Below the pieces are notes generated by a model, which worked only from the letters and a program-made list of their open reading frames with translations, was not told where the DNA came from and made no database searches. A stretch of DNA of 64,000 nucleotides from Candidatus Yanofskybacteria bacterium RIFCSPHIGHO2_01_FULL_43_32. Its GTDB lineage: Bacteria; Patescibacteriota; Minisyncoccia; 2-02-FULL-40-12; GWA2-44-9. Below are positions 1-64,000 of the stretch, piece by piece. Every line of letters begins with the position of its first letter. Within the stretch, counting starts at the first letter, position 1. The position numbers and the translations under genes were made by a program. The DNA lies in contig MGJF01000002.1 in the NCBI GenBank assembly GCA_001794125.1, positions 172,514-236,513 of the forward strand, read 5' to 3'.

Positions 1-1
1 A

Positions 2-271
2 CAAATAGATATAGAAGCGTGGATGCCAGGACAGAATCGCTATCGTGAAACTCACACCGCAGACCTCATGACCGATTATCAGGCAAGGCGTCTCGGGATT
101 AAAGTAAAACGAGCCGGTGGAACAGAGTTTGTCCACATGAACGATGCTACGGCTTTGGCTCTTAGTCGAACCCCGATTGCCATCATGGAGAATTATCAAA
201 CTAAGAAAGGTACTATTGAGATTCCTAAAGTTCTTCGCAAATACATGGGCGGGATTAAAGAGATTAAATAA
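2..271 (+). CDS. serS: seryl-tRNA synthetase, C-terminal fragment (5' end lies outside the window)
   Basis: Translation ends ...TPIAIMENYQTKKGTIEIPKVLRKYMGGIKEIK, the class II SerRS C-terminal signature (ENYQ...G.IEIP.VL..YMGG). The frame is open to the window edge. Confidence 0.75.
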   Translation, partial: QIDIEAWMPGQNRYRETHTADLMTDYQARRLGIKVKRAGGTEFVHMNDATALALSRTPIAIMENYQTKKGTIEIPKVLRKYMGGIKEIK

Positions 272-507
272 TCGCTCCGCCCGACACCTTATTTCAGCCC
301 GTTCCGATTGCTCCAGCGATTGGCTCCACTTGTCCTCACGACGGCGGGTCCAGCCTGCCATATCATGATGTTTATTGAATAGCATTACTCATCTGACGGA
401 AAGCCTAAAGCTTGAATAGCTTCTCTCGCGAACTATGGCATGGACACCAAGCCCGCCTGTTCGGACGGGCTTCAATAAGATGCCGGGCTGCGCTTACTAT
501 TTTAGGC

Positions 508-649
508 AAACAAAAAGGGCCACATTGGCCTCTAAAAACGATGAACCCCGTGTTGCAACACGGGGGGGCTTTTGACGCAGGCATCTGTCCGTGAGGGGAC
601 CAGATGTGCAGTTCCTGCCGCCGGGCCTGCCCATGAACCCGGTCTCACG
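508..649 (-). ncRNA. candidate small RNA (~140 nt) bounded by a promoter and a terminator on the minus strand; identity unknown
   Basis: The minus strand carries TTGACA, an 18-nt spacer and TATACT (plus coords ~657-686). A GC hairpin ggccaatgtggcc followed by cuuuuuguuu lies at plus ~508-531. The segment between them is GC-rich with nested helices (GCAGGC/GCCUGC, CAUCUG/CAGAUG, CGUGAG/CUCACG). The ORFs here look like junk. Confidence 0.3.
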
Positions 650-956
650 ATATAACCAGTATATCATACTCGAATTAATATGTCAAGAGGGCGCAGTCCT
701 GTTGCTTTTATGTCACTTTGATGAGACGACAGATGTAGTTTAAGCGAGCCAGCCATATACCCCCAGGGAGAACTTGCGCAGGCATTTCGGCTTGGTTCTG
801 CGAAATGCCGAGCATGTAGATAGCGCCGAGCCGCTGGAGCGAGGCGACTATCGGTCGAGTCGGGGGTATGTGGCTGGGGGCGAATTAGAAAAATGATGGG
901 ACAGAGCGAAGTCACAGATATATAGTTGAAGTCTAAATTTTTGATATAATAATGCT

Positions 957-1778
957 ATGCGACCCGTAAATATGAAAAAGTTAAATTACAAAGATGAGGT
1001 GGCGCAGCGGCATCGCCGGGCTCTTATTTTAAAGATTGCGGTAATGGCGCTTGGGACGATTGCTGTCGTGGCCGGGCTAATTTATCTTTTATTTTTCTCG
1101 CGGCTCTTTGACATACGGGAAGTAAGTTTTAACGGTTTGGATACGATGAGTTCCGATGAGTTCCGAAGGAAAATAGACAATACGCTTAACCAAAAGATAC
1201 TTAAATACCTGCCCCGGAAAAACAATATTTTTTTCGTGAATATTCGTAATTTTGAAAAAGAATTCGCTTCGGCTCACCCCGTCTTTAAATCGGTGAATAT
1301 TCAAAGAAAACCGCTTCACGGTCTGGTGTTAAATTTCTTGGAGAGAAAGCCGGCCGGGGTGTGGTGTTTCACTTCGACAAGCTCAGTACAAGTAAGCCAC
1401 TGTTCTTATTTTGATAGCGATAAGGTTCTCTGGGGCCAGCCAGCCAGGTCATCGGGCTTTATATTTCTGACCATTGAAGATCAAAGAAGAGGAACTGAAA
1501 GGAAGATAGATGATGAATTTTTCAAGCCAATAATGGAAGTGGCAAAAAGCATGGTCGGAGAAATAAAGAGCATAGTAATACAAACGGACTCGTTTAATGA
1601 ATTCCGGGTTTATACGACTGATTACTATATTATTTTTTCCGCCGATTCTGATATCCAGAATCAGCTGGATATCCTGAAAATATTTATGAACGAGAGAAAC
1701 AAAGACACTCAGCCAACTGGCGGATTCCATCCGCAATACATTGACCTGCGAATCGACGGCAGAGTTTATTATAAATAA
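957..1778 (+). CDS. ftsQ: cell division protein FtsQ/DivIB-like (N-terminal TM, POTRA-like region)
   Basis: One N-terminal TM helix, then a motif like FDIREVSFNGLDTMSSDEFRRKI typical of the FtsQ POTRA start. The gene sits next to murB. A candidate -10 box TATAAT is at 943-948. Confidence 0.5.
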   Translation: MRPVNMKKLNYKDEVAQRHRRALILKIAVMALGTIAVVAGLIYLLFFSRLFDIREVSFNGLDTMSSDEFRRKIDNTLNQKILKYLPRKNNIFFVNIRNFEKEFASAHPVFKSVNIQRKPLHGLVLNFLERKPAGVWCFTSTSSVQVSHCSYFDSDKVLWGQPARSSGFIFLTIEDQRRGTERKIDDEFFKPIMEVAKSMVGEIKSIVIQTDSFNEFRVYTTDYYIIFSADSDIQNQLDILKIFMNERNKDTQPTGGFHPQYIDLRIDGRVYYK

Positions 1779-2099
1779 CCCGCTCAACCCTTCCCATTTT
1801 CGACCTGCTTTCTAAAGCTAAGCTCACGCCTCATCCCGCCTTTTCATCTTATTCCTAAGTTTGAATAAATGGCCGATAATCAACAGGGGAGTATCGCTAT
1901 TAATGATTAAGGCGAAGGATAACCGGCTTAGAGGAACGACCCGCAGGCGCTTGGGCTTGGTTCCTCCAAGCGCCGAGGGAGAAGAAATTTTTATCGCTGG
2001 AATAAAAATATTCTGGTTCCGAGAAGCCGGTTAGCTCTCGCCTTTGGTTAACAAAAAATCAAGTATTTTGCGAAACACTGAATATGATATATTTAAAAT

Positions 2100-3089
2100 A
2101 TGGAAATCAGAAAAAACATAATCCTTGCGCCGTATACGACCCTTGGGATTGGCGGGCCGGCGAGGTATTTTTGCGAAGTTGGGAGCGTTGATGACCTAAA
2201 GAGCGCGCTGAAATTTTCAAAAGAAAATAGTTTGCGTTTTTTTATTCTGGGCGGAGGAAGCAACATCCTGATTTCCGATAAGGGATTTGACGGGCTGGTT
2301 ATCAAGATGGAAATTAAGGGTCGGGAATTTAAAGACGAACTTTTAATCGTTGGAGCCGGTGAAAATTGGGACGAAGTTGTTGTCGCGGCCGTGGAGCGAG
2401 GTCTTGGTGGCATAGAAAATCTGTCATTGATTCCTGGCACGGCCGGAGCGGCGGTTTGCCAGAATATCGGCGCTTATGGTGTTGAGCTGAAAGATGTTCT
2501 TGAAAGTTGCGAGGTTATGGATGCCAACTTCGGCAAGACCAAAATCCTGACCAACGCCAATTGTTGTTTTGGTTACAGAGACAGTGTGTTTAAAAGCGAC
2601 AGCAGTTTAATGGTTTTGAAAGTGATTCTTAAATTATCAAAAAATTATAAGTCGAATATCGAATATCCGGATCTGGCCAATTTGTTTGACGGGAAGACGC
2701 CGGCAATATCGGAGGTCAGGGAAGCTGTTATAAAGATAAGGAGAAGCAAACTTCCTTACCCGGACGAAATCGGAAATGCCGGTTCGTTTTTCAAAAATCC
2801 GGTTGTAGCGGCAGAACATTTTGAAAAGATAATCCTGAACCACCCCGGCTTAAAAGGGTTCAGATTGCCAGACGGGTCAGTAAAATTATCTGCCGCCCAG
2901 TTGACAGAAAAATGCGGCTGGAAAGGAAAAATATGGGGCAATGTCGGAGTCTCAAATAAACACTCTTTAGTTCTGGTCAATTATGGCAAGGGAACAGCGG
3001 GAGAGGTGGCTAATCTCGCCGAGGATATAAAAAGGTCGGTAAAAGATGGGTTTGGGGTGAAATTGGAGCCGGAAGTTGAGGTGATTTAA
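2100..3089 (+). CDS. murB: UDP-N-acetylenolpyruvoylglucosamine reductase
   Basis: LAPYTTLGIGGPARYF ... FILGGGSNIL ... GAYGVEL and a C-terminal MurB domain (SAAQLTEKCGWKG). Confidence 0.9.
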   Translation: MEIRKNIILAPYTTLGIGGPARYFCEVGSVDDLKSALKFSKENSLRFFILGGGSNILISDKGFDGLVIKMEIKGREFKDELLIVGAGENWDEVVVAAVERGLGGIENLSLIPGTAGAAVCQNIGAYGVELKDVLESCEVMDANFGKTKILTNANCCFGYRDSVFKSDSSLMVLKVILKLSKNYKSNIEYPDLANLFDGKTPAISEVREAVIKIRRSKLPYPDEIGNAGSFFKNPVVAAEHFEKIILNHPGLKGFRLPDGSVKLSAAQLTEKCGWKGKIWGNVGVSNKHSLVLVNYGKGTAGEVANLAEDIKRSVKDGFGVKLEPEVEVI

Positions 3090-3096
3090 GGTGGGC

Positions 3097-3125
3097 TTGA
3101 CTTTATGGTCTGACTTTGCTATACT
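3097..3125 (+). promoter_or_regulatory. sigma70-type promoter (TTGACT, 17-nt spacer, TATACT)
   Basis: -35 TTGACT at 3097-3102, a 17-nt spacer, and -10 TATACT at 3120-3125. It sits just after the murB stop and is read directly from the sequence. Confidence 0.45.
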
Positions 3126-3131
3126 GTATAG

Positions 3132-3815
3132 ACAATCAGTTCTTTACATAGGGCCTCATAAAAAGGGCCCGAAAAAAACCAGTAAATACCTCATTATCCA
3201 GGCATTCAAGTAAGATATATTTGGCCTTTAAGGACATAGACATTTGTAGAAGTATTTCATGATTAGTTCTCAAGTTGTATGATTTGCTGGTTTTTTTCGG
3301 GCCCATCTATGCCCAACAAGATGGCCCGGCGCAGTCCTTATACCCAAGACGGGACATGCGGAAGGAGTTAACATGCTCCTCTGTGTGTGACTGCGCCGCG
3401 GCCTCAGTATCGGCAGGACAAAGTTGCCTGCCGACCCTCGGCGGAAAGTGGTGTTGACGAAGAGGGCAACAACAAAACCACACCGCCGCCAGGCGCCGAC
3501 TGGGGGAAAATACCCGGCCGGTCTTAGACGGCCGCTCCGCGCCGCGAAAATTCGCGCGAAGCGGCCGTCATCCACGTCAGCATTCCGGGAATGGTGGATA
3601 ACCCGGGTCTCGCCGACCAATAAGTGCGGGATTTTCAACCACTCGGGAGAGGCGTATCGTCTCTCCCGTCCAAACCTTTCTCGCCCAGGCATAACGCAAA
3701 GAAGGGAGGGTGAGCGGTTGGAAACTTAGCGGGGAAGCCCGCGGTAAAAATACTTCGCTTTGGCAAGGTGTGCGATACACCTTCCACGGGCCCTAACGGG
3801 CCTGTTTTCTTTTGT
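3132..3815 (+). ncRNA. candidate large structured non-coding RNA (~680 nt), identity unknown
   Basis: Bounded by the 3097-3125 promoter and the 3789-3815 terminator. The segment 3270-3800 is ~60% GC in a ~40% GC genome, and every ORF on both strands translates to Arg/Pro-rich junk. An 18-bp long-range inverted repeat pairs 3165-3182 with 3287-3304. Strong GC helices are present, e.g. gacggccgctccgcg...cgcgaagcggccgtc with a cgcgaaaattcgcg apex, and cggcgg...ccgccg. Confidence 0.3.
3789..3815 (+). terminator. intrinsic terminator (ggccc-taac-gggcc then a U-run)
   Basis: A 5-bp GC stem with a taac loop followed by tgttttcttttgttt. It is oriented for a plus-strand transcript even though the next gene is on the minus strand. 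Confidence 0.5.
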
Positions 3816-3822
3816 TTAAAAA

Positions 3823-5595
3823 TTACTGTGTAATATGCCAGACGAAGATGGAGTTGCCGATGTCGGCGACGGGTTTGCAAGAATCAAGCCAGGCGTAACT
3901 GGTTTCCGGTTTTTCTCTTGAGCCCATGAAAAACGATTTAGAAACGGCAATATATCCGCCGCCGGGATTATCCGCGAGAAATTCTCGCGCGTTTTTGTAC
4001 CTGCCGGCGTTTATCCAGACATATTTACTTCCAAGGTAGAAACCGGCGTCAGCCCAGCCGAAATAATCCAAACTGATCTTGGTGATTTTATTCTTATCTA
4101 CCCAATCGGCAAGACGCTTTGCATCTTGTCCCCAATCCACATTTGAATCTACTGCGTATAAGTATCCGCCTTTGGGTCCGCCTGCGGCCTGATTGAAATA
4201 AGTGAGATAATGGGGAAAAACATTTAAGTTTTCAAACAAATACCAACCGAGCAAAACGGCAATTAACCAGCAGGTCGCAACATATTGTTTGCGGCTTATA
4301 TTTTTTAACCCGTTTTCAATGCTTGTAAGTTGTCCGGCAAGAAGAATGTAAACAAAACCGTATATCGGCATCAAATGCCTTACGCCGATGTTTAAGTTGG
4401 CTTTTATGCTGGCATACCAATAGATGGCAAGCCAAACAAGCATTGAAAATTCGGTAAAATGGTTTTTTAGCCAGTGTGTCAATTTGTATCTGTTCGGTTT
4501 AAAAATAACCGCTAAATTCAACAAAACCATTACAGCCAGTCCCCAGAACGCCAATGGTTCTTTTATGAAATAAACGACAGGGAAGTATTTCTTCCAGGCG
4601 GTTTGTTTGATTTCTCCTAAAAAATAAGTCGTGTTTCCGCCGACACTTCTTTGGGTTACCATCAACAAACCCAGGCTGTATTGGCTTAGAGCGCGTATAT
4701 AAGGTTTGTCCGAAGCCCACACTACTTTATCGGCAATAGACCTGTTTCCGTAACTGTTAAGATAATAAGTTGTGTCGGTTTTTTGTCTTGCCACCGGGTA
4801 ATTTATCACATGAAGGCCGTATACCGGCCAGACAACCGCCAGATAGCCCAGAACAATAATTGCGACAGTAAAAAATAAAGTTTTGGCAACAGAATATATT
4901 TTATTATGCATGGCTCGTCCTGAATTTATTGAATGGATTAGTCCCCAAGAAATTGCGAGAATAATAAACAGAGGATTTAAAAGGAACAATGAAAATTTGG
5001 TCAGTTGCGCAATTCCAAAAGCAATCATGGCTATGGTAAAATTGGTTTTAGTTTGGTTTTGGAGAAACCGTATAAAAAAATAAGTCCCTAATAATATTCC
5101 GAATAATGCCGGGACGTCAGTGGTCACAAAACGGCTGTGGGCCATAACGGTGGGGGAAAAAGAAAACATAAAAACGGCAATCAGCGCCGCCTTGTCGCCG
5201 TATAGTTTCCGAGTCCAATAAAAAATAATTATCGCCGAAAGAATAAAGAACAAAACCATCGGAAGTTTGGCGATTCTTGTCATCAGGATAGCGTCATTTC
5301 CGGAATTAAAAATAAGGTTTCTTCCGAAATTCCATTGGCCGTTGATGTCGCCGGTCCAGAACTGTGTTTTAAATGCTGACTGGTTTAAAGATAAAAAGCT
5401 CAAGGCAAACCCGGCCAGATCCTTGACTAAGGGAGGATGCTCCGGGTTTAATCGAAAATCACCTTTCTGAACATAAGAATATCCCGCTCCGATGTGGGGA
5501 ATTTCGTCTACTATGGGCGAGTCGTTCCAGACGCTAATAACCGCCAGGATGGCGGCTGAAACAATTATAGTTATCGCTATAAATTTTATTCTCAT
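3823..5595 (-). CDS. integral membrane glycosyltransferase, family 39/83 (ArnT/PMT-like)
   Basis: Many TM helices. It has the N-terminal conserved motif DEIPHIGAGYSYVQ...NPEHPPLVKDLAGFALSF, matching the DE...HPPL signature of GT-C mannosyl/arabinosyl transferases. Confidence 0.7.
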   Translation of the reverse strand: MRIKFIAITIIVSAAILAVISVWNDSPIVDEIPHIGAGYSYVQKGDFRLNPEHPPLVKDLAGFALSFLSLNQSAFKTQFWTGDINGQWNFGRNLIFNSGNDAILMTRIAKLPMVLFFILSAIIIFYWTRKLYGDKAALIAVFMFSFSPTVMAHSRFVTTDVPALFGILLGTYFFIRFLQNQTKTNFTIAMIAFGIAQLTKFSLFLLNPLFIILAISWGLIHSINSGRAMHNKIYSVAKTLFFTVAIIVLGYLAVVWPVYGLHVINYPVARQKTDTTYYLNSYGNRSIADKVVWASDKPYIRALSQYSLGLLMVTQRSVGGNTTYFLGEIKQTAWKKYFPVVYFIKEPLAFWGLAVMVLLNLAVIFKPNRYKLTHWLKNHFTEFSMLVWLAIYWYASIKANLNIGVRHLMPIYGFVYILLAGQLTSIENGLKNISRKQYVATCWLIAVLLGWYLFENLNVFPHYLTYFNQAAGGPKGGYLYAVDSNVDWGQDAKRLADWVDKNKITKISLDYFGWADAGFYLGSKYVWINAGRYKNAREFLADNPGGGYIAVSKSFFMGSREKPETSYAWLDSCKPVADIGNSIFVWHITQ

Positions 5596-6677
5596 TTAAA
5601 GTACCTCCAGTATTCCATAAATCCGACAGAAAACAGGAAAATAATCATAACCAATGCGGTTATGGCATGAGCCTCGTGTTTAGAATGGGTGTCACGCATT
5701 CCGTACCATGAGCTTAATTTGTTGAAGAACCACCAGATCCCCCGAGCGGTGAAAATCATTACTACCGGCAGAGCTCCGATAGTCAACAAGGCATCAGGCG
5801 CCGTGGCGGACAAAAATCCGGGGATAAGCGTCACAAAAAACCACGCAAATAAAAGAGTGTGGGCGGTTGAAAAATGGCCATGTTTGCGTTTTAGCCAATG
5901 GATAAATTCGTTAATAAAACCAACTGCAAAAAATACCCCTATCGGCCAGGGAAGCATGGGGCTCGGAGTGGTTTCCTGGCTGTGCTTTAGCCAGCCGAGG
6001 AACTCTGTAGAGCCGGTGGTATTGTGGGCCGGATTCCAGTCGCCGGTGAAGTTGAACATTCCTAAAGTTTTAACAACGTTATTTATTGTCAGCGAGTTCG
6101 GAATCCTTGCCAATAATTCTTCTTGATGCTGCCAGAAGTATATTCCGAGAGGCAGGGCAACAATAAAAATCGTGAAAGCAAAAACAACGAACCCTTGAAG
6201 AAGTTTTGTCTTGGCGTATTCGTATTTATCATGGCTAAAGTCTTTTTTCAGATACCACCAGTAGTTTAGGAATAAAAATATGGTGATGATCGGGGCGACA
6301 CAAAGGCTGTTTGTATAAAACCCAAGCCCTCCGAAAATGCCGGCTACAAAAAAGTAAGGCAAGCTGGCTTTTTTGAGCCCCTTCCCAAGAAGATAGAAAG
6401 AGTAAACAAGCGTAAACGGAATTATTATTGCCGCAGATTCCATTCTTGAAAAATTAACGTGCCAGAAAGATGTTGCCGTCAAAAAGCTTGCGATGGCCGC
6501 TAAACGCCACTCAAACAGTTCTTTGACTAAAAAATAAAGCCCGATAACAGTGAGGATTCCCACGGTTGCCGAGGATATTCTTAAGGTGTCCAATTGATAC
6601 AGACGAAAAAAGGCCGCAACGCCGACGATAATTAAAAAAATGGCCAACTCTTGTTTTTTTGTCTTTAGCATACCCAT
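5592..6677 (-). CDS. polytopic membrane protein, possible GT-C glycosyltransferase paralog or N-terminal module
   Basis: A 361-aa protein with ~10 TM helices. Its stop overlaps the start of the downstream GT39 gene (ATGA overlap at 5592-5595), which suggests translational coupling. No DE motif is seen. Confidence 0.45.
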   Translation of the reverse strand: MGMLKTKKQELAIFLIIVGVAAFFRLYQLDTLRISSATVGILTVIGLYFLVKELFEWRLAAIASFLTATSFWHVNFSRMESAAIIIPFTLVYSFYLLGKGLKKASLPYFFVAGIFGGLGFYTNSLCVAPIITIFLFLNYWWYLKKDFSHDKYEYAKTKLLQGFVVFAFTIFIVALPLGIYFWQHQEELLARIPNSLTINNVVKTLGMFNFTGDWNPAHNTTGSTEFLGWLKHSQETTPSPMLPWPIGVFFAVGFINEFIHWLKRKHGHFSTAHTLLFAWFFVTLIPGFLSATAPDALLTIGALPVVMIFTARGIWWFFNKLSSWYGMRDTHSKHEAHAITALVMIIFLFSVGFMEYWRYFK

Positions 6678-6742
6678 TTATTCTATCAGAAATTTATTAA
6701 AGTTTTATCAACAAACCGTAAATTGGTGGCATTTTATACCAT

Positions 6743-6772
6743 TGACAAAGTGCCATTAAATATGCTATACTT
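6743..6772 (+). promoter_or_regulatory. sigma70-type promoter (TTGACA, 18-nt spacer, TATACT)
   Basis: TTGACA at 6743-6748 and TATACT at 6767-6772, about 60 nt upstream of the 6833 ORF. Confidence 0.45.
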
Positions 6773-6832
6773 ATACCATCAGTTCACTTACAACCAATTC
6801 AATTCCGCATTTCGCGGGCAAGGAGAAAAGAA

Positions 6833-7261
6833 ATGTCCGACAGAAAGTTAATTATAATCATGACCTGTATCCTTGTTGTACCGTCAGTGGCCTTAGTAGC
6901 GATTATGGTTCTTATAGGCTTGGGTCGTGGCGACGGCATCGAACCCGGCAAGACATACGCCCTCGCTTACTCTTACAAGGCCACGATCAAGGGCGGGACG
7001 CCGGCTCGCGTGTTTGACTTCTCGGACAGGAGCCTTCCACGGACTTCCGTCGTGGTTCCGCTTCGTGATGACCGTGGCATGCCGCTGGTTGAAGAAATCT
7101 CGAGCATGCCTCAGAGCACGGTTCGGAAGGTCGTCGCCAGTGTTCCAACTCGGACAGTAGAAGGTGTGACCTATCCCGGCTACACTTACGTGGTGTGGCA
7201 ATACCACCTTAGCGTGGTTGGGTCGCAGAGCGTGGTCCCCGAAGTCATTCCCGGCAAGTGA
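6833..7261 (+). CDS. hypothetical small membrane-anchored protein carried on a GC-rich (probably foreign) segment
   Basis: N-terminal TM helix (IIIMTCILVVPSVALVAIMVLIGL). The ORF is ~60% GC, unlike the flanks. It has its own promoter and a multi-hairpin terminator. Overlapping ORFs on the other strand reflect the GC-rich composition. Confidence 0.4.
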   Translation: MSDRKLIIIMTCILVVPSVALVAIMVLIGLGRGDGIEPGKTYALAYSYKATIKGGTPARVFDFSDRSLPRTSVVVPLRDDRGMPLVEEISSMPQSTVRKVVASVPTRTVEGVTYPGYTYVVWQYHLSVVGSQSVVPEVIPGK

Positions 7262-7269
7262 GCGCAATC

Positions 7270-7326
7270 GCCCCGGAGGGCGTAACCAGAAATCGTGGTT
7301 ACGCTTCCTCCGGAGGCGGTTTTTTG
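7270..7326 (+). terminator. cluster of three GC hairpins ending in a T-run
   Basis: cgccccggagggcg, gtaaccagaaatcgtggttac and cctccggagg are followed by cggttttttg. Confidence 0.45.
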
Positions 7327-7363
7327 ATACTTTGAACTTTTATTGCCAATCATCATTTATCAT

Positions 7364-7452
7364 TTAAGCAACCGGCGGAGGGTGTATGTCTTTTTAAAAT
7401 TAGCAAATTTTTAAAAGGCATACCCCGCAGTATGCATGGAGGTTATGTGAGC
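7364..7452 (+). repeat. copy A of a ~90-nt structured intergenic repeat family (copies at 7364, 28755 and 29622)
   Basis: Shares ttaaRcaaccggcggaggg ... aaaattagYaaRatttt ... gcatRgagSttRtgtgaRc with the other copies. The central stem differs between copies but stays complementary: gtatgtcttttt/aaaaggcatac here versus gtgccccttt/aaaggggcac in copy B. Confidence 0.6.
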
Positions 7453-7516
7453 TGTTAAAAATGATGAGGCAGAGCTTGTGGAATATTGGTTTTTATTTTT
7501 GTGCTACAATTAAACC

Positions 7517-7921
7517 ATGACAGAATCAGGAGCTACAATTGAACAGGAGATAGCCCAACTGGAAAAACAGCTTCAGGAGAAGAAGGCGGGTTTAGAGCAA
7601 CAACCGGAACAAAAAGAATCATTGCCTGACAAGGAAGTTTTAAGAGAAGTTGTCGGCGAGAAGATTCAGCAGAACTCTCCCGCTTATATTCCCAAATCAG
7701 TACCACAAACGCAGACCGACGACACGAACTCTATTCCATCAGAACTCAAAGATAAGATTCAAGAACTTATTAATCATGTTTTTCAAAATAGTTTAGAACA
7801 GGGAATCAAGGAAGCCGTTAAATCAAACAACCCCGCCCTGATTGACGCTTTTCATGATGTTTTGGTTGACCAATTATACGACACGCTTTTAGAAAGAAAA
7901 AAACTTGACCCTATTAGCTGA
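7517..7921 (+). CDS. hypothetical coiled-coil protein (Gln/Glu-rich)
   Basis: A 134-aa ORF whose ATG directly follows a TACAAT -10 box. Its stop lies 5 nt before the downstream ATPase gene, so they are probably in one operon. Confidence 0.45.
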   Translation: MTESGATIEQEIAQLEKQLQEKKAGLEQQPEQKESLPDKEVLREVVGEKIQQNSPAYIPKSVPQTQTDDTNSIPSELKDKIQELINHVFQNSLEQGIKEAVKSNNPALIDAFHDVLVDQLYDTLLERKKLDPIS

Positions 7922-7926
7922 AGAAA

Positions 7927-10293
7927 TTGTCGATATTCATTCTGATAATTTATCTTGTGGTCGTGGCGATAATATTCATTGCCGGGTTAGTGTTGGTCGG
8001 TTCATTCAGAACAAAGGGCGGTATTGCCAGAGCGTTGAATATGTCCTTATTTTTAATCAGCGTTCCGCGGGAGGACCCTTCGGCAGGCTCAGGGCAAGCT
8101 CAAAGGACAGAGAAAGAGATAATATCGGTCATGGAACAGCTTTATTCCTCGTTTACCAATCTTCACGCTAAGGGCTGGAACAAATTTATTTACGGGGAAC
8201 CGTATATTTCTTTGGAAATGGGAGTTCACCATGTGGGCGAGGAAATAAATTTTTACATGGCGGTGCCCCGAAGCTATGAGCAGATTTTTGAGAAACAGGT
8301 GAACGGATTTTTTCCCGCGGCTCAAGTGGAGAGAATTAAAGACTACAATATTTTCAATTCCCAAGGAGTTTCTTTGGGGGCATATTTAAAATTAAAAAAT
8401 AATTCAATTCTGCCCTTTAAAACATACCAATCGCTTCAGTCCGACCCTCTTAGCGGACTGGCAACGGCTCTTTCCAAGCTTCAAAAAGAAGGCGAAGGAG
8501 CGGCAATCCAGATACTCATCAGACCTACGCATCAGGACGATTTAAGAAAATTAGCGCAGAAGACCGCCAAAGAAATGCAATCGGGGTTTAATTTCTCCAA
8601 AGCATTGTCTTTAGCAAAGAATCCGCCCAAGAAACTTAAAGCGGGCGAAGCGGAACCGGAACGGCCCAAGGCCATAACGCCTTTTGAAGAGGAGGTCGTC
8701 AAGGGAATTCAAAGCAAGGCATCCAAGCCGTTATTTGACGCTAATATCAGAATAATAGTTTCCGCTCCTGATGAAGGACGGGCGAGCCAGCTCCTCAACG
8801 ATTTGTCCGGCGCTTTTGTCCAATTTTCGTCCAATGATATGAATAGTTTGCAGCTCATGAAATTAAAAGGAAGCGCTCTTGAAAAATTCCTGTTTAATTT
8901 TTCTTTCCGGCTTTTTGACAATTATCAGACGGCTCTTTTATCCAGTGAAGAAGTAACCAGTTTGTTTCATTTTCCTTTAGGCACTACTTTGGCGCCGAGA
9001 ATTAAGTTTTTGAAATCAAAACCGTCGGAACCCCCGCCGAACCTGCCCCAGGAGGGAATAATATTGGGCAGAAATATTTTCAGAGGCATCGAAAGCCCGA
9101 TAAGGATGACCGAAAGCGACCGGAGGAGGCATTTTTATCTGTTGGGACAGACCGGAACCGGCAAATCAACCTTGATGGAGAACATGATCTATCAGGATAT
9201 TTTGAACGGCGATGGAGTTGCTTTTATTGACCCTCACGGCACCGCGATAGAGAGGATTTTGGGACTAATACCGCCGGAAAGAATAAACGATGTTATAATT
9301 TTTGACCCGGCCGATGTGGCAAGACCCTTGGGTTTAAACATGCTGGAATTTGATCCCAATTTCCCCGAACAAAAAACCTTCATCGTGAACGAAATACTCG
9401 GGATTTTCCAAAAATTATTTTTGGCTGAAACAATGGGTCCGATGTTCGACCAGTATTTCAGGAACGCGATGCTTCTTTTGATGGATGATTACGCCAACGA
9501 AATTCCGACATTGGTGAATATTCCCCGTGTTTTAACAGACGATGTTTATAGGCGGGATAAATTATCAAGAGAAACGAATCCAATTGTTAAAAATTTCTGG
9601 GAATTGGAGGCCGAGAAAGCCGGAGGCGAAGCCGCTTTAGCCAACATGGCTCCTTATATCACCTCCAAAATAAACGGCTTTATCGCAAATGAATTTTTGA
9701 GGCCCATTCTGTCTCAGCAAAAAAGCGCTTTTAATTTCCGCGAACTGATGGACTCAAGGAAAATTCTGCTTGTAAATCTTTCAAAAGGAAGAATAGGCGA
9801 TATCAACGCCGGTTTACTGGGCATGATTATTGTCGGTAAGATATTGATTGCCGCTTTGTCGCGTGTTAACGCGCCTGAAAACCAGCGGCCCGATTTTTAT
9901 CTGTATATTGACGAGTTTCAGAATTTTACGACTGACAGTATTTCCACGATTTTAGCCGAGGCCCGTAAATACCGGCTGAACCTTACTATTGCCAATCAAT
10001 TCATCAAACAGCTGGTTGATAAGATTCGCGATGCCGTATTCGGAAATGTCGGTTCAATGGCCGTATTCAGAGTAGGCACCGATGACGCTGAATTTTTGAA
10101 AAATCAATTTGAACCGGTTTTCAGTCCCCAAGACCTTTTGAATATTGATAACTTCAACTGCTATGTTAAATTATTGATTAATAATCAGACAGCGCGGCCG
10201 TTTAACGTTAAAATAGACCCGCCGCCTGCGGCGAATCCGGAATTAGCGTCGCAACTGAAAGAAATGTCGCGGCAGAAATATGCGATTCACTAA
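7927..10293 (+). CDS. VirD4/TraD/TrwB-like type IV coupling protein family ATPase with an N-terminal TM anchor
   Basis: N-terminal TM helix. The C-terminal half has a Walker A (FYLLGQTGTGKSTLMEN) followed by AFIDPHG, matching the TrwB GATGTGKS...IVDPNGD pattern, then a Walker B-like YLYIDEFQNF. The ~380-aa N-terminal domain is of unknown type. Confidence 0.55.
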   Translation: MSIFILIIYLVVVAIIFIAGLVLVGSFRTKGGIARALNMSLFLISVPREDPSAGSGQAQRTEKEIISVMEQLYSSFTNLHAKGWNKFIYGEPYISLEMGVHHVGEEINFYMAVPRSYEQIFEKQVNGFFPAAQVERIKDYNIFNSQGVSLGAYLKLKNNSILPFKTYQSLQSDPLSGLATALSKLQKEGEGAAIQILIRPTHQDDLRKLAQKTAKEMQSGFNFSKALSLAKNPPKKLKAGEAEPERPKAITPFEEEVVKGIQSKASKPLFDANIRIIVSAPDEGRASQLLNDLSGAFVQFSSNDMNSLQLMKLKGSALEKFLFNFSFRLFDNYQTALLSSEEVTSLFHFPLGTTLAPRIKFLKSKPSEPPPNLPQEGIILGRNIFRGIESPIRMTESDRRRHFYLLGQTGTGKSTLMENMIYQDILNGDGVAFIDPHGTAIERILGLIPPERINDVIIFDPADVARPLGLNMLEFDPNFPEQKTFIVNEILGIFQKLFLAETMGPMFDQYFRNAMLLLMDDYANEIPTLVNIPRVLTDDVYRRDKLSRETNPIVKNFWELEAEKAGGEAALANMAPYITSKINGFIANEFLRPILSQQKSAFNFRELMDSRKILLVNLSKGRIGDINAGLLGMIIVGKILIAALSRVNAPENQRPDFYLYIDEFQNFTTDSISTILAEARKYRLNLTIANQFIKQLVDKIRDAVFGNVGSMAVFRVGTDDAEFLKNQFEPVFSPQDLLNIDNFNCYVKLLINNQTARPFNVKIDPPPAANPELASQLKEMSRQKYAIH

Positions 10294-10903
10294 AAAAGAT
10301 TTTTATTTCAGTGTTATTACCGGTTGTATTACCGGTTTTTCGGCTTGGAGAATTTTTGAATATTTAGCAATAAGCGAATTCGGGGGGCACTCTTTTGTCT
10401 GGTTTTTGCTGATTGTGCCGGTCTTATGGATATTAGGCGTTAATTTCGGATATTTTCTCGGCGGATGGTTCGGATTTTTTAATCAATTCGGCAAATTCGC
10501 CGCCATAGGATTTACCAACGCGGCGGTGGATTTCGGTGTTCTGAACCTCTTGATTGCCAATACGGGAATATCGTCCGGAGGGTGGTATCCTGTTTTCAAG
10601 GGAATATCTTTTATGTCTGCCATTATCCCGAGTTATTTTTGGAATAAATACTGGGCGTTTGAGGGCAGTCCTTCGACTGGCTCAGAATCTTCGAGCGGAG
10701 GATTTGAATTTGCCAAATTCATGAGCGTTGCCGTTGTGGCTATATTCATAAATATAGGTACCGCGTCCTTGATTGTGAACTATGTTAATCCGTTAGGAGG
10801 ATTAAGTCCTGCGGTCTGGGCAAATGCCGGAGCCGTCGTCGGTTCGGCAGTTGCTCTGATATTTAGTTTTGTCGGGTTTAAATTAGCCGTCTTCAAAAAA
10901 TAA
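10280..10903 (+). CDS. GtrA family membrane protein
   Basis: Four TM helices and the motif KFAAIGFTNAAVDFGVLNLL...YFWNKYWAF typical of GtrA-like flippase-associated proteins. Confidence 0.6.
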   Translation: MRFTKKDFYFSVITGCITGFSAWRIFEYLAISEFGGHSFVWFLLIVPVLWILGVNFGYFLGGWFGFFNQFGKFAAIGFTNAAVDFGVLNLLIANTGISSGGWYPVFKGISFMSAIIPSYFWNKYWAFEGSPSTGSESSSGGFEFAKFMSVAVVAIFINIGTASLIVNYVNPLGGLSPAVWANAGAVVGSAVALIFSFVGFKLAVFKK

Positions 10904-10975
10904 CCTCTTCCAGGAAACTTGACATAAATTACTAAGGGTGATATCTTGTTTTTAGTTCTGAATAAAGGAGGCGCC

Positions 10976-11203
10976 ATGATACTACACAAGAGGTTTCGCG
11001 GGTTGCATGTCTTTATTCTCGCGATATGTGTTCTTTTTGCAGTATCTCTCTGGAAGACATGCTTCAACGGTTCCGATCTGTCCGGATGGTGGATGGCTGG
11101 GTTGTGGTATAGCATGTTTCAAGGGGCTGTTGCCATTGCTCACTTGGTAGACCTGGCGGAAGGTAACCTATGCGTGTGGTTGGGTCCAGAGAATACCCTT
11201 TAG
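10976..11203 (+). CDS. hypothetical small membrane protein
   Basis: An AGGAGG RBS sits 6 nt before the ATG at 10976, chosen over the 10946 start. Two predicted TM helices. A terminator hairpin cgcacttcgtcttgtgcg plus a T-run follows at ~11228-11262. Confidence 0.35.
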   Translation: MILHKRFRGLHVFILAICVLFAVSLWKTCFNGSDLSGWWMAGLWYSMFQGAVAIAHLVDLAEGNLCVWLGPENTL

Positions 11204-11284
11204 TTTTACCTCGCATATGATAATCCTCGCACTTCGTCTTGTGCGGGGCTTTTTTATTTTTATAAATTGGGATAAGATAGCGGT

Positions 11285-12337
11285 ATGTTGTATCGGAAAT
11301 ACAGGCCGCAGACATTTGCCCAAGTCGTCGGGCAGGAGCATGTAGTCAAAACACTGAAGGGAGCGTTATCAACTGGCCGGATAGGCCACGCTTATTTATT
11401 TACCGGACCGAGGGGGACGGGCAAAACAACTTTGGCAAGGATTTTTGCCAAGGCATTGAACTGCGCCAAGCGCGATAAAGACGGCGACCCTGATAATTCC
11501 TGTCCAAGCTGTCTCACGACCAACGAAGGCCGTTCTTTGGACTTGATAGAAATAGATGCCGCCTCAAATAGAGGCATAGACGAGATAAGAAATCTTAAAG
11601 AATCGGCTCTTGTAGCGGCTCCGTCGGGGGGGTACAAGGTTTTTGTCATTGACGAGGTTCACATGCTTACCAAAGATGCTTTTAACGCTTTACTGAAAAT
11701 TCTTGAAGAACCGCCAAGCCATGTTGTCTTTGTTCTTGCCACCACCGAACCGCACAAAATTCTGCCGACAGTTCTTTCTCGTGTCCAACGATTTGATTTC
11801 AGACGCCTGACACCGAGCCAGATTTTCACAAAACTTAAAGAAGTAGCCATGGCCGAAAAAATCAATATAGAAGACGAGGGCCTGAAAGCGATTGCCGTTT
11901 CTTCCGACGGCGCGCTACGAGATGCGGAAGTTTCTCTTTCAAAACTTCGTTCATATCAGGGCAAAATAACCGTTGACGATGTAACCAGCGCTCTCGGATT
12001 GGTTCCTTTCAGATATCATTCCGAATTTATGGGTTATCTCGTTGCCGATGACAAAGTTTCAGCTCTCAACTTTATTCAAAGAATTCACGAGTCGGGAGTT
12101 GACTTAGAACATTTCACAAAAGATTTTATTGAATACGTCAGGAGGGTTTTGATGTTTAAAATAAACCCGGCAGTTTTAACGGCAATCGGGGAAGAGTCTG
12201 TTCAAAACTGGCAGATTGACGGATCTAAACTTGTAAAAATAATGAATCTTTTTATTTCGGCCCGGAACGAAATTAAAACTTCGCCGGTGGTTCAACTGCC
12301 GCTGGAATTAGCGGTATTGGAATTATTGCAACCTTAA
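11285..12337 (+). CDS. dnaX: DNA polymerase III subunit gamma/tau (short form)
   Basis: YRKYRPQTFAQVVGQEHVVKTLKGAL...GHAYLFTGPRGTGKTTLARIFAKALNC, a Zn-finger CPSC, and VFVIDEVHML. Confidence 0.9.
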   Translation: MLYRKYRPQTFAQVVGQEHVVKTLKGALSTGRIGHAYLFTGPRGTGKTTLARIFAKALNCAKRDKDGDPDNSCPSCLTTNEGRSLDLIEIDAASNRGIDEIRNLKESALVAAPSGGYKVFVIDEVHMLTKDAFNALLKILEEPPSHVVFVLATTEPHKILPTVLSRVQRFDFRRLTPSQIFTKLKEVAMAEKINIEDEGLKAIAVSSDGALRDAEVSLSKLRSYQGKITVDDVTSALGLVPFRYHSEFMGYLVADDKVSALNFIQRIHESGVDLEHFTKDFIEYVRRVLMFKINPAVLTAIGEESVQNWQIDGSKLVKIMNLFISARNEIKTSPVVQLPLELAVLELLQP

Positions 12338-13032
12338 TGATTTCGGATAAAAACGCTCAACCGAATATATCTTGCGTCATTCCTGTTTACAACGAAGGCC
12401 GGAGGGCGCTTGATGTGATAAATGCCGTTTTGGGGCACGATAATGTTGATGAGGTTATTGTTGTTAATGACGGATCTACCGATAATTCCGAATTCGCGCT
12501 CAAAGAAATAAAAGGAATTGAATTAATCTCCTATCCTCAAAACAAAGGGAAAAGCCATGCGGTTATGCTGGGCTTTAAAAAGGCCAAAAACAACATGGTT
12601 CTCATGCTTGATGCCGATTTGACCGGATTGGACAAAGAAAGCATAACCGCTCTTATTAAACCGGTGCTGGAAAACAAAGCGGATATAAGCATCAGCTTGC
12701 GCCGCAATAGTCTGCTTTTCTACAGATTATTGGGTCTGGATTTTGTTTCGGGCGAGCGAATTTTTAAAAAAGATATCATAGAAGACCTCGATGAGCTTGA
12801 TAAGCTGAGCGGATTTGAACTGGAGAGTTTTTTAAATAAAATAATAATCCGCAAAAAGATGCGAATCAGGGTTGTTAAATGGAACAAGGTGGGAATAACC
12901 AGAAAATCTGATAAGGTTGGTTTTTGGCGCGGAGTTGCCGGAGATTTTAAAATGGCTATGGAGATAATTTGCTTCCTGAAGATAATAGGCCCGGTCAAGC
13001 AGATTGCGTCGATGATTTCTCTGAAAGTTTAA
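12337..13032 (+). CDS. glycosyltransferase family 2 (dolichyl-phosphate sugar synthase-like)
   Basis: CVIPVYNEGRRALDVINAV...VIVVNDGSTDNS, the GT2 DxD region. Its start overlaps the dnaX stop. Confidence 0.8.
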   Translation: MISDKNAQPNISCVIPVYNEGRRALDVINAVLGHDNVDEVIVVNDGSTDNSEFALKEIKGIELISYPQNKGKSHAVMLGFKKAKNNMVLMLDADLTGLDKESITALIKPVLENKADISISLRRNSLLFYRLLGLDFVSGERIFKKDIIEDLDELDKLSGFELESFLNKIIIRKKMRIRVVKWNKVGITRKSDKVGFWRGVAGDFKMAMEIICFLKIIGPVKQIASMISLKV

Positions 13033-14045
13033 GACGTGCGGATCGGCGTCAAATTCGCCAATAAATTCTCGGACCAACTGTCAGATGAATATTTGAGAGC
13101 TTTTTCTCTGCAATTTTCCGGATTTAACCCCAAACATTTAACGGCGTTGTTTTGCAGATCATCTCCCACACAGCCGTCTGTTCCCTGTGTGATAATATCC
13201 CGCGGCCCCGGTTCATCAAAAGCGGCTATCGGCAAACCACAGGCCAAAGCCTCAAGCATAGCAATACAGAAAGTTTCGGTTCTGGACGGGAGCACAAAAA
13301 CATCGCAAACCGAAAGCAAATCTACGAGTTCTTGGCCCTTTTTATATCCGACAAATTTTGCTCGGCCGGCAAAATTCCGCTCGAGCGATTGCCTGTTCGG
13401 ACCGTCTCCGATAACAAGTTTGCGGCCCGGAAGGTCGCATCTTAAAAAGGCTTCCAGATTCTTCTCGGACGCGAGTCTTCCCAAATAAACAAAAATAGGT
13501 TTTTTTAAACCGGCGGGGATTGCGGCATTTGGATTTCTTTTGAATAAATTCGTGTCTACGCCCAAGGGCAAGACCGTCAGATGTTTGAAGCCGTTCTCTT
13601 TTAAGGTTTTTTCCAAAGAAACTGTGGTTACAAAAGTTCTTTGGCTGGCGTTATGAAACCACCTTAAATATTTGTAGGCCAAATCTTTAAATGTTCCTGT
13701 TCTGATCTGAATATATTCCGGCCACTGGGTATAGTAATACGAAGTGAATTTCCAATTATTCTTGACGCAGATCATCCTTGCCGCAAGTCCCAACGGCCCT
13801 TCCGTGGCGATATGGATATAATCGGGCCTTTCTTTTTGAAGAATGTCTTCCATCTGCTTTCGCGTTAAAAGAGAAAGTTTGATTTCCGAATAGGTCGGCA
13901 GGGGCACTGTTTTAAATTCGCCGGGGTGTATCACTTTTACGTCAAACCTTTTTGACATAAGATATTTTTGGACCTGCAAAAGACTTGTGACTACGCCGTT
14001 AACGCTGTCGCTCCAGGTATCGGTTACGATTACTATTTTAGGCAT
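13029..14045 (-). CDS. glycosyltransferase family 4 (GT-B, RfaG-like)
   Basis: C-terminal EX7E-type region VFVLPSRTETFCIAMLEALACGLPIAAFD. Confidence 0.8.
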   Translation of the reverse strand: MPKIVIVTDTWSDSVNGVVTSLLQVQKYLMSKRFDVKVIHPGEFKTVPLPTYSEIKLSLLTRKQMEDILQKERPDYIHIATEGPLGLAARMICVKNNWKFTSYYYTQWPEYIQIRTGTFKDLAYKYLRWFHNASQRTFVTTVSLEKTLKENGFKHLTVLPLGVDTNLFKRNPNAAIPAGLKKPIFVYLGRLASEKNLEAFLRCDLPGRKLVIGDGPNRQSLERNFAGRAKFVGYKKGQELVDLLSVCDVFVLPSRTETFCIAMLEALACGLPIAAFDEPGPRDIITQGTDGCVGDDLQNNAVKCLGLNPENCREKALKYSSDSWSENLLANLTPIRTS

Positions 14046-14061
14046 TTTATGTTTGACCGGT

Positions 14062-14751
14062 TTAAATTTTTTCTATTTTGTCGGCGATGCGGCAAGATAT
14101 TTTCTTGTAAACGCGGAAAGCGACAACAGCCAAAATAATAATGAAAATTACGGCAAAACCATAATTGCCGTAGTAAGCGATTAAATCGTACAAATTGCCG
14201 AAATAGTAGCCCATTGCGATGAAAAAAATAGATTTGGGCAGGGTGATGGACAAAGATGTCGCGATGAATTTTCTTAACGGCATTTTGGTGGAGCCGACAA
14301 GCATTAATCCGGGAGCGGGGGTTATCGGATTTAACTTTAAAGCGAGGAGAGTTTTAACGGGGTGGTTGTTAAGAAGCTTATCAATTTTTTCAAGACGTTC
14401 TTTTGATAATCCGAATTTGTGGCCGAAACGTTCCACTAATTTCATTCTGCCCCAGTAGCCCATGGCATAATAAATAGTGTCTCCTATTGCGTCTCCGAGG
14501 AGAGAAAGAATAAAAATATAAAACAGATTAAAGTAGCCCGATACGGCCGCAAATGCCGCCGCCGAGGCGATAATCGGCCCCTCGATCACCATCGCTATTA
14601 AAATAATCCAATAGCCGTGGTCCGATGTCCATTGAACTGCGCCGGAAAAATTGCTTGAGTTAAATAAAATATCCATTTGCTGCGGGGCTTGGATTCGGAC
14701 CAAGATAAACGGCTTCAAAGGCCGCTGTCCTACCATTAGACGACCCCGCAA
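14062..14751 (-). CDS. DedA/VTT-domain (SNARE-associated) membrane protein
   Basis: GYWIILIAMVIEGPIIASAAAFAA...LLGDAIGDTIYYAMGYWGR matches the DedA family signature. Confidence 0.75.
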   Translation of the reverse strand: MRGRLMVGQRPLKPFILVRIQAPQQMDILFNSSNFSGAVQWTSDHGYWIILIAMVIEGPIIASAAAFAAVSGYFNLFYIFILSLLGDAIGDTIYYAMGYWGRMKLVERFGHKFGLSKERLEKIDKLLNNHPVKTLLALKLNPITPAPGLMLVGSTKMPLRKFIATSLSITLPKSIFFIAMGYYFGNLYDLIAYYGNYGFAVIFIIILAVVAFRVYKKISCRIADKIEKI

Positions 14752-14871
14752 AACTAATCAAGCGCTGAGCTATTTTAACACGAAATTTGCCCCTTTCCAA
14801 ATAAACCGAGGCTTCCGGTCCCTTATCCACAGCTTAGATTTTTACCGCCTTTTTTGTGTTAAAATTAAAAT

Positions 14872-15312
14872 ATGAACAATCAATTAAAAATGGCGGTGTT
14901 TTTATCAAGAGTCGCACTTGGCGTATTATTTTTTTACGCCGGAATAACAAAAGTCCTGAATCCCAACTGGTCGGCTGCGGGATATTTGAATAGCGCTAAA
15001 ACATTCCCCGGCCTTTTCCAATGGTTCGCAAGTGCGGGCAATCTTGGCTGGATCAATTTTGTTAATGAATGGGGGCTAACTCTTATCGGCTTGGCTCTTC
15101 TTGCCGGCTTGTTGGTAAGGTGGGCATCGCTCGGAGGCATACTTTTGATGATTTTATACTACCTGCCCATATTGCAATTTCCATACGCGGGCGAGCATTC
15201 GTTTCTGGTGGATGAACACATAATTTACATGACCGCTCTTTTTGTTCTTTTTGCTTCAAATGCGGGTACTTTCTGGGGATTGGATTCTTTCCTCCCAAAG
15301 CGCGGTAAATAG
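14872..15312 (+). CDS. DoxX family membrane protein
   Basis: MAVFLSRVALGVLFFYAGITKVLNP... with four TM helices. Confidence 0.65.
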   Translation: MNNQLKMAVFLSRVALGVLFFYAGITKVLNPNWSAAGYLNSAKTFPGLFQWFASAGNLGWINFVNEWGLTLIGLALLAGLLVRWASLGGILLMILYYLPILQFPYAGEHSFLVDEHIIYMTALFVLFASNAGTFWGLDSFLPKRGK

Positions 15313-15321
15313 TATCAAACA

Positions 15322-15819
15322 ATGATATTAAGACCATCTTCTGCTGTAAGGAATTTCGTTTTCGGGGTTGAGGATGGTTTGGTTTCAACGGTCGGGTTGT
15401 TGTCCGGAATAGCGATCACGGGAATTTCCAGAAACTATGTAATAATGACCGGAGCTATTTTGATATTCGTTGAAGCGTTCTCAATGGCGGTCGGAAGCGT
15501 TTTGTCGGAATATTCAGTAGAGGAATATGAAAAGCGTAAAGAAACATCAATCAAAGGCTCAACTAAAAGCGGGCTGATAATGTTTTTCTCATATTTTATA
15601 TCAGGACTTATTCCGCTTTCTCCCTATGTTTTTTTGCAGAATAATAACGCTCTTACAATATCAATAGTGTTCTCAATAACAGCTCTCGGGTTTCTCGGGA
15701 TATTCAGCGGAAAAATATCGGGAACGAGTGTTTTTAGCAATATGTTGAAAATGGTAGTTCTGGGAGGCGTTGCGATAATCGTCGGTGTTGTTGTCGGCAA
15801 TGTCCTGAATGTGCCATAA
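15322..15819 (+). CDS. VIT1/CCC1 family membrane protein (Fe/Mn transporter-like)
   Basis: FGVEDGLVSTVGLLSGIAITG near the N-terminus, plus C-terminal TM helices. Confidence 0.55.
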   Translation: MILRPSSAVRNFVFGVEDGLVSTVGLLSGIAITGISRNYVIMTGAILIFVEAFSMAVGSVLSEYSVEEYEKRKETSIKGSTKSGLIMFFSYFISGLIPLSPYVFLQNNNALTISIVFSITALGFLGIFSGKISGTSVFSNMLKMVVLGGVAIIVGVVVGNVLNVP

Positions 15820-16609
15820 TAAGATAATTAACCTATTTCACATGTTTGAACTTAAAGACAAAGTCGTGTTGATTACCGGCGCGCGCCAAGGGATGGGCAA
15901 GGCCCATGCTTTGATTTTGGCGGGGCAGGGAGCGAAGGTCGTAGTGACCAACAGAACAATCGAAGGGTGTCAGACTGTTGTTGACGAGATAATTTCAAAA
16001 GGTGGCGAGGCGGTATGTTTTGGAATGGATGTCACCGATAAAGCCGAGATTGACCGGGTTTTTGATGAAATTATAAAAAAATACGGCCGGTTGGACATTC
16101 TTGTCAATAACGCCGGAATATTTGTGCCTAAACCGGCATTGGAAATTACAGAAGAAGAATGGAACAAAATGATAGACATAAACCTCAAGGGCCAATTTCT
16201 CTGCACGCAAAGAGCCGCCAAAGAGATGGCAAAAAATAAGTGGGGGCGAATCATTAACATATCTTCCATTGCTTCAGGTGGTGCCGGGATTGGTTTTTCG
16301 GGCGCGGCTCATTATTCTGCCTCAAAAGGAGGTATAATCGGCATGACGGAGACATTAGCCGCCGAATGGGCGGAGTTGGGTATCAATGTTAATGTTATTG
16401 CCCCCGGAGCCATCGATACTCCTATGGTCCGCGAGCCGGGCAAGGAACTTGGCAAGGAAATCAACGAAGAAATTATGCTCCGGGTTCCGCTCAAAAGAAT
16501 CGGCAGACCCGAAGAGGTCTCGGCGATGGTAGTGTTTTTAGCTTCTGAAGAGGCGAGTTACGTCACCGGCGCGACTTTCTATGTAGACGGCGGCTGGTTA
16601 GCCAGTTAG
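15809..16609 (+). CDS. SDR family oxidoreductase (FabG-like)
   Basis: VVLITGARQGMGKAHA (TGxxxGxG), NNAG, and the YSASKGG catalytic YxxxK. Confidence 0.85.
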   Translation: MCHNKIINLFHMFELKDKVVLITGARQGMGKAHALILAGQGAKVVVTNRTIEGCQTVVDEIISKGGEAVCFGMDVTDKAEIDRVFDEIIKKYGRLDILVNNAGIFVPKPALEITEEEWNKMIDINLKGQFLCTQRAAKEMAKNKWGRIINISSIASGGAGIGFSGAAHYSASKGGIIGMTETLAAEWAELGINVNVIAPGAIDTPMVREPGKELGKEINEEIMLRVPLKRIGRPEEVSAMVVFLASEEASYVTGATFYVDGGWLAS

Positions 16610-16615
16610 AAAACC

Positions 16616-17008
16616 ATGGGATACGTAACAAACATTGAAAAAGATTCGTTAGAAAATAAAAACTTTAGGAAGGTTTTGTATACCGCTAAAAACAGCCAAT
16701 TGGTGGTAATGTCCCTGCTTCCAAAGGAAGAGATAGGCGAAGAGGTTCATGAGCTGGATCAATTTATAAGAGTGGAAAAAGGGCAAGGCAAAACTATTTT
16801 GAATGATGTTGAGCATGAATTAGCTGACGGTTTTGCCGTTGTGGTCCCCGCCGGAACCAAACACAATGTCGTCAATACTTCTGAAACTGAAGAAATGAAA
16901 CTCTACACTATTTATTCTCCGCCTAACCACAAGGACGGCATTATCCATGCCACTAAAGCAGAGGCAGAAACCAACGAAGAACACTTCGACGGCAAAACAA
17001 CAGAGTAA
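16616..17008 (+). CDS. cupin domain protein
   Basis: HELDQFIRVEKGQGKTILNDVEHELADGFAVVVPAGTKHNVVN matches cupin motifs 1 and 2. Confidence 0.65.
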   Translation: MGYVTNIEKDSLENKNFRKVLYTAKNSQLVVMSLLPKEEIGEEVHELDQFIRVEKGQGKTILNDVEHELADGFAVVVPAGTKHNVVNTSETEEMKLYTIYSPPNHKDGIIHATKAEAETNEEHFDGKTTE

Positions 17009-17040
17009 TTAGGTGAACTCTCATTGCAAGCCGACTAACA

Positions 17041-17069
17041 TTGACAAAAAAGCTGTTTTGATATATACT
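17041..17069 (+). promoter_or_regulatory. sigma70-type promoter (TTGACA, 17-nt spacer, TATACT)
   Basis: A consensus -35 and near-consensus -10. It implies a ~150-nt structured 5' UTR ahead of the helicase gene. Confidence 0.4.
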
Positions 17070-17188
17070 GTATACATAACTAAATCTCTTCGGGTTTTAT
17101 TAGGGGATTGTCCCTAACGGCAAAGTTCTCAACCCCGCCCTTGAGGTCAAGAGCGGGGCAAGCTTTTTCTAAAAACTCATGAGACGAT

Positions 17189-18445
17189 ATGGTCTGTATT
17201 TTAATTTTGACCATTGTTAGAAAAAGCATGTCTACAAGAAATTTCAGCAACAGGGGATTCAAAACAAGAGCTTCCGGCAGACCGGCATTCAAAAGAGGAG
17301 GAAACTCTTCGCGTTTTGGCGGACGGAGCAGGAATCAGGGCGAATATATCGATCCGGCCCGGTTTATCAACAAAGCGGTCATAACTGAAGAGGTTGAACA
17401 TTTCGTTCCTGAACATAATTTTCAGGATTTTAATGTTGACCAGACAATAAAGAGAGCCATCGCATCTAAGGGTTACATTACCCCGACTCCGATTCAGGAC
17501 AGAGTTATCGCTCATATTTTGAATGGTTCCGATGTGGTCGGAATCGCAAATACCGGTACAGGCAAGACTGCCGCATTTTTGATTCCGTTGATAAATAAAG
17601 TCATTTTAAACCGCAAGGAAATGGTCTTGGTGGTGGTTCCGACCCGCGAACTTGCGTTGCAGATAGAAAGCGAATTGCAGGGTTTTACCCGCGGGATGAG
17701 AATCTTTTCTGTCTGTTGCGTCGGCGGGGCCAGCATGGGCCGCCAGATATCGCAGTTGAGAAATCAATATAACTTTATAATCGGCACTCCGGGACGATTG
17801 AAAGACCACATTGAACATGGCTTTATCCGCCTTGCAGAATTCAAGACCATTGTTTTGGATGAAGCGGACAGGATGCTTGATATGGGATTCATCAATGACA
17901 TGCGTTTTGTGATGGCCGGAATGCCCAAGGAACGGCAGACCCTTTTCTTTTCGGCCACTCTTTCCCGCGACATAGATAACCTTATCTATGAATTTCTCAG
18001 CCAGCCGGTCAAAATTTCCGTTAAGACAAGAGATACCGCAAAGAATGTGGAACAGGATGTTGTCCGCATGGACGGCAAAGACAAGCTGGAAGTTCTCCAT
18101 GATTTATTGGTTAAAAAGTCGGAATTCTGCAAAGTGCTTATTTTTGGAAGAACAAAACACGGTGTGGAACGCCTCTCAAGAAATCTTGCCCAGCGTGGAT
18201 TTAAATCCGAATCTATTCATGGCAACAAGACTCAGTCTCAACGTCAAAAAGCGCTTAATTTGTTCAAAAATAGCTATGTCCAGATTTTGGTCGCGACAGA
18301 CGTCGCCGCCCGCGGCCTTGATATCGCCGATGTCAGCCATGTCATCAACTACGACTTGCCCGCGACATACGACGATTATGTTCATCGCATCGGCCGGACC
18401 GGCCGCGCCGACAAACGCGGCAAAGCTCTCACGTTTCTCGAGTAA
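17189..18445 (+). CDS. DEAD-box ATP-dependent RNA helicase (the start may instead be the ATG at 17228)
   Basis: Q-motif TPIQ, Walker A ANTGTGKTAAF, DEAD (VLDEADRMLDMGF), SAT, and HRIGRTGRA. It has a Gly/Arg-rich N-terminus. Confidence 0.9.
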   Translation: MVCILILTIVRKSMSTRNFSNRGFKTRASGRPAFKRGGNSSRFGGRSRNQGEYIDPARFINKAVITEEVEHFVPEHNFQDFNVDQTIKRAIASKGYITPTPIQDRVIAHILNGSDVVGIANTGTGKTAAFLIPLINKVILNRKEMVLVVVPTRELALQIESELQGFTRGMRIFSVCCVGGASMGRQISQLRNQYNFIIGTPGRLKDHIEHGFIRLAEFKTIVLDEADRMLDMGFINDMRFVMAGMPKERQTLFFSATLSRDIDNLIYEFLSQPVKISVKTRDTAKNVEQDVVRMDGKDKLEVLHDLLVKKSEFCKVLIFGRTKHGVERLSRNLAQRGFKSESIHGNKTQSQRQKALNLFKNSYVQILVATDVAARGLDIADVSHVINYDLPATYDDYVHRIGRTGRADKRGKALTFLE

Positions 18446-18463
18446 TCATGTTAAAATTTATTC

Positions 18464-19264
18464 ATGAAGAAATCTTCTGCATATTTGACGGCGGGTGTTG
18501 TAATTGCCGCAGTTGCGGCGGGCTATTTTGTTGTTACAAAAATAATTCCTTCTATCAATAATCCGCTTCCGGAAATCACACTGACCGGATTTACGCCGGT
18601 TCCCGGTTTTACAACCAGTCCTTCGCCATTGCCTTCTCCGGACACCACCCCCAAGGCGACCGGCACAACCGAACCGGCAAGTTTAATACTGATACGCAAT
18701 GTTCCGTTTACGCCGCAGGCGCCGTTGGCAAACTGGAGCGACCCCAGACAGGAAGACGGCTGCGAGGAAGCTACTGCATTAATGGCCACGAGTTGGGCGA
18801 AAGGCAAACAATTGACTCCGGCCGGAGCAGAACGGGACATTGTTGCTATTTCTGATTATGAAGCCAAGAATTACGGCAGTTTTTATGATACCTCTGTCCA
18901 GGATATTATAGACAGAATCTATAAGGACTATTTTCGTTATAATAATGTTGAAGCAAAATACGACATTATGGCAAACGATATAAAAACAGAACTAATAAAA
19001 GGAAATTTAGTCGTCGTGCCGGCCAACGGCAGACTGCTTAACAATCCTTACTATAAGCCGCCGGGACCGCTTCGGCATATGCTGATAATCAAAGGATACG
19101 ACCCCAATACTGACGAATTTATTACCAATGACCCGGGCACCAAGAGAGGAGAGCAATACCGTTATCCCGCCCGGATTATAATGGACGCCATTTATGATTA
19201 TAAGACCGGTCACGGCGAGCCCGTTACTTCAATAATCAAGGCGATGATCGTGGTCCGTCCGTAG
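18464..19264 (+). CDS. secreted protein with a C39-like (BtrH-type) cysteine peptidase domain, putative
   Basis: Signal/TM segment, a Pro/Thr-rich linker, then DGCEEATALMATSW...HMLIIKGYDPNTDEFITNDPG, which resembles papain-like C39_2. The assignment is from memory and is weak. Confidence 0.35.
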   Translation: MKKSSAYLTAGVVIAAVAAGYFVVTKIIPSINNPLPEITLTGFTPVPGFTTSPSPLPSPDTTPKATGTTEPASLILIRNVPFTPQAPLANWSDPRQEDGCEEATALMATSWAKGKQLTPAGAERDIVAISDYEAKNYGSFYDTSVQDIIDRIYKDYFRYNNVEAKYDIMANDIKTELIKGNLVVVPANGRLLNNPYYKPPGPLRHMLIIKGYDPNTDEFITNDPGTKRGEQYRYPARIIMDAIYDYKTGHGEPVTSIIKAMIVVRP

Positions 19265-19316
19265 TGCCAACTGCCATTGCGGTTTGTTATTGTTAAACTT
19301 AAAATAAGGACATATC

Positions 19317-20327
19317 GTGTTAATGTTTTATCTCGTTCTTGTTCTTGGGTATCTTGTCGGCTCTTTATCGCCGGGTTATTTTTTTGGCCGCTTGGTTAAG
19401 GGAATCGACATCAGGGATTATAAATACCATAACACCGGAGCGACTAACACATACTTCATTGTTGGACCTGTTTATGGCATCATTGCCGGCCTTTTTGATT
19501 TTTTAAAAACGCCGGCGGTTTATTACCTGAGTCTTAATTGGCTAAGTCCTGATACGGCTATTCTTGTCGGGTTAGCCGGAGTAGCCGGCCATATCGCGCC
19601 GTTTTATCTCGGATTCCGGGGCGGAAGAGGAGTGGCTTCATTGGCGGGGTTGTGTTTTATCGCGCTTTTTTATACGCGTTCAACGTATGCATTGTTATTG
19701 ATTGCCGGGTTTGTCGCATATAGCATCAACGTATCCGCGGTTAAAATGAAATTGCCTGTGAGGCACTTATTGAAACTCGGCGCTTTGGCATTTCCTTTAG
19801 GTTTGCTCGTGGCGCCAAAAATAACCATTATCGCGATAGTAGCCGTTCTTCTGGGAATCGCTCTTTTTGTTGACGCCGTTCGCCTGACAACCCCGTCTTT
19901 TAATGAAAAATATTTTAAATTAAAAGCGCTTGCGAGAGAAAAAGAGAAGAGGCGTTTATCGGGCTATAGTATTTTCTTGTCCAGCGCCTTTATAATAATC
20001 AGTTTGTTTTCCACGGAAATTGCGGTGGTAAGTTTGTCATTTTTTATTTTGGGCGATACCTTTGCCCCGTTCAGCAAGATAATCCGCTTCCTGCCGCAGA
20101 AGCTCATACTTGGCGAAAAAACTCTTGCCGGGGCTGTAGTTATATTTGTGATTTCTTTTGTTGCCGGACTATTTCTCCAATCTTTAACACCGCTTGTTTT
20201 GCCGCTGAAAACAATACTTATCGGGGCATCGTTAGCGGCCGTATTGGACCAATTCTCTTTTTTGTTGGACGACAATATTCTCGTTCCTCTCGGCAGCGCG
20301 ATATTGTTGAGTGCCATACAATATTAA
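19317..20327 (+). CDS. plsY: glycerol-3-phosphate acyltransferase PlsY-like with a ~130-aa C-terminal membrane extension
   Basis: The N-terminal ~200 aa carry GSLSPGYFFG...HNTGATN...GHIAPFYLGFRGGRGVA (PlsY motifs). The added C-terminal TM region (GEKTLAGAVVIFVISF) is of unknown type. Confidence 0.55.
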   Translation: MLMFYLVLVLGYLVGSLSPGYFFGRLVKGIDIRDYKYHNTGATNTYFIVGPVYGIIAGLFDFLKTPAVYYLSLNWLSPDTAILVGLAGVAGHIAPFYLGFRGGRGVASLAGLCFIALFYTRSTYALLLIAGFVAYSINVSAVKMKLPVRHLLKLGALAFPLGLLVAPKITIIAIVAVLLGIALFVDAVRLTTPSFNEKYFKLKALAREKEKRRLSGYSIFLSSAFIIISLFSTEIAVVSLSFFILGDTFAPFSKIIRFLPQKLILGEKTLAGAVVIFVISFVAGLFLQSLTPLVLPLKTILIGASLAAVLDQFSFLLDDNILVPLGSAILLSAIQY

Positions 20328-20380
20328 TTCTGTTTCTGGAAAATATCGTCAGAAAATGTATAATATGCAGTGTAACTAAA

Positions 20381-20803
20381 ATGACCAGACTTATTAAGGA
20401 CAATATCTTATATATAGCTTGGATAACGGCCGTGGTTTCAATGGCGGGGAGTTTGTATTTTGGCGAGATTTTGGGTTTTACTCCCTGTGTCCTTTGCTGG
20501 TACCAGAGAATTGCCATGTATCCCCTTGTTCTGATTATTGGTGTCGGAATCATCAAGAAAGACAGGAATTTCCTTAACTATGCATTGCCACTAAGCGTAA
20601 TAGGCGGCGCTATTGCTTTTTATCAAAATTTGTTGTATTATAGTGTTATACAAGAGAGGTTAATACCCTGCACTTTTGGCATATCCTGCGTTACCAGATA
20701 TATAAATTTGCTTGGTTTTATAGACATACCCCTTCTGTCGCTATTCTCTTTTATTATCATCACGACTGCATTATTAATCCACAAAAAATCAAACCATGTC
20801 TAA
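20381..20803 (+). CDS. disulfide bond formation protein B (DsbB/BdbC family)
   Basis: FTPCVLCWYQRIAMYP matches the CxxC plus WYQR signature. Four TM helices. Confidence 0.7.
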   Translation: MTRLIKDNILYIAWITAVVSMAGSLYFGEILGFTPCVLCWYQRIAMYPLVLIIGVGIIKKDRNFLNYALPLSVIGGAIAFYQNLLYYSVIQERLIPCTFGISCVTRYINLLGFIDIPLLSLFSFIIITTALLIHKKSNHV

Positions 20804-21434
20804 AGAAACTAAAATTATTTCAGGCATCGGAATCCTCCTTTTCGCATTATTTGCGTTTTTAATTTACAAGACAAACACCGGATCTCAAGTCGTTGCCGAT
20901 TCTAATTTATTGATTGGCCAAATAAGCCACATGACCGGCACAAAAGATGCCAAAGTTAACGTTGTTGAATTCGGCGATTACCAATGTCCGGCTTGCGCGT
21001 ATGCCAACCCTATTGTCCGGCAGCTCGTTGAGGCGTACAAAGACAATCCGAACGCAAATTTTGTTTACAGGAATTTTCCTCTTCCCCAACACTCTAACGC
21101 CATGATTTCCGCAGAAGCAGCCGAAGCCGCGGGAGTCCAAGGAAAGTTTTGGGAGATGCACGACATGCTTTATGAAGGCCAAAAAGAATGGTCAGGAAAT
21201 CCTAAGGCCCTGGAAATATTTGCCGGATATGCCCAAAAACTCGGACTTGACGTCAAAGCGTTTACCGATGCAGTCAGTCAGGAGAAATTCAAGGATACTA
21301 TTCTCAAAGACCGCTCCGACGGCCAAGCGCTTGGCATTAACAGCACTCCAACTTTCTTTGTAAATGGAGAAAAACTAAACGGCATACCGAGCCTTGAAGA
21401 ATTTAAGAAGCTCATAGACAGTAAACTGCAATAA
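20796..21434 (+). CDS. DsbA-like thioredoxin-fold thiol:disulfide oxidoreductase
   Basis: N-terminal TM anchor, EFGDYQCPACAY (CPxC), and cis-Pro region INSTPTFFVNGE. It overlaps the dsbB stop. Confidence 0.75.
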   Translation: MSKETKIISGIGILLFALFAFLIYKTNTGSQVVADSNLLIGQISHMTGTKDAKVNVVEFGDYQCPACAYANPIVRQLVEAYKDNPNANFVYRNFPLPQHSNAMISAEAAEAAGVQGKFWEMHDMLYEGQKEWSGNPKALEIFAGYAQKLGLDVKAFTDAVSQEKFKDTILKDRSDGQALGINSTPTFFVNGEKLNGIPSLEEFKKLIDSKLQ

Positions 21435-21622
21435 TGCACCATCTTTTCGATGAGGAATTAGTTCGTCAATATAAAACCACAAAGGACGAACGCGTTCTGG
21501 AGGTTTTAATTAAGCGATACCTCCAGCAAATATATGGTTTCGCAAGAAATTATACAGGCAATGAAGACAATGCTTCTGATATAACTCAAGAAGTATTCGT
21601 TAAGGTCTGGAAAAATAAATAA
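21434..21622 (+). pseudogene. truncated ECF sigma-70 family fragment (region 2 only)
   Basis: The 62 aa read LVRQYKTTKDERVLEVLIKRYLQQIYGFARNYTGNEDNASDITQEVFVKVW, which is sigma-70 region 2.1-2.2. The ORF stops where a full ECF sigma (~170 aa) would continue. A convergent gene abuts it. Confidence 0.4.
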
Positions 21623-22306
21623 TTAAAGCCCTAAATTTTTCAGAAACATATTCAGTTCCTCTCCGCCGATAGCTCTGTGGCTGCCGGCAGGCAAGTTGCC
21701 GAGCTCTATGTTCAATATCCTTGTCCTCTTGAGATCCTTAACCTCATTGCGCAGGGCAACACACATCCTCCTGATTTGATGTTTCTTGCCCTCGGTCAGG
21801 GCTATTTTGAAAGTAAAATTGTTTAGTATTTCAACTTTGCATTTTTTTGTTTTATAGCCCTCAATATCTACGCCTGCCTCCATTTTTTGTTTGAAGTTGG
21901 GTCTCAACTTTTCTTTAATAACAACGATATATTCCTTTTCATGAGCGTATTCCGGATTCAAAAGCCGATCGGTAACTCTGCCGTCGTTGGTCAGAAGCAT
22001 CAGGCCGTGGGAGTCCTTATCTAATCGGCCTAATGGAAATATGTCTTTATTGAGAAAAATAGGCGTATCGGTCGTTTCTCCCGCTGGTTTATTGTAGGCA
22101 AAATAGAGATAGCTTTTCGGCTTCTTACTTTTTAAAACCTCCACAACATCTTTTTCGTTGACCTTGTCTCCAAGCTCTGCAAATCTTCCATTGATAAGAA
22201 CCTGCTTTTTCTGGACAAGCTCATCTCCGCCCCGGCGGGTAGAGTGTTTTTGCCAGGCAAGATACCGGTTTATTCTCATCGGAAATTTGGGATTTTTCAT
22301 ACGCAT
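21623..22306 (-). CDS. rRNA pseudouridine synthase, RsuA/RluB family (S4 domain plus PseudoU_synth_2)
   Basis: MRINRYLAWQKHSTRRGGDELVQKKQVLINGR (S4 domain) and PLGRLDKDSHGLMLLTNDG (catalytic Asp motif). Confidence 0.85.
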   Translation of the reverse strand: MRMKNPKFPMRINRYLAWQKHSTRRGGDELVQKKQVLINGRFAELGDKVNEKDVVEVLKSKKPKSYLYFAYNKPAGETTDTPIFLNKDIFPLGRLDKDSHGLMLLTNDGRVTDRLLNPEYAHEKEYIVVIKEKLRPNFKQKMEAGVDIEGYKTKKCKVEILNNFTFKIALTEGKKHQIRRMCVALRNEVKDLKRTRILNIELGNLPAGSHRAIGGEELNMFLKNLGL

Positions 22307-22321
22307 TAGTTTACCATAAAG

Positions 22322-22350
22322 TTGGCATTAAATATTATTTTGGGTATAAT
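22322..22350 (+). promoter_or_regulatory. sigma70-type promoter (TTGGCA, 17-nt spacer, TATAAT)
   Basis: Upstream of the copper locus, read directly from the sequence. Confidence 0.35.
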
Positions 22351-22656
22351 TAGATTTAAGATTATTAAAGCCTAAGAAATGCCTAAATTACTGATATTTT
22401 TATTGATTACTTTATTTTTAGTCGCACCATTAGTGGTTCTTTTGGGTTTTCATGACGATTGCTCCAGACAAGCCTGCCACATGCTAATGATTAATTTTTT
22501 TATACTGACTTCAACGATAATTGTATCTACAATATTTATAATCACACAGCTAACCAGCGAGGTGTTATTATTTGAAACACTTTATTCGACAGAAGTTTTT
22601 CTTCCGCCCCGCTTACCTTAGGAGGGGGATTCTCTTTTCAGTCAGACCTAACACTT

Positions 22657-22674
22657 TTGTCCTAAATAGGACAA
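22657..22674 (+). promoter_or_regulatory. perfect 8-bp inverted repeat TTGTCCTA-AA-TAGGACAA, a candidate repressor operator upstream of the copper locus
   Basis: An exact palindrome 12 nt upstream of the ATG at 22686. Confidence 0.35.
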
Positions 22675-22685
22675 TCCAAAATAAA

Positions 22686-24023
22686 ATGAATAAAAAGACA
22701 TATAACGTAAGAGGCATGCATTGTCGTTCCTGCGAAATACTCATTGAAGATAATATTATCTCAAAAGTTCAGGGAGTTAAAAAGGTGAACGTTAATCATA
22801 GAAAAGGTCTTGTCCAGGTTTACTACGACCGACAAACTCCTTCAGACGGACAAATTAGAAAGGTAGTAGAAGATGCCGGATATAGCATGGGAATAGATTC
22901 AAAGAAATCACTTTTCTCTAAGGATTCAATGATTTACATAGAGCTTCTATTTGCGGGCGGTGTTTTGCTATTTATTTATTTCTTGATGCAGATATTCGGG
23001 ATATTTAATTTGAATTACGGATTCGGCAACTCGCCGGGATTAATTGCGGTTGTTTTAATCGGTTTAACTGCCGGAATTTCTACCTGCATGGCTTTGGTTG
23101 GCGGAATTGTTCTCGGCATCTCCACCCGGCACTCTGCTCTGCATCCGGAAGCTACACCGGCTCAAAAATTTCGTCCCCATCTGTTCTTTAATGCGGGAAG
23201 ATTGTCCTCATATTTATTTTTGGGAGGAGTAATCGGCTTGGTCGGTTCGGCATTTCGTTTTTCAAGTTCAGTTCTGGGGACACTGATAGTGGTAGCGGGA
23301 ATTGCCATGTTCTTTCTCGGATTAAAACTTATTGAAGTCTTTCCGCGCTTGGAAGGTCTGGTTTTGCCTAAAAGTATCAGCCGGCTCTTCGGTGGTAACC
23401 GTGAAATTAAAGAATACAGCCACAAAGACTCTTTTCTCTCAGGAGCCGCAACATTTTTCTTGCCCTGCGGTTTTACCCAAGCGATGCAGTTATATGCGGT
23501 AAGCACCGGCAGTTTTACCAGAGGAAGTTTAATTATGGGCTTGTTTGCTTTGGGGACAATGCCGGGGCTTTTGGGTATAGGAGGAATAACATCAGCGGTA
23601 AGAGGATGGTTTAGGGGATATTTCTTTAAATTTGCGGGATTGATAGTCATAATTTTAGGATTATTGAATATTTCTTACGGCTATAATCTGACCGGAATTG
23701 CTTTTGGTGGTTTTAGTATCCAAAATCAGGATAAAATAAGCGGTACATTTGAGGACGGCAAGCAAGTTATAAGGATAACTCAATCCGTCCGCGGATACTC
23801 TCCGGATAAGATTACCGTAAAAAAGGGCATTCCTGTTAAACTATTGGTAAACGCGACAAATCTGTATTCTTGTTCGGCAAGTTTGGTGATTCCGAAGTAT
23901 AATATCTTTACCGGCCTGAAAGAAGGAATTAACGAATTTGAGTTTACACCTGAAAGCACAGGTCCGGTTAAATTCAGTTGTTCCATGGGCATGTATACGG
24001 GAGTAATAAATGTAATTAACTAA
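22686..24023 (+). CDS. HMA-domain membrane protein: N-terminal heavy-metal-associated domain, a polytopic permease and a C-terminal cupredoxin-like domain
   Basis: N-terminal GMHCRSCEILIED (MxCxxC HMA). The central region has ~8 TM helices with paired Cys (GISTCMAL, FFLPCGF). The C-terminal KFSCSMGMYTGVINV is a cupredoxin-type Cu site. Confidence 0.55.
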   Translation: MNKKTYNVRGMHCRSCEILIEDNIISKVQGVKKVNVNHRKGLVQVYYDRQTPSDGQIRKVVEDAGYSMGIDSKKSLFSKDSMIYIELLFAGGVLLFIYFLMQIFGIFNLNYGFGNSPGLIAVVLIGLTAGISTCMALVGGIVLGISTRHSALHPEATPAQKFRPHLFFNAGRLSSYLFLGGVIGLVGSAFRFSSSVLGTLIVVAGIAMFFLGLKLIEVFPRLEGLVLPKSISRLFGGNREIKEYSHKDSFLSGAATFFLPCGFTQAMQLYAVSTGSFTRGSLIMGLFALGTMPGLLGIGGITSAVRGWFRGYFFKFAGLIVIILGLLNISYGYNLTGIAFGGFSIQNQDKISGTFEDGKQVIRITQSVRGYSPDKITVKKGIPVKLLVNATNLYSCSASLVIPKYNIFTGLKEGINEFEFTPESTGPVKFSCSMGMYTGVINVIN

Positions 24024-24147
24024 TCATGTGAATCCCGCACTTATTGAGCATATGCAGCGTGATAGGTGTCGTCAAAGATGCGGGATATAATGAATTAATT
24101 AAATAATCGAGGATTGTGCATCTAAAACAGCTGCATAGGAAAGCCCA

Positions 24148-24525
24148 ATGCTCGATAAGTGCGGGATGAACGAAACAATTGTTACTATATCTGGAATTAT
24201 CGGTATAATCTTTGTGTTTTGGTTTTTCCTTATGAAAAAAGAAAAAAAAGAAGTGGCAGTCATTGGTTCCGTTGACATTATCGTTGAGGGCGGATACTCG
24301 CCGGAGGCAATATCTATTCCCAAAAATAAAACAACGAAATTAAATTTTATACGCAAAGATTCTTCAAGTTGTTTGGAAGAAGTAGTCTTGCCTGATTTTA
24401 AGATACGCAAACATCTTCCATTTAACGAAAAGGTGGTCATTGAGATTACTCCAAAGCAAACAGGAGAATTTAAGTATTCCTGTGGAATGAACATGTTTCA
24501 CGGTAAAATTATCGTAACTGATTAA
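24148..24525 (+). CDS. cupredoxin-like copper-binding protein with a TM anchor (the start may be 24166)
   Basis: EFKYSCGMNMFHGKIIV matches the C-terminal domain of the upstream fusion protein (Cys/Met/His ligands). Confidence 0.5.
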   Translation: MLDKCGMNETIVTISGIIGIIFVFWFFLMKKEKKEVAVIGSVDIIVEGGYSPEAISIPKNKTTKLNFIRKDSSSCLEEVVLPDFKIRKHLPFNEKVVIEITPKQTGEFKYSCGMNMFHGKIIVTD

Positions 24526-24537
24526 CAAAATATCACC

Positions 24538-26862
24538 ATGAATAAAATTAAAAAAACCTTCTCAATTAAAGGGATGCACTGCGCATCCTGTGTGCTGATA
24601 ATTGAGCAATCATTAAAAAAGGTTGATGGCGTATCGGAGGCGAATGTTAACTTGGTGACTGAAAAAGCCACGGTTGCATACGATTCGGATAAGGTAACGG
24701 ACGATAAATTAAATTCAGCGGTAGCTAATGCCGGTTATAAGGCATTTATTAAAGAGGAACTTCAATCTGAAGACAAAGAGCGTGCAGAAAAACAAAAAGA
24801 ATTAAAAGATTTGAAATTTAGGGTTGTGATTAGTTTAACTCTTGGCGCGCTTGTTTTGTGGGGAGGGTTTCCGACTTTGATGGACACTTCCCCCTCAATT
24901 TTAAAGAATTTTTGGATTCAATTGCTTTTGGCAACCCCCGTTCAATTCTGGGCGGGCTGGGTTTTTTACAGAGCGGCAATTCCTGCGTTGAGGCACCGAA
25001 CCGCAAACATGGACACTCTTGTTGTTATTGGGACTACGGTTGCTTACGGCTATTCGGCTTTTGTTACAGCATTTCCACAAGTGGTTCAACGAATAGGCAC
25101 TGAACCAATGCCATACTTTGACGTGGCCACAATCATTATTGGTTTAATTCTTCTTGGGCGGTATTTTGAGGCCAAAGCCAAAGCTGGAACTTCTGAAGCC
25201 ATTAAAAAATTAATAGGGCTGCAGGCCAAAACCGCCAGAGTTGTAAGGGATAATAAAGAAATAGATATACCAATCAGCGAAGTGGTTATTGGCGATTTAA
25301 TTAGAGTACGGCCGGGAGAAAAGATACCTGTTGACGGAATGATAACCGAAGGGGATTCGTCTATTGATGAATCTATGATAACCGGAGAAAGTATGCCGGT
25401 AGACAAAAAAAACGGGGATACGGTTGTTGGCGCTACCATAAATAAAAGCGGAAGCTTTGTTTTTGAGGCAACAAAGATTGGACAAGAGACAATGCTTGCC
25501 CAAATCATCAAACTTGTTCAGGAAGCCCAAGGCAGTAAGGCTCCTATTCAGCGTCTGGCTGATTTGGTCTCTTCTTATTTTGTTCCGATTGTTATTATGT
25601 TGGCCATAGCCACATTTGTTGTGTGGTATAATTTGGGGCCTGAGCCAGCTTTGCTCTATGCCATTCTGAATACTGTCGCCGTCTTAATAATTGCTTGTCC
25701 GTGCGCGATGGGTTTGGCAACACCTACAGCCATCATGGTTGGCACCGGTAAAGGAGCGGAGCATGGCATATTAATAAAAGATGCAGAAAGCTTAGAGATT
25801 GCTCATAAGGTTAAAACGATAATCTTTGATAAAACGGGAACACTTACAAAGGGCGAACCATCGGTAACTGATGTTATTGCTTTTGATAACGGCAAAGAGA
25901 ATGAAGTTTTGCGATACGCGGCTTCTCTTGAAAAATTTTCAGAGCATCCGGTTGCCATGGCAATTGTGGCCTTTGCGGCAAGTCTTGGTAAATCATCATC
26001 TCATCCACTGGATAAAGCGATAAGAGAAAAAGCGGAGACCGAAAAAACCGAACTCTTTGCGGTAGATAAATTTAAGGCCAATACAGGAAAAGGACTGGAG
26101 GGAGAGATAATAATTGTAGGTAGTCCTAAAAAGTTTTATTTTGGAAATAGGGCTTTAATGAAAGATATATCCATTGACCTTGGCGCTCACGAAATAGAAA
26201 TAGAAAAACTGGAAAATGAGGGTAAGACGGTAATGATTTTGGCATCGGACTCCGATCTTTTGGGCGCCATTGCGGTAGCTGATACTGTTAAAGAAAATGC
26301 CCGGCAGGGGATAGAAGAACTTAAAAAACTTGGTATTGAGCCGGTAATGATTACCGGTGATAACTTTAAAACAGCTATGGCGATAGCCAATAAAGTCGGC
26401 ATTACAAGAGTTTTAGCTGAAGTGCTTCCGGACCAAAAAGAGGCTGAAGTAAAAAAAATTCAAGCTGAAAATAAAATTGTAGCTATGGTGGGCGACGGTA
26501 TAAACGATGCCCCGGCTTTAGCTCAAGCCGATGTCGGAATTGCCATGGGCACGGGAACGGACGTGGCCATAGAAGCAGCCGATATTACTCTCATCAATAA
26601 AGACCTTAAATCAGTGGCCGCTACAATCCGATTGTCCAAAATGACCATGAAAACCATAAAACTCAACCTCTTTTGGGCTTTTGGGTACAATATCATTCTT
26701 ATCCCGGTTGCTATGGGAGCTCTTTACCCATCCTTCCACATTTTGTTGAATCCGATATTTGCTTCCATCGCTATGGCTACAAGTTCGATTTCGGTTGTTT
26801 CCAGCTCGCTTTTACTCAAACGCTTCCGGTTGAATGGAACTCAAACTAAAAGTTTGGTATGA
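24538..26862 (+). CDS. copA: copper-translocating P1B-type ATPase
   Basis: [16 protein letters not shown], the CPC motif ([12 protein letters not shown]), DKTGTLT, and GDGINDAP. Confidence 0.92.
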
Positions 26863-26871
26863 TATAAACAT

Positions 26872-27345
26872 ATGGATTTCTTAGCAATAATCCAAAGTAA
26901 GCCTGTTCTCATAGGTTTTCACCTTGGTTTTGCGATTGTCGGAATCGATGCGTTTTTATGGTTATTGGGAAAACTAAGAAGCGACGGGGGTTCGCAAAAA
27001 AGCACGATTGCTACGGCAGTAATCGGCGTGACTGCTTTTATCGCCAGCTGGATTGCCGGGGGATATTACTACGTGGTTTATTACGGCGGGCTTGTAAAAC
27101 CGGTTATTCAAAAGGGCCTGACGCCGTGGGCTCACAATATTATTATGGAAACCAAAGAACACGTTTTCTTGTTTATTATTCCGGTTGCGATGACCACGCT
27201 CTTCATTGCTTTGCTTGATAAAAAAGATATGGAACAGCTTAAAATTCGCCGGCTGGCATGGTTGCTTTCCGGAGCTGTTGCCGTACTGGGACTTCTTATC
27301 GGCGCGATGGGATTTATAATTTCCGCCGCAGCCCGGTGGGGATAA
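26872..27345 (+). CDS. hypothetical membrane protein (4 TM helices)
   Basis: A hydrophobic ORF directly after copA with a compact arrangement. Confidence 0.4.
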   Translation: MDFLAIIQSKPVLIGFHLGFAIVGIDAFLWLLGKLRSDGGSQKSTIATAVIGVTAFIASWIAGGYYYVVYYGGLVKPVIQKGLTPWAHNIIMETKEHVFLFIIPVAMTTLFIALLDKKDMEQLKIRRLAWLLSGAVAVLGLLIGAMGFIISAAARWG

Positions 27346-27352
27346 AAATTTT

Positions 27353-27673
27353 ATGAATAAACCACGACTTATTTTTGCATCTGCTCTTGCGGCTATCACC
27401 ACTATCGTATTTGTGGTGGTAATTACTGTTTGGGCGGAACTTTCAATCCCGCTGAAGAATTGGCTTAAAAGTTTTTCCGGCCATCATTGGACTTCCAAAA
27501 GTATTTTTTCTGCGCTGCTGTATGCGGTCGCTACGACGATATTTTACGGGAGTTTTCGTAATCCAAGCGAAATTATTATCCGGAAGTTGTTAGTTTTTCT
27601 TTTAGTGTTTATGGTTCTCGGCATCCTTAGTATCACGGCATTTTTCACGGGACACTATTTGGGGTTTTTCTAA
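27353..27673 (+). CDS. hypothetical membrane protein (3 TM helices)
   Basis: A hydrophobic ORF 8 nt after the previous stop. Confidence 0.35.
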   Translation: MNKPRLIFASALAAITTIVFVVVITVWAELSIPLKNWLKSFSGHHWTSKSIFSALLYAVATTIFYGSFRNPSEIIIRKLLVFLLVFMVLGILSITAFFTGHYLGFF

Positions 27674-27723
27674 CTTATTCATAACGGCTACGGGGGTTTA
27701 CCCTTAAAATTCAAAGTGGTAGG

Positions 27724-28743
27724 ATGTGGTCATTGATGAAAAAGCCGATAATCGTCAAAAAAAGTCCGGTAGTGATCGTCAAGAATTTTATTTTGCTTCA
27801 AATCGGAGCGATTGTCGCCTTTTTTATAGTTAGCGCGCTTGCCAACTATGCCGCAATCTACCGTTCTCTGACAATCTCTCACGCCATTTCGTTCCGTATT
27901 GCCGAGGCTTTGTTTATTTTTTCGACTGAAACGGCTATGGTATTTTTCATATTTTTCCGATGGTATAAAGAATCTTATCACATTCGCAATAACGAAATTA
28001 TTCATACCTATGGTGTTTTTTACAGCCATGAAACAACAATCCCCATGGAACCTGTTACTTCGGTAAGCTACCGTCAAAGCCCGCTCGGAAAACTTACGAA
28101 ATACGGGACAATAGAATTGACCGGCAGCAACATAAACAAGAAAATCCGGTTGAAAAACATTCCCTCTCCGGAAGAATATGTCGGCTTGATTTTAAAATTT
28201 TCCGCCAGAGGCGAATCCGCTTTTGACGGAAAGAATAAAACCGGAACGCCGCCGGTTTTAGCGGAGCTTCTTAATCATAGTGAGCACGAAAACTTGGAGT
28301 TTAAGAGTACATTCCGTTGGGACACAAGACAGAACGCGGTAAACCGCGTTCTTGAAAAATCGGCAATGAAAACCATTGCCGCATTTCTTAATTCTCGGGG
28401 CGGGCATTTGGTGATGGGAGTTGACGATAACAAAGCGGTTGTAGGATTAGCTTCGGATTTCGGCTCTCTTGTCAGGAAAGACGCCGATGGTTTTGAGAAT
28501 CATTTCACTCAAATTTTTCACAATATGATCGGTGCCGAATTCAGGCAGTTTGTGAAATTGAATTGGTCGCAAGCGGACGGCAAAGAATGCTGTATTATAA
28601 GCGTTTCACCAAGCCACAAACCGGTATATTTAAAAAGCGATAACAGTAACGAAGAGTTTTATATCAGAACCGGCAACGGAACTACGGCTCTAAAATTATC
28701 CGAGACCAACGCCTATATCGACTCCCGTCGGAACAGGTTTTAA
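27724..28743 (+). CDS. membrane protein with an N-terminal bacterial PH-like (YdbT-type) domain and a C-terminal Schlafen/AlbA_2-like domain
   Basis: Two N-terminal TM helices followed by a PH-like region. The C-terminal ENLEFKSTFRWD...KTIAAFLNSRGGHLVMGVDDNKAVVGL matches the AlbA_2 (divergent AAA, Schlafen core) signature. Confidence 0.5.
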   Translation: MWSLMKKPIIVKKSPVVIVKNFILLQIGAIVAFFIVSALANYAAIYRSLTISHAISFRIAEALFIFSTETAMVFFIFFRWYKESYHIRNNEIIHTYGVFYSHETTIPMEPVTSVSYRQSPLGKLTKYGTIELTGSNINKKIRLKNIPSPEEYVGLILKFSARGESAFDGKNKTGTPPVLAELLNHSEHENLEFKSTFRWDTRQNAVNRVLEKSAMKTIAAFLNSRGGHLVMGVDDNKAVVGLASDFGSLVRKDADGFENHFTQIFHNMIGAEFRQFVKLNWSQADGKECCIISVSPSHKPVYLKSDNSNEEFYIRTGNGTTALKLSETNAYIDSRRNRF

Positions 28744-28754
28744 TAAATTTTATA

Positions 28755-28844
28755 GTTCACACAAGCTCTATGCGTACGGAGGGAGACGCCTTTTTAAAAA
28801 TTTACTAATTTTGTAAAAAGTGTCTCCCTCCGCCGGTTGCTTAA
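28755..28844 (-). repeat. copy C of the ~90-nt structured repeat, in inverted orientation
   Basis: On the minus strand it reads ttaagcaaccggcggagggagacactttttacaaaattagtaaatttttaaaaaggcgtctccctccgtacgcatagagcttgtgtgaac. The stem is extended relative to copy A (cggagggagac/gtctccctccg). Confidence 0.6.
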
Positions 28845-28915
28845 GTGGTTGGTGGCAACTGGCAATAAAAGTTCAAACTCTCTTCGAAACTGGCTTAAAA
28901 AGCCAGTTTTTGGTC

Positions 28916-28944
28916 TTGCAATTTCATTTTGAGTGTGGTATAAT
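28916..28944 (+). promoter_or_regulatory. sigma70-type promoter (TTGCAA, 17-nt spacer, TATAAT) for the NADAR gene
   Basis: It follows the terminator hairpin ctggcttaaaaagccag plus a T-run at ~28890-28915. Confidence 0.4.
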
Positions 28945-29050
28945 TAAATAGTTAGTAATCCGTTCTTTTCATTTTTGGAGGTGTGATGAGAGGTTTCTTT
29001 TTCTTCTTTATCTTCGGTCTGTTGAGCGGAAAAAAAAGAGGAGGTAGAGA

Positions 29051-29515
29051 ATGCCAGTCTTGAATATCGGTAGCAAGTCAGACGACTGGCGTGCCTGTCG
29101 CTTGAGCAATTTTTCAGCCGATGCTTTTGTGCTTGATGGAGAAAGAATGGCTTCTGTTGAGGGGTTCATTCAGGGGACGAAATTTCCTGATGGACACCCG
29201 ACTCGACAGCAGATATTTCAATCCGTCGGCGTAGAGGCAAAGCGGTTCGGAAAAAAGGCCGAGCGAAAGTTCGTCTGGTGGAATGGTCGAGCCATCTCCT
29301 ACGGCTCACCTGAACATCACGAACTCATCGAGAGGGCTATCCGTGCAAAGTTCGAACAGAATACAACCGCAATGGATGCTCTTCTGGCAACCAGGGGAAT
29401 GATACTAACGCATGACCTTGGCCATCCAGACCCGCCGAACACATCACTTCCAGCCAAAGTCTTCTGCGACATCCTGACCAGGATTCGTGAGGAGACTCTC
29501 CGGGCCCGTAAGTAG
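29051..29515 (+). CDS. NADAR (YbiA/DUF1768) domain protein
   Basis: RLSNFSADAFVLDGERMASVEGFIQGTKF matches the NADAR motif LSNF...F.LDG....S.EH..Q..KF. The ORF is ~58% GC, well above the flanks. Confidence 0.6.
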   Translation: MPVLNIGSKSDDWRACRLSNFSADAFVLDGERMASVEGFIQGTKFPDGHPTRQQIFQSVGVEAKRFGKKAERKFVWWNGRAISYGSPEHHELIERAIRAKFEQNTTAMDALLATRGMILTHDLGHPDPPNTSLPAKVFCDILTRIREETLRARK

Positions 29516-29621
29516 CGAAAGCGAAAGCGGGCTTTGTCATTTTAATATTAAGCAAGCGTAGCTCTTGCAACTTTATTTCATTTCTACCTTGAATCTTGCT
29601 TATTAATTATCAGCTATAAAC

Positions 29622-29711
29622 TTAAACAACCGGCGGAGGGTGTGCCCCTTTATAAAATTAGCAAGATTTTAGAAAGGGGCACACCGCAGCACGCATGGAG
29701 GTTGTGTGAGC
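29622..29711 (+). repeat. copy B of the ~90-nt structured repeat
   Basis: ttaaacaaccggcggagggtgtgcccctttataaaattagcaagattttagaaaggggcacaccgcagcacgcatggaggttgtgtgagc. A TATAAT box follows, immediately upstream of the next ATG. Confidence 0.6.
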
Positions 29712-29763
29712 AATTGAAATAAGGTGCTGGGTGGAGCGATTTTTTTTATGATATAATGAACCA

Positions 29764-30039
29764 ATGGGATTTTTCTTTAATACAAAACCGAAGGCAACAA
29801 AAGAGGAGTTCCAAAAAGTCAGGAACTATCTTTATTCGATGGGCTTTACTCACAAAGAACTGGAGCGAATCAAGGAGATTTTCCGTTCGGATCTGGATGA
29901 GTCCGCGAGTTATGAGCGAGGGATTTCCGGCGAAGAAATTGACAAAGGAATCCAATGGATGAGAGCCAATGTGAATATCCATCACATCTCTGCGTCTAAA
30001 ATAGATATTTTAGAGAAAGCCCTCAAGTCAAAGTTGTAA
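29764..30039 (+). CDS. hypothetical small protein (91 aa)
   Basis: An ORF directly after a TATAAT box, possibly leaderless. A palindromic terminator follows. Confidence 0.4.
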   Translation: MGFFFNTKPKATKEEFQKVRNYLYSMGFTHKELERIKEIFRSDLDESASYERGISGEEIDKGIQWMRANVNIHHISASKIDILEKALKSKL

Positions 30040-30044
30040 TAAAT

Positions 30045-30069
30045 CCCTCACCTTTCGGAAAGGTAAGGG
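30045..30069. repeat. palindromic element ccctcacctttcggaaaggtRaggg (family copy 1 of 3), a bidirectional terminator between convergent genes
   Basis: The same palindrome recurs at 37788-37816 and 51980-52008. Here a second hairpin ccccgccatggcgggg follows it. Confidence 0.5.
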
Positions 30070-30095
30070 ATAAAAATCCCCGCCATGGCGGGGTC

Positions 30096-31205
30096 TTATT
30101 GAATGGCAAGCATTCTCTCTATCGGTATACGGGCTTGTCTGGCAAGTTCGGGGTCAACGGTTATCTCATGTTTCATATCCCGCAGCGATTCGTATAGGTT
30201 GCGCAAAGTGTTCTGTTCCATGAAAGCGCAGCGGGCTTCCGGATTGGCAGGAATGAATTCTTTGTCCGGAGCAACTTTGGACATTGGATAAATATTTGTC
30301 ACCGTAGTTGCAACTATGATTTTTTTCTGGGGAGTTTTCTTTAGGAACTCCATCATGCCCCAAGTTGAACGAAGCTGCATCATCTCTTCTGTGACAAGTC
30401 CTTGGTCAAGCAGGGTCATGCATTTTGATACACAACCGCATTCCATGTGGGCGACAACGGCGGCATCGGGATGAAGCGCTCTTTGCCTCATGACCTGGTG
30501 GGCGGTTATCTTTTCATGGACATGGCAGGCGCCCATCATAAGGTAGAGACGGTCTGTTGTTTGACCCACCTTCTCAAGAGTTTTGGCGGCATAATAACCC
30601 AGAAAAACATCGGGCAGAAAAAGCAACGGACTTTCTGGATAAAGCTCTGCCATATACCGGATTACCTTAGCCGCATTTGCGGAAGCGCAGCAAATATCGC
30701 TTATAGCCTTGATATCTAAATAAGTGTTGACATAGCTTATGACCTTTCCGTCCGGATGGGCCTCTTTCCATGCTTTTACTTTATTTACATCGGCATGAGC
30801 GGCCAGAGAACAAAGGGCTTTTAAACTTGGGGCCAGCACTTTCTGATGCGGTTTTTTCATGACCGCCAATATCTCATTCATGAAAAGCACGGATGCTTCT
30901 ATCAAAACATCGGCATCGGAATCTCTGCCTATCTTGGCAAGGTGAAGCGAATCGCCAATAAAATCTGCCGCATCTTGTACATCCGGCGGTTCGTAATTGT
31001 GAGCCAGAATAAGGACATTTTTTTCTTTTTTCAGACGCTTAATCTCGCCATTTAACAACGCCCGTTCATCAAATGAAACATTTGCAGGATTGGCACAGGT
31101 TGGGATAGGAGGCACTTCAATTGGCGGTCCCAAATCTACTCCGGAGATCATTTCAATAGCCTCTCTTGCCGGAAGAATATCGCCCGGCAATACCAATTTA
31201 TTCAC
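30096..31205 (-). CDS. nadA: quinolinate synthase
   Basis: NVLILAHNYEPPDVQDAADFIGDSLHLA, VISYVNTYLDIKA, and MGACHVHEKI match the three NadA repeats. Confidence 0.85.
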   Translation of the reverse strand: MNKLVLPGDILPAREAIEMISGVDLGPPIEVPPIPTCANPANVSFDERALLNGEIKRLKKEKNVLILAHNYEPPDVQDAADFIGDSLHLAKIGRDSDADVLIEASVLFMNEILAVMKKPHQKVLAPSLKALCSLAAHADVNKVKAWKEAHPDGKVISYVNTYLDIKAISDICCASANAAKVIRYMAELYPESPLLFLPDVFLGYYAAKTLEKVGQTTDRLYLMMGACHVHEKITAHQVMRQRALHPDAAVVAHMECGCVSKCMTLLDQGLVTEEMMQLRSTWGMMEFLKKTPQKKIIVATTVTNIYPMSKVAPDKEFIPANPEARCAFMEQNTLRNLYESLRDMKHEITVDPELARQARIPIERMLAIQ

Positions 31206-31335
31206 AGACCCACTCCATTGTTAGTGTGCTATTTGTGCAATATCATGAATTAATAAAAGAGTAATGTCAAACACGAATTGACAATAAATTTAAGTTTGAG
31301 ATACTCTATTCAGATTTTTTGAAAAAGGACGAAAC

Positions 31336-31887
31336 GTGAATAAAAAGTCAGCTTCTTCCGCAAAATTGAATAATCAGGAGATCTTGTACCTGCTTCTTTA
31401 TTTTGCTACAGATGAAGGCAGAGAACTGTTGCCTGAAAGATGGCAATTTCTTACTTCAGAGGTAGCCGGCGGATTGGTGGAATATTTAACTAATCAAGAG
31501 TTTAAGGCTACTTACGCCCGTTCTCGTGGCATGGAAGATTGGGGCTCGTATGTTAACAAAGAAGTAGAAAAAGCCATTGCCGAACACGGAGACAAGATAT
31601 GTCCGGAACTTGCTTCGGTTTTGAAATCAATGCTTCGTTTTGAATGGAGTCATGACCATGGCGAAAGTTGGAGTGATAATCAGATTAGGAATATTATGCT
31701 TTTTGGGCGAGGACCAATAATGTCCAGAACATTTGCTTTGACCGTTCCCGATGCTGCCGACGTTAAAGACAAGATCGTTCCCTTGCTGGGTCCGGCAATT
31801 CTGGAACCATGCCGTCAGATTGCTGAACTTATGAAAAAATATATCAAGCAAGATCTGGAGTTCATGGATGAACACCGCATGTCTTAA
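31336..31887 (+). CDS. hypothetical protein
   Basis: A 183-aa ORF followed by the terminator ccacatcaaggtgg plus T7 (31889-31912). Confidence 0.45.
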   Translation: MNKKSASSAKLNNQEILYLLLYFATDEGRELLPERWQFLTSEVAGGLVEYLTNQEFKATYARSRGMEDWGSYVNKEVEKAIAEHGDKICPELASVLKSMLRFEWSHDHGESWSDNQIRNIMLFGRGPIMSRTFALTVPDAADVKDKIVPLLGPAILEPCRQIAELMKKYIKQDLEFMDEHRMS

Positions 31888-31939
31888 TCCACATCAAGGT
31901 GGATTTTTTTGTTTTTAAGATGAATGTTATACTTAATGT

Positions 31940-32896
31940 ATGGAATTTACAGAATCTATTAAAAGTTTACAAAAACAGCTTCAATATCAGCCGGAATTGG
32001 TCAATGGTAATAAGTTGGGAAAGTATGAGAGATTTATTTTTGTGGGTATGGGCGGGTCGGCTTTGGGGCCGGATCTGTTAAGAATTTCCAATCCTGAACT
32101 GGATATTTTAATTCACAGAGATTACGGCTTGCCTGACCTGCCCGATAAGGTGCTCCAAAATAGTTTAATAGTTTTAAATTCTTATTCCGGGAATACGGAA
32201 GAGGTTTTGGATGCATTCAAATTGGCGCTGGGTAAAGGCCTCTCTGTGGTGGCAGTTTCCGTCGGCGGCAAGTTGCTTGAACTGGCCCGCCAGAATTCAT
32301 TTCCTTATGTAAAGATGCCTGATTGGGGGCTTGAGCCGAGATTGGCTTTAGGACTTAATTTAAGGGCCTTGCTGAAGGTGTTGGGACAGGATGAGGTGTT
32401 AGATACTATTCCCAAGATTAGAATGGAAGATTTTGAAAAAAAGGGTAAAAAACTGGCTGATAAATTAAGAGGATTTGTACCGATTATTTACTCATCAAGA
32501 AAAAATGGTCCAATTGCCTATGCCTGGAAAGTTAAAATCAACGAAACAGCAAAGAAACCGTCATTTTCAAATGTTTTTCCGGAATTAAATCACAACGAAA
32601 TGGCGGGTTTTCACGTCAACAATGTATCCAAGCTTCTTTCCCAAAATTTCCACTTTGTTTTTTTTAGAGATGAGACCGATAATCCAAGAATTTTAAAGAG
32701 AATGGAAGTAACGGCCGAGTTGTTTCAAAAACATAAATTAAACGTGGAAACCGTAGAACTGGCGGGGGACGATGTCTTCACTAAAATATTTTCTTCTCTG
32801 CAACTGGCCGACTGGGTCTCATATTACATCGCCAAGGAATACGGCATTGACCCGGCGGACACCTCCGCCATTGAAGAGTTCAAAAAATCTATTTAG
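31940..32896 (+). CDS. bifunctional phosphoglucose/phosphomannose isomerase (SIS domain, archaeal-type PGI/PMI)
   Basis: YERFIFVGMGGSALGPDLL (SIS) and the length/pattern of the PGI/PMI family. Confidence 0.7.
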   Translation: MEFTESIKSLQKQLQYQPELVNGNKLGKYERFIFVGMGGSALGPDLLRISNPELDILIHRDYGLPDLPDKVLQNSLIVLNSYSGNTEEVLDAFKLALGKGLSVVAVSVGGKLLELARQNSFPYVKMPDWGLEPRLALGLNLRALLKVLGQDEVLDTIPKIRMEDFEKKGKKLADKLRGFVPIIYSSRKNGPIAYAWKVKINETAKKPSFSNVFPELNHNEMAGFHVNNVSKLLSQNFHFVFFRDETDNPRILKRMEVTAELFQKHKLNVETVELAGDDVFTKIFSSLQLADWVSYYIAKEYGIDPADTSAIEEFKKSI

Positions 32897-33323
32897 GACA
32901 CACCAGTTTGCATTGGGAAGGGATGTTGGTGGGGTCGGGTTGGGGCGTTGCGTTTAAATTGAGGACTTTGTCTATAAGAGATTCGACAATGCCTTTGTCG
33001 TCTTTTTCCAGAGTTGCAAGGTTGGTTATCAAACTTTTAGAACCGTTGAAAGCCTCAACGGCTTTTTGGATAATTGCTTTGTTTGCCGGTGAAATTGTTT
33101 CTGAGCTCAACAGCGCCGGAGCGGTTTCAGAAAAAAATTTATCCATGTTCTGATAATCGGAGCTGATATTGTCTATAAGAATTTCTCGGGCGGTTTTGGG
33201 AAACAAGGTCTGGTTGACCTTTTCTTTTGCCTGGCCCAAAAAGTCGCCGACAATATTACTCCCGCCGCCAAAGGACGAAAATATTACGGCCAAAATCAGG
33301 AATAAACCTATAATATAAGGCAT
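32889..33323 (-). CDS. hypothetical membrane-anchored protein
   Basis: An N-terminal TM helix then a hydrophilic domain. It is convergent with the PGI gene. Confidence 0.4.
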   Translation of the reverse strand: MPYIIGLFLILAVIFSSFGGGSNIVGDFLGQAKEKVNQTLFPKTAREILIDNISSDYQNMDKFFSETAPALLSSETISPANKAIIQKAVEAFNGSKSLITNLATLEKDDKGIVESLIDKVLNLNATPQPDPTNIPSQCKLVCPK

Positions 33324-33341
33324 AAAAAATTTTCACTGCGT

Positions 33342-34856
33342 TTAAAATGCCGGTCTGTAATCAGCAGGACATGTAGGCGCATTTGGACAAGCGGTTGCCC
33401 TCCATGTCGGAGTATTTGCGCCACCCCCGTCAATCAAAACGTCATATATATAACCGTCGGGAAAAGCAATGATATCCGTGGCAAAACCCTGGCACATATT
33501 ACCTCCTGATTTACTTAGAAGCCCGGCTCCTAATCCTTTAGCTGCTTCGTTCACGATTGCAAATGCTCCGCAAGGGCCCGATAGGTCAATGCCTTGTGTC
33601 TGCAAATTAGCTTTTGCTTGTGCTATTACAGCAGTACCATCGCCATGCTTAGTTCTGGCATCTGCCGGCGGAAATGAACCCGCTCCGCCAGTTGTTGGAG
33701 TCGATGCAGACGGAGCTTTCCCCAACCCCGGCAAGTTAAAAGTGTTTTTAACAAAGTCGGGGTTAATGGTGTATAAAATCAAATAGGAAGACAAGAGGAG
33801 AATTGCCCCGAATATCGCATTAGTCATATGCTGTCTTGCCTCGCCGGTCTTAACGGTGTTTCCCGCGGCTGTCAGATATAAAAATCCGGAATAGAAAAAC
33901 ATCACGAATACCGAAATGCCCAATATACCCAAAGACCAGGTGAATATCTGCTGGATAAGCTGTCCCAGATTAGTCGGAAGGCCCTTGGTTGGAACAGGGG
34001 GCGAAACCGGGTTTAAAAAGGGCGGACCTCCCACTTTGACGGTCAAACTCTGAGTTGAAGTCGCGGTACCCTTGGAATTGGTAACGCTTATTTTATAAGT
34101 CCCTTGGGCAATATCCGAAGGCACTTCAAAAGTGCTTGTGGTGAGCTGATTATCAGCCGAACTTTCCACATCTCTGCTCGTGCTTCCGGCCACAAGTTTT
34201 ATCTTATTGCTTAGATTTGTGCCATATACTTCAACGCTCTGACCCGGAACGGCTGAAGTCGGATTGAACCCTGTTATGACCGGCGGAACGGCGGGCACTG
34301 TCGGAAGGTTCGAAGGTTGAATTGGCGGTTGAGTCCCACCACCTCCACCGGAACTATAAGGCCAAGTAACGACTACTATATCGGAACGTTCTGTCACTGT
34401 TCGGACATCGTCCCGAGCCCGAGCGCTCATCATAAAACCAATTTGGTCGCCTTGTTGGGGAACCCAGGAAGAATCCAAGGGTGGAATACGAATCTGGTCT
34501 TTGCCTATTTCAATAGCAGTCATTCCTTTGCATTGCTGGCCGACGCGGAGCCAGTCCCATGTGGCGCCATGCCATTGGCCGTTGATCTTTGCAAAAATCC
34601 AAGGATTGCCTTCTATCTGAATTGTGTCGAATTGTGAAGGCGGCCATTGCCCGGCTTTTGTGTGGTAGATGCAAATAGTGTCGGAGGTAATGTCTACTTT
34701 GGTGATAGTTGAGGTCACGCTCCAGCCACCGACGTTAGTGTGAAGCCAGTTGATGCTTGCGGGGCTAATATCGTCCGCAAGAACAACAGGTGTGTTTAAA
34801 ACATAAAAAACACCCGACAAGACCAGAAGAGACAAAAGAAAAATTTTCTTATTCAT
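33342..34856 (-). CDS. secreted surface protein with an IPT/TIG-like domain and a C-terminal pilin-like double-TM segment (TrbC/VirB2-like, as seen in CPR)
   Basis: Signal peptide, a Gly/Pro-rich linker, and PVITGFNPTSAVPGQSVEVYGTNL (IPT/TIG). Then LIQQIFTWSLGILGISVFVMFFYSGFLYL...AIFGAILLLSSYLILY, a pilin-like helix pair. Confidence 0.5.
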   Translation of the reverse strand: MNKKIFLLSLLVLSGVFYVLNTPVVLADDISPASINWLHTNVGGWSVTSTITKVDITSDTICIYHTKAGQWPPSQFDTIQIEGNPWIFAKINGQWHGATWDWLRVGQQCKGMTAIEIGKDQIRIPPLDSSWVPQQGDQIGFMMSARARDDVRTVTERSDIVVVTWPYSSGGGGGTQPPIQPSNLPTVPAVPPVITGFNPTSAVPGQSVEVYGTNLSNKIKLVAGSTSRDVESSADNQLTTSTFEVPSDIAQGTYKISVTNSKGTATSTQSLTVKVGGPPFLNPVSPPVPTKGLPTNLGQLIQQIFTWSLGILGISVFVMFFYSGFLYLTAAGNTVKTGEARQHMTNAIFGAILLLSSYLILYTINPDFVKNTFNLPGLGKAPSASTPTTGGAGSFPPADARTKHGDGTAVIAQAKANLQTQGIDLSGPCGAFAIVNEAAKGLGAGLLSKSGGNMCQGFATDIIAFPDGYIYDVLIDGGGANTPTWRATACPNAPTCPADYRPAF

Positions 34857-34936
34857 ATTGGCTATCCAAATTATACAAGATTAGCGGCGCAAAGTCATTA
34901 GGTAATTATCCACTTTTTTGGTATTATTTTATAAAG

Positions 34937-36334
34937 ATGATTTTTGGGAAACCTCTCAATTTTTTTGTAATTTTGGCGGCTGTTTTAGCGGCCACTTTGT
35001 GTTTTGGCACGGCCAGTGCGGTTCTCGGAGTGGGCTCCCGCATCGCCGTGATAGCGGCGACAACAAGCGGAAATTCTGTCGTACAGGACGAGATACGGGA
35101 ACGCAATAAGCAGATAGAGGAACTTCAAAGACAAATAGAGGAATACCAGATCCAAGCCGACAGCTCGAGGACTAAATCCAAGACTCTGGAAAACGAGATT
35201 GCCCGTCTGAATGCCGAGATCAATCAGGTTCAGCTTGAGATAAGGTCCCTCAATCTATCCATCAACAAGACAGGCGCGGAGATAGGGGAAACGGAAAGAC
35301 AGATCAACGAAGCTACGGCCAAAATGGAGAAGCATAAGCAGGCATTAGCCCAATATCTCAAGCTTGCTTACGAAAATGACCAGAAAACGCTTACAGAAAT
35401 ACTCTTAAAGAACGAAAACATTTCGGATTTTTTCAATGAGCTAAATAATTTAAGCGCGACCCAAGATAATCTCCAGATGACCATCAAAGACATCAAGGGA
35501 TTGAGGGCCGAACTGAATGACCATCAGGAGCAGTTGGAAGACAAGCAGACCGAGCTTGAACGAGCCAGGCGGTTGCAGGAAATAGAGAAGCGCTCTCTCG
35601 ATTCGACCAAATCTGGACAAAATAAGCTTTTGAAGGAAACTAAGGGCCAGGAATCCAAATATCAAGATTTGGTAAAAAAAACTCAAAAAGATATTGAGGC
35701 ATTAAAAAACCAGATTAGCTATTTGATACAAAACGGGGTTTCGGCGGAAGAGGCGGTAAAATATGGTCATCTTGCTGCTATCGGAGCCGGTATTCGCCCG
35801 GAGTATCTTCTTGCTGAACTTGAATTGGAAAGCGCAACGGGAAACAACGTCGGAAAATGTTACATAATAGATACCACCAGCGGTTCTACGCGGAGCATAG
35901 TGAACGGACACGTTTATTCTAAAGGGATACATCCGACCAGAGACTTGGCTTTGTTTTTAAATATTACATCTGAACTTGGCAAAGATCCGTTTCAAACACC
36001 GGTTTCTTGTGCTCAGGGTTGGGGAGGTGCTATGGGTATAGCCCAGTTTATTCCGTCTACTTGGATGGGGTATCGGGATGTGGTTTCTCGAATTACCGGA
36101 CATGATTTACCGAATCCATGGAATATTGAGGATGCTATTACTGCTGCTGCAGCCAAACTTTCAAAAGATGGAGCCAGCAGCAAGACCGTTACCGGTGAAA
36201 TAGCAGCATCAAGGAGATATTATTGCGGGAGTTCCGTGAAAACAAGCTTGATGAGCTCATCGCGTTGGGCGAGTTGTGTTAATTACGCCAACTCTGTTCA
36301 GCGTCTCGCCACGGAAATCGCCAAAAATTTGTAA
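34937..36334 (+). CDS. membrane-anchored coiled-coil protein with a C-terminal lytic transglycosylase (SLT)-like domain
   Basis: TM helix, a long coiled coil (EnvC-like), and C-terminal GWGGAMGIAQFIPSTW matching the SLT GxMQxxxxTW signature. I take the start at 34937 (MIFGKPL) to avoid overlap with the upstream gene. Confidence 0.5.
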   Translation: MIFGKPLNFFVILAAVLAATLCFGTASAVLGVGSRIAVIAATTSGNSVVQDEIRERNKQIEELQRQIEEYQIQADSSRTKSKTLENEIARLNAEINQVQLEIRSLNLSINKTGAEIGETERQINEATAKMEKHKQALAQYLKLAYENDQKTLTEILLKNENISDFFNELNNLSATQDNLQMTIKDIKGLRAELNDHQEQLEDKQTELERARRLQEIEKRSLDSTKSGQNKLLKETKGQESKYQDLVKKTQKDIEALKNQISYLIQNGVSAEEAVKYGHLAAIGAGIRPEYLLAELELESATGNNVGKCYIIDTTSGSTRSIVNGHVYSKGIHPTRDLALFLNITSELGKDPFQTPVSCAQGWGGAMGIAQFIPSTWMGYRDVVSRITGHDLPNPWNIEDAITAAAAKLSKDGASSKTVTGEIAASRRYYCGSSVKTSLMSSSRWASCVNYANSVQRLATEIAKNL

Positions 36335-36406
36335 TTTAACATTATTAAAAATTATGGTAGTTTGGTTCTATGTAATTTAACAATTTTAAGGTAGAATAAA
36401 ACGGTA

Positions 36407-37735
36407 ATGAGCATGAATTCAAAACTTAACCTCCTTCTTTTTTTGTTGGCTATTTTTGGCGTCGCCGTGTTTTCCCAAAAACTAAATGCCGGAAACATAA
36501 TTCCCGACAAAACAATAATCGTCAGCGGGTCGGTTTTTTCTATTGTCCAAAATTGGAACCTGTCTGAAAAAATAGAAGAAGGCAAAAAACTTCTGGAAAA
36601 TTCTCCGCTACTGCAATTTGAAGAGTCGCCGCAAAACGATAAAAAGGGCAGGGTTATAAAGAAAAAAGGTCAACCCGTCATGGAAATGGTTAGAAAACAA
36701 ATTGCGCTGGCTGTACTGGATACCGAAACAGGGGAAGTGTTTGAAAAAAGATACTGGCTTAATATAACCGAAATAAACAAAGCAAGCGAATTAAGAAAAA
36801 AATATCTGGATAATCCGGAAAAACTTCCAAGATTTCAGTCCGAAAATTCCGATGAAGAATTCATAGCCGTTAGCAATTGGTGGAATAGCTTCAACTCCGA
36901 TATTTCAGTAGCCAGAAAGGGAACCGTAAGCGGCCGTTATGTGGTTGTAGTTAATAAATATCTGATGGCCAATGATGACCTGGTTTATCCGGAAGAAAGA
37001 ACTGGCGCAAAATATTCCGACATCGTTTATGCGCCGCACTCCAAAGATATTCAGGATTTGATGATAATCGCTTCCGGAAAGGATTTTATAAACAAGAGCG
37101 TTCAGCAGGCGTTTAATGAATTGACTCAAGCAGGCGTTATGTCAAGAGCTTTCCCCGGCAAATTGGTTACCGATACCATCAGTCCGACATTCGTCAAAAA
37201 CATACTTATCAACGAGCAGGCCGATCCAAAATTGACTTTGGCATCCGCCGATAGCGCTAAATATCAGGCAGAAAGGGTTTTGGTCCGTTATGGTGCGAAT
37301 AAAGAAAAAACTTTTCGATATACCGTCTCAAAAACAGGCGCATCCGGTCCCGCCCAGATTATGCCTCAAACTTATTCTTATCCAAAAAAGGGAACGGGCG
37401 TATTGCAAGCATATATCGGTGCGAACTTAATAAAAGACATAGATATCGGCAGAGTGGATATGGTTAACGCCATTAAAGCTCAAATCCTTGTGTTTGACGA
37501 CCACATGGTTTATGTGATCCAAAAAGTTAATAACAGCGGATCAAAGGCTAAAAAAGTGTTTGCCGGCTTATCTCCGGACCAATTAGATGAGGTTAGGGCC
37601 ATGATATATAACGGCGGGCCGAATAAATATAACACTGCCACCGGAGGATTGAATTTGAAAGCCCGGGGAATAAAGGAAACACTCCCGTTTGTTCAAAAAT
37701 TCAGAGCAATCAGGGAACTAAACCTTTTTCAATAA
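36407..37735 (+). CDS. secreted protein with a C-terminal SLT-like (lytic transglycosylase) motif
   Basis: Signal peptide. TGASGPAQIMPQTY resembles the SLT A.G.MQ.MP.T motif. Confidence 0.4.
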   Translation: MSMNSKLNLLLFLLAIFGVAVFSQKLNAGNIIPDKTIIVSGSVFSIVQNWNLSEKIEEGKKLLENSPLLQFEESPQNDKKGRVIKKKGQPVMEMVRKQIALAVLDTETGEVFEKRYWLNITEINKASELRKKYLDNPEKLPRFQSENSDEEFIAVSNWWNSFNSDISVARKGTVSGRYVVVVNKYLMANDDLVYPEERTGAKYSDIVYAPHSKDIQDLMIIASGKDFINKSVQQAFNELTQAGVMSRAFPGKLVTDTISPTFVKNILINEQADPKLTLASADSAKYQAERVLVRYGANKEKTFRYTVSKTGASGPAQIMPQTYSYPKKGTGVLQAYIGANLIKDIDIGRVDMVNAIKAQILVFDDHMVYVIQKVNNSGSKAKKVFAGLSPDQLDEVRAMIYNGGPNKYNTATGGLNLKARGIKETLPFVQKFRAIRELNLFQ

Positions 37736-38341
37736 CAAATCATGGATTTCTTTCCAAGATTTAACTCTGGCATAGCCGGAGTTTTTATACCTCACCTTTC
37801 GGAAAGGTGAGGTATTTTTAAATACACCTAAAGGATCAAAAAGTATCTTATTTGGTACAGAACGGAGTACGTCTAAAACTTTTTGTTCATCGTCTATGTA
37901 GTGGGTGATTCCAAGTGCTTTGGCTTTTATTTCCTTATCTTCCGGTTCCAACACGAAAAAAGTATTTTGTCTATTAAAGTATTTGGGCCAAAGACCATGC
38001 TTAGTTAAAAGTGTTATTGCAGTTTCTTCTTTTTTGCGTCTGGATATTAAAAAATAGGGGATTTTTAATTTTTGTATTTTAGTCAGGGTAACTTTAACTC
38101 CCGGCATAAGGGGTGAAAACAAAGCCGTCTTGGGCTCATCGTATAAAACTCTTTGAAAATTCCGATAGGTTGCTAAGGGGGTTATAAGTTTTTTGATTAT
38201 TTCTGAAGGAGTTTCCGTTTTTTTTATTTTGAAACCAAAATTTTTGGCCAAATCAACCTTTCTCTGGGCATGGTCAACAATAACCCCGTCCATATCGAAT
38301 CCTATTATTTTTTTATCCACTTGTGATTTCATGGTTATCAC
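37718..38341 (-). CDS. HAD superfamily hydrolase (5'-nucleotidase/phosphatase-like)
   Basis: Motif I FDMDGVIVD, motif IV YIDDEQ. Its 3' coding region runs through palindrome copy 2 (37788-37816), which is translated as KNTSPFRKVRY. Confidence 0.6.
   Translation of the reverse strand: MITMKSQVDKKIIGFDMDGVIVDHAQRKVDLAKNFGFKIKKTETPSEIIKKLITPLATYRNFQRVLYDEPKTALFSPLMPGVKVTLTKIQKLKIPYFLISRRKKEETAITLLTKHGLWPKYFNRQNTFFVLEPEDKEIKAKALGITHYIDDEQKVLDVLRSVPNKILFDPLGVFKNTSPFRKVRYKNSGYARVKSWKEIHDLLLKKV
37788..37816. repeat. palindromic element atacctcacctttcggaaaggtgaggtat (family copy 2 of 3)
   Basis: A near-perfect 29-nt palindrome. It terminates the upstream plus-strand gene and lies inside the 3' end of the minus-strand HAD ORF. 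Confidence 0.5.
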
Positions 38342-38382
38342 ATATACTAAACAAAGTTTTGCTTTTTTACAACGAGGTTGCT

Positions 38383-39108
38383 ATGGAAAACTTTTTTGAA
38401 CAAAGAGCCAAGAAGGTTCTGAAGTATCTGAAAGTTACCGAAAGGTATGATGAAAAACATCGTCCCAGACCCTTCTTTGTTGAATTTACCGGTTCTCCCG
38501 ACTCTGGGAAGACCACAACCATTGATGAACTCTATAAATTCTTCAAGGCCCTCGGATTCAAGACCAGAAGACCGCAGGAAGGCGCTGAGGTCATTCAGAT
38601 TCCAAGAACAACGCCGCTTTACAATATCAGAACCTGCGATTACGCCAGGACGCAGCTGATTGACCAGGCCAATGATCCGGAATGTGATCTGATGATATTT
38701 GATCGTTGTGTTTTCGATGCTTACTGCTGGATGTTGTATTGGCGGGCCAAAAATCTTTTGACCGACGAAGAGGTTGAACTTTATCAGCAATTCTTTTTAT
38801 CCGAATTCTGGGTGAATAAACTCGATGCTGTCTATTTTGTTGTATGCGCCCCGGAAGTTGCGATGAAAAGAAGCAAGGCCGTGTCTTTGACAGATCGTCT
38901 TGGTAATTTTACCAATCCCCAAACTATCAAAGTACTGGTAGATAGATTTCAGCTGGCCTATAATATTTTGTCACCGAGATTTCCTCAGTTGAGAATTATA
39001 GACACTTCAAAAATGGATAAACAGGAGATGGTTGAGTATTTTGCAAATGAGACTTTGGCTGCGATGGAGAAAAAAATCGCCGCCGAAGGAGTGGTTAAAG
39101 CCGTTTAA
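38383..39108 (+). CDS. P-loop NTPase, kinase-like (deoxynucleoside/nucleotide kinase family?)
   Basis: Walker A FTGSPDSGKTTTIDEL and Walker B-like DLMIFDRCVFD. I take the start at 38383 (MENFFEQ). Confidence 0.4.
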   Translation: MENFFEQRAKKVLKYLKVTERYDEKHRPRPFFVEFTGSPDSGKTTTIDELYKFFKALGFKTRRPQEGAEVIQIPRTTPLYNIRTCDYARTQLIDQANDPECDLMIFDRCVFDAYCWMLYWRAKNLLTDEEVELYQQFFLSEFWVNKLDAVYFVVCAPEVAMKRSKAVSLTDRLGNFTNPQTIKVLVDRFQLAYNILSPRFPQLRIIDTSKMDKQEMVEYFANETLAAMEKKIAAEGVVKAV

Positions 39109-39171
39109 AAACGGCTTTTTAATTGTTATCATACCACTTGGAAGCTCGGCTTCCAAGTTAAATATTCCGCT

Positions 39172-40230
39172 ATGAAGGTGTTAAAAAATAAAAAATTAAA
39201 AAAATTAATATATGTAGCCATGTCGGGAGGTGTTGATTCATCAGTAGCCGCCGCCTTATTGAAAAAGCGGGGTTTTGATGTTGTTGGAGTGTTTATGAAA
39301 CCCTGGAGTCCGACACGCCGTGTCGGACATGTGGATAACTGTATATGGAAAGAAGACAGAAAGGATGCGATGCGGGCGGCTTCGGCATTGGGCATACCGT
39401 TTGAAACTTGGGATTTTTCTAAACAATACAAAAAATCGGTGACTGATTATATGGTTAGAGAATACAAAGCAGGAAGAACACCAAATCCGGATGTGATGTG
39501 TAATAAAGAAATTAAATTCGGATTATTTTTTAAGAGGGCCATAAAAGAAGGCGCCGATTTTATTGCCACGGGCCATTATGTCAGAGTGAAAAAAGGCAGG
39601 CTTTTTGTTGCTAAAGACAAAAACAAAGACCAGTCATATTTTTTATGGACTTTGAAACAAAAACAACTGACGAAGTGTCTTTTTCCGGTCGGGGATTATA
39701 TCAAGCCGGAAGTAAGAAAATTAGCCAAGAAGTTTGGTCTACCCAACCACGGCAAAAAAGACAGCCAAGGGGTTTGTTTTATCGGACCGCTGGATATGAA
39801 GGGCTTTTTACAAACTAAAATTAAAACCAGAACAGGCAAAATTATTCATTTAGACGGCAGGGTCTTGGGAGCCCACGACGGAGTTTATTATTACACAATC
39901 GGTCAAAGGCACGGTTTGGATATAAGTATCGGAAGCGGGCCTTATTATGTTGTTTCCAAAGATATCAAAAAAAACATTATTTATGTCGGAAAAGAAAAAA
40001 ATCTCTACTCTAAAAATCTCAAGATTTCAGATATAAGCTGGATTGGTGAAAAGTTGAAACTACCAGCCCGACTGGATGTCCGTCTGCGCTACCGGGTCGG
40101 CTTAAAAGGGGCTGTTCTTAAAAAAAACGGCGAACTTGAATTAAAAACATCCGAAAGAGCGGTCACCTCCGGCCAATCGGCGGTATTCTATAGAAAAGGA
40201 GAACTTCTTGGCGGAGGAATAATAAAATAA
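39172..40230 (+). CDS. mnmA: tRNA-specific 2-thiouridylase
   Basis: VAMSGGVDSSVAA (PP-loop) and CNKEIKFGLFF... typical of MnmA. Confidence 0.9.
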   Translation: MKVLKNKKLKKLIYVAMSGGVDSSVAAALLKKRGFDVVGVFMKPWSPTRRVGHVDNCIWKEDRKDAMRAASALGIPFETWDFSKQYKKSVTDYMVREYKAGRTPNPDVMCNKEIKFGLFFKRAIKEGADFIATGHYVRVKKGRLFVAKDKNKDQSYFLWTLKQKQLTKCLFPVGDYIKPEVRKLAKKFGLPNHGKKDSQGVCFIGPLDMKGFLQTKIKTRTGKIIHLDGRVLGAHDGVYYYTIGQRHGLDISIGSGPYYVVSKDIKKNIIYVGKEKNLYSKNLKISDISWIGEKLKLPARLDVRLRYRVGLKGAVLKKNGELELKTSERAVTSGQSAVFYRKGELLGGGIIK

Positions 40231-40248
40231 TTTTAGAAATTAGAATAA

Positions 40249-41790
40249 TTAGGCCAACTGCCTCAACAGAGATTCCCCGGTCATTTCGGCCGGCTTTTCT
40301 ATGCCCATTAGTTCCAAAACCGTGGGGGCGACATCAGCCAAGAGACCCGATGCCTTAGTCATGGATAATTCTATTTCGTCATCCCGTCTCATTCTTTCAA
40401 ATTGTCTGCCGATTAAGTAAAACGGCACAGGATTGTCATTATGCTTGGTCTCGCTTTCCCCGGACGACTTGTATGTCAATGATTCCGCGTTGCCGTGATC
40501 GGCCGTTATCATCATAATTCCGTCCCTTTCCAATATTGCTGATTTTATTTTACCCACAGCTTCATCTATTGCCTGAATTCCTTTTACGGTAGCCTCAAAA
40601 TTTCCAAAATGGGACAAAATGTCCCCGTTGGCAAAATTAATCACAAAAAAATCATACCTGTCTATTTCCGATAAAACCTTTTCTGCGATATCACCCGCTT
40701 TCATTTCCGGATTTTCTGTCGGATTTTTAACGGATTCGGATAAAAAGTCCGTTTCACCGTCGAAGGGCGCGTTTTTAAGGCAGTTAAAGAAATAAGTTAC
40801 ATGGGCGTATTTTTCGGTTTCGGCGATGTGATATTGCTTTCTGCCGTTTTTACTTAATGTTTCAGCAAGGCCGTTTTTTATCTCGGGAATGGGGAACGCC
40901 ACATGAAGATTCGGATTTTCAAGATACTGGGTCAAGGAAGCGACATAAAGATTGTTTAGTTCTTTTTTCTCAAATATATCGAACTCTTTGTCCACAAAGG
41001 CCTCGACAAGCTGTCTCATGCTGTCTTCTCTGAAATTAAAAAATATCAAAGCATCGTTTTCTTTGATTGTTCCGGTATCGTCAATCACTGTGGGAAGAAT
41101 CTTTGAGTCGTTTTGGCCGCTTAAATAATATTCGTCGAGTTTCTTATAAATATCCGGGGCTTTTTCTCCGGCGCCGGCCGCTAAAAGCTCATATGCCGTT
41201 TTGGTTAAATTCCAATTTTTGCCTCTGTCCATGGCAAAATCCCTGCCTATGATTGTTGAAATTTTACCCACGCCAACCTGGGACAGATAATCCTCAACTT
41301 TTTTAATAAGCGCCGGAGCTTCTTTCAGGCCAGAATCCTTTCCGTCGGCAAAAAGGTGGATTTTTAAATTTATAATATTATTTCTCTTAGCCATGTCTAT
41401 CAGCGCAAAAAGATGCCTTAAATACGCATGGACCGAACCTGATGTCAGGAGACCGGCTAAATGAAGAACAGAATTGTTCTCGTGGACATGTCCGATGGTT
41501 TTGGTCAGGACTTCGTTTGAAAAAAAATCTTCATTATCTATCGCTTTGTTTATCCTTGATAAGTATTGAAAGATAACTCTTCCCGCGCCGATTGTAAGGT
41601 GTCCAACCTCGCTGTTTCCTGATTCTCCCCAAGTCATGCCCGCAGCTTTTCCGGAGGCCTGAAGCAACAATGAGGGGTAGTTTTGCTGAATGGAATCAAT
41701 GTTGGGAGTCTTCGCGTTTAAAATGGCATTGCCGAGCTTTTGTTTTGAATATCCCCACCCGTCTAAAACTGCCAGAACAATAGGTTTCAT
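40249..41790 (-). CDS. gpmI: 2,3-bisphosphoglycerate-independent phosphoglycerate mutase
   Basis: PIVLAVLDGWGY, SEVGHLTIGAGR, and ITADHGN. Confidence 0.9.
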   Translation of the reverse strand: MKPIVLAVLDGWGYSKQKLGNAILNAKTPNIDSIQQNYPSLLLQASGKAAGMTWGESGNSEVGHLTIGAGRVIFQYLSRINKAIDNEDFFSNEVLTKTIGHVHENNSVLHLAGLLTSGSVHAYLRHLFALIDMAKRNNIINLKIHLFADGKDSGLKEAPALIKKVEDYLSQVGVGKISTIIGRDFAMDRGKNWNLTKTAYELLAAGAGEKAPDIYKKLDEYYLSGQNDSKILPTVIDDTGTIKENDALIFFNFREDSMRQLVEAFVDKEFDIFEKKELNNLYVASLTQYLENPNLHVAFPIPEIKNGLAETLSKNGRKQYHIAETEKYAHVTYFFNCLKNAPFDGETDFLSESVKNPTENPEMKAGDIAEKVLSEIDRYDFFVINFANGDILSHFGNFEATVKGIQAIDEAVGKIKSAILERDGIMMITADHGNAESLTYKSSGESETKHNDNPVPFYLIGRQFERMRRDDEIELSMTKASGLLADVAPTVLELMGIEKPAEMTGESLLRQLA

Positions 41791-41807
41791 GTTATACTTA
41801 TTTTAAT

Positions 41808-43040
41808 ATGAGAACGCCGATTTCACAAGAAGAAACAAACGATCGCAAGCACAAAGAAGAGGTCGTTTTACGCGAACAATCGCTGTCTATTTTTCACGAA
41901 CTTGCTAATTCCGTGATTGCTTCAAATGATACGGCCGAGGCTTTAAAAGAGATAGTAAAAATTATCTGCCAGTTCACTGAATGGCAGGTGGGAGAAGTGT
42001 GGATGCCGAGTCCGGACGGCTCGCGGCTCGCGCATATTTTTCAATGGTCGAAATCAGACGGCGAACAATTTTCTAATTTTTTAAAAACAACGCAAAACAT
42101 CACTTTTGCCCAGGGTATCGGTCTGCCCGGAAGAGTATGGAAGAATCAGGCTGTGGAGTGGATAACGGACGTAAAGAAGGAGTCGCCGGAAATATTCCTG
42201 CGGGTTCAAGCCGCGCAAAAAGCAGGACTTTCGGCGGCGGCGGGATTTCCGGTGCTGACCCAAGGAAAAGTTATAGCGGTCATCGTCTTTTTCATGCTAA
42301 AGCCCAGGGAAAAAGACGAGGATACGGTAAACTTTGTCAGTAGCTTAGTACAAAAATTAGAAATCTTTTTTGAAAATAAAAATAAAAATCAATTTCGGGA
42401 GCAGTTCATTTCCGTGCTTGGGCATCAAACCCGCAACCCCTTAACAGCCGTAAGGTGGATGCTGGAGAACCTTCTGGCCAATTCTAATCTTAAGGAAGTG
42501 GAAAAACAGGAATTGAAAAAAGTCTATAAGGAAAACCTGAACCTGATGAAACTGATCAGCGATTTACTGCTCCTTTCACGCGTAGAGAACCCCGTCCCGC
42601 AAACTGAAACGATTGATTTGGGAGAGGAAATAAAAAACGCGATTGAATCAGTCCGAAAAAAACAACCCGATGTTCTTGTCACATTTGAAAATGAAGCCGG
42701 TCCCGCGACGATCAGTACCGTTAAGTCATTGGCGCTCCAAGTGTTTCTCAATATTCTCCATAACGCAGCCGAACACGCGGATAAAGAACAGGGAAAAGTT
42801 GCGGTCAAACTGCAAAGTTCAAAACAAGGCATTCTCTTCTCCTGCTACAATAATGGAAAGCCGATACCGGAAGAAATGAGGCCTCTAATATTCACAAAGG
42901 TCGTCAGCACCGCCGGAGGAGCGGGCCTCGGGTTGTTTATCGTAAAAATGATATCCGATTATTTCGGATGGCAGGTATCGTTTGATACAGGGGAAGGAGG
43001 CACGACATTTTATGTAGCAATACCCCGGCCGGACCGATAA
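41808..43040 (+). CDS. sensor histidine kinase (GAF-like N-terminal domain, HisKA, HATPase_c)
   Basis: H-box LGHQTRNPLTAVRWMLENL, N-box LNILHNAAEHA, and G-boxes GAGLGL. Confidence 0.8.
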   Translation: MRTPISQEETNDRKHKEEVVLREQSLSIFHELANSVIASNDTAEALKEIVKIICQFTEWQVGEVWMPSPDGSRLAHIFQWSKSDGEQFSNFLKTTQNITFAQGIGLPGRVWKNQAVEWITDVKKESPEIFLRVQAAQKAGLSAAAGFPVLTQGKVIAVIVFFMLKPREKDEDTVNFVSSLVQKLEIFFENKNKNQFREQFISVLGHQTRNPLTAVRWMLENLLANSNLKEVEKQELKKVYKENLNLMKLISDLLLLSRVENPVPQTETIDLGEEIKNAIESVRKKQPDVLVTFENEAGPATISTVKSLALQVFLNILHNAAEHADKEQGKVAVKLQSSKQGILFSCYNNGKPIPEEMRPLIFTKVVSTAGGAGLGLFIVKMISDYFGWQVSFDTGEGGTTFYVAIPRPDR

Positions 43041-43179
43041 TTATTGGGCAAGAATATTTGCATAAAATCAAAGTGTTTGATATAATAAAGAAGTACTTTA
43101 TTTAATTTTAATATTTAGTTAAAAATCGTTAGCTTCGCAAACTAAGTTTTACGAGCAATGTACTTAACTTTCAAACAAC

Positions 43180-44712
43180 ATGATTTCAGGATTAAGCCCG
43201 CTAATAGCGGCAATTTCAGCATTACTTCCGGGACTGGTAATAGGTTATCTCGTCAGGCATTTAGTCGCCAGCAGGAAAGTCACTCTCGCTGAATCAAGGG
43301 CGGAGGCGGTACTGGCAGATTCTAAGGCAAAGTCTCAAAACATACTTCTTGAAGCCAAAAACAACGCTTTTAAGATACTTGAGGAGGCGAAAAAAGAAGA
43401 GAAGGAAAGAAATTCCCAGCTTTCAAGAATAGAGAATCTCCTGACCAAAAAAGAGAACGAACTTGAACAAAAAGGAAAGGAGATTTTTTCCGAAAAAGAA
43501 ATTCTCAAACATAAGGCAGTTGAACTGTCGGCTCTTAAGGGCGAACTTGAACAATCAAAAGAAAAACAGTTGAAAGAATTGGAGAGAATCTCCGGATTGG
43601 ACAGAGAAAAAGCCAAAATTGAGCTGGTTGTTAAAACCGAGGAAGAATATAAAGACGATTTATATAAGATGACGAGGAAGCTTGAGCAGGAGAACAGAGA
43701 GGAGCTTGAAAAAAAAGCCCGGGAAATCCTTACAACGGCGATACAAAGATATTCCGCTTCTCACATCGCGGATGCCATGACTACGGTCGTAAGTCTGCCT
43801 TCGGATGAGGTTAAGGGTAAAATTATAGGTAAGGAGGGAAGGAACATTAAGGCAATCGAAAGATTGACCGGAGTAGATATTATTATTGATGACACTCCGG
43901 AAGCTCTCGTCGTATCCGGATTTGATCCGGTCAGGCGCCAGATAGCCAAATTGGCGATTGACAAGCTGATAGCCGACGGAAGGATACATCCGGCTAAAAT
44001 CGAGGAAATGGTTGAAAAGGCCAAGAACGAAATCAATGAAAAAATAAAAGAAGCGGGGGAAGCGGCGCTTTTTGAAACAGGAGTGGGTCCGGTAGACCCG
44101 AAGCTTACATATTTATTGGGCCGCTTAGCTTTCAGAACAAGTTTTGGACAGAATGTTCTACTTCATTCCGTTGAAATGACCCATATTGCCGGAATGCTCG
44201 CATCTGAACTCGGCGCGGATGTTTCTATCGCGAAAAAGGGCGCTTTGTTCCACGACATAGGCAAAGCCGTAGATCACGAAGTCCAGGGAACCCATGTTGA
44301 AATAGGCAGGAAATTGCTTTCAAAATTCGGAGTAGACCCGAAAGCAATTCTTGCAATGGAAGCCCATCATGATGAATATCCTTACGCCATATTGGAAGCC
44401 CGAATAGTCACCGCGGCCGACGCAATTTCGGGAGCAAGGCCGGGAGCCAGAAAAGACACCGTTGAGATATATTTAAAACGTCTTGAAGATTTGGAAAGAA
44501 TTGCCGGTTCGTTTGACGGTGTAGAAAAGTCCTATGCCATCCAGGCCGGAAGAGAATTAAGGATATTTGTTACACCAACTAAAATTGACGATCTGAGCGC
44601 GCTTAAAATGGCAAAGGATATAGCTAAGAAAATAGAGGAGGAGATGAAATATCCTGGAGAAATCAGGGTAAATGTTATTCGGGAAACACGAGCCATAGAA
44701 TACGCCAGATAA
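43180..44712 (+). CDS. rny: ribonuclease Y
   Basis: N-terminal TM helix, coiled coil, KH domain (GKIIGKEGRNIKAIERLTGVDIIIDD), and HD domain (HSVEMTHIAGMLASELG...FHDIGKA). Confidence 0.9.
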   Translation: MISGLSPLIAAISALLPGLVIGYLVRHLVASRKVTLAESRAEAVLADSKAKSQNILLEAKNNAFKILEEAKKEEKERNSQLSRIENLLTKKENELEQKGKEIFSEKEILKHKAVELSALKGELEQSKEKQLKELERISGLDREKAKIELVVKTEEEYKDDLYKMTRKLEQENREELEKKAREILTTAIQRYSASHIADAMTTVVSLPSDEVKGKIIGKEGRNIKAIERLTGVDIIIDDTPEALVVSGFDPVRRQIAKLAIDKLIADGRIHPAKIEEMVEKAKNEINEKIKEAGEAALFETGVGPVDPKLTYLLGRLAFRTSFGQNVLLHSVEMTHIAGMLASELGADVSIAKKGALFHDIGKAVDHEVQGTHVEIGRKLLSKFGVDPKAILAMEAHHDEYPYAILEARIVTAADAISGARPGARKDTVEIYLKRLEDLERIAGSFDGVEKSYAIQAGRELRIFVTPTKIDDLSALKMAKDIAKKIEEEMKYPGEIRVNVIRETRAIEYAR

Positions 44713-44838
44713 TGAATAATCAACAAGGAGGCTTGCAAAATTAGCATAAAACCTTGATAATTGAAAAAGCAACAGGTTTAGCGGTTCCAAAAGGGTCGAT
44801 TTGGACCTTTTAAATAAACTAATTAGAATTATAAAAAC

Positions 44839-45117
44839 ATGCCAGTAAAAAAAGCTGAATTAGCAGGAAGATTAGCTGAAAAAATGGGAGTGACCAAGAA
44901 GCAAGGCGTGGAATGGTTAGACGCTTTTGTTGACGAAGTCACCAAGGTCATGAGATCGGGCGACAAGGTTAACATAACCGGATTTGGCATCTTCAAGGTT
45001 TCCGACAGGAAAGCCCGAGAAGGCCGAAATCCAAGAACCGGCGAGTCCATTCACATTGCCGCTTCTAAGAAGCCAAGATTTACCCCAGGTAAATTATTGA
45101 AAGAAGCAATCAAATAG
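44839..45117 (+). CDS. HU family DNA-binding protein
   Basis: GFGIFKVSDRKAREGRNPRTGESIHIAASKKPRFTPGKLLK (HU arm). A terminator aaaaccggtatttgccggtttttt follows at 45140-45170. Confidence 0.85.
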   Translation: MPVKKAELAGRLAEKMGVTKKQGVEWLDAFVDEVTKVMRSGDKVNITGFGIFKVSDRKAREGRNPRTGESIHIAASKKPRFTPGKLLKEAIK

Positions 45118-45211
45118 TTTTTTGAAACATAAAAACAAAAAACCGGTATTTGCCGGTTTTTTGTTTTTATTGTATAGATGAGACATAAACGCTCTTTGAC
45201 AAGAGGATACT

Positions 45212-46468
45212 ATGCAAGAATGGGCATTGTGTCTGCCCGGTACGTTTCCAAGATTAGGGCCTCATGCCGGCGCTTTGCATGCTTTTCATGACGCCGCATC
45301 ACAGGGGTTGTTGGAAAAAGAACCCTCTTTTATATCCACCAGTTCGGTTTCATTCATTCCGGCGTCCATATATGTCCAAGGATCAGAAAGGGAACATGTG
45401 GAGTTTGAAGAAAAACTCATCAATCTAAGAAAAAGACATTTTGTGAGCCTGCATCCTGATTTAAAAAAGAGAGCTTTTGTTGACTTCTTGTCTATTGCGG
45501 GATTGTTAATTGCCGCTCACGAAACCGGCAAGATAAAAAACCGGTTAATCAGCCGCATGGCTTTGCTGGCGTTGGGGTTTCCGGCTTATAAAATAGCCGA
45601 AAAAACAGTAAAAGACATTTTTTCCGTTGAATCTTTTCTCGTTTACGACAATCTGAGAGAACTCTTGCTCCAGACCCTGAAATTTGACCTTATCTTTAAA
45701 TCCTCGATAAAAATCGAGGTGCCGGCAGTAAACTTAAACACAGCCGGCTGGACGCTTGACCAGATACTTTCCAATCCGCCTCTTTATTTGAACGGGTGGC
45801 GGAACCGGGGCTGGGTTTCCGTTACTAATTTCCGGCCGGAAGACATTAATTTGGAAGAAGAGGTCAGAAACGCAAGATATGTTGAAGGGGGAATTAACGG
45901 ACTTCGGGTATTCGGTCACTTTGGACCCGGAAAGCATGATGGCAAGGGCCAGATAGTTGACACTGCGGCTTTAAGCAATCTCCCGATCCATTTCGCCGTT
46001 AAGGAAGGCTATTCCAATATAGTGGTTCTCCATTACAATTCCAGAGCGGAAGGACCGCTCGACAGATCGTTTGCAAACTGGGTGGGGTTGCTTAGCCGTT
46101 GTTTTGACATAACAATATCTGAAAATACCAGAAAAACTATTCTTGGCCATTTGAGAGTTAACAACGATCTTGAACAATTAGCCAAGCAAAGGGAGGATTT
46201 GAAAAGAATTGAGGAATTGCTCCATGCTCAAAAGTTAGATGCCGAAACCCAGCAGGCGATAAGCCGGCATATTCAGAATATTAGACAAACCATGCAAAAC
46301 TTGTCCTATGCTCAAAAGAAAATAATCAAGTTCATATTCGTCGGTTCCGATCCGATACCGGATGCGCATTTCAATGATTTTACCAAGGATCAGATGCTGG
46401 AAGGAATAAATAAAGGCTGGAAAGCGGGTTGGGATACGGTTCCTAAAATAAATAAAATGATTGCATAA
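45212..46468 (+). CDS. hypothetical protein, possibly a divergent patatin-like phospholipase
   Basis: The N-terminal LCLPGTFPRLGPHAGALHAF loosely resembles the patatin GGGxRG region, and YVEGGINGL resembles the DGG box. The catalytic motifs are degenerate, so this is a weak call. Confidence 0.3.
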   Translation: MQEWALCLPGTFPRLGPHAGALHAFHDAASQGLLEKEPSFISTSSVSFIPASIYVQGSEREHVEFEEKLINLRKRHFVSLHPDLKKRAFVDFLSIAGLLIAAHETGKIKNRLISRMALLALGFPAYKIAEKTVKDIFSVESFLVYDNLRELLLQTLKFDLIFKSSIKIEVPAVNLNTAGWTLDQILSNPPLYLNGWRNRGWVSVTNFRPEDINLEEEVRNARYVEGGINGLRVFGHFGPGKHDGKGQIVDTAALSNLPIHFAVKEGYSNIVVLHYNSRAEGPLDRSFANWVGLLSRCFDITISENTRKTILGHLRVNNDLEQLAKQREDLKRIEELLHAQKLDAETQQAISRHIQNIRQTMQNLSYAQKKIIKFIFVGSDPIPDAHFNDFTKDQMLEGINKGWKAGWDTVPKINKMIA

Positions 46469-46532
46469 TCCCTCATCTCTCCGCGCTCACGCGTGAGCGC
46501 GGAGAGCAAACAAAATCCCCCGATTGGGGGAT

Positions 46533-47489
46533 TTATCTTAATTCATTATCCTTCAGAAAATTTTTGATATCTTTTGAAGAAATGGCGTAAACGAAATTTT
46601 TGGACATCGCGCTGATTATTCCGACGACCTGCCCTTTAGCGTTCATGACCAGCCCTCCGGAATATCCGGGCTCGGCGCCGTCGCGCATCCGGTACATAAG
46701 ACTGATGCCGTTCTTGTTGACCGGCATACCCTCTATTTTAGCCGTAATTTCGGCGGGGAAAGTGAAATTTATCAGGTCAACGTAAATCGAGGTGATATTA
46801 TTATTTTTGTCCGGAAGCTGCGTCAATATCGGCGCATATCCGGAAATAAAAACCTTTTCCCCCAAACTGGCATCGGCAAACTCGAAGGTGCGCATCAGTA
46901 TGCCGAGCGGATTGGGGCTCTTGATGTCTCCTGATATCAAGGCTTGCTCTATTGTCCGGATGCCGACTTTAAGAGCCATCATATCCTTTAAAGTGCCCGC
47001 TTCTCCCGCGGCGGCAAGCGTAAGCGGAAAGTCAATCCAACTGTCACGGGTAATAATGGTCCCCTTGAACGTGTAGGTATAATCAAAACCGGGATTGGTC
47101 TTGATCCTTTCTGCTTTCAGGACATCCATGTCCCGGATGGTCTCCGAGAGTAGGTGTCTGGCAGTTATGATAACCCCGGGCTGGTCGGTGGTAAAACCGG
47201 TGCCGATTCCGGAAATGATTTCGTTATTTGTGCCTTTTTCCGAAAAAATGACACTGATAACGAATTTACGCTTCTGGGCTTCATAAACCTTGTCGGGTAG
47301 CGGCTCCGTGGCGATAATGACCCGTCCAAAACGATACATCTCCTCGGTCCGGTTCCTCATGTCCTGGGCTAATATATCGGAAGGGTGTAAAAGAACAAAA
47401 AGAAGAAGCAGCGCGGTTTTTTGAAACATTGACTTACTCTTCTTTGAAAAACTTAAATTTATAATATGAATATTGAGAACGAACGTCAA
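46533..47489 (-). CDS. secreted trypsin-like serine protease (S1 family, no PDZ domain)
   Basis: Signal peptide, GTGFTTDQPGVIITARHLL (His region), and GYSGGLVMNAKGQVVGIISA (catalytic Ser). Confidence 0.7.
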   Translation of the reverse strand: MTFVLNIHIINLSFSKKSKSMFQKTALLLLFVLLHPSDILAQDMRNRTEEMYRFGRVIIATEPLPDKVYEAQKRKFVISVIFSEKGTNNEIISGIGTGFTTDQPGVIITARHLLSETIRDMDVLKAERIKTNPGFDYTYTFKGTIITRDSWIDFPLTLAAAGEAGTLKDMMALKVGIRTIEQALISGDIKSPNPLGILMRTFEFADASLGEKVFISGYAPILTQLPDKNNNITSIYVDLINFTFPAEITAKIEGMPVNKNGISLMYRMRDGAEPGYSGGLVMNAKGQVVGIISAMSKNFVYAISSKDIKNFLKDNELR

Positions 47490-47544
47490 CTGTGATAAAA
47501 TACATGCCAGTGAACCGTAAACAAGTTTCCGATCAGCCTCATTC

Positions 47545-47615
47545 GCGGGTATAGTACAGTGGTAGTACGACTCCCTTCCAAGGAGTAGACACGAGTTCGA
47601 ATCTCGTTACCCGCT
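47545..47615 (+). tRNA. tRNA-Gly (anticodon TCC)
   Basis: Hand-folded cloverleaf. Acceptor gcgggta/tacccgc, D-arm gtac-agtggta-gtac, anticodon arm actcc-cttccaa-ggagt, T-arm acgag-ttcgaat-ctcgt. A strong hairpin cacttcttcg...tgaagaagtg follows. Confidence 0.85.
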
Positions 47616-47695
47616 CACTTCTTCGCCCTCGGTGAAGAAGTGCCCTGCGTAGCTCCATAGGAGCGAAGCATGGGCCAGTCATCGAGGATTAACGT

Positions 47696-47971
47696 TTGGC
47701 TACGAAGTGCAAGCCGTTTGTTTTTTTTATGTATTACGTCTACATCTTAAAAAGTGTCGCTAATCCAAACCAAATCTACATTGGCTCTTCATCTGATATT
47801 GAAAAACGCTTGGAATCTCACAATTCGGGAGCCAATAAACATACGAGCAAGTTTAGGCCTTGGAAGGTTATTTGGTATTGTGCGTTTGCTACACAAGAAA
47901 AAGTTCTCGCTTTTGAACAATACCTAAAGTCTGCTTCGGGGATAGCGTTTCGTAGAAAGAGGCTTGTCTGA
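47696..47971 (+). CDS. GIY-YIG nuclease superfamily protein (YhbQ/UPF0213-like); the start may be 47729
   Basis: YYVYILKSVANPNQIYIGSSSDIEKRLESHNSG matches the GIY-YIG motif. The size and the C-terminal RKRL tail fit the YhbQ family. Confidence 0.65.
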   Translation: MATKCKPFVFFMYYVYILKSVANPNQIYIGSSSDIEKRLESHNSGANKHTSKFRPWKVIWYCAFATQEKVLAFEQYLKSASGIAFRRKRLV

Positions 47972-48135
47972 CCTTGTTTTCCAGAGGTCCGAACCTAAAT
48001 AAAAAACCGTTTTAGACCCTACCGCTATCTTGTGTTTATAGGTAAAGGATAGATTAGGACATCAAACCTTGACATATAATATCTAATAATTTATACACTA
48101 AACAGCAGTCGCTTAATAATTGGGGGGATAAACTA

Positions 48136-48573
48136 ATGCTTCAGGAGTTTTATGTCGTAACTGCTACTTCGGTATATCATGTTGAATATGATAAGAAATT
48201 TAATCAAGCCAAGGCTACAAAGATAGACCTTAGGGGTAAGAGCAAGGTTGATGTTGGTCAGGAATTAACTGGTCCGATGGTATCAGTATGTAAGTGGCTT
48301 CAATTTTACATCCCTGAAGGTGGCAACTTTACCTTTTCCCTTCAAAGAAAGATTGAGATGGTTAATACAAGATATTGGCTTGGTGGAACTTCGGAAATCG
48401 TCGGATTATTTTTAGAGAAACAAGGTGCGCTTGACTGTTTAAACGACCATCAAGATTTAACTTCTTGTGACCGGCGATGGCTTGATGCTACAAAAAAGGT
48501 AATTTGTGCCATCGGTCACGAACATCCTGTTTTTGAAGTCTGTGAATGGGAAGGATTAAGACTTGTCCGCTAA
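48136..48573 (+). CDS. hypothetical protein
   Basis: A 145-aa ORF with a possible RBS GGGGGAT upstream and a terminator ctagccatagggctag plus T-run after it. Confidence 0.4.
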   Translation: MLQEFYVVTATSVYHVEYDKKFNQAKATKIDLRGKSKVDVGQELTGPMVSVCKWLQFYIPEGGNFTFSLQRKIEMVNTRYWLGGTSEIVGLFLEKQGALDCLNDHQDLTSCDRRWLDATKKVICAIGHEHPVFEVCEWEGLRLVR

Positions 48574-48693
48574 TCTAGCCATAGGGCTAGATTTTTAATT
48601 GATTTTCGCCCCTTCCAAAGATAGAATTGGTATATAAATAAGTCACCGGTATTCTCCCAATCCCGCTCAAAAATTAAAAACGGCATTTAGCCG

Positions 48694-50985
48694 TTATTGA
48701 TTCAATAATCTCTGCAACTCTGCTTCGACTGCCGGAGAGAACTCAATTTTTTTTCTTTCCGCGTATATTCTGTCAACTATTCTCCGAACCAGCGGGCCGG
48801 CAACCCAGCCGCCAGAGACCTGCATATCGGTCTGGCCGCTGACCTTAGCCATGTATTCTGGAAGTTCGATAATCCGGTAGTCATCCATGCCGAATCTGAC
48901 AGCTATAACCAGCTCGGGCGTTCCGCACCACATGGAGACGTCTCTGGGGCCGTCAGAAGTCCCGGTTTTACAGGCAACCTGTTGTTCAATACCCCGCATC
49001 GATATTTTGGAGGTTCCGATTTTTGTAACAGCCCGCATCAGAGCCAGTATCTTGTTTGAGGTACTTTCGGATAAAATTATTTTCCCGGTCGGAGGCTCGG
49101 CTCGGAATATAGTTTCGTCGCCATAAGCACTCTTTATCTCCCGGACAAGTGTCGGTCTGACGTATGTTCCGCCCCGAAAGAAAACCGCGTAAGCATTCGC
49201 CAACTCAATTAGGTTTACATCGGAGGCGCCGATGGCTGTCGGCAAAAGAGGAACAAGCCCGCCTTTTATTTCATAGCCCGGCTTTTTGAACCAGATCTCC
49301 CCGTCAGAATCTCTGATCATTCCGGGATTGCCGTGAACGCCCATGTTATTGGACAGCTGAACTATTGCTTTCATTCCTATCTCGCGAGCCAGATTCAAGG
49401 TGGGAAGGTTTACCGAACGGATAAGGCCGGTGGAAAGGGGGATATAACCGTAAGGCACAGGATTTTCTTCACGGAAATTCTGCGGTGCCCAGGTCTTTCC
49501 GCCCCCGCCTCTCATGGCGAACGGACAGTTGCATATCTGGTCGAAGAAATCCTTGTGGAGATACTCGATAGCCGCCGCATAAGTGAACGGCTTGAAGCCC
49601 GAACCGGGGGAACGGGATGCCATGGCCCGATTATATTGTGTCTCATTGAAATCATTGCCACCGGACAGGGCCAGTATGTTTCCGGTTTTTACCTCAATCG
49701 CGACAAAAGCACCATTTAACCGGTCCTCCGGCTTTTTGCTTTGATTCAGAAACGCAAGATGCCTTTCGAACTCTTCAGAAGCTATTCTTTGAAGGACCGG
49801 ATCGAACGTTGTGTAGATGCGAAGCCCGCCGTAATACAACAGGTCTTCATCGCTGTATCCCCAGCTTAGAAGCATTTCTTTGACCAGGCGGTTCGAATAA
49901 CCATAAGCAGGGTTTTTCCATGGACTTAAGCGGGCTAATTCTTCCGTGTTGGGATTTTTGTCTTTTTGGAACAAATTTTCTTCGTATTCTTTCAAGGAAA
50001 TAGACCCGTTATTCCTCATTCGTTCAAGGACAAAATTATACCGGTCTTTGGCGGTTGCCATTCGAATGGTTTCTCTTGCTAATTTTTCTTCGTATTCTTC
50101 TTGTAACTTTGCGGCTGCTTCGGGAGCGGTATTCTTGTCTATTTTTGGTTCGAGAGGCCTGTGAAATACCGGGTCATAAAGAACGGGGTATTTATTAATG
50201 CTTGCAAGTATGGCGGCTTCTCTGATAGAAAGCGGTTCTTTACGGATATTTTTCCCCCAATAGCGCATGGATCCGGAAACAACGCCATGAGCGCCATGGC
50301 CAAGCCAGATATAGTTCAAATAAGTTCCGAATATCTCTTTTTTTGAGTAGCGTTTTTCAAGCCGTATCGCCAATCTCGCTTCTTTTAACTTTCTGCTTAA
50401 TGTCTGGGCCCTGGTCTTAAAATCGGATACTTCATCCGCAAACTCTAATCTTGCCAACTGCTGGGTTATAGTGCTTGCTCCACCGGATCTTCTCCATATA
50501 TTTATGCCCCGCGAACGCAATCCGTTGCCAACCGCAGCTGACACAATAGCCGTTATGTCAATTCCGGAGTGCTGATAAAACCTTTTATCTTCAGCAGCCA
50601 GGAATGCGTTTTGGAGGAGTTTGGGAACCTCGTCCAATCGGACCGGATCTCTTATTTCTTCAAAATATTTTCCGGTTTCTTCCCCGTTCTTGGCGTAGAC
50701 ATATGACGCTTTTTTGAACTCGGATCGGGCCAATTTCTCCAAATCAAGCGGCTGTCCCTTGTCATCGGTCAAACAGCCGAGGTTAAAAAAACATCCGTCG
50801 TACTTAAACATATACCACCATCCGAACCCAAAACTTGCAGTTCCGGCAAGCAAGGACAAAAATAAAGCCAAAAATACCCATTTTGGCCAAGACCGGCGCT
50901 TAAAGACAATTATCCAATAGTCGGTTCGGAGGCTTTCAGGAATGAAATCAAGCAACTCTCTTGATTTCGACCATAAACGTTTCAT
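48694..50985 (-). CDS. class A penicillin-binding protein (GT51 transglycosylase plus transpeptidase)
   Basis: GT51 motifs EDKRFYQHSGID and GASTITQQLAR. Transpeptidase motifs SGFKPF (SxxK) and KTGTS. Confidence 0.9.
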   Translation of the reverse strand: MKRLWSKSRELLDFIPESLRTDYWIIVFKRRSWPKWVFLALFLSLLAGTASFGFGWWYMFKYDGCFFNLGCLTDDKGQPLDLEKLARSEFKKASYVYAKNGEETGKYFEEIRDPVRLDEVPKLLQNAFLAAEDKRFYQHSGIDITAIVSAAVGNGLRSRGINIWRRSGGASTITQQLARLEFADEVSDFKTRAQTLSRKLKEARLAIRLEKRYSKKEIFGTYLNYIWLGHGAHGVVSGSMRYWGKNIRKEPLSIREAAILASINKYPVLYDPVFHRPLEPKIDKNTAPEAAAKLQEEYEEKLARETIRMATAKDRYNFVLERMRNNGSISLKEYEENLFQKDKNPNTEELARLSPWKNPAYGYSNRLVKEMLLSWGYSDEDLLYYGGLRIYTTFDPVLQRIASEEFERHLAFLNQSKKPEDRLNGAFVAIEVKTGNILALSGGNDFNETQYNRAMASRSPGSGFKPFTYAAAIEYLHKDFFDQICNCPFAMRGGGGKTWAPQNFREENPVPYGYIPLSTGLIRSVNLPTLNLAREIGMKAIVQLSNNMGVHGNPGMIRDSDGEIWFKKPGYEIKGGLVPLLPTAIGASDVNLIELANAYAVFFRGGTYVRPTLVREIKSAYGDETIFRAEPPTGKIILSESTSNKILALMRAVTKIGTSKISMRGIEQQVACKTGTSDGPRDVSMWCGTPELVIAVRFGMDDYRIIELPEYMAKVSGQTDMQVSGGWVAGPLVRRIVDRIYAERKKIEFSPAVEAELQRLLNQ

Positions 50986-51106
50986 TTAACTGCCTTTGTA
51001 TTTTTAATGAACAACTACCACAATATGTAGCACAACTGAATTCAACTGTAAAATTATGGACTAAAGTCGTTTTTTATAGTAAAATTCCATAGTATTTATT
51101 TAATTT

Positions 51107-51178
51107 GCCCCTGTAGTTCAACGGATAGAACACCTCCCTTCTAAGGAGGGGATCTAAGTTCGATTCTTAGCGGGGGCA
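51107..51178 (+). tRNA. tRNA-Arg (anticodon TCT); CCA is encoded at 51179-51181
   Basis: Acceptor gcccctg/cgggggc (one G-U pair), D-arm gttc-aacggata-gaac, anticodon arm cctcc-cttctaa-ggagg, T-arm ctaag-ttcgatt-cttag. Confidence 0.8.
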
Positions 51179-51305
51179 CCACGGGATGTAGTGTAACGGT
51201 AGCACCCCGCACCAACCTTATCCGCTGACCGCCATTCAAAAAGAGGGCGGGGTTGATATGGGGCAGGCGAGACGTTCTTGTCCAAAACAGAGTTCGGCCC
51301 TTTGT

Positions 51306-51376
51306 CGGGCTGGCGTATGACGGTGGTACGACTGATTTGGGATCAGTTAGACTGGGTTCGACTCCCAGCAGCCCGA
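51306..51376 (+). tRNA. tRNA-Pro (anticodon TGG)
   Basis: Acceptor cgggctg/cagcccg, D-arm gtat-gacggtg-gtac (one G-U pair), anticodon arm actga-tttggga-tcagt, T-arm ctggg-ttcgact-cccag, discriminator A. Confidence 0.7.
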
Positions 51377-51625
51377 AATTGTGGGCTGAACTCTATTTTG
51401 GATGGGATGCTTGAATCGGAAAGAAAATATGAACTGCTTCATGTTTTCTCGATTCAAGTGCCGGAACGATGTTTCATAAGTAATTGGCGAGTGAAACCGT
51501 GAGGCGGGCCTGCAACCTGACCGACGGAAGGAGGTCAGAGTTGTAGGTTAGTTCAATTCTCGGCATCCCGACATCGGAAACAAAAATCAGACCAAAGGGT
51601 CTGATTTTTGTTTTTACAATTTTTC

Positions 51626-51850
51626 TTAGAAACCGGGGTGTTCTTTTTCGTCTTCGTCTATTATCTCGTCCGCTTTCTCAATCGTTTCTTCCGCTTCGGC
51701 GGGAGTCGTATCGTCTACGTCGTCTCCGTAATCACTGGTATTCACGGTTGAATCCTCCGGCTCTTCTTTTTCAAGCTCGTCTAAACTGATAATTTCTACT
51801 GGCGCATCGTCATTTGTTTTTTTGTTGTTCATAAAAACATTATAGCACAC
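51626..51850 (-). CDS. hypothetical small acidic protein
   Basis: 74 aa, very Asp/Glu-rich. The bidirectional terminator aaaatcagaccaaagggtctgatttt (51583-51618) lies just downstream. Confidence 0.3.
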   Translation of the reverse strand: MCYNVFMNNKKTNDDAPVEIISLDELEKEEPEDSTVNTSDYGDDVDDTTPAEAEETIEKADEIIDEDEKEHPGF

Positions 51851-51979
51851 TTTTGGGGGATTAGAGAGAGTTGAACTCTCGCCCGCAGTTCCACAAACTG
51901 CTGTGCTAACCGTTACACCATAATCCCCATATCATAAACATTATACTCTTTTTTATTGAAAAATCCAGCTAAAACAAAA

Positions 51980-52008
51980 ATCCCTTACCTTTCTGAAAGG
52001 TGAGGGAT
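51980..52008. repeat. palindromic element atcccttacctttctgaaaggtgagggat (family copy 3 of 3), the terminator of the minus-strand deaminase gene
   Basis: It is followed on the minus strand by a T-run and abuts the stop codon of the 52008..53045 ORF. Confidence 0.5.
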
Positions 52009-53045
52009 CAAAATATGTGTTCCTTCCGGTTGCCGAATCTTGTCAGCCATGGATTTTGCAACAATTTTTGCTTTTCTTCGTCGGTAAACCGATACGCGTC
52101 GTCGCACATTTGGAAAACTTCATTCAGTTCCGGCTGAAAAAAATCATCATCCGGATTCATTGACCAAAGAACCTCTCGGCGAAGCATTTCTCTGATTTTC
52201 AAAACTTTCAAATCGGGAATATTTCGTCCTTGAAGATTGGAGCCGGGACAGCCCGTCACACCTATCTGCTCATCGGCAATAAATTTCATTGACTCGGAGT
52301 CATAAGGCAGAGCAATTCCGTGGCCGAGCCGCCTTTTTGCTTTGGATTTGAACTTTTTGAACAGACCCAGAACGACCCTTAAATTTTTAATAAGCATCAA
52401 CAGGTCTCTCTGGAAATCCGGGGCTTGTTTTGGCCTGCGGACCCATTCGCTGACATGAACTTCAAGATTGATTCCGGCATTGAGCGCGTATTCAATGGTT
52501 TTCCGGTGTCTTTCCGGCGGAAATTTGTTTTCATCGCAAACGATGTTTGCTCCTACAACATAATTCCGGTCGCATTGCTCGAGAACTTTTAACAATTTGA
52601 CGGCCCTGTGGGACTTAAGTTCACGACCGATGGCAAACAGCAGGTTTGTTTCCGTATCCGGATATCCTTCCTCGGCTTTTTTTATTCCGGCGACAAGCGC
52701 CTCGACAACTCTTTTTGGCGTTAACTTGCCGAAACAGTGGTATTGGGGAGCAAACATTATTTCATTATAACGAAAACCTTGCTTCGCCCTGACAACGACA
52801 TGATTCCATGCCGCTAAATACAAAGCGTCCCAGGTCTGAAGAAGTTTATTTATATGAGAGAATGCCTCAATTATGTTGGAATGAACGTCTAAAAATCTCT
52901 GTCGGTAAATTTGCGTGTAGTCCCGTCTTGGATCAACCCTGATATCGGCCATCATTTGCAACTGCGCCAGTATGTCGCCTAAAGGCTTGGCTCCGTCTCC
53001 GTGGTCATGCAAAAGAGCCGTCTGCGGCCAATACGGTACCGGCAT
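52008..53045 (-). CDS. adenosine/AMP deaminase family metallohydrolase
   Basis: LHDHGDG (HxH-type N-terminal metal site), GVTGCPGSN (CPxSN), and SMNPDDDFF (the DDP region) match adenosine deaminase family motifs. Confidence 0.65.
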   Translation of the reverse strand: MPVPYWPQTALLHDHGDGAKPLGDILAQLQMMADIRVDPRRDYTQIYRQRFLDVHSNIIEAFSHINKLLQTWDALYLAAWNHVVVRAKQGFRYNEIMFAPQYHCFGKLTPKRVVEALVAGIKKAEEGYPDTETNLLFAIGRELKSHRAVKLLKVLEQCDRNYVVGANIVCDENKFPPERHRKTIEYALNAGINLEVHVSEWVRRPKQAPDFQRDLLMLIKNLRVVLGLFKKFKSKAKRRLGHGIALPYDSESMKFIADEQIGVTGCPGSNLQGRNIPDLKVLKIREMLRREVLWSMNPDDDFFQPELNEVFQMCDDAYRFTDEEKQKLLQNPWLTRFGNRKEHIF

Positions 53046-53161
53046 TCGGGTTCCTTTTTAAATAGCAATATTAAAATGATTCTACTCGCTCTTGATTATT
53101 TATGCAAAATAGTTTAAAATTTAACCGTCTTTCTTTTCTTCGTGTGTAAAGGAGACGGAAC

Positions 53162-53305
53162 TTGCGCATAATAAAAAATTTTATTGCATGCTGGAAAATA
53201 CGTTTCCGCCAAAGACCGGAAAATCAAAAGCTTGAAAAACTTAAGAAACTGCAGAAAAAGAAACACGGACTCGAAGAGTTAAAAAAGAAGATAGATGGGG
53301 CATAG
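53162..53305 (+). CDS. candidate unannotated small basic protein (47 aa, TTG start)
   Basis: An AAAGGAGA RBS lies 6 nt before the TTG at 53162. The ORF LRIIKNFIACWKIRFRQRPENQKLEKLKKLQKKKHGLEELKKKIDGA ends just before the terminator ggggcatagcacccc plus T7 (53295-53320). It is under 60 aa and absent from the ORF track. Confidence 0.25.
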   Translation: MRIIKNFIACWKIRFRQRPENQKLEKLKKLQKKKHGLEELKKKIDGA

Positions 53306-53346
53306 CACCCCTTTTTTTATTACTTTATTTCTGTTAAATTACCAAG

Positions 53347-55131
53347 ATGACACATGGCGAGATTCGCGAAAAATTCCTCAAATTTTTTGAAGACAGGGGA
53401 CACAAAATAGTCCCGTCTTCGTCGTTGCTTCCGGCCGACCCGTCGGTTCTTTTTACCACGGCCGGAATGCAGCAGTTCAAGCCGTATTTTTTGGGAGACG
53501 CGGACCCGGTAAAAGATTTTGGCGGCAGAAGGACTGTGTCAATTCAAAAATCAATGAGAACTTCCGACATAGACGAGGTCGGGGACGAATCGCACCTCAC
53601 ATTCTTTGAGATGCTCGGCCACTTTTCTTTCGGCGATTATTTTAAAAAAGAGACGATAGAGTGGACTTACGAATTTCTAACCGATGTTCTTAAAATTTCC
53701 AAAGACAGGCTCTCGGCAACGGTTTTTGCCGGAGACGATAAAATTCCGTTTGACGAAGAGTCCTACAATGCCTGGTCCCGGTTCCTGCCGGCCGACCGTA
53801 TCCGCAAAGGGCCGCGGGAAGATAACGTATGGGGACCGCCCGGCCCCGAAGGCCCGTGCGGCGCCGCAAATGAAGTTTATGTAGATGACATGGAGGTCGC
53901 CACACTGGTTTTCATGGAATATAACTGTGATAAAGACCAGAATCTGACACCTTTGCCCCAAAAGGGGGTTGATGTCGGGTGGGGATTGGAAAGGATCGTA
54001 ATGATAACCCAGGGCAAAGGTAATATTTTTGAGACCGATTTGTTTGAACCGATTATGAAACTCCTTTTAGATTCTCCAAATAAATGGCTGGGAAGAATAA
54101 TAGCTGACCATGCACGAGCCGTTGTTTTTCTAATTGCCGATGGTGTCACTCCTTCAAATAAAGAACGGGGTTATGTCCTCCGGCGCTTATTGCGACGAAT
54201 GATTATTCAACTTTCCAGCTATACTGACGATTTTCTCGCCCCTATTTCAAAGGTTGTGGACTTATACGGTTCATATTATACCTTCGATAAACAAATGATT
54301 ATCGATGTTGTTGAGTTAGAAGCAGATAAATTTCAAAAAACCCTTACTCAGGGACGCAAAGAATTAGAACGTTTGGAATCCATAGATGCAACTAAAGCAT
54401 TCATGCTGTATGAATCATATGGTTTGCCCTTTGAGGTCATAAAAGATTTGGGTAGAGAAAAGGCCAAAGGACTTACTCGAGAGGCGTTTGATGAAGAATT
54501 TAAAAAACACCAGGAAAAATCCCGTGCCGGAGCGGAGAAAAAATTCGGCGGTCACGGATTGCTCATGGATACAGGTGAATTAAAAGCTGGAAACGAAGAA
54601 GAATTAAAGAAAGCCACACGACTTCACACAGCAACACATTTATTGCACGCCGCGTTGAGAAAAGTTCTGGATCCGCCAGCTGGCGGAGAAGTCCAACAAG
54701 CCGGTTCGGATATTACTGCAGAAAGATTGCGATTTGATTTCACCTTTCCTCGCAAAATGACCCCTGAGGAAATAAAGCAGGTTGAGGATATGGTAAACGA
54801 AGCGGTTCAGAAAGACTACAAAGTTACAAAAGAAGAAATGTCTTATGAAGATGCGGTCAAATCCGGCGCGATGGCATTTTTCAAACTTAAATATCCTAAT
54901 CGTGTAAATGTTTACACGATTGGCCCTGAGTCTTTCGACCCTGAGCTCAAGACCGAAGGGCCTGTCGAAGGGCATAATCCTTCGTCATCAAATTTCTCAG
55001 GACCTCCTTTCAGTCGGGAGCTTTGCGGAGGCCCTCATGTATCCCACACTGGCGAGATTGGCCATATCACTATTACCAAAGAAGAAGCCGTCTCCGCGGG
55101 GGTCCGCAGGATTAGGGCGGTTGTAGAGTAA
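53347..55131 (+). CDS. alaS: alanine--tRNA ligase (short form lacking the C-Ala domain)
   Basis: FLKFFEDRGHKIVPSSSLLP...LFTTAGMQQFKPYF, and the editing-domain HxxxH (HTATHLLHAAL). Only 594 aa. Confidence 0.9.
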   Translation: MTHGEIREKFLKFFEDRGHKIVPSSSLLPADPSVLFTTAGMQQFKPYFLGDADPVKDFGGRRTVSIQKSMRTSDIDEVGDESHLTFFEMLGHFSFGDYFKKETIEWTYEFLTDVLKISKDRLSATVFAGDDKIPFDEESYNAWSRFLPADRIRKGPREDNVWGPPGPEGPCGAANEVYVDDMEVATLVFMEYNCDKDQNLTPLPQKGVDVGWGLERIVMITQGKGNIFETDLFEPIMKLLLDSPNKWLGRIIADHARAVVFLIADGVTPSNKERGYVLRRLLRRMIIQLSSYTDDFLAPISKVVDLYGSYYTFDKQMIIDVVELEADKFQKTLTQGRKELERLESIDATKAFMLYESYGLPFEVIKDLGREKAKGLTREAFDEEFKKHQEKSRAGAEKKFGGHGLLMDTGELKAGNEEELKKATRLHTATHLLHAALRKVLDPPAGGEVQQAGSDITAERLRFDFTFPRKMTPEEIKQVEDMVNEAVQKDYKVTKEEMSYEDAVKSGAMAFFKLKYPNRVNVYTIGPESFDPELKTEGPVEGHNPSSSNFSGPPFSRELCGGPHVSHTGEIGHITITKEEAVSAGVRRIRAVVE

Positions 55132-55396
55132 CCGCTCCGCCCCATTACCTCTCTCCAACCGTTCGCATTCCCCCGCGAGGAATGCTCACTTCATTCTCTG
55201 TCCGGATTTTGTCAAGTCCTTCGACAAGCTCAGGACTATGACAATCCGTGCAATCCGGATTCGAAAGATTGTCGAGAGGCAATGGGGCTGCGCGTTTACT
55301 AACCAAATATGAGCGAGGCCATTGCCATAAAAAGACATTTGAGACCCGGCCTTTTGCAGGGACGAGGCAGTATAATTATTCTGCACTGTCGAGAAT

Positions 55397-56401
55397 ATGA
55401 ATAATTTTTGGCAAAAACTTAATAGGCCGTTTTTTATTTTGGCTCCGATGGCCGATGTAACCGATTCCGCTTTCAGACAGATAATTTTGTCATGCGGTAA
55501 GCCCGATATTTTTTATACTGAATTCGTTTCGGCAGATGGTTTATGTTCCGAAAAGGGTAAATTAAAATTAGTGCCCCACTTGGCATTTAAAAAGAATGAA
55601 AAGCCGATTGTGGCTCAATTTTTCGGTGCCAATCCCGAGAATTTTTATAAATGCGCCCAACTCGCTGTGGAGTTTGGCTTTGACGGCATAGACGTAAACA
55701 TGGGCTGTCCGGCGGGAAAAATAGTAAAGCACGACAGCGGAGCGGGACTCATATTAAACCCCGAACTGGCCAAAGAAATAGTCCGTGAAACAAAGCGCGG
55801 AGCGGCATCCGCCGGCTGGCGGATGCCTGTATCCGTCAAAACCCGCATCGGCTACAACAAAATTATTACCGAAGAATGGATTTCACATCTTATTGAAGCA
55901 AAACCAGACGCAATAATTATTCATGGCAGGACAATGAAAGAGATGTCCAAAGTCCCGGCTCATTGGGACGAGATAGGCAAAGCCGCTGTACTCTGCCGGA
56001 AAGCCGGGATATCCATAATCGGCAACGGCGATATTGCCACTTATGAAGAAGGAGTTAAAAAAGCTGAGCAATATGGGCTGGACGGCATTATGGTCGGCAG
56101 AGCGATATTTTCCAACCCCTGGTTTTTTGACCCAACCATAGACCCGGCCGCAAAAACGCCCAAAGAAAGGATAGAACTGCTTAAAAAACATCTGGGATTA
56201 TTTACGGAGTTGTGGGGGAAGGATAAACATTTTGATGTCATGAAGAAGTTCTTCAAAACCTATATTTCCGGTTTTGACGGCGCCAAGGAATTAAGAACAG
56301 AATTAATGAAGACAAGAAATGAACAGGGCGTAATGGAAGCTCTAAGAAAACATGCTATAATTGAGTTAAATGGCATCTACCAAGATAATCAACGTCCTTA
56401 A
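55397..56401 (+). CDS. dus: tRNA-dihydrouridine synthase
   Basis: FILAPMADVTDSAFRQI, DVNMGCPAGKIV, and catalytic-region homology to DusB. Confidence 0.88.
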   Translation: MNNFWQKLNRPFFILAPMADVTDSAFRQIILSCGKPDIFYTEFVSADGLCSEKGKLKLVPHLAFKKNEKPIVAQFFGANPENFYKCAQLAVEFGFDGIDVNMGCPAGKIVKHDSGAGLILNPELAKEIVRETKRGAASAGWRMPVSVKTRIGYNKIITEEWISHLIEAKPDAIIIHGRTMKEMSKVPAHWDEIGKAAVLCRKAGISIIGNGDIATYEEGVKKAEQYGLDGIMVGRAIFSNPWFFDPTIDPAAKTPKERIELLKKHLGLFTELWGKDKHFDVMKKFFKTYISGFDGAKELRTELMKTRNEQGVMEALRKHAIIELNGIYQDNQRP

Positions 56402-58205
56402 AGACGATAAATTTGAGGAAATTTTGGATTTATTCAAGAATACTGCCGCAAAAGAAGTCATCTTTGTCCTGCCGAAAACGTCAAAAGCTTTCAAAAACGA
56501 AGAACACTTTATCATTCTTGACAATGAAGCCAAAAAGTCGGACAAGAAAATCTCGCTCCTGTGTTCCAGTCCTGACACAAACAAACTCGCAAAGAAATAT
56601 AAATTTGACGTCCTGTTGGCCAAGAGCGGGGACGAAAAACCCTTGATTACCGCTGTGAATCAATTTGATTCCGAAAAGGATGATGAGGAAAAAGAGGAGG
56701 ATACTGAAAAGTCGGAAACGGAACAAGAAGATAAAAATCAGGAAGACAACGACCGAGCGAAGAGCGAGGAAGTACTGAAGCCAGCAGGCCGAATGTACGA
56801 CGATAACGACGAGTTTCAAGTTATGACAGTTTCCAAAATGAGAAGAAGTCTTGAAGGTATCGTAAAACAGGGCGGAAAACCCCTTAAAATAAATCCCCCT
56901 AAAGAACGGCCCGTAAGCCTTTCCGTAAAGAAAAAGCCGGCACATGAATACCAATCCGTGGATGATATTAAAAATGTCTGGAAAGACCAGAACGAGCGTA
57001 TCCGCGTTCCGAGCGAGAGTATCTGGACAGGCATAAACAACAGAACGAGAAAATCCCTCAGAAATTTTCCCAGAAAGTCATTGATCGGCCTTGGCGTAAT
57101 TTCGGTTGTCCTGCTTGGAACCATAATTTACATATCCGCGGGAAACGCCAAAATAGATATAATGCCCAAAAAACAACCCCTTGATATTCAACTGAAGGTT
57201 TCCGCCTCGGATAAATTTTCATTTGTCGACGCCGGATTGAACAAAATCCCCGGCCAATTATTCAGCGTGGAAAAGAATGCCGCTCAAACCTTCCAGACAA
57301 CCGGAGAAAAAGAAGTCGCCCAGAAAGCCAGAGGAACAATCACGGTATTTAATGAATATGGGACTACGCCCCAAGTCCTTATCGCCACCACCAGATTTCA
57401 AACCCCGGACGGACTTATTTTCAGAACACTGAAAAGCATAACGGTTCCGGGAACAAAAGTGGAAAACGGCAAAATAATTCCGGGCAGTATAAGCGTGGAG
57501 GTCGTAGCCGATAAACCGGGGCAGTCATACAATATTCCGGCAGACAAATTCGGCATACCGGCTTTTAACGAACGGGGTGATGCCGGAAGATACGAAAAAA
57601 TATACGGAAAATCCGATGAAACCATGAGGGGCGGAGCTATCGGCAAAGCAAAAGTGGTTACCGATACGGATTTCAACGCCGCCAAACAAACCCTGTCGAA
57701 TCAGGTCACAAAAGACATTCAGGATTCCCTCAAGGCCCAAACCTCCGGATTAAAAGTGCTCAACGCTTCCGCCATTAAACTGAAAGAGCCGGAGTCCACT
57801 GCGAAAGTTGACGAAGCGGCCAATGAATTTATGATGGCAGTGAGCGCCGCGATAAAAACAGTGGGCTTCAAGGAAGACGACTTGAAAGGCCTTATCAGAC
57901 AATATATCGATAAAACTAAAAACCTTACCGCCATTCCCGAAAAACTTTCTACCAGCTATGACAACATAATCCTTGATGAAACCACCGGCATATTGACGTT
58001 CACCGTGAACATCAAAGGCAACGGCTATGCCAAAGTGGATGCCGATAAAATAAAGACGGATCTGGCCGGCAAAAATGAGACGGAGATAAAGAGCTACTTT
58101 AAGGAGGCCGCCGGCGTGGACACGGCCAAGGTGGTGTTATCGCCGTTCTGGGTTAAGAGAATCCCGCAGGATAAGGAGCGAACAAAACTCCAGATAAACT
58201 ATTGA
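56370..58205 (+). CDS. hypothetical membrane-anchored protein with an acidic low-complexity linker
   Basis: 611 aa. The N-terminal domain is followed by a D/E/K-rich stretch, one TM helix (~res. 230), and a large extracytoplasmic C-terminal domain. Its start overlaps the dus 3' end. Confidence 0.45.
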   Translation: MASTKIINVLKDDKFEEILDLFKNTAAKEVIFVLPKTSKAFKNEEHFIILDNEAKKSDKKISLLCSSPDTNKLAKKYKFDVLLAKSGDEKPLITAVNQFDSEKDDEEKEEDTEKSETEQEDKNQEDNDRAKSEEVLKPAGRMYDDNDEFQVMTVSKMRRSLEGIVKQGGKPLKINPPKERPVSLSVKKKPAHEYQSVDDIKNVWKDQNERIRVPSESIWTGINNRTRKSLRNFPRKSLIGLGVISVVLLGTIIYISAGNAKIDIMPKKQPLDIQLKVSASDKFSFVDAGLNKIPGQLFSVEKNAAQTFQTTGEKEVAQKARGTITVFNEYGTTPQVLIATTRFQTPDGLIFRTLKSITVPGTKVENGKIIPGSISVEVVADKPGQSYNIPADKFGIPAFNERGDAGRYEKIYGKSDETMRGGAIGKAKVVTDTDFNAAKQTLSNQVTKDIQDSLKAQTSGLKVLNASAIKLKEPESTAKVDEAANEFMMAVSAAIKTVGFKEDDLKGLIRQYIDKTKNLTAIPEKLSTSYDNIILDETTGILTFTVNIKGNGYAKVDADKIKTDLAGKNETEIKSYFKEAAGVDTAKVVLSPFWVKRIPQDKERTKLQINY

Positions 58206-58241
58206 CAAAAATATAGCGATGTATTAGGATTCAGGAGGTTC

Positions 58242-58445
58242 TTGTTCTTAGAAAAGGGAAAGGTCATGGATTCATTGCTAAATTCAGCTCCAGTAAGAAG
58301 TGCTGTTTCTCAGGTTAATCCGGCCAATCAGAAAGACAAGAAAGACATCCCGTTTATTCTCGGCTTTCTGGAGTATCGCAAGGGTGCGTGCTCGGCCACA
58401 TCAACCGGCTACTGGAACGATCCAGACGCTCTCGACAATACATAG
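58242..58445 (+). CDS. candidate graspetide (microviridin-like) precursor peptide; the start may be the ATG at 58266
   Basis: Leader segment DIPFILGFLEYRKG resembles the microviridin PFFARFL leader motif. The C-terminal core ACSATSTGYWNDPDALDNT is rich in Ser/Thr and Asp. A terminator gcggtccaactggaccgc plus T-run follows. Confidence 0.5.
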   Translation: MFLEKGKVMDSLLNSAPVRSAVSQVNPANQKDKKDIPFILGFLEYRKGACSATSTGYWNDPDALDNT

Positions 58446-58549
58446 TTTACGCGGTCCAACTGGACCGCTTTTTGTTTTGACAGATTAACATTTTAGTGCT
58501 ACGGTATCGGCATCTCTTTTACAAGTAGAACGCGATGAGGTGAGCCAAG

Positions 58550-59515
58550 ATGATATTAGCTATAGGCAACTCTGGGATTCATGAGGTGGATGCATTTAAG
58601 GCCGTTGCTGAATCTTTACAGAGACGGGGCTGCGACCGGGTAGTTCTTTTCAAGCAAGATAAATGTTTGGAAGGCGAATATTTTAATTGTGACGCAAGCA
58701 ATAGTAGATTCGCATATTCAGTCACAATAGACGGTAAGCAGTATAACGTAGAAGATTTTTCGGCTGTTTGGTATCTGAAACCCCATCTGCCACGAGAGCT
58801 GATGACCTATGAACCTGCAAAATACAGGCAACTGCTACAAAGACAGTTTCAGGAAATGCGGCAGGCGGTTTGGACGATATTTAGCCACAAGAAATGGGTA
58901 AACGACCCATGGCAGGAACTAAAGGTCGACAACAAGGCCTTTCAGCTTAATCTTGCCGTTCAAACCGGGTTCAAAATTCCTGATACATTGATAACATCCG
59001 ACCCGGAAAGAGTGAGAAATTTCTTCAATGCTCATAATGAAGATGTAATCTTCAAACTCTTGGCAGCCAGTCCAATCCAGGACGAAGTTATGTATACTAA
59101 TCGGTTGACCAGAGATTTTCTCAAGAATATCGAAAGAATCAAATCCTCGCCGACCATTTTTCAGGCATACGTACCCAAGGCCTACGAACTTAGAATAACC
59201 ATCGCCGGGGATAAAATATTTCCTGCTAAAATCTATTCGCAGGATGATTCAGGAACAGCCCTCGATTGGAGAAGGCGGCCTAAGCTAAATGACTTTGAGG
59301 CAAAGATGGAGATAACAGAACTCCCGCTCCATATCGAGCAAAGTATCAGAAGCTTTATGCTGGCGGCTAAACTTGACTTTGGCTGTTTCGATATGATAGT
59401 AACGCCGGACGGGGAGTATGTATTCCTTGAAATAAATCCCAGTGGCCAGTGGTATTTTGTCCAACTGCGGACAGAAGCTAAAATAGGAGAGGCAGTCGCG
59501 GATCTGCTTGTATAA
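58550..59515 (+). CDS. ATP-grasp enzyme, RiPP (graspetide) maturase-like (MdnC/MvdD family)
   Basis: An ATP-grasp fold. C-terminal FGCFDMIVTPDGEYVFLEINPSGQWYFVQ matches the LEINP.GQW signature of the peptide ligase subfamily. EDVIFKLLAASP is the ATP-binding Lys region. Confidence 0.65.
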   Translation: MILAIGNSGIHEVDAFKAVAESLQRRGCDRVVLFKQDKCLEGEYFNCDASNSRFAYSVTIDGKQYNVEDFSAVWYLKPHLPRELMTYEPAKYRQLLQRQFQEMRQAVWTIFSHKKWVNDPWQELKVDNKAFQLNLAVQTGFKIPDTLITSDPERVRNFFNAHNEDVIFKLLAASPIQDEVMYTNRLTRDFLKNIERIKSSPTIFQAYVPKAYELRITIAGDKIFPAKIYSQDDSGTALDWRRRPKLNDFEAKMEITELPLHIEQSIRSFMLAAKLDFGCFDMIVTPDGEYVFLEINPSGQWYFVQLRTEAKIGEAVADLLV

Positions 59516-59574
59516 AAAGTGGGGGAAAGGCATAATTAAGCCCGGTACCCCTTTTAAATCCCAATTTTAATAGA

Positions 59575-59979
59575 ATGAATAAACTTTTAGAAAAACAGAT
59601 AATACAGATGAAGGAGATAGAACAAGAGCTTCGCCTTAATGCAAAGCCTGGCAAAGACCCGGCTAACTATCTTATATATGCTGTTGATATCGGCCACAAC
59701 CAAATGATTTGGCGCATCATTGAGCAGTACGGATATCCGACAAAGAAGATGATAGGCGAAAAAGGAATGAAAGCGTTTTGGTTGTTGATCCAGCATCAGG
59801 ATTATGACCTTGAACTTCAGAAGCAGTGCTTAAAAAACTGCGATTTTGACGTTGAATCAAAACAGCTTTTAACAGACAGAGTGCTGATTAATAGCGGTGA
59901 AAAGCAGATTTATGGAACCCAGCATATGAGATTGCCGGACGGGAAAATAGTGGTGGCTCCTGTCAAAAAGCGAAAATAG
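59575..59979 (+). CDS. hypothetical protein adjacent to the ATP-grasp gene
   Basis: A 134-aa ORF 60 nt downstream on the same strand. Confidence 0.4.
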   Translation: MNKLLEKQIIQMKEIEQELRLNAKPGKDPANYLIYAVDIGHNQMIWRIIEQYGYPTKKMIGEKGMKAFWLLIQHQDYDLELQKQCLKNCDFDVESKQLLTDRVLINSGEKQIYGTQHMRLPDGKIVVAPVKKRK

Positions 59980-60017
59980 CAACGATTGCATGCGACACAG
60001 AATACCCACAGAATCTG

Positions 60018-60046
60018 TTGACATTTAAAGGCGGTTTTGATAAAAT
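60018..60046 (+). promoter_or_regulatory. sigma70-type promoter (TTGACA, 17-nt spacer, TAAAAT) for the infA ribosomal cluster, implying a ~230-nt structured leader
   Basis: Consensus -35 and a good -10. The leader holds mutually exclusive helices ggtcg...cgacc and ccgac...gtcgg. Confidence 0.4.
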
Positions 60047-60283
60047 GAGAGGGCTTTAAAATATCATGTGTTTAGGCGGGTCCCATGATTCCTAAGTGGT
60101 GGACCTTCCGCCTACGGTAGTATTAAACCACTTGTTTTTAGTAGCGGAGTGCTGGTCGTGCTTTAGCCGACCGATGCTCTCTGTCGGGAGAAATTCATTT
60201 TGAACCCCGCCCTTGAAAAGCATATCAATATTTCTAACGGGAAGGGTTTCAAATAATAGTTAAGCATTGGAACTAAACAGCCG

Positions 60284-60511
60284 ATGCTTTTCAAGAGCGG
60301 GGTGAAAGAACAAAAAGAAAAATTTAACGGCACAGTAGTAGAGTCATTACCCGGCACGACCTTTACCGTTGAGCTGGAAGATGGCCGTAAAATTTTAGCA
60401 TATCTTGCGGGAAAGATGAGATTAAACTATATAAAGGTAATGCCCGGCGACAAAGTTGCGGTAGAATTAAGCCCCGACGGGTTAAGGGGAAGAATAACGT
60501 TTAGATTCTAA
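60284..60511 (+). CDS. infA: translation initiation factor IF-1
   Basis: [61 protein letters not shown] (S1-like OB fold). Confidence 0.92.
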
Positions 60512-60512
60512 T

Positions 60513-60626
60513 ATGAAAGTACGAGCATCGGTCAAAAAAATGTGCATAAACTGCAAATTGGTAAGGCGAAAGGGCCGTCTTTATTGCATATGCAAGAATC
60601 CGAAGCATAAACAGCGACAGGGCTAA
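60513..60626 (+). CDS. rpmJ: 50S ribosomal protein L36
   Basis: [37 protein letters not shown], a Zn-ribbon L36. It is under 60 aa so absent from the ORF track. Confidence 0.85.
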
Positions 60627-60637
60627 TTTTAAATTAT

Positions 60638-61024
60638 ATGGCGCGTATTTTAGGAATAAACATTCCCGACAACAAAAAAATATTATATTCGCTGACCTAC
60701 ATATACGGGGTGGGCCGGCCTTCAAGCAAAATTATTTTGAGATCCTCAAATATATCCGCCGATAAACTGGCCAAAGATCTTACCACTGAAGAATTGAACA
60801 AGATACAGAAGATTTTGGAAAAGAGCTACAAGGTTGAAGGGGATTTGCGCAAAGACATCGGTCAGAATATTAAACGCTTAAAAGAGATCGGGAGCTGGAG
60901 GGGGTTAAGGCATGCCAGAAAACTGCCCATCCACGGACGTTCCAAAACAAATTCCAGAACTTTGAGGGGAAATGTGAGAAAAACGATGGGTTCGGGAAGA
61001 AAGTCGTCATCGGATAAGACTTAA
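60638..61024 (+). CDS. rpsM: 30S ribosomal protein S13
   Basis: MARILGINIPDNKKILYSLTYIYGVGR...WRGLRHARKLPIHGRSKTNSRT. Confidence 0.92.
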   Translation: MARILGINIPDNKKILYSLTYIYGVGRPSSKIILRSSNISADKLAKDLTTEELNKIQKILEKSYKVEGDLRKDIGQNIKRLKEIGSWRGLRHARKLPIHGRSKTNSRTLRGNVRKTMGSGRKSSSDKT

Positions 61025-61028
61025 TCAT

Positions 61029-61469
61029 ATGGGACAGAAAAAAATAATAACAAAAACAGAAGAAGACATAAAACCCGTTACAGAAGGGGTTGTTAGCGCT
61101 TCCAAGAAATCAACCAAGAAGCAGGTCATCAACGGAGTCGCCCACATCAACATTTCATACAATAATACGCTCATCGACATCAGCGACCTTAAGGGCGATA
61201 TTCTCGCCTGGTCTTCCTCTGGTTTACTTGGATTTAAAGGAGCAAGAAAATCAACTCCATATGCCGCCAACATGGTGGCTAAGGATGTTTTTGAAAAGGC
61301 AAAAAAATACAATTTAATGAATATCAAAGTTGTTGTTAAAGGTATCGGTCCGGGCCGTGAATCGGCTATCCGAGGATTAGCCGGAACCGGATTAAACCTT
61401 ACTTCGATACAGGATGCGACCCCGATTGCGCACAACGGCGTCCGCAGATCTAAACCACGCAGAGTTTAG
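61029..61469 (+). CDS. rpsK: 30S ribosomal protein S11
   Basis: GVAHINISYNNTLIDISDLKGDILAWSSSG...TPYAA. Confidence 0.92.
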   Translation: MGQKKIITKTEEDIKPVTEGVVSASKKSTKKQVINGVAHINISYNNTLIDISDLKGDILAWSSSGLLGFKGARKSTPYAANMVAKDVFEKAKKYNLMNIKVVVKGIGPGRESAIRGLAGTGLNLTSIQDATPIAHNGVRRSKPRRV

Positions 61470-61503
61470 TATTTAGGTATTAGAATTTAGAAATTATAAA
61501 TAT

Positions 61504-62139
61504 ATGGCACGTTACACAGGACCAAAAGAAAAAATAGAAAGAAGGTTAGGCGAAAAGCTTTACTTAAAAGGCGAGAGATCATATTCCCAGAAATCCGCTA
61601 TGACCAAAAAACCGTATCCGCCCGGAATGCACGGCCAGAAGGGTTCCAGAAAAGCATCGGAATTCGCCCAACAGTTAAAATCCAAACAGAAAATAAAGAA
61701 CATTTACCGACTGCTGGAAAAACAATTCAAGAATTACATTAAAGCTTCCATCAATTCCAAAAAAGAACCGTACGAATTTATTCTGAAAGAGCTTGAGAAC
61801 CGGTTGGATAATGTCGTTTTCCGGATGGGATTCGGCCAATCAAGAGATCAGGCCAAACAGCTTGTGAATCATGGACACATCCTGGTAAACGGAAAAAGGG
61901 TCACGATCCCTTCTTTCAAAGTCAAAATAGGCGATGAGCTCAAGATAAGAGAAGGAAGCCTGAAAAGCCCCTTCTTTATGAATCTTATGCCGGTATGGCT
62001 CAAAAAATACGACGCGCCCGCATGGATTCAACTGGACAAGGAAAAGATGACGGCAAAAATAAAGGGTCAGCCGACGCTTCCGGAAAGCGGAATAAACGTC
62101 GGGGACCTGCAGGCAATAATTGAGTTTTATTCAAGGTAA
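61504..62139 (+). CDS. rpsD: 30S ribosomal protein S4
   Basis: MARYTGPKEKIERRLGEKLYLKGERSYS ... S4 domain NHGHILVNGKRVTIPSFKVKIGDEL. Confidence 0.92.
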   Translation: MARYTGPKEKIERRLGEKLYLKGERSYSQKSAMTKKPYPPGMHGQKGSRKASEFAQQLKSKQKIKNIYRLLEKQFKNYIKASINSKKEPYEFILKELENRLDNVVFRMGFGQSRDQAKQLVNHGHILVNGKRVTIPSFKVKIGDELKIREGSLKSPFFMNLMPVWLKKYDAPAWIQLDKEKMTAKIKGQPTLPESGINVGDLQAIIEFYSR

Positions 62140-62187
62140 TTAATATGTGTCATGTGCTGATTATTAAGGCGCATTACATAAAACAAA

Positions 62188-62928
62188 ATGATACAGATAC
62201 CGGAACAAATTAAAGTGTTGTCGAAGGAGGGTTCAAAAACCACGTTTGAAATATCTCCATTGATGCCGGGCTACGGAGCCACGATAGCAAACCCGTTAAG
62301 GAGGGTGCTGTTGTCGTCTTTGGAGGGAGCCGCTATCACCTCGGTTAAAATAAAAGGCGTCGACCATGAGTTCTCAAGCATCTCCGGGGTTTTGGAGGAT
62401 GTCGTCGAAGTCATTTTGAATATCAAAAAAATCAGATTTAAGCTTCACGGAGACGGTCCGGTCAAACTGACCTTGGATGTCAAAGGAGAAAAAACCGTCA
62501 CAGCCGCGGATATCAAGCTTACCTCTGATATTGAATTGATAAACGAAGACCAGCACATTGCCACCATTACCGACAAGAAAATGGGCTTGAGCATGGAATT
62601 GGAAGTGGAAAAAGGCGTCGGCTACGTGCCGGTTGAGCAGAGACAAAAAGAAAAACTCGCCATCGGAGTTATCGCCGTTGACGCTATTTTTTCACCCGTT
62701 AAACTCGTCAACTTCAAGATAGAAAACGTCCGCGTGGGCCAGAGAATCGATTTCAACAAGGTTGTAATGGAAATAGAAACGGACGGTTCCATAGAACCGG
62801 AGGAAGCAATGAAGAAAGCTTCTGAAATTCTTGTTGACCACTTTAAGTTGATTTCGGATGTTAAGACGGAAGAAAAGACGGCAAAGCCGAAGAAAACCAA
62901 AGCAACTGCCAAGAAAAAGTCCAAATAA
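62188..62928 (+). CDS. rpoA: DNA-directed RNA polymerase subunit alpha (N-terminal domain only; the alpha-CTD is absent and a Lys-rich tail replaces it)
   Basis: The alpha-NTD is present (GYGATIANPLRRVLLSSLEGAAIT...). The protein ends ...ILVDHFKLISDVKTEEKTAKPKKTKATAKKKSK at 246 aa, with no HhH-containing CTD. Confidence 0.88.
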   Translation: MIQIPEQIKVLSKEGSKTTFEISPLMPGYGATIANPLRRVLLSSLEGAAITSVKIKGVDHEFSSISGVLEDVVEVILNIKKIRFKLHGDGPVKLTLDVKGEKTVTAADIKLTSDIELINEDQHIATITDKKMGLSMELEVEKGVGYVPVEQRQKEKLAIGVIAVDAIFSPVKLVNFKIENVRVGQRIDFNKVVMEIETDGSIEPEEAMKKASEILVDHFKLISDVKTEEKTAKPKKTKATAKKKSK

Positions 62929-62931
62929 AAT

Positions 62932-63279
62932 ATGAGAAGGGGCAAACATCGAAAATTCGGAAGAGAGGCGGGACAAAGAAAGGTGCTTTACCGGGCTTTG
63001 GCGACAGCGTTGATAGAACACGGCAAAATAAAAACCACTTCCGCCAAAGCCAAATCGTTGACCGTCTACATCGCCAAACTGATAACTACGGCTAAGAAGC
63101 AGGATTTGGCCGCGCGAAGATCGGTTCTAACGCAGATAGGCGAAAAAGCCGCTAAGAAACTGATGTCCGAGATAGCTCCCGATTTTGCTTCGCGAAACGG
63201 CGGATATACCAGAATACTGCGATTGGGCCAGAGAAGGTCCGATAGCGCCGAGATGGTTATTATAGAATTTACTAAATAA
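62932..63279 (+). CDS. rplQ: 50S ribosomal protein L17
   Basis: MRRGKHRKFGREAGQRKVLYRALATALIEHGKIKTT. Confidence 0.92.
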   Translation: MRRGKHRKFGREAGQRKVLYRALATALIEHGKIKTTSAKAKSLTVYIAKLITTAKKQDLAARRSVLTQIGEKAAKKLMSEIAPDFASRNGGYTRILRLGQRRSDSAEMVIIEFTK

Positions 63280-63280
63280 T

Positions 63281-63625
63281 ATGAAGACCGTTGAAATAGA
63301 CGCAACAAATGAAACATTGGGAAGATTGGCATCAAAGATCGCCGTACTTTTGCGCGGTAAGAATTCAGCTTCATATCAGCCCGAGGTTTTGCCCGAGGTT
63401 GAGGTCACGGTAAAGAATGCCGATAAGATCAGATTTACCGGTTCCAAATTCGCTACCAAGACCTACTATCACTATTCCGGATACCACAGTGGCATCAGGG
63501 CAAGGAAACTGTCCGAACTCTGGGAAACAAGGCCGACCGAAGTTATCAGAGACTGCGTTTACAGAATGCTTCCCAAGAACAAGACCAGAGATAAAATAAT
63601 TAAAAATCTTAAATTCGCAAAATAA
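63281..63625 (+). CDS. rplM: 50S ribosomal protein L13
   Basis: IDATNETLGRLASKIAVLLRGKN...YYHYSGYHSGIRARKLSEL. Confidence 0.92.
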   Translation: MKTVEIDATNETLGRLASKIAVLLRGKNSASYQPEVLPEVEVTVKNADKIRFTGSKFATKTYYHYSGYHSGIRARKLSELWETRPTEVIRDCVYRMLPKNKTRDKIIKNLKFAK

Positions 63626-63627
63626 CA

Positions 63628-64000
63628 ATGGCACCAGTTAAAAAAACAACCAAAAAACCGGCTGTCAAAAAAGCTGCCGTAAAACATAAGGCCGTAGCCA
63701 AACCGAAACCTGTCGTCAAAGAAGAGGAGATTTTGGTTGAAATAGCTCCCGTTGAAGTAGCTGAAGTCGCCAATGGCAACGGCAAAGAAAAATATTTCCA
63801 GGCCATCGGACGAAGAAAAGAGTCCATTGCCCGAGTGCGTTTGTATACTAAAAAGTCCACCGATACCGTTGAAGGAGAAAAAGCCCTTGTTGTCGTAAAC
63901 GGCAAGGACTACAGAAGCTACTTCTCCGATGTTAACCTCTGGAGCATTGTTGAATCGCCCTTGAGAAAGCTCAAATCATTAAACCGCTTCAAGGCCACGG
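63628..64000 (+). CDS. rpsI: 30S ribosomal protein S9 (3' end beyond the window); it has a Lys/Ala-rich N-terminal extension
   Basis: ...KYFQAIGRRKESIARVRLYTKKSTDT...VVVNGKDYRSYF. The frame is open to the window end. Confidence 0.85.
   Translation, partial: MAPVKKTTKKPAVKKAAVKHKAVAKPKPVVKEEEILVEIAPVEVAEVANGNGKEKYFQAIGRRKESIARVRLYTKKSTDTVEGEKALVVVNGKDYRSYFSDVNLWSIVESPLRKLKSLNRFKAT

Follow-up and report, generated by a model that had tools for sequence, protein, structure and literature searches.

A gene for a membrane protein with a Schlafen/AlbA_2 domain (ORF A) lies directly upstream of a gene of the NADAR superfamily (ORF B) in a 64,000-nucleotide stretch of a Candidatus Yanofskybacteria genome, hereafter called the window. 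The original prediction read the two genes, with structured repeats on either side, as a possible defence or counter-defence unit. This raises the question of whether the genes form a functional module and, if they do not, of what each of them does. The explanation that we favour, and that we consider probable as a whole, is that the genes are independent, that ORF A would encode a membrane-gated RNase and that ORF B would encode an orphan de-ADP-ribosylase.

The first characterisations of prokaryotic Schlafen nucleases date from 2025-2026 and were always of effectors on cytoplasmic sensors in defence loci. By joining an intact Schlafen site to a membrane/PH module, a large, conserved CPR family would introduce a new mode of activation, and the ORF A family would show use of the Schlafen domain outside classic defence islands, in episymbiotic organisms with tiny genomes.

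Domain architecture of ORF A

The gene and its predicted parts are as follows.

27724..28743, forward strand: ORF A, bPH_2 plus Schlafen/AlbA_2 membrane protein, 339 aa as read
27769..27969, forward strand: two-helix transmembrane hairpin of ORF A, aa 16-38 and 57-82 (AF2 secondary structure)
27973..28206, forward strand: bacterial PH domain (bPH_2) of ORF A, aa 84-161 (Pfam, Foldseek)
28258..28737, forward strand: Schlafen/AlbA_2 domain of ORF A, aa 179-338 (Pfam, Foldseek, conservation)

The probable start is M5 at 27736, which gives 335 aa; it is chosen by other gene callers, and at least 90% of homologues align at this position. The protein has public accessions OGN01718.1 and OGN11917.1, annotated 'hypothetical protein', and corresponds to UniRef A0A1F8H9I7, annotated 'Schlafen AlbA-2 domain-containing protein'.

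Both domains score above their Pfam cut-offs. Specifically, bPH_2 (PF03703) matches aa 80-151 at 44.9 bits (cut-off 22), and SLFN_AlbA_2 (PF04326) matches aa 187-323 at 65.6 bits (gathering cut-off 25.3), spanning 117 of the 118 model positions. The AF2 model (pLDDT 82 overall, above 90 in the AlbA_2 domain) contains two long N-terminal helices, then the PH beta-sandwich, then the AlbA_2 domain. Foldseek matches to bacterial PH domains were 3dcx, 3hsa and 3b77; those to Schlafen-type domains were 3lmm, SLFN13 (5yd0), SAMD9 (7ksp and 9o0d), SLFN14 (9nyy) and SLFN11 (7fex), all at probability 1.00. The C-terminal domain as modelled has the alpha+beta fold of a Schlafen C-lobe. Pfam, AF2 and Foldseek thus agree with the two transmembrane helices, PH-like domain and C-terminal AlbA_2/Schlafen domain first assigned to the 339-aa reading frame. 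The N-terminus carries five K/R and no D/E residues by charge count, so the positive-inside rule predicts an N-in/C-in topology, which would put both the PH and the AlbA_2 domain on the cytoplasmic side.

An arrangement of two transmembrane helices and then a bacterial PH domain in the cytoplasm is also found in the YdbS/YdbT-type bPH_2 (PF03703) proteins, and JGI names some ORF A relatives 'membrane protein YdbS with pleckstrin-like domain'. Unlike ORF A, YdbS/YdbT proteins lack a nuclease domain; they are reportedly linked to bacteriocin transport or immunity, not to nucleic acids.

ORF A is predicted to retain a complete Schlafen nuclease site

Two features within the AlbA_2 domain define the putative active site.

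28282..28305, forward strand: nuclease motif E187-H-E-N-L-E192-F-K194 of ORF A, which fits E(x)4(D/E)xK
28426-28428, forward strand: D235 of ORF A, the third acidic residue

The E(x)4(D/E)xK pattern is the defined Schlafen nuclease motif, and its counterpart in CbCash is the catalytic triad E17/D22/K24 (bioRxiv 10.64898/2026.05.29.728809, PMC13462974). In an alignment of 200 homologues, E187, E192 and K194 are invariant (200/200) and D235 is kept in 196. The motif region aligns with 'ESTHVEFK...GVDD' of SLFN14 (full second part 'IGVDDK'), and a Schlafen box ('SAFAN') followed by a Gly/hydrophobic core is present, where AAFLNSRGGHLVMGVDD aligns with SAFANTQGGYVLIGVDD of SLFN14; F221, N223, G226 and G227 are conserved at 95% or more, and D235 comes after the box. 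The AlbA_2 domain is the best-conserved part of the protein (38 positions at 95% or more in the 200 homologues), and the transmembrane segment is only moderately conserved across the family. Judged by these residues, the metal-dependent nuclease site of ORF A (E187, E192, K194 and D235) is complete, and nuclease activity is predicted. Polar transmembrane residues such as E69 were considered as marks of sensing and were dropped because their conservation in the 200-sequence alignment is below 90%.

ORF A belongs to a conserved family of Paceibacteria

Homology searches with ORF A gave 827 matches, nearly all of about 335 aa with both domains, at 35-97% identity, and the family is present in 144 species genomes; it is a large, conserved, stand-alone family of Paceibacteria (CPR). 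In syntenic relatives ORF A has diverged about as much as the genes beside it (nucleotide identity 75-79% for ORF A, 79-82% for CopA and 68-78% for NadA), which argues that ORF A is vertically inherited. The ancestral downstream neighbour is NadA.

30096..31205, reverse strand: NadA (quinolinate synthase)

ORF A directly abuts NadA in close relatives, with a gap of just 38 nt in one of them (locus L001), and in a sister lineage at 95% nucleotide identity the divergence begins right after ORF A. We examined 84 loci from other species (80 species-representative genomes and 4 close metagenome contigs) and found no universal conserved neighbour; the most frequent ones, Ddl (15/84 loci) and UvrC (14/84), are lineage-restricted. 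The nearest flanking genes across the family (149 neighbours, one on each side, in 77 genomes) are of Ddl, PPIase, Obg, DEAD-box and ABC types, and PADLOC returned only generic helicase and ABC matches among them.

Defence-system scans of the locus itself gave a similar picture. PADLOC matched ORF A to no family at E ≤ 1, and an NCBIfam scan of ORF A returned nothing. When all 64 ORFs of the window were scanned with PADLOC, every match traced to one DEAD-box helicase hit by generic helicase models; the scan found no defence system in the window and no defence island. No phage-borne relative of ORF A was found. A survey of bacterial AlbA_2 clades reported that all those tested are defence-associated (PMC12680541); unlike them, the ORF A family shows no defence association, an observation that counts against the explanation that we favour.

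The same AlbA_2 subtype is fused elsewhere, again as a C-terminal module, to HsdR, HsdM, TIR, GmrSD_N and a trypsin-like protease, and it also occurs in proteins with two transmembrane helices and no PH domain. Published work describes prokaryotic Schlafen/AlbA_2 domains as tRNA-cleaving defence effectors (PMC13462974, PMC12680541, bioRxiv 10.64898/2026.05.29.728809). Together, this literature and the HsdR, HsdM, TIR and GmrSD_N fusions uphold the initial view of AlbA_2 as a domain type of nucleic-acid-sensing and anti-phage proteins. In the literature on bPH_2 with AlbA_2, or on Schlafen in Patescibacteria, we found no description of the ORF A family.

ORF B is a phage-type NADAR

Three features lie between the end of ORF A and NadA in addition to the repeats discussed below.

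28916..28944, forward strand: promoter-like site TTGCAA-17-TATAAT with upstream TG, ahead of ORF B (consensus match only)
29051..29515, forward strand: ORF B, Gp30.3/AdfN-type NADAR, 154 aa (Pfam Phage_30_3)
29764..30039, forward strand: 91-aa ORF, function unassigned, which travels with NADAR in locus L218 and is absent from other ORF A loci

The description of the neighbouring gene as a GC-rich NADAR is accurate: ORF B belongs to the NADAR superfamily, and its GC content is 52% against 43.4% for the window. Its best family is Pfam Phage_30_3 (PF08010; 102.8 bits, cut-off 36), whereas the generic Pfam NADAR model gives 25.9 bits, below its cut-off of 35.1, and the NADAR-DarT1 model only 14 bits. 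PADLOC returned only a weak PDC-M42C match (E 0.003). ORF B aligns over its full length with T4 gp30.3 (33% identity, E 5e-20) and has 1392 full-length phage matches. The residue in the last NADAR strand is His in the Gp30.3 type, Glu in the YbiA type and Asp in the BC4488 type (PMC11125620); H121 of ORF B aligns with the histidine of T4 'LKHS' and is invariant in 8 sequences. By this residue ORF B is classed with the His (phage) subtype, not the Asp (BC4488) type.

Phage T4 Gp30.3 is AdfN (anti-DarT factor NADAR), a proven counter-defence enzyme (PMC11257639). ORF B shares with it the LSNF and EGFxQGxK motifs and the typical histidine, and both are stand-alone orphans without a toxin partner; they differ in that ORF B sits among housekeeping genes of a CPR chromosome and T4 AdfN in a phage. 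The NADAR antitoxin of DarTG1 (DarT1 plus NADAR) is a hydrolase of the same superfamily, but DarTG1 has an adjacent DarT1 gene, whereas no DarT or other ADP-ribosyltransferase gene was found beside ORF B or beside five of its orthologues. The 91-aa ORF matches PARP at E 0.064, which is not significant. We therefore consider ORF B most likely to be an orphan glycohydrolase that would remove ADP-ribose from guanine in DNA. The presence of an AdfN-type NADAR in CPR chromosomes suggests that CPR bacteria face DNA ADP-ribosylating toxins.

The promoter-like region of ORF B is conserved in L218; a cross-species search revealed no conserved leader 5' of NADAR. In our model, a small subclade would have acquired ORF B together with the 91-aa ORF, in a slot of variable content that separates ORF A from NadA, and ORF B would be transcribed from its own promoter.

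Hairpin repeats bracket the NADAR gene

The window contains three copies of one hairpin repeat.

28752..28849, forward strand: left copy, about 95 nt, with a conserved extension to about 28890
29618..29714, reverse strand: right, inverted copy, whose stem differs from that of the left copy with compensatory changes
7360..7454, reverse strand: third, solitary copy, elsewhere in the window

The left copy begins 9 nt past the ORF A stop codon, and a copy lies at the equivalent position in related species that lack NADAR (L003 and L020). The hairpin predicted between ORF A and ORF B has a folding energy of -41 kcal/mol (z = -5); an Rfam search of the window returned tRNAs only. The repeats had been thought to flank a two-gene unit, but the left and right copies bracket the NADAR gene only, and they therefore separate ORF A from ORF B. 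The hairpins on either side are members of a dispersed repeat family that is specific to the lineage.

The slot invites a further proposal, which we think unlikely, namely that NADAR arrived as the cargo of a mobile hairpin-bounded single-gene cassette and that the slot 3' of ORF A is a docking site. Adjacent repeat copies favour the convergent orientation, with 25 (+,-) pairs against 7 (-,+), 7 (-,-) and 2 (+,+), counts that are inflated because some metagenome loci duplicate each other. The stretch within each convergent pair is 367-1152 nt long and carries a single small ORF; these ORFs are diverse, and HD-domain, transglutaminase-like and HNH-like proteins are among their products. In addition, L003 has other cargo in the slot between ORF A and NadA, framed by the same repeats, and nothing occupies this slot in L001 or L002. 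Against this, L218 shows NADAR, the 91-aa ORF and NadA with the same promoter region and no repeat arms, the NADAR orthologues in L012, L013, L015 and L216 also lack arms, and long inverted repeats were absent around the NADAR orthologues tested in other species. Neither a transposase nor a recombinase was identified, and neither a target-site duplication nor an empty/occupied pair was resolved.

The kinds of repeat that lend themselves to comparison are REPINs, MITEs such as the Correia and ERIC elements, mobile insertion cassettes and integron attC sites. The hairpin repeats would resemble these elements in their length of about 95 nt, their conserved ends, a long hairpin with compensatory changes in its variable stem, their dispersal in intergenic DNA and the single small genes that their pairs enclose. 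They differ from these elements in that neither a cognate transposase nor a RAYT or integrase came to light; their mobility is putative, and their pairs are inverted whereas integron arrays are direct. As a secondary reading, the slot 3' of ORF A may be part of a hitherto undescribed system of single-gene cassettes bounded by hairpins, and the AdfN-like gene would now sit inside one such cassette.

Proposed function of ORF A

We propose that the transmembrane hairpin and bacterial PH domain of ORF A would tether its cytoplasmic Schlafen/AlbA_2 domain, which would act as an endoribonuclease with tRNA as the most likely substrate. Oligomerisation rebuilds the two-lobed active architecture of bacterial Schlafen enzymes in CbCash and RzAgo, and the activity of ORF A would likewise need its single AlbA_2 domains to be brought together. 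If this assembly were controlled at the membrane by the transmembrane/PH module, a change in the envelope (damage, depolarisation, infection or contact) could lead to RNA cleavage by ORF A and hence to translation arrest. Membrane gating is purely conjectural, and the role of ORF A would be either anti-phage or physiological stress control. Since a membrane-anchored RNase Y is encoded in the window, a housekeeping RNase role for ORF A is not obviously needed, and the idea that ORF A stands in for a missing membrane RNase is weakened.

Three known systems carry an AlbA_2 C-lobe-type domain, as ORF A does: Cash (Csx15-Schlafen, type III CRISPR), SLFN-pAgo (RzAgo) and Avs9 (AlbA_2-STAND). They share with ORF A the E(x)4(D/E)xK motif, a further acidic residue and the fusion of a single effector domain to a differing regulatory module, and their activity depends on oligomerisation, as we propose for ORF A. 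The partner module of ORF A is a two-helix transmembrane hairpin plus PH domain, in place of the CARF-like, Argonaute, GHKL or STAND modules of those systems, and its AlbA_2 domain is C-terminal, unlike theirs. The ORF A gene also differs from them in being conserved and syntenic in a CPR class, outside defence islands, and in having no PADLOC model.

An alternative that we think unlikely is that ORF A is a single-gene anti-phage (abortive-infection) system fixed in Paceibacteria, in which a membrane sensor triggers tRNA cleavage on infection. Its AlbA_2 subtype is common to the restriction-modification, TIR and GmrSD fusions, its catalytic residues are intact, and every characterised bacterial Schlafen/AlbA_2 protein is a defence effector that cleaves tRNA or kills cells. 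However, the family is conserved and syntenic rather than patchy, with housekeeping neighbours that give just the generic PADLOC matches; it has neither a PADLOC match nor a phage-borne relative of its own, and its high sequence conservation is atypical for fast-evolving defence genes.

Less likely still is that ORF A is a non-catalytic membrane tether or regulator that holds DNA or RNA, with AlbA_2 as a purely binding module. Binding of nucleic acid without cleavage is conceivable for a lone AlbA_2 domain, and NCBI names relatives of ORF A 'putative DNA binding domain-containing protein' or 'RNA-binding domain-containing protein'; moreover, several mammalian Schlafens lack catalysis (PMC13462974) and the structure of the SAMD9 AlbA_2 domain was originally determined as that of a DNA-binding domain (7ksp). 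Yet inactive Schlafens typically lose motif residues, and the persistence of E187, E192 and K194, and nearly always D235, in homologues down to 35% identity is hard to explain without catalysis.

The membrane-gated RNase that we prefer can be taken one step further, with little confidence: bPH-Schlafen might be the first RNase of the Schlafen type to be coupled to a membrane sensor, and also the first to be inherited vertically across a lineage outside defence islands. If so, Paceibacteria would possess a switch by which an envelope signal (phage entry, membrane damage, host contact lost or gained) causes tRNA to be cleaved and translation to stop.

Probable independence of the two neighbouring genes

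It is highly improbable that the two genes form one defence/counter-defence module, such as a pairing of a Schlafen effector at the membrane with an ADP-ribosylation-reversing NADAR: they lie on the same strand 308 nt apart, both families are used in phage-host conflict (PMC11257639, PMC13462974) and several samples of the same species show this arrangement unchanged, but a NADAR gene was found within about 6 kb of ORF A homologues at none of the 84 loci in other species, no known mechanism links the two activities, no ADP-ribosyltransferase gene is nearby and PADLOC has no model for ORF A. The 308-nt gap, moreover, contains the predicted hairpin and a separate promoter-like site (both sequence predictions), and NADAR orthologues occupy at least five unrelated neighbourhoods without a bPH-AlbA_2 gene. 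Co-occurrence was the point on which the original prediction had said that it should be judged, and the pair does not co-occur in the 80 representative genomes (0/80) or the 4 metagenome contigs (0/4); with the orthologues found elsewhere and the repeats excluding ORF A, the proposed unit falls away. The two-gene reading is thus largely refuted by the absence of co-occurrence, and in our view the genes are independent of each other and adjacent by chance. Because the two-gene module does not exist, the pair does not merit further treatment as a candidate defence system.

One further species has part of the arrangement, a point in favour of a link between the genes: L218 has the order NADAR, 91-aa ORF, NadA, on a contig that ends before the position of ORF A. 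The adjacency of ORF A and NADAR may therefore be common to a small subclade.

Domain architecture of ORF A

ORF A, 27724–28743 (+), 339-aa open reading frame encoding a two-TM bPH_2 and Schlafen/AlbA_2 protein
ORF B, 29051–29515 (+), 154-aa open reading frame encoding a NADAR protein of the Gp30.3/AdfN type

ORF A was originally predicted to combine two TM helices, a PH-like domain and a C-terminal AlbA_2/Schlafen domain, and Pfam, AlphaFold2 and Foldseek agree on this architecture. Both Pfam domains exceed their cut-offs: bPH_2 at aa 80–151 (44.9 bits versus 22) and SLFN_AlbA_2 at aa 187–323 (65.6 bits versus 25.3), the latter upholding the AlbA_2-like similarity. An AlphaFold2 model made with 32 homologues (mean pLDDT 82) contains two long N-terminal helices (aa 16–38 and 57–82), a PH-type beta-sandwich with a helix cap (aa 84–161), a disordered linker (aa 164–174) and an AlbA_2 domain with pLDDT > 90. 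Foldseek matched the middle part to bacterial PH domains in the PDB (3dcx, 3hsa, 3b77) and the C-terminal part to Schlafen/SAMD9 nuclease domains (3lmm, SLFN13 5yd0, SAMD9 7ksp and 9o0d), with further matches to SLFN14 (9nyy), SLFN11 (7fex) and SLFN5. Given five K/R and no D/E residues at the N-terminus, the positive-inside rule predicts an N-in/C-in topology in which both soluble domains would be cytoplasmic.

M5 (27736) is the start chosen by other gene callers and shared by at least 90% of the homologues in the alignment. The exact protein has a public entry as a ‘hypothetical protein’ from a Candidatus Yanofskybacteria MAG (OGN01718.1); its automatic UniRef name is ‘Schlafen AlbA-2 domain-containing protein’. 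The literature that we searched yielded no description of a bPH-AlbA_2 fusion or of Schlafen domains in Patescibacteria. Among prokaryotic Schlafen nucleases, ORF A represents a new variant in architecture.

ORF A retains Schlafen active-site residues

Among PDB structures, the ORF A family profile matched the nuclease domain of SLFN14 (3.8e-7), then those of SLFN12, SLFN13, SLFN11 and SLFN5; the profile alignment places EHENLEFK...AAFLNSRGGHLVMGVDD of ORF A opposite ESTHVEFK...SAFANTQGGYVLIGVDD of SLFN14. Bacterial Schlafen domains cleave tRNA in an Mg2+/Mn2+-dependent manner, using an active site that combines an E(x)4(D/E)xK motif with a SAFAN box and one more acidic residue; a single bacterial domain is equivalent to the mammalian C-lobe and needs oligomerisation for activity, as in the RzAgo tetramer and the CbCash filament (triad E17/D22/K24) (PMC13462974, bioRxiv 10.64898/2026.05.29.728809). 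Published work on Avs9 describes cell killing by its AlbA_2 domain via the same active site. In an alignment of 200 ORF A family members (35–97% identity), no part of the protein is under tighter constraint than the AlbA_2 domain. All 200 members carry E187, E192 and K194, and 196 carry D235.

A search of 1.84 billion representative proteins found ORF A’s AlbA_2 subtype (~175–200 bits for the domain alone) as a C-terminal module on type I restriction R and M subunits (among them HsdR P0320 and HsdM P0360). It is likewise C-terminal on TIR (P0329), GmrSD_N (P0386), trypsin-like protease (P0370), beta-propeller and sigma/HARE-HTH proteins, the five numbered fusions being from other organisms. 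These relatives of ORF A point toward conflict systems. Two short relatives (P0263 and P0277, ~245 aa) have a homologous 2-TM hairpin and AlbA_2 without the PH domain; because both elements persist there, the TM-AlbA_2 pairing seems to form the core that this architecture conserves.

Domain identities, residue conservation and distribution are direct observations. From the Schlafen matches, the intact motif residues, the oligomer precedents and the AlbA_2 fusions, we infer activity, substrate and trigger as follows: ORF A would be a cytoplasm-facing, metal-dependent endoribonuclease, and its assembly into an active oligomer would be controlled by the membrane/PH module. The protein merits experiment.

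Distribution and genomic setting of ORF A

The ORF A family comprises 827 matches; nearly all of the best 120 are 318–372 aa long with both Pfam domains present, and the named members among these 120 are Yanofskybacteria, Taylorbacteria and Paceibacterota. When one genome per species was scanned, 144 genomes encoded a relative, and no phage-borne relatives of ORF A were found. Four relatives (76–81% identity) conserve the gene order HMA/DsbD, CopA-type ATPase, ORF A, NadA (−) and PGI, except that one of them (L004) lacks NadA. Across these loci the nucleotide identity of ORF A (75–79%) resembles that of the flanking CopA (79–82%) and NadA (68–78%), which is consistent with vertical co-inheritance.

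A sister lineage (L005) is 95% identical in nucleotide sequence through CopA and ORF A and diverges directly after the ORF A stop codon, where the sequence changes over to an unrelated gene (L005:6852-7279 region); this point is a rearrangement breakpoint. Between CopA and ORF A, the window encodes two small multi-TM proteins of no known family (26872–27345 and 27353–27673, both +), separated by gaps of 8–10 nt; their conservation is limited to the closest relatives (L005, L018 and L020). In this sublineage, ORF A and the copper-ATPase cluster may share a transcript.

ORF A had no PADLOC match even at E <= 1. Across the 64 ORFs of the window PADLOC returned generic helicase models only, all on one DEAD-box helicase (17189–18442); the rest of the window is housekeeping (AlaRS, RNase Y, RpoA, ribosomal proteins, NadA, PGI). 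We also scored the nearest upstream and downstream genes of family members (149 ORFs, 77 genomes) and found D-Ala-D-Ala ligase (13), cyclophilin (7), Obg (4), DEAD-box helicases (4), ABC transporters, M23 peptidases and similar genes, with generic helicase and ABC matches only in PADLOC. No neighbour is common to the whole family. The conservation of ORF A, its synteny and its housekeeping neighbours argue against a typical defence gene.

ORF A and ORF B had been proposed to form a two-gene defence or counter-defence unit; the description of the two genes stands, and the unit is not supported, since co-occurrence fails both ways and there is no recognisable defence context. The NADAR gene is absent in all four syntenic relatives (the ORF A–NadA gap is 38 nt in L001 versus 1352 nt in the window), and tblastn found no NADAR homologue within ~6 kb at any of 80 retrieved ORF A loci. 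Conversely, a bPH-AlbA_2 gene was never seen beside ORF B orthologues (75–90% identity) in settings outside the window.

ORF B is an AdfN-type NADAR

The neighbour is, as predicted, a GC-rich NADAR-type gene (52% versus 43.4% for the window). Its top Pfam match is Phage_30_3 (T4 Gp30.3; 102.8 bits versus a cut-off of 36), and its score against the generic NADAR model does not reach the cut-off (25.9 versus 35.1). ORF B aligns with T4 Gp30.3 over its full length (33% identity, E 5e-20), sharing the LSNF and EGFxQGxK motifs and the invariant histidine H121; a histidine in the last strand is the mark of Gp30.3-type NADARs (PMC11125620). T4 Gp30.3 is AdfN, an orphan NADAR that strips DarT1-made ADP-ribose off DNA (PMC11257639). 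ORF B is a new member of this family. Its most likely role is that of an orphan, chromosomally encoded guanine-ADP-ribose glycohydrolase guarding DNA against an ADP-ribosyltransferase, and we see nothing that connects this chemistry with ORF A. No ADP-ribosyltransferase was found beside ORF B or its orthologues. The exact protein is deposited as a ‘hypothetical protein’ from a Candidatus Yanofskybacteria MAG (OGN01719.1).

Phage genomes hold ~1,400 full-length matches to ORF B, mostly T4-like (top identity 41%), and 216 homologues occur across CPR. The orthologues at 75–90% identity occupy five settings: that of the window, between PNPOx and a PDC-M70B-like gene, after GyrA, before ThyX, and fused into a PQ-loop operon near FtsEX. 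In L012, the gene directly 3′ of an 85%-identical orthologue (L012:4575-5288, +) is a full-length match to the PADLOC candidate family PDC-M70B (E 3e-34), and a tRNA-like sequence lies just upstream of the NADAR gene.

A 91-aa ORF (orf91, 29764–30039, +) accompanies the NADAR gene in the window and in L218, a contig of a related species; its Pfam matches are insignificant, including a PARP catalytic domain (E 0.064). Because L218 (1-1587), which stops short of where ORF A could appear, keeps the NADAR-orf91-NadA order and the NADAR promoter region, the NADAR and orf91 block is common to a small subclade. L218 keeps all of this without hairpin arms, and the arms are thus separable from the NADAR gene.

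Hairpin repeats bracket ORF B

Left repeat arm, 28752–28849 (+), ~95-nt inverted repeat, hairpin
Right repeat arm, 29618–29714 (−), ~95-nt inverted repeat, hairpin
Third repeat copy, 7360–7454 (−), same family
Promoter-like site, 28916–28944, TTGCAA-17-TATAAT with upstream TG, ahead of ORF B and inside the arms

The repeats had been placed around the pair of genes; they enclose ORF B only. The left arm starts 9 nt 3′ of the ORF A stop codon and so separates the two genes. As an exact 95-nt inverted-repeat match, the arms span 28752–28846 and 29620–29714. Both arms are strongly hairpin-forming (−38 to −42 kcal/mol, z = −4.8 to −6.3); the end boxes are conserved in both, and the stems differ with compensatory changes. 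In this family the 5′ box (TCACACAACCTCCATGCGT) is conserved, the stem varies (compensatory changes in 8/27 pairs), the loop is AT-rich, and the 3′ box reads CCCTCCGCCGGTTGCTTAAG then GGCAATAAAAGTTCAAAC.

A metagenome scan, filtered by profile, left 53 loci with genuine copies (within L098–L177). Adjacent copies are preferentially convergent (+,−), in 25 of 41 cases, the others being (−,+) 7, (−,−) 7 and (+,+) 2, in counts that include some duplicate metagenome loci. Each convergent pair encloses 367–1152 nt and a single small ORF; the types vary, with HD-domain, transglutaminase-like and HNH-like proteins alongside many of no known type. In L003 (L003:7023-7911), the slot between ORF A and NadA that holds ORF B in the window (28752–29714) is occupied by another ORF, of 97 aa, again between inverted repeats of this kind. 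This other cargo and the varied single ORFs suggest hairpin-bounded single-gene cassettes. Mobility of these cassettes is possible and is put no higher because the arms are absent at L218 and four other NADAR loci, no recombinase was found for them and some metagenome loci are duplicates. Such cassettes would resemble REPINs, MITEs or mobile insertion cassettes. Related species carry copies in L003 (just after the ORF A orthologue), L004 and L020 (a half-copy at that place); the ORF A–NadA slot stands empty in L001 and L002, and a 449-aa ORF occupies it in L020.

Follow-up and report, generated by a model that had tools for sequence, protein, structure and literature searches.

The NADAR gene in the window (the whole 64,000-nucleotide stretch of DNA analysed here) lies between two facing copies of a repeat that we term E, and with moderate confidence we read it as a horizontally acquired cassette for which E would provide a polar boundary and a cis-acting exchange or anchor site, and whose product would remove ADP-ribose. 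E is a previously undescribed structured repeat, specific to Yanofskybacteria-like CPR bacteria, and we found no account of such a repeat in CPR in the literature. Although the genomes of CPR bacteria (Patescibacteria) are tiny and few mobile elements have been recognised in them, they vary in their accessory genes. Comparison of loci shows that E is a polar boundary, with its 3′ end toward conserved chromosome and its 5′ end toward variable self-contained cassettes.

An inverted-repeat search identifies two arms around the NADAR gene, at 28752-28846 and 29620-29714, which are 95 nt long, 75% complementary and 773 nt apart, and each of which folds on itself as a hairpin. The inverted geometry described in the initial annotation therefore stands, while its repeat length of ~90 nt was too short: a profile built from relatives gives a conserved unit of ~131 nt per copy in the window, extending inward toward the cargo. 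The overall length of E is ~135 nt, or ~170 nt at most when a tail is present. The same profile finds three copies (A, B and C) with E-values of 2e-32 to 2e-36, which excludes a chance origin for them. Copy C (28751-28881, minus strand, subtype beta3; nhmmer profile positions 3-134, E-value 2.3e-32), which is also one of the inverted-repeat arms, has a perfectly paired stem, CGGAGGGAGAC...GTCTCCCTCCG. Its outer 3′ end is separated by 8 nt from the stop codon of a convergent SLFN_AlbA_2 gene (27724-28743) and its 5′ end points toward the cargo, as does the 5′ end of copy B (29586-29716, plus strand, subtype beta; profile positions 5-135, E-value 8.8e-34). Copy A (7327-7457, or about 7326-7460, plus strand; E-value 2.2e-36) is solo and has degenerate orthologous copies in loci L054 and L135. 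On its 5′ side is a GC-rich, self-contained cargo (6742-7325, plus strand), consisting of a promoter at 6742-6771, ORF142 at 6833-7261 (55.5% GC, matching no family) and a compound terminator at 7266-7325.

Copy B carries an optional 3′ tail, TGAAATAAGGTGCTGGGTGGAGCGATTTTTT (29715-29745, plus strand), which has an inverted match to a lone E-tail fragment at 266-296 (minus strand), directly 3′ of the seryl-tRNA synthetase stop codon. Beyond that fragment, a GC-rich stretch without long ORFs runs from 297 to ~905 and ends in a degenerate inverted tail. The tail motif occurs in 23 of 184 copies against a background of ~0.4%, and with so few copies having it, the GGGCGGAGCG tail was rejected as a true terminal repeat. 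Right after the tail of copy B comes the extended -10 promoter of ORF91, which belongs to a small adjoining cassette outside the E pair (29746-30095, plus strand) made up of the TGATATAAT promoter, ORF91 itself (29764-30039) and two hairpins.

The segment between copies C and B is organised as the promoter, ORF and terminator unit that the initial annotation had proposed. A boundary hairpin, AAACTGGCTTAAAAAGCCAGTTT (28887-28909), lies close to the 5′ end of copy C on the inner side and, from its sequence, resembles a terminator that works in both directions. Next comes the promoter TTGCAA-N17-TATAAT with a TG extension (28916-28944, plus strand), which has 10/12 matches and is the only one that a scan finds in the region; TGTGGTATAATTAA-type promoters such as this recur in other cargos. 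A hydrophobic 25-codon ORF, MRGFFFFFIFGLLSGKKRGGRECQS (28986-29063, plus strand), overlaps the NADAR start and, judging from its translation, is probably what is left of the C-terminal end of a PQ-loop gene, the gene that precedes homologous NADAR genes elsewhere; locus L160 has such a PQ-loop ORF, coupled to a NADAR gene of 90% identity. The cargo gene (29051-29515, plus strand) is followed by its native terminator (29504-29545, plus strand; fold -15 kcal/mol), in which the hairpin proper, GCCCG...CGGGC at 29504-29532, leads into a T-rich run, TTTGTCATTTT. This terminator is kept with the gene elsewhere, as DNA similarity to L160, L162 and L163 is limited to 29033-29543. A second hairpin, GCAAGCGTAGCTCTTGC then CTTTATTTCA (29552-29568), was found by the scan for terminator-like elements directly upstream of copy B. 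The compositional contrast of this gene had been overstated at 58% GC against ~40%, the measured values being 52.0% (GC3 54%) for the NADAR ORF and 43.4% for the window.

The cargo gene encodes a 154-aa NADAR-superfamily protein of the gp30.3/AdfN type. It matches Pfam PF08010 (Phage_30_3, T4 gp30.3) at 1.7e-29 and 102.8 bits, over positions 2-138/138 and against a cut-off of 36, whereas the generic NADAR model gives 1.3e-5, under that model's cut-off; the match to the YbiA structure 2b3w is weak. The superfamily assignment of the initial annotation thus holds, and its ‘YbiA-like’ label is imprecise because of the difference between the two model matches. Phage T4 gp30.3 is AdfN (anti-DarT factor NADAR), which strips ADP-ribose from DNA (PMC11825919, PMC11125620), and a catalytic histidine in the last strand is a described NADAR feature (PMC11125620); ADP-ribosyl-guanine glycohydrolase activity would be expected of this branch. 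By family membership, the cargo product is predicted to free nucleic-acid bases of ADP-ribose as a glycohydrolase of the AdfN/gp30.3 type, and could act as an orphan, antitoxin-like enzyme protecting the cell against ADP-ribosylating toxins. Like gp30.3/AdfN, with which it shares its Pfam family, it stands alone without a DarT partner, and unlike that phage protein of 208 aa it is encoded on a CPR chromosome. The gene has as neighbours an SLFN_AlbA_2/bPH_2 protein, a 91-aa ORF and NadA; no ADP-ribosyltransferase toxin gene of the kind found in DarT-NADAR/DarTG1 operons adjoins NADAR at the locus. PADLOC returned no match for the NADAR gene or its neighbours, and on that basis assignment of the locus to a defence system was rejected. 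An orphan NADAR of the AdfN/gp30.3 type suggests that conflicts over nucleic-acid ADP-ribosylation extend into episymbiotic bacteria.

Relatives provide the empty sites that the initial annotation had proposed to look for. The interval between the convergent slfn-like gene and nadA measures 1352 nt in the window (28744-30095), against 21 nt in L152/L153 (NadA 83% identical) and 165 nt in L150/L151 (NadA 87% identical). The relatives with an empty site are also without the ORF91 cassette at 29746-30095, and L158 and L156 have other genes in the interval. L047 compared with L010/L067 was discarded as a clean empty site because the flanks are not truly orthologous. The NADAR block may accordingly be viewed as an accessory cassette in a variable hot spot between slfn-like and nadA genes, with a diverged, inward-facing E copy at either end.

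Further copies in related CPR genomes, which the initial annotation had likewise proposed to look for, are plentiful: 224 E copies were collected in 0.98 Mb of loci (142 loci plus the window) from Candidatus Yanofskybacteria and related Patescibacteria MAGs, although these counts are no genome-wide frequencies because the loci were gathered for containing E. Among them are 134 distinct full-length copies, and mean identity among copies is ~77%, a level that is marginal for RecA-type homologous exchange. Copies are often decayed, truncated or internally deleted. Neighbouring copies no more than 1500 nt apart are arranged head-to-head in 42 cases, tail-to-tail in 2 and directly in 8. The tail-to-tail intervals are housekeeping DNA. 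Head-to-head pairs are spaced by 33 to 1286 nt, and their 42 inner sequences fall into 39 distinct small cargos, most of which combine a consensus promoter, small ORFs and a terminator; the clusters with several members represent one locus re-sampled, or a common inner module only. Neither of the two observations named in the initial annotation as counting against a mobile unit, a ubiquitous repeat without inverted-pair bias and an uninterrupted NADAR synteny in all relatives, was made. The cassette half of its proposal of a MITE- or cassette-like mobile unit is thus borne out by the 42-to-2 orientation bias, the 39 cargos and the empty sites, and the same architecture recurs throughout the family.

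The transposable-element half fared less well. One possible explanation of the NADAR locus is a classical non-autonomous element with terminal inverted repeats, a mobile insertion cassette (MIC) or MITE with a passenger, in which E(-)-NADAR-E(+) would be a cut-and-paste unit whose E ends are bound by a DDE transposase from a gene at another place. MICs form an established class (PMC4337579), the locus has their geometry of long inverted terminal repeats around a cargo, relatives lack the NADAR block, and near-empty pairs with inner segments of 33, 181 and 216 nt (L039, L131 and L077) resemble cargo-free MITEs. Of the features expected of such elements, E thus displays terminal inverted repeats and presence/absence polymorphism at orthologous sites; target-site duplications and several near-identical whole units at different sites are missing. 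Across 24 E pairs, no combination of offset and length for a target-site duplication rose above permuted controls, and at single E copies 5′ and 3′ flank motifs co-occur no more than independence predicts. No E-cargo-E unit is found identical at two sites among the 42 pairs, so movement of a whole unit is unobserved. Partner copies are 72% identical, compared with 77% for random copies, and usually differ in subtype, with no alpha+alpha pair among 25 classified; by inspection, a fixed subtype position was rejected, as no subtype is consistently at the promoter side of the cargo. Neither a transposase nor a recombinase was found in the annotated stretches of the window, in the cargos or in intervals of 3.8-5.1 kb, and a transposase within the larger head-to-head intervals was likewise rejected, as those hold housekeeping genes only. 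Together with the stability of E at orthologous sites while the cargo changes, and the occurrence of NADAR homologues without E, this makes the cut-and-paste explanation quite unlikely in our judgement.

Exchange at a standing E copy is seen when loci are compared. Among 101 solo copies, conservation in a second, non-identical locus is seen for 86 of the 3′ flanks and 27 of the 5′ flanks, and discordant cases favour a conserved 3′ and variable 5′ flank by 61 to 2. Paired copies behave in the same way (3′ 53/65, 5′ 19/65). The breakpoint between variable and conserved sequence is at the 5′ end of E, and the cassettes on that side, each with a promoter, one or two small ORFs and a terminator, vary between genomes. 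For example, L126 and L121 have the right E and its 3′ flank in common while all DNA on the 5′ side differs; at the copy A site, L054 keeps the terminator and E with a different GC-rich ORF; and one orthologous E site holds differing cargos in L024, L020, L108 and L134 and, in L077, a pair that has collapsed. E is nevertheless not required for cargo mobility, because cassettes of the same design occur at hot spots without E (e.g. window 10905-11285 and L158), and because NADAR homologues at 78-90% identity are found without E beside tRNA or other genes in other genomes.

These E-less cassettes and homologues would also suit an explanation in which E, as a selfish repeat of the REP/REPIN or MITE kind, inserts alone, for instance into T-rich terminator tails; its two copies beside NADAR would then have inserted independently of each other, and NADAR would have arrived by another route. 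Solo copies make up 56% of those with sufficient flanking sequence, the two members of a pair usually differ in subtype and resemble each other no more than random copies do, and decay of copies is common. Moreover, a terminator-like hairpin with a T-run lies 10-13 nt upstream of the E 5′ end in 47/184 copies, compared with 2.2% of random windows. Independent insertion, however, leaves the head-to-head bias unexplained, and equally the polarity of solo copies, since terminators of core genes would be expected as equal targets. With no RAYT- or TnpA-like gene seen either, we regard solitary selfish insertion as quite improbable.

In E, a long hairpin with a covarying stem is framed by blocks of conserved sequence. 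Stem positions pair in 97.4% of cells, against 53-67% when partners are slid; double-change cells number 121 compared with 13 in shuffles, and there are 7 covarying pairs. A gathering scan of the whole window against Rfam gives just 5 tRNAs and no match to E, while permissive Rfam scans of E copies and of a loop-extended variant give chance-level miRNA/snoRNA matches only. There are no matches to E in IMG/VR, INPHARED or PLSDB, on which ground a phage or plasmid origin was rejected. Genes downstream of E copies include those for SmpB, S15 and SecD. A tmRNA link via smpB was rejected, as ARAGORN detects no tmRNA, and an IS110/bridge-RNA idea was dropped once the gene of 349 aa that follows E by 17 nt in L023 proved to be DnaX.

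It could be that E works mainly as RNA, in cis, bordering foreign genes as an insulator, a terminator or a stabiliser, and that it was selected for expression control, its repetition being a by-product. G-U wobbles in the stem lie predominantly on one strand (196 G-U versus 31 A-C), a subfamily has two additional small loop hairpins, one with a CUUCGG-like loop, and E is placed right behind terminators and folds well (z-score -4.6 for copy B, -5.8 for copy C). But E contains no canonical promoter, despite the clear sigma-70 consensus promoters in these genomes; the candidates TTGAAC and TTGCCA were rejected because neither has an acceptable -10 element at 16-18 nt. The hairpin has no T-run after it, and no Rfam family matches. 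In each pair, one copy faces away from the cargo on the opposite strand and is therefore outside the cargo transcript, and turnover of the 5′-side cargo would go unexplained. Expression control as the primary role of E is accordingly very unlikely in our assessment.

We therefore return to the reading of NADAR as an acquired cassette with E at its boundary. In this case, two facing E copies would delimit one exchangeable slot, with E acting in cis as a recombination or anchor site for the gain, loss and swap of cassettes. The agent may be a putative trans-acting recombinase that recognises the conserved blocks and the folded hairpin, or exchange may be driven by homology following DNA uptake. 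In a further and unlikely version, E would be the cis site of an unrecognised cassette-exchange system of CPR bacteria, a folded single-strand (DNA or RNA) element analogous to attC/attI, dispersed and in facing pairs, at which accessory genes with promoters of their own would be loaded, swapped and deleted, at many loci, by a putative recombinase or by the DNA-uptake/recombination machinery. If our reading is true, E would be a portable polar marker delimiting variable chromosomal slots in CPR, and a simple sequence tag with which to locate accessory or recently transferred genes in uncultured groundwater CPR. It would also be a concrete candidate site from which the recombination machinery behind the exchange could be traced, and a new structured nucleic-acid family, absent from Rfam and with strong covariation across its distinct full copies.

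Several known systems resemble E in part. Integron attC sites, including the Vibrio cholerae repeats, are similar in size (~60-140 nt), with conserved end blocks around a stem that is conserved in structure and not in sequence, unpaired bases, strand-specific folding, a cargo gene 5′ of the site and many small cargos. Unlike them, E is dispersed and mostly inverted rather than set in one-way arrays (8 direct against 42 head-to-head neighbours), its cargos have strong promoters of their own, and its breakpoint is at the 5′ end and not at a 3′ core site. Neither an integron integrase, in the neighbourhood annotations, nor an attI was seen, and the end motifs AAGCAAC/GTTGTGT, read by eye, misfit RYYYAAC/GTTRRRY at 2 and 1 positions, respectively. 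In Acinetobacter plasmids, pdif (XerC/XerD-site) modules consist of one or two genes between inverted recombination sites, in varied contexts, like the cargos of E. Unlike E, pdif sites are 28-bp protein-binding sites with no covarying hairpin, and their alternation makes each interval a module, whereas tail-to-tail intervals of E are housekeeping DNA. IS200/IS605-derived PATEs have same-strand subterminal hairpins and no inverted repeats; the ends of an E pair are inverted, and the sense strands of its hairpins are therefore opposite.

REP/BIME/REPIN and Correia elements are, like E, palindromic repeats scattered over intergenic regions, where they often form inverted doublets close to the ends of genes, and the conserved flanks of Neisseria minimal mobile elements let cassettes swap at one site via transformation and homologous recombination (see also PMC2817692). 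E differs from REP/REPIN in its size (135 nt overall, ~131 nt for the conserved unit), in having variable cargo as its pair spacing (33-1286 nt) and in that no RAYT was seen, and it differs from the minimal mobile elements as a portable repeat rather than a core-gene arm. REPs are 20-40 nt long, with fixed short spacing and a RAYT partner, and the homology arms of minimal mobile elements are core genes. Finally, MICs (e.g. MIC231 of Bacillus cereus and the Tn3-family MICs of Xanthomonas), cargo MITEs and Pack-type elements share with E the inverted terminal repeats around unrelated passengers, the lack of an internal transposase, the same ends with many cargos and a presence or absence that differs among relatives. 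In contrast to these elements, E is a structured repeat of 135-170 nt with partners ~72% identical, its units are single-copy, with no target-site duplication found and no cognate IS known, and it also occurs as a solo polar boundary that stays put during cargo exchange.

The best-supported reading of the NADAR block in the window is that it belongs to a family of accessory cassettes bounded by E, a structured repeat of about 135 nt. A repeat search recovered inverted arms at 28752-28846 and 29620-29714 (95 nt, 75% complementary, 773 nt spacing), each with its own hairpin, bearing out the initial annotation, which had placed inverted repeat copies around a promoter-ORF-terminator unit. The geometry is that of two E copies, C (28751-28881, minus strand) and B (29586-29716, plus strand), of the E subtypes beta3 and beta respectively, and a whole-window scan located a third copy, A, at ~7326-7460 on the plus strand. 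Between C and B lie the sole sigma-70 type promoter match in the region (TTGCAA-17-TATAAT with a TG extension, 28916-28944), the 154-aa NADAR ORF (29051-29515) and a terminator consisting of a hairpin (29504-29532) and then a T-rich run. The ORF is richer in GC, as had been claimed, although at 52.0% against 43.4% for the window (~2 SD of 300-nt windows) the difference falls short of the 58% versus 40% first proposed. Contig MGKK01000011 of a groundwater MAG (assembly GCA_001794695.1) matches the window, and contigs of 7 further samples or assemblies carry the block in an identical gene neighbourhood; because both E copies are identical across all 8 contigs, the arrangement is not an assembly artefact. 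The NADAR protein cluster bears the name Candidatus Yanofskybacteria bacterium RIFCSPLOWO2.

The cargo protein is a member of the gp30.3/AdfN branch of NADAR, matching Pfam Phage_30_3 (T4 gp30.3) at 1.7e-29 and the generic NADAR model weakly. T4 gp30.3/AdfN strips ADP-ribose from DNA and counteracts DarT1 (PMC11825919, PMC11125620). The window gene is an orphan: PADLOC returns no match, and no ADP-ribosyltransferase gene lies beside it. Homologues of 60-90% identity are widespread across Patescibacteria. On long contigs, the nearest have different surroundings and no E: that of locus L160 (90% identical) follows a tRNA gene and shows translational coupling with a PQ-loop ORF, that of L162 (85%) also lies 3′ of a tRNA gene, and that of L163 (78%) adjoins thyX. 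DNA similarity of these three loci to the window is limited to 29033-29543, the ORF and its terminator. These sequence comparisons indicate that the NADAR cargo gene moves without E. A hydrophobic 25-codon ORF (28986-29063) overlaps the NADAR start, resembles the C-terminus of the L160 PQ-loop gene, and is probably the relic of a two-gene operon of PQ-loop gene and NADAR. The E-free cassettes in L160 (~3600-3700) and L162 (~3880-3960; tRNA anticodon TTG (Gln), judged by eye) start directly after the tRNA 3′ end, ...CCCCGCAGC, and CCCCGCAG stands directly 3′ of the E hairpin; the resemblance may be coincidence or may hint at a common integration signal.

Relatives with an equivalent neighbourhood were found via NadA homologues, and they define the site between nadA and the convergent SLFN_AlbA_2 gene slfn (27724-28743). 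In L152 and L153 (NadA 83% identical) the gap between the slfn-like gene and nadA is 21 nt, a single bidirectional hairpin; it measures 165 nt in L150 and L151 (87%), and is occupied by a 198-aa gene in L158 (89%) and by several genes in L156 (88%). No E is present in any of these slfn-nadA loci. The window interval (28744-30095, 1352 nt) holds a minus-strand E, the NADAR cassette, a plus-strand E and a second small cassette with ORF91. Since relatives have empty sites or other genes at the same place, the interval is a variable hot spot into which the NADAR block has inserted.

Scanning 185,579 species genomes for the pattern CAACCGGCGGAGGG-N40-68-GCATRGAG returned 27 stretches. Four non-CPR matches (Geobacter, Actinomycetes, Myxococcota, Azotimanducaceae) were dismissed as chance hits, and the remainder fall in 5 CPR MAGs: 2 Yanofskybacteria, 1 ‘Patescibacteria group’ with at least 12 E copies, and 2 others. 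A metagenome scan yielded at least 114 E-pattern stretches from groundwater samples, and a profile built on the first copies identified 224 copies in 0.98 Mb, 181 of them near full length; these loci were ascertained through E, so that copy and pair counts are not genome-wide rates, and some metagenomic loci are the same population sampled again, de-duplication having covered exact repeats only. Searches of IMG/VR, GenBank phages and PLSDB plasmids found no E, and no Rfam family matched it, permissive filters included. The consensus opens with a T-rich lead-in, (A)GTTTGAAC-ytcTA-TTGCCAAT and ~20 variable bases, continues through the near-invariant block AAGCAACCGGCGGAGGG and a ~50-nt hairpin to CCCCGCAG(T)CATGCATRGAGGTTGTGTGArCTATT, and in 23 of 184 copies ends in a tail, ...AAGGTG..GGGCGGAGCGA.

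Structural selection on E was apparent in 134 distinct full-length copies. Within the hairpin and its closing AACC/GGTT helix 97.4% of cells are paired, a share that drops to 53-67% on shifting the partners by 1-3 columns; double-sided changes in the stem occupy 121 cells versus 13 in shuffles, and 7 pairs covary. The stem occurs in several ‘dialects’ (for example GTGTGCC/GGTGCAC, GTGCCCC/GGGGCAC, GGAGGGAGAC/GTCTCCCTCC and TAGCGTGC/GTGCGCTA). G-U combinations exceed A-C (196 versus 31), which places selection for the fold on a single strand, defined as the E sense, in the form of RNA or single-stranded DNA. A purely regulatory RNA element would account for some of the data and is at odds with specific tests; E contains no canonical promoter, unlike the cargos with their textbook promoters, and no T-run follows its hairpin. 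One subfamily carries a conserved ~42-nt hairpin-loop insertion forming two extra small stem-loops, CCCCGACGCTTCGGTCGGGG and TCCCGACACGTTGTCGTCGGGA (L109 2168-2339, L047 10975-11140, L078 3953-4124, L038 269-439, L051 906-1076), with a covarying variant in L033 and L134. Decay forms comprise a pair collapsed by fusion within the hairpins (L077 4300-4430), a copy with its hairpin precisely deleted (L026 5213-5271) and a head-to-head pair only 33 nt apart (L039 9211-9434).

Neighbouring E copies no more than 1500 nt apart show a family-wide bias: 42 pairs stand head-to-head, with their 5′ ends facing each other, against 2 tail-to-tail and 8 direct. A lack of inverted-pair bias and a syntenic, uninterrupted locus in all relatives had been named beforehand as counting against a mobile unit; we found 42 pairs against 2, and empty sites. 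Inner segments of head-to-head pairs span 33-1286 nt and fall into 39 unrelated clusters, most being self-contained expression units of consensus promoter, 1-2 small ORFs (in many cases for a protein and a short hydrophobic peptide) and terminator, frequently of atypical composition in either direction. Identified domains include histidine phosphatase, M15 peptidase, a YunG-deaminase fusion, transglutaminase-like, PQ-loop and, weakly matched, HNH; the majority of cargos have no family assignment, and none is a transposase. Where the 5′ sequence is long enough for a partner to be detected, 44% of copies have one (62% for beta3). The 25 classified pairs are alpha+beta (15) or beta+beta (10) and never alpha+alpha, though alpha accounts for half of the copies overall, and partners are 72% alike versus 77% for random copies. 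The E 5′ end lies 10-13 nt past a terminator-like hairpin and T-run in 47 of 184 copies versus 2.2% of random windows, a spacing consistent with a terminator module that belongs to the edge of the cassette, or with a target preference. Two cassettes from separate sites have an inner module in common (~170 nt; hairpins CAACGGCTCACATGTGAGCCGTTG and GTACACAGAATT..AATTCTGTGTAC), positioned just inside the E 5′ end (L024 4819-4990, L066 3896-4080); the L066 cargo is only a promoter, structured leader and 5-codon ORF.

A DDE-type MIC or MITE likewise explains part of the data and conflicts with specific tests. No target-site duplication was found at any fixed offset, end motifs of single copies showed no correlation, no E-bounded unit was found at two sites, and neither the annotated window stretches (1-20, 19-39.5 and 39-61 kb) nor the larger head-to-head intervals contain a transposase or integrase. 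Of the MITE- or cassette-like unit proposed by the initial annotation, the repeat-bounded cassette, supported by pair bias and empty sites, stands, whereas the missing duplication, the lack of a transposase in these stretches and intervals and the heterotypic partners argue against a classical transposon.

The polarity of E is pronounced when a flank is scored as conserved if its 400 nt are found in another non-identical locus. Solo copies have conserved 3′ flanks in 86 of 101 cases and conserved 5′ flanks in 27 of 101 (61 versus 2 where flanks are discordant), and paired copies in 53 and 19 of 65. Independent insertion of E as a selfish repeat would explain part of the data, but it too conflicts with specific tests. 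Cargo turnover is seen at orthologous sites. L126 and L121 agree in the right-hand E and in the flank 3′ of it and differ over the whole 5′ side, with E(-) and a 51-aa cargo in the former and a GC-rich 133-aa cargo without second E in the latter. At the copy A site the window and L054 share terminator and E and carry different GC-rich ORFs. At one further site the four loci L024, L020, L108 and L134 each have a cargo of their own, and L077 has a collapsed pair. Upstream of dnaX there are E pairs in L060 and L135, a solo E in L023, L054 and L141, and in the window an E-free cassette (10905-11285; promoter TTGACA..., ~75-aa membrane-protein ORF, terminator). Flank counts and orthologous sites together show E to be a boundary that is both resident and polar, with conserved chromosome 3′ and exchangeable DNA 5′. 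The terminator of the 10905-11285 cassette (…CTTCGTCTTGTGCGGGGCTTTTTT) recurs beside E in L023 and L030. An E in the same orientation ~40 nt upstream of smpB is kept in 3 genomes (L011 1593-1739, L028 2091-2237, L062 5182-5721), as two tandem copies in L062.

Other islands and repeats occur in the window. A minus-strand E-tail fragment begins at 266, 2 nt past the seryl-tRNA synthetase stop codon, followed by ~600 nt of 53% GC with no long ORF and a degenerate inverted tail at ~885-905; the 266-905 segment, without Rfam match, may represent non-coding RNA cargo or a cassette that lacks its E cores. The 61% GC maximum of the window (3290-3800), located between murB and a PMT-family gene, has only a dubious 140-aa minus-strand ORF and nothing above chance in Rfam; possible identities are foreign DNA and a structured RNA that is unclassified. 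The intergenic stretch 55118-55433 (54% GC; minus-strand GGGCGGAGCG at 55133-55142) is orthologous to an E insertion site in L112 and may be what is left of a degenerate E. The hairpin CCTCACCTTTCGGAAAGGTGAGG (30041-30070, 37782-37819, 51976-52013; 80-87% match between sites) forms a second dispersed repeat, which lies at gene ends and resembles a common terminator module.

In cis, E would serve as the boundary or recombination module for the gain, loss and exchange of cassettes. We infer that E itself mediates the exchange, and the chemistry would follow one of two options: a site-specific or single-strand recombinase may recognise the conserved blocks and hairpin, or exchange may be homology-anchored and follow DNA uptake. 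The literature search turned up no earlier account of a repeat of this kind from CPR genomes. E comes closest to mobile insertion cassettes, integron attC cassettes, pdif modules and REP or minimal-mobile-element systems, and differs from each in at least one tested defining feature. Repeat-bounded gene cassettes are already known; the structured repeat family beneath the E-bounded ones is new.

Follow-up and report, generated by a model that had tools for sequence, protein, structure and literature searches.

A three-gene cassette of probable graspetide type, with a DUF6624 gene, in a Candidatus Yanofskybacteria genome

Graspetides are ribosomally made, ring-crosslinked peptides. The question raised by the present locus is whether a small ORF, an ATP-grasp gene, and a short third ORF within a 64,000-nt stretch of DNA (hereafter the window) form a biosynthetic cassette for such a peptide and, if so, of which type. 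A first-pass annotation had described ORFs of 59 or 67 aa, 321 aa, and 134 aa as a microviridin-like cluster in a CPR-like genome. All three ORFs were recovered on the plus strand within positions 58202–59979, with the ligase ORF beginning 104 nt after the precursor stop, and exact protein matches to Candidatus Yanofskybacteria MAGs bore out the CPR assignment. The host is a groundwater bacterium with a tiny genome. The features of the locus are as follows.

58202–58230, plus strand: candidate sigma-70-like promoter, TTGACA-17 nt-TAGGAT, 10/12 consensus matches, upstream of the precursor gene
58242–58445, plus strand: precursor gene read from an alternative TTG start, 67 aa
58266–58445, plus strand: graspetide precursor gene, ATG start, 59 aa (GenBank OGN01744.1, annotated as 'hypothetical')
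58350–58373, plus strand: leader recognition motif PFILGFLE, precursor residues 29–36
58398–58436, plus strand: predicted crosslinking core T45-S-T-G-Y-W-N-D-P-D-A-L-D57, containing three Ser/Thr hydroxyl donors and three Asp acceptors
58451–58478, plus strand: intrinsic-terminator-like hairpin with T-run, directly 3' of the precursor gene and before the ligase gene
58550–59515, plus strand: graspetide ATP-grasp macrocyclase of the MdnB/MdnC/CdnC type, 321 aa, assigned by sequence and structure comparison
59575–59979, plus strand: DUF6624 (PF20329) protein, 134 aa, cytoplasmic and all-alpha, Pfam E 8e-14

A search against RiPP maturase models had been set beforehand as a check on the ATP-grasp enzyme, and the enzyme grouped with the maturases rather than with RimK, GshB, or Ddl. 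The full-length NCBIfam scores were 207 bits for MvdC (4e-61), 196 bits for SAV_5884 (1e-57), and 186 bits for MvdD (9e-55), followed by 106 bits for the grasp-with-spasm model and 31 bits for RimK (2e-7). Sequence matches in the PDB were MdnB (1e-42), AMdnB (3e-40), MdnC (1e-36), and CdnC (1e-34). When the AF2 model (pLDDT 90) was compared using Foldseek, ranks 1–32 were all graspetide macrocyclases (CdnC, AMdnB, MdnC, PruB, MdnB, and PsnB); the best matches, CdnC, AMdnB, and MdnC, had TM values of 0.80–0.84, and RimK first appeared at rank 33. Moreover, the Mg-binding motif E294-x-N296 and 40 other columns were invariant in 28 homologues, with K169, R215, and D281 among the invariant residues, and the ATP/Mg-binding residues E294-I-N296, D281, and K169 are intact and align with MdnB. 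The protein ends in ...FLEINPSGQWYFVQ..., and its homologues at 43% identity or above number more than 120, mostly from Patescibacteria metagenomes. The ligase belongs to the MdnB/MdnC/CdnC/PsnB macrocyclase class, apart from RimK, GshB, and Ddl, as the first-pass annotation had proposed. As it scored below every NCBIfam equivalog cut-off, its regiochemistry is not transferable from the microviridin enzymes.

In the case of the precursor, the GenBank annotation uses the 59-aa form, which contains IPFILGFLEY and ends in ...ACSATSTGYWNDPDALDNT. A family profile was prepared from 13 small ORFs that directly precede homologous ligase genes, with the window's own ORF left out. Among the 1,876 six-frame ORFs of the window, this profile matched the precursor at 57 bits (E 1e-16) and the runner-up at E 0.66; such a unique match indicates that this is no chance reading frame. 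Sixteen of the 17 closest loci (L001–L012 and L014–L017) have a homologous small ORF ending 14–95 nt before the ligase gene, so that relatives beside ATP-grasp genes, looked for since the first annotation, do exist. The leader motif is kept as P-[FLI]-[IV]-L-x-F-L-E across the homologous precursors (family leader PFILxFLE), and PFILGFLE fits the leader signature Phhx(1,2)h of Makarova et al. 2022 (Biol Direct, PMC8939145). The core, which is C-terminal, follows the consensus T-[TS]-[ST]-G-x-[WYH]-x-[DNE]-x-D-x-x-D (TTSGTWxDxDxxD), and the leader PFILGFLE and core TSTGYWNDPDALD are conserved in all but one of the 17 closest loci. A regular expression combining leader and core gave 15 matches among approximately 17,800 ORFs, every one of them immediately upstream of an ATP-grasp gene. 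The Ser/Thr donors and Asp acceptors expected from the outset were identified as T45, S46, and T47 and as D52, D54, and D57, respectively. As the core contains no Lys, a macrolactam is impossible and only ester linkages are predicted.

The precursor gene had also been credited with its own promoter and terminator, and a terminator-like hairpin does follow it. The hairpin GCGGTCC-AACT-GGACCGC, followed by TTTTTGTTTT, has a 7-bp stem with six G-C pairs and a folding energy of -14.1 kcal/mol, and of 16 homologous loci, 10 have a hairpin with T-run at the corresponding position, although the sequences are unrelated. This element between the precursor and ligase genes is probably an attenuator. It would probably terminate most transcripts after the precursor gene, and it is proposed that precursor mRNA thereby exceeds enzyme mRNA. 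A promoter-like site is present, but such sites were no commoner in the region than in shuffled sequence (four found, 4.2 expected); thus, the promoter is a plausible, purely inferred element. Regarding other RNA elements, an Rfam search gave tRNAs only, and the 235-nt infA leader folded no better than its shuffles (z -1.4).

The 134-aa ORF, previously of no assigned function, was placed in DUF6624 with 51.9 bits against a gathering threshold of 27. It has no known fold, and no structural or sequence relative was found in the PDB; the AF2 model reached pLDDT 88.5. Of the 17 closest loci, 15 carry a DUF6624 homologue immediately 3' of the ligase gene, and L002 has one at another position, which brings the count to 16; among the 80 loci examined, DUF6624 is present in 24. 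The invariant polar residues are R20, D38, Q73-H74-x-D76, D101-R102, and G114-T115-Q116. Domain fusions were considered as a clue to its role, and they proved heterogeneous and uninformative (DUF4440, ABhydrolase_N, ChaN, cytidylyltransferase, and DUF3455). Under the name 'cluster 23', the family was reported in all CPR branch loci by Makarova et al. 2022 (PMC8939145), and it co-occurs in 81.8% of the group 42 BGCs of Carter et al. 2026 (PMC13097080).

The genes are ordered precursor, ATP-grasp macrocyclase, and DUF6624, and this order is conserved. The GC content is approximately 0.43–0.46 over both cluster and flanks, and five independent metagenome contigs carry the cluster in the same surroundings with 100% identity, both of which indicate that it is native to the genome. 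The three-gene set is thus very probably a compact cassette for making a graspetide (omega-ester-containing RiPP), native to this Candidatus Yanofskybacteria genome. Four to five homologous clusters have a 7TM-GAF histidine kinase nearby, and in the window it lies 15 kb off; it was not accepted as a cluster component because the recurrence probably reflects synteny.

The mechanism of this enzyme class is established from structural and biochemical work on MdnC, PsnB, and CdnC. By analogy, the leader motif would dock on the ligase and activate it, after which the ligase, with ATP and Mg, would turn the carboxylates of D52, D54, and D57 into acyl-phosphates. The hydroxyls of T45, S46, and T47 may then attack these acyl-phosphates to give up to three macrolactone rings.

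Other explanations of the locus were weighed against this reading. If the ATP-grasp protein were a housekeeping ligase of the RimK, GshB, or Ddl type, the small ORF beside it would be spurious. JGI auto-annotation does call the ligase homologues 'glutathione synthase/RimK-type ligase-like ATP-grasp enzyme', and the ligase has a weak Pfam GSH-S_ATP match (E 0.003); however, the RiPP maturase models exceed RimK by more than 150 bits, macrocyclases fill the top of the Foldseek ranking throughout, and both the sequence and the position of the small ORFs are conserved across their family, which leaves this explanation with next to no probability. A decaying or silent remnant from which no mature product is made is also very improbable. 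The window's DUF6624 protein is without the C-terminal tail of approximately 30 aa found in most homologues, and no leader peptidase or exporter was found within the 64-kb window. Against decay, all three ORFs are intact, the invariant residues of the ligase and all 15 invariant columns of DUF6624 are retained, and no frameshift remnant was found downstream. Moreover, the 81%-identical homologue P0122 has the same short form, which indicates a maintained variant, and an adjacent transporter is missing from most homologous loci as well.

A further alternative concerns the product, which the first-pass annotation had likened to microviridin and to a protease inhibitor. The microviridin likeness stood only in part. 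Microviridin (group 1, MdnA with MdnB and MdnC) shares the enzyme fold and class, with MdnB and MdnC among the closest solved enzymes, and PFILGFLE resembles its leader helix motif P-F-x-x-x-F-L-E, being identical to PFFARFLE at 5/8 positions; ATP-dependent side-chain ester chemistry would, by analogy, also be common to both. However, the core GACSATSTGYWNDPDALDNT contains neither Lys nor PSD, and the microviridin pharmacophore TxKxPSDx(D/E)(D/E) is absent. Microviridin has two dedicated ligases, the esterase-type MvdD/MdnC and the amide-type MvdC/MdnB. These two ligases, and the amide ring, KYPSD core, acetyltransferase, and transporter of microviridin are matched here by a single ligase, with no GNAT acetyltransferase or ABC transporter found in the 64-kb window, and the DUF6624 gene is an extra. 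The MvdC and MvdD scores did not reach half of the equivalog cut-offs (207 vs. 425 and 186 vs. 475; TIGR04184/TIGR04185), and a microviridin precursor scored only 5.7 bits against the window-free family profile. Therefore, the window cluster is not a microviridin, and a microviridin-type serine-protease inhibitor is an improbable product; the proposed inhibitor function found no support. To our knowledge, most graspetides outside group 1 have no demonstrated protease-inhibitor activity. Rosaritide showed no growth-inhibitory activity on a small bacterial panel (PMC13097080).

Regarding the third gene, DUF6624 is proposed to be a functionally linked, ATP-independent accessory protein of the cassette. 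Our preferred guess is post-cyclisation processing (e.g., leader removal) or binding/immunity, with a role as an obligate ligase partner ranked as less likely. As such a partner or chaperone, DUF6624 would secure the stability or activity of the ligase in the manner of MirC for rosaritide. In almost all close loci it immediately adjoins the ligase, the CPR versions have no signal peptide and are thus cytoplasmic like the ligase, the helical-repeat-like fold suits the binding of a peptide or protein, and a precedent for partner-dependent graspetide synthetases now exists. Rosaritide (group 21) likewise follows a three-gene logic with a strictly co-occurring third protein alongside the synthetase, but that protein has a PpiC-type PPIase/chaperone domain and is unrelated to DUF6624. 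Many graspetide-linked 'cluster 23' relatives are secreted lipoproteins (PMC8939145) and the distant members are stand-alone and secreted, which fits poorly with a cytoplasmic ligase partner. Moreover, the family is very large, with 11,086 representatives and a variety of fusions, the pairwise identities of ligase and DUF6624 across loci correlate weakly (Spearman 0.25), and the invariant polar residues are more suggestive of an active or ligand-binding site. An obligate partner is accordingly considered rather unlikely, and processing or binding/immunity is retained as the favored role.

The cluster type has already been catalogued by computational surveys of 2022 and 2026, and the window cassette is a further member. 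CPR graspetide loci, including the precursor family cluster1865, were listed by Makarova et al. 2022 (PMC8939145), and the DUF6624-linked CPR group 42 was defined by Carter, Ramesh, Saad, Mubarik, and Mitchell 2026 (ACS Chem Biol, PMC13097080). The earlier remark that RiPP clusters are rarely reported in reduced-genome Patescibacteria is thus outdated, and nothing is conceptually new relative to these surveys. The cluster1865 precursor, from Candidatus Giovannonibacteria, scored 60.7 bits against the window-free family profile, and its leader is nearly identical to the window's (…LPFILGFLEYREGA… vs. …IPFILGFLEYRKGA…), with the stretch PFILGFLEYRxGA identical. The C-terminal core layout TTxGxxxDxDxxD is also the same, although the core residues differ (ATSTGYWNDPDALDNT vs. 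PTTCGIITDIDAYDAA), and the ligases, compared by length, are 320 and 321 aa. Both hosts are CPR bacteria but of different lineages. The published cluster1865 family comprises only three near-identical sequences. For the same Giovannonibacteria genomes, the survey lists a further ATP-grasp (309 aa, Branch 2) and a further precursor, cluster1874, whose gi numbers neighbor those of cluster1865 and its ligase (PMC8939145); the window has neither. The Yanofskybacteria example in the same survey was considered as the same locus and rejected, being of a different type (cluster2658, 328-aa ligase, Branch 1).

Group 42 shows the same minimal cluster of precursor, synthetase, and DUF6624, is enriched in candidate phyla, from which the window cluster also comes, and has a representative precursor that shares PLIL…TTxGTxxDPD. 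The representative enzyme is MFW0837389.1; the window ligase was compared with loci carrying representative-like precursors. In an EFI-like network, the window ligase joined such loci (L011 and L015–L017) at an alignment score of 70 and was separate from them at 80, where the window sub-cluster L001–L010 splits off. Its leader-core linker is shorter by 10 residues, and its leader is PFILxFLE instead of PLILD. The window's accessions did not appear among the available entries of the data table of Carter et al. 2026 (PMC13097080).

The cassette is minimal, with three genes in approximately 1.8 kb, and few uncharacterised families are as frequent in graspetide clusters as DUF6624. The genomes of CPR bacteria are very small and hold few genes for secondary metabolites. 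As the cassette is conserved nonetheless, it likely matters for their symbiotic or parasitic lifestyle. Since the family is widespread, minimal, and experimentally uncharacterised, it offers a convenient entry to CPR graspetide function and the role of DUF6624. It is possible, and suggested here tentatively, that DUF6624 represents a new class of ATP-independent proteins for RiPP maturation or self-protection (e.g., a leader-removing hydrolase or product-binding immunity factor with an orphan all-alpha fold), serving a small tricyclic lactone peptide by which CPR episymbionts would act on hosts or competitors. If so, the three-gene cassette of the window would be a minimal natural system for showing it.

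The three ORFs that the first-pass annotation had claimed for positions 58202-59979 were all present on the + strand, together with the following signals.

58202-58230, + strand: promoter-like TTGACA-17-TAGGAT, 5' of the small ORF
58242/58266..58445, + strand: small ORF (precursor), 67 aa from TTG or 59 aa from ATG
58451-58478, + strand: strong hairpin (7 bp stem with 6 G-C pairs) and then TTTTTGTTTT, directly 3' of the small ORF
58550..59515, + strand: ATP-grasp ORF, 321 aa, starting 104 nt past the stop of the small ORF
59575..59979, + strand: third ORF, 134 aa

All three proteins (OGN01744.1, OGN01745.1, and OGN01746.1) are labeled 'hypothetical' in GenBank. Exact protein matches identified the organism as Candidatus Yanofskybacteria, and the same arrangement was found, identical, in five independent metagenome contigs. 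The GC content was even over the cluster and its flanks, and the flanking genes were housekeeping genes, namely, alaS, dus, and an infA-rpsM-rpsK-rpsD-rpoA-rplQ-rplM block. The precursor had been credited with its own promoter and terminator; the hairpin and T-run at 58451-58478 agreed with the latter, but promoter-like sites around the cluster showed no enrichment over shuffled sequence.

Several features of the surroundings were also recorded. Of the promoter-like sites in the region, the best (11/12) was TTGACA-17-TAAAAT carrying an extended TG, in the stretch 60018-60283; it is followed by a leader of approximately 235 nt and then infA, and this leader had no Rfam match and folded no better than shuffles (z -1.4). 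The alanyl-tRNA synthetase homologue (53347-55131), 'hypothetical' in GenBank and alanine--tRNA ligase in UniRef, is short at 594 aa, the typical bacterial enzyme having approximately 870 aa. RpoA (62188-62928) has just 246 aa and ends in a Lys-rich tail (…KTAKPKKTKATAKKKSK); Pfam detected the N-terminal RNA_pol_L and RNA_pol_A_bac domains and no alpha C-terminal domain. Type IV secretion-like components, typical surface or attachment gear of candidate phyla radiation (CPR) bacteria, were located at 7927-10293 and 33342-36334 (a TrwB-type coupling protein domain, a T4SS pilin domain protein, and an SLT transglycosylase).

The ATP-grasp protein had been proposed as a RiPP maturase rather than a RimK-type enzyme, and this held. 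Its full-length NCBIfam matches were MvdC (4e-61, 207 bits), SAV_5884 (1e-57), MvdD (9e-55), and grasp-with-spasm (3e-30), compared with 2e-7 for RimK, and all scores were under the equivalog cut-offs. The PDB sequence search returned graspetide macrocyclases only (MdnB at 1e-42, AMdnB, MdnC, CdnC, PruB, and PsnB). When the AF2 model (pLDDT 90) was submitted to Foldseek, ranks 1-32 were all graspetide macrocyclases (TM ≤0.84), and RimK appeared from rank 33. Moreover, the Mg-binding E294-x-N296 and other catalytic positions were unchanged across 28 homologues. Therefore, it was concluded that the ligase is a graspetide synthetase whose clade is distinct from that of the microviridin enzymes.

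Precursors were compared over the 17 closest loci, taken from species-representative genomes. In 16 of these 17, a small ORF ended 14-95 nt upstream of the ligase, and all of these ORFs combined the leader P-[FL]-[IV]-L-x-F-L-E with the C-terminal motif T-[TS]-[ST]-G-x-[WYH]-x-[DNE]-x-D-x-x-D. The leader and core pattern occurred in 15 of approximately 17,800 ORFs, every one directly upstream of an ATP-grasp gene. When 1,876 six-frame ORFs were searched with a family profile built without the window, the window ORF came first at E 1e-16 (runner-up, 0.66). Its proposed role as a precursor with homologues beside ATP-grasp genes was supported. The core contains adjacent hydroxyl donors (T45, S46, and T47) and Asp acceptors (D52, D54, and D57) and no Lys; such residues would permit at most three ester rings and zero amide rings. 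As a hairpin and T-run of unrelated sequence was found in the precursor-ligase spacer of 10/16 homologous loci, a conserved attenuator holding precursor mRNA in excess is suggested. In three homologous loci (L002, L003, and L005), Met stands right before the PFIL motif (MPFILMFLE…), and thus the leader may be down to approximately 12 residues in these genomes.

The graspetide part of the microviridin-like assignment stood, but the microviridin part did not. The window leader is alike with the microviridin PFFARFLE at 5/8 positions and also conforms to the general Phhx(1,2)h pattern. Microviridin membership was rejected on the core motif, ligase number, accessory genes, and equivalog scores. 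The protease-inhibitor-like nature proposed for the peptide was unsupported. The supposed rarity of such clusters in Patescibacteria is outdated, since graspetide clusters in CPR bacteria, along with the Phhx(1,2)h leader signature, were described by Makarova et al. 2022 (PMC8939145). Their cluster1865 precursor from Candidatus Giovannonibacteria, MEKVDLKQTKEQEPTRQLPFILGFLEYREGAMAPTTCGIITDIDAYDAA, adjoins a 320-aa ATP-grasp protein and clearly shares a family with the window peptide (60.7 bits with the window-free profile). Their Yanofskybacteria example is of another locus type. Carter et al. 2026 (PMC13097080) defined graspetide group 42 as a set of 22 clusters, of which many come from candidate phyla and 81.8% contain DUF6624. 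In an EFI-like network, the window ligase joined loci with precursors like the group 42 representative at an alignment score of 70 and formed its own sub-cluster at 80.

The third ORF was identified as DUF6624 (PF20329, 51.9 bits). A homologue lay directly 3' of the ligase in 15/17 closest loci, and elsewhere in the locus for L002; overall, 24 of the 80 fetched loci had a homologue. The uncharacterised 'cluster 23' protein, present in all CPR loci of Makarova et al. 2022 (PMC8939145), often a lipoprotein and with conserved His and Arg, fits DUF6624. The only other neighbour of the cassette that recurred was a histidine kinase, seen in a few loci that are probably syntenic. This 7TM-GAF sensor kinase (HisKA_7TM, GAF, HisKA, and HATPase_c) lies 2-3 kb or less from the cassette at these positions:

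L004: 1446-3596
L015: 1452-3608
L019: 69-2174
L026: 1771-3405

The nearest histidine kinase in the window is at 41808-43040. Synteny is the probable explanation, and a signalling link between kinase and peptide is possible.

AF2 modelled DUF6624 (pLDDT 88.5) as a bundle of five helices plus a small hairpin, and no informative structural or sequence relatives were found in the PDB. Fifteen polar or structural positions, including R20, D38, Q73-H74-x-D76, Q82, D101-R102, Q111, and G114-T115-Q116, are invariant even in distant members, which suggests a putative active or ligand-binding site. The family is very large, numbering 11,086 representatives at E ≤1e-3, and occurs both in tandem copies and in diverse fusions. 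Its distant members have signal peptides and no ATP-grasp genes nearby, and the graspetide-linked CPR copies are without signal peptides. Ligase and DUF6624 identities co-varied weakly. Based on the family, signal-peptide, invariance, and co-variation data, a putative ATP-independent role in processing or binding/immunity is favoured over an obligate ligase partner. The window copy (59575-59979) and its 81%-identical homologue P0122 share a short form ending approximately 30 residues before the conserved C-terminal NVxKRRKxxGLxPL of most members; the window copy retains all invariant residues, and no frameshift remnant was found downstream.

The same cassette was present in L008 (3795-5521), which is from the Chitinophagaceae MAG chromosome OZ241749.1 of a 6.25-Mb Bacteroidota genome, and host-locus GC over the family ranged from 26 to 63%; thus, horizontal spread beyond CPR bacteria is suggested. 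The L008 precursor (…PFILNFLTYRKGVTAPTTTGTWPDPDASDNS) is the closest match to that of the window, and its DUF6624 gene is on the opposite strand. Overall, the observation was confirmed and the graspetide reading is supported. The newness lies in the host lineage and the core sequence, the uncharacterised family itself being already catalogued bioinformatically, and the locus is of moderate interest, chiefly for the role of DUF6624 and the function of graspetides in CPR bacteria.
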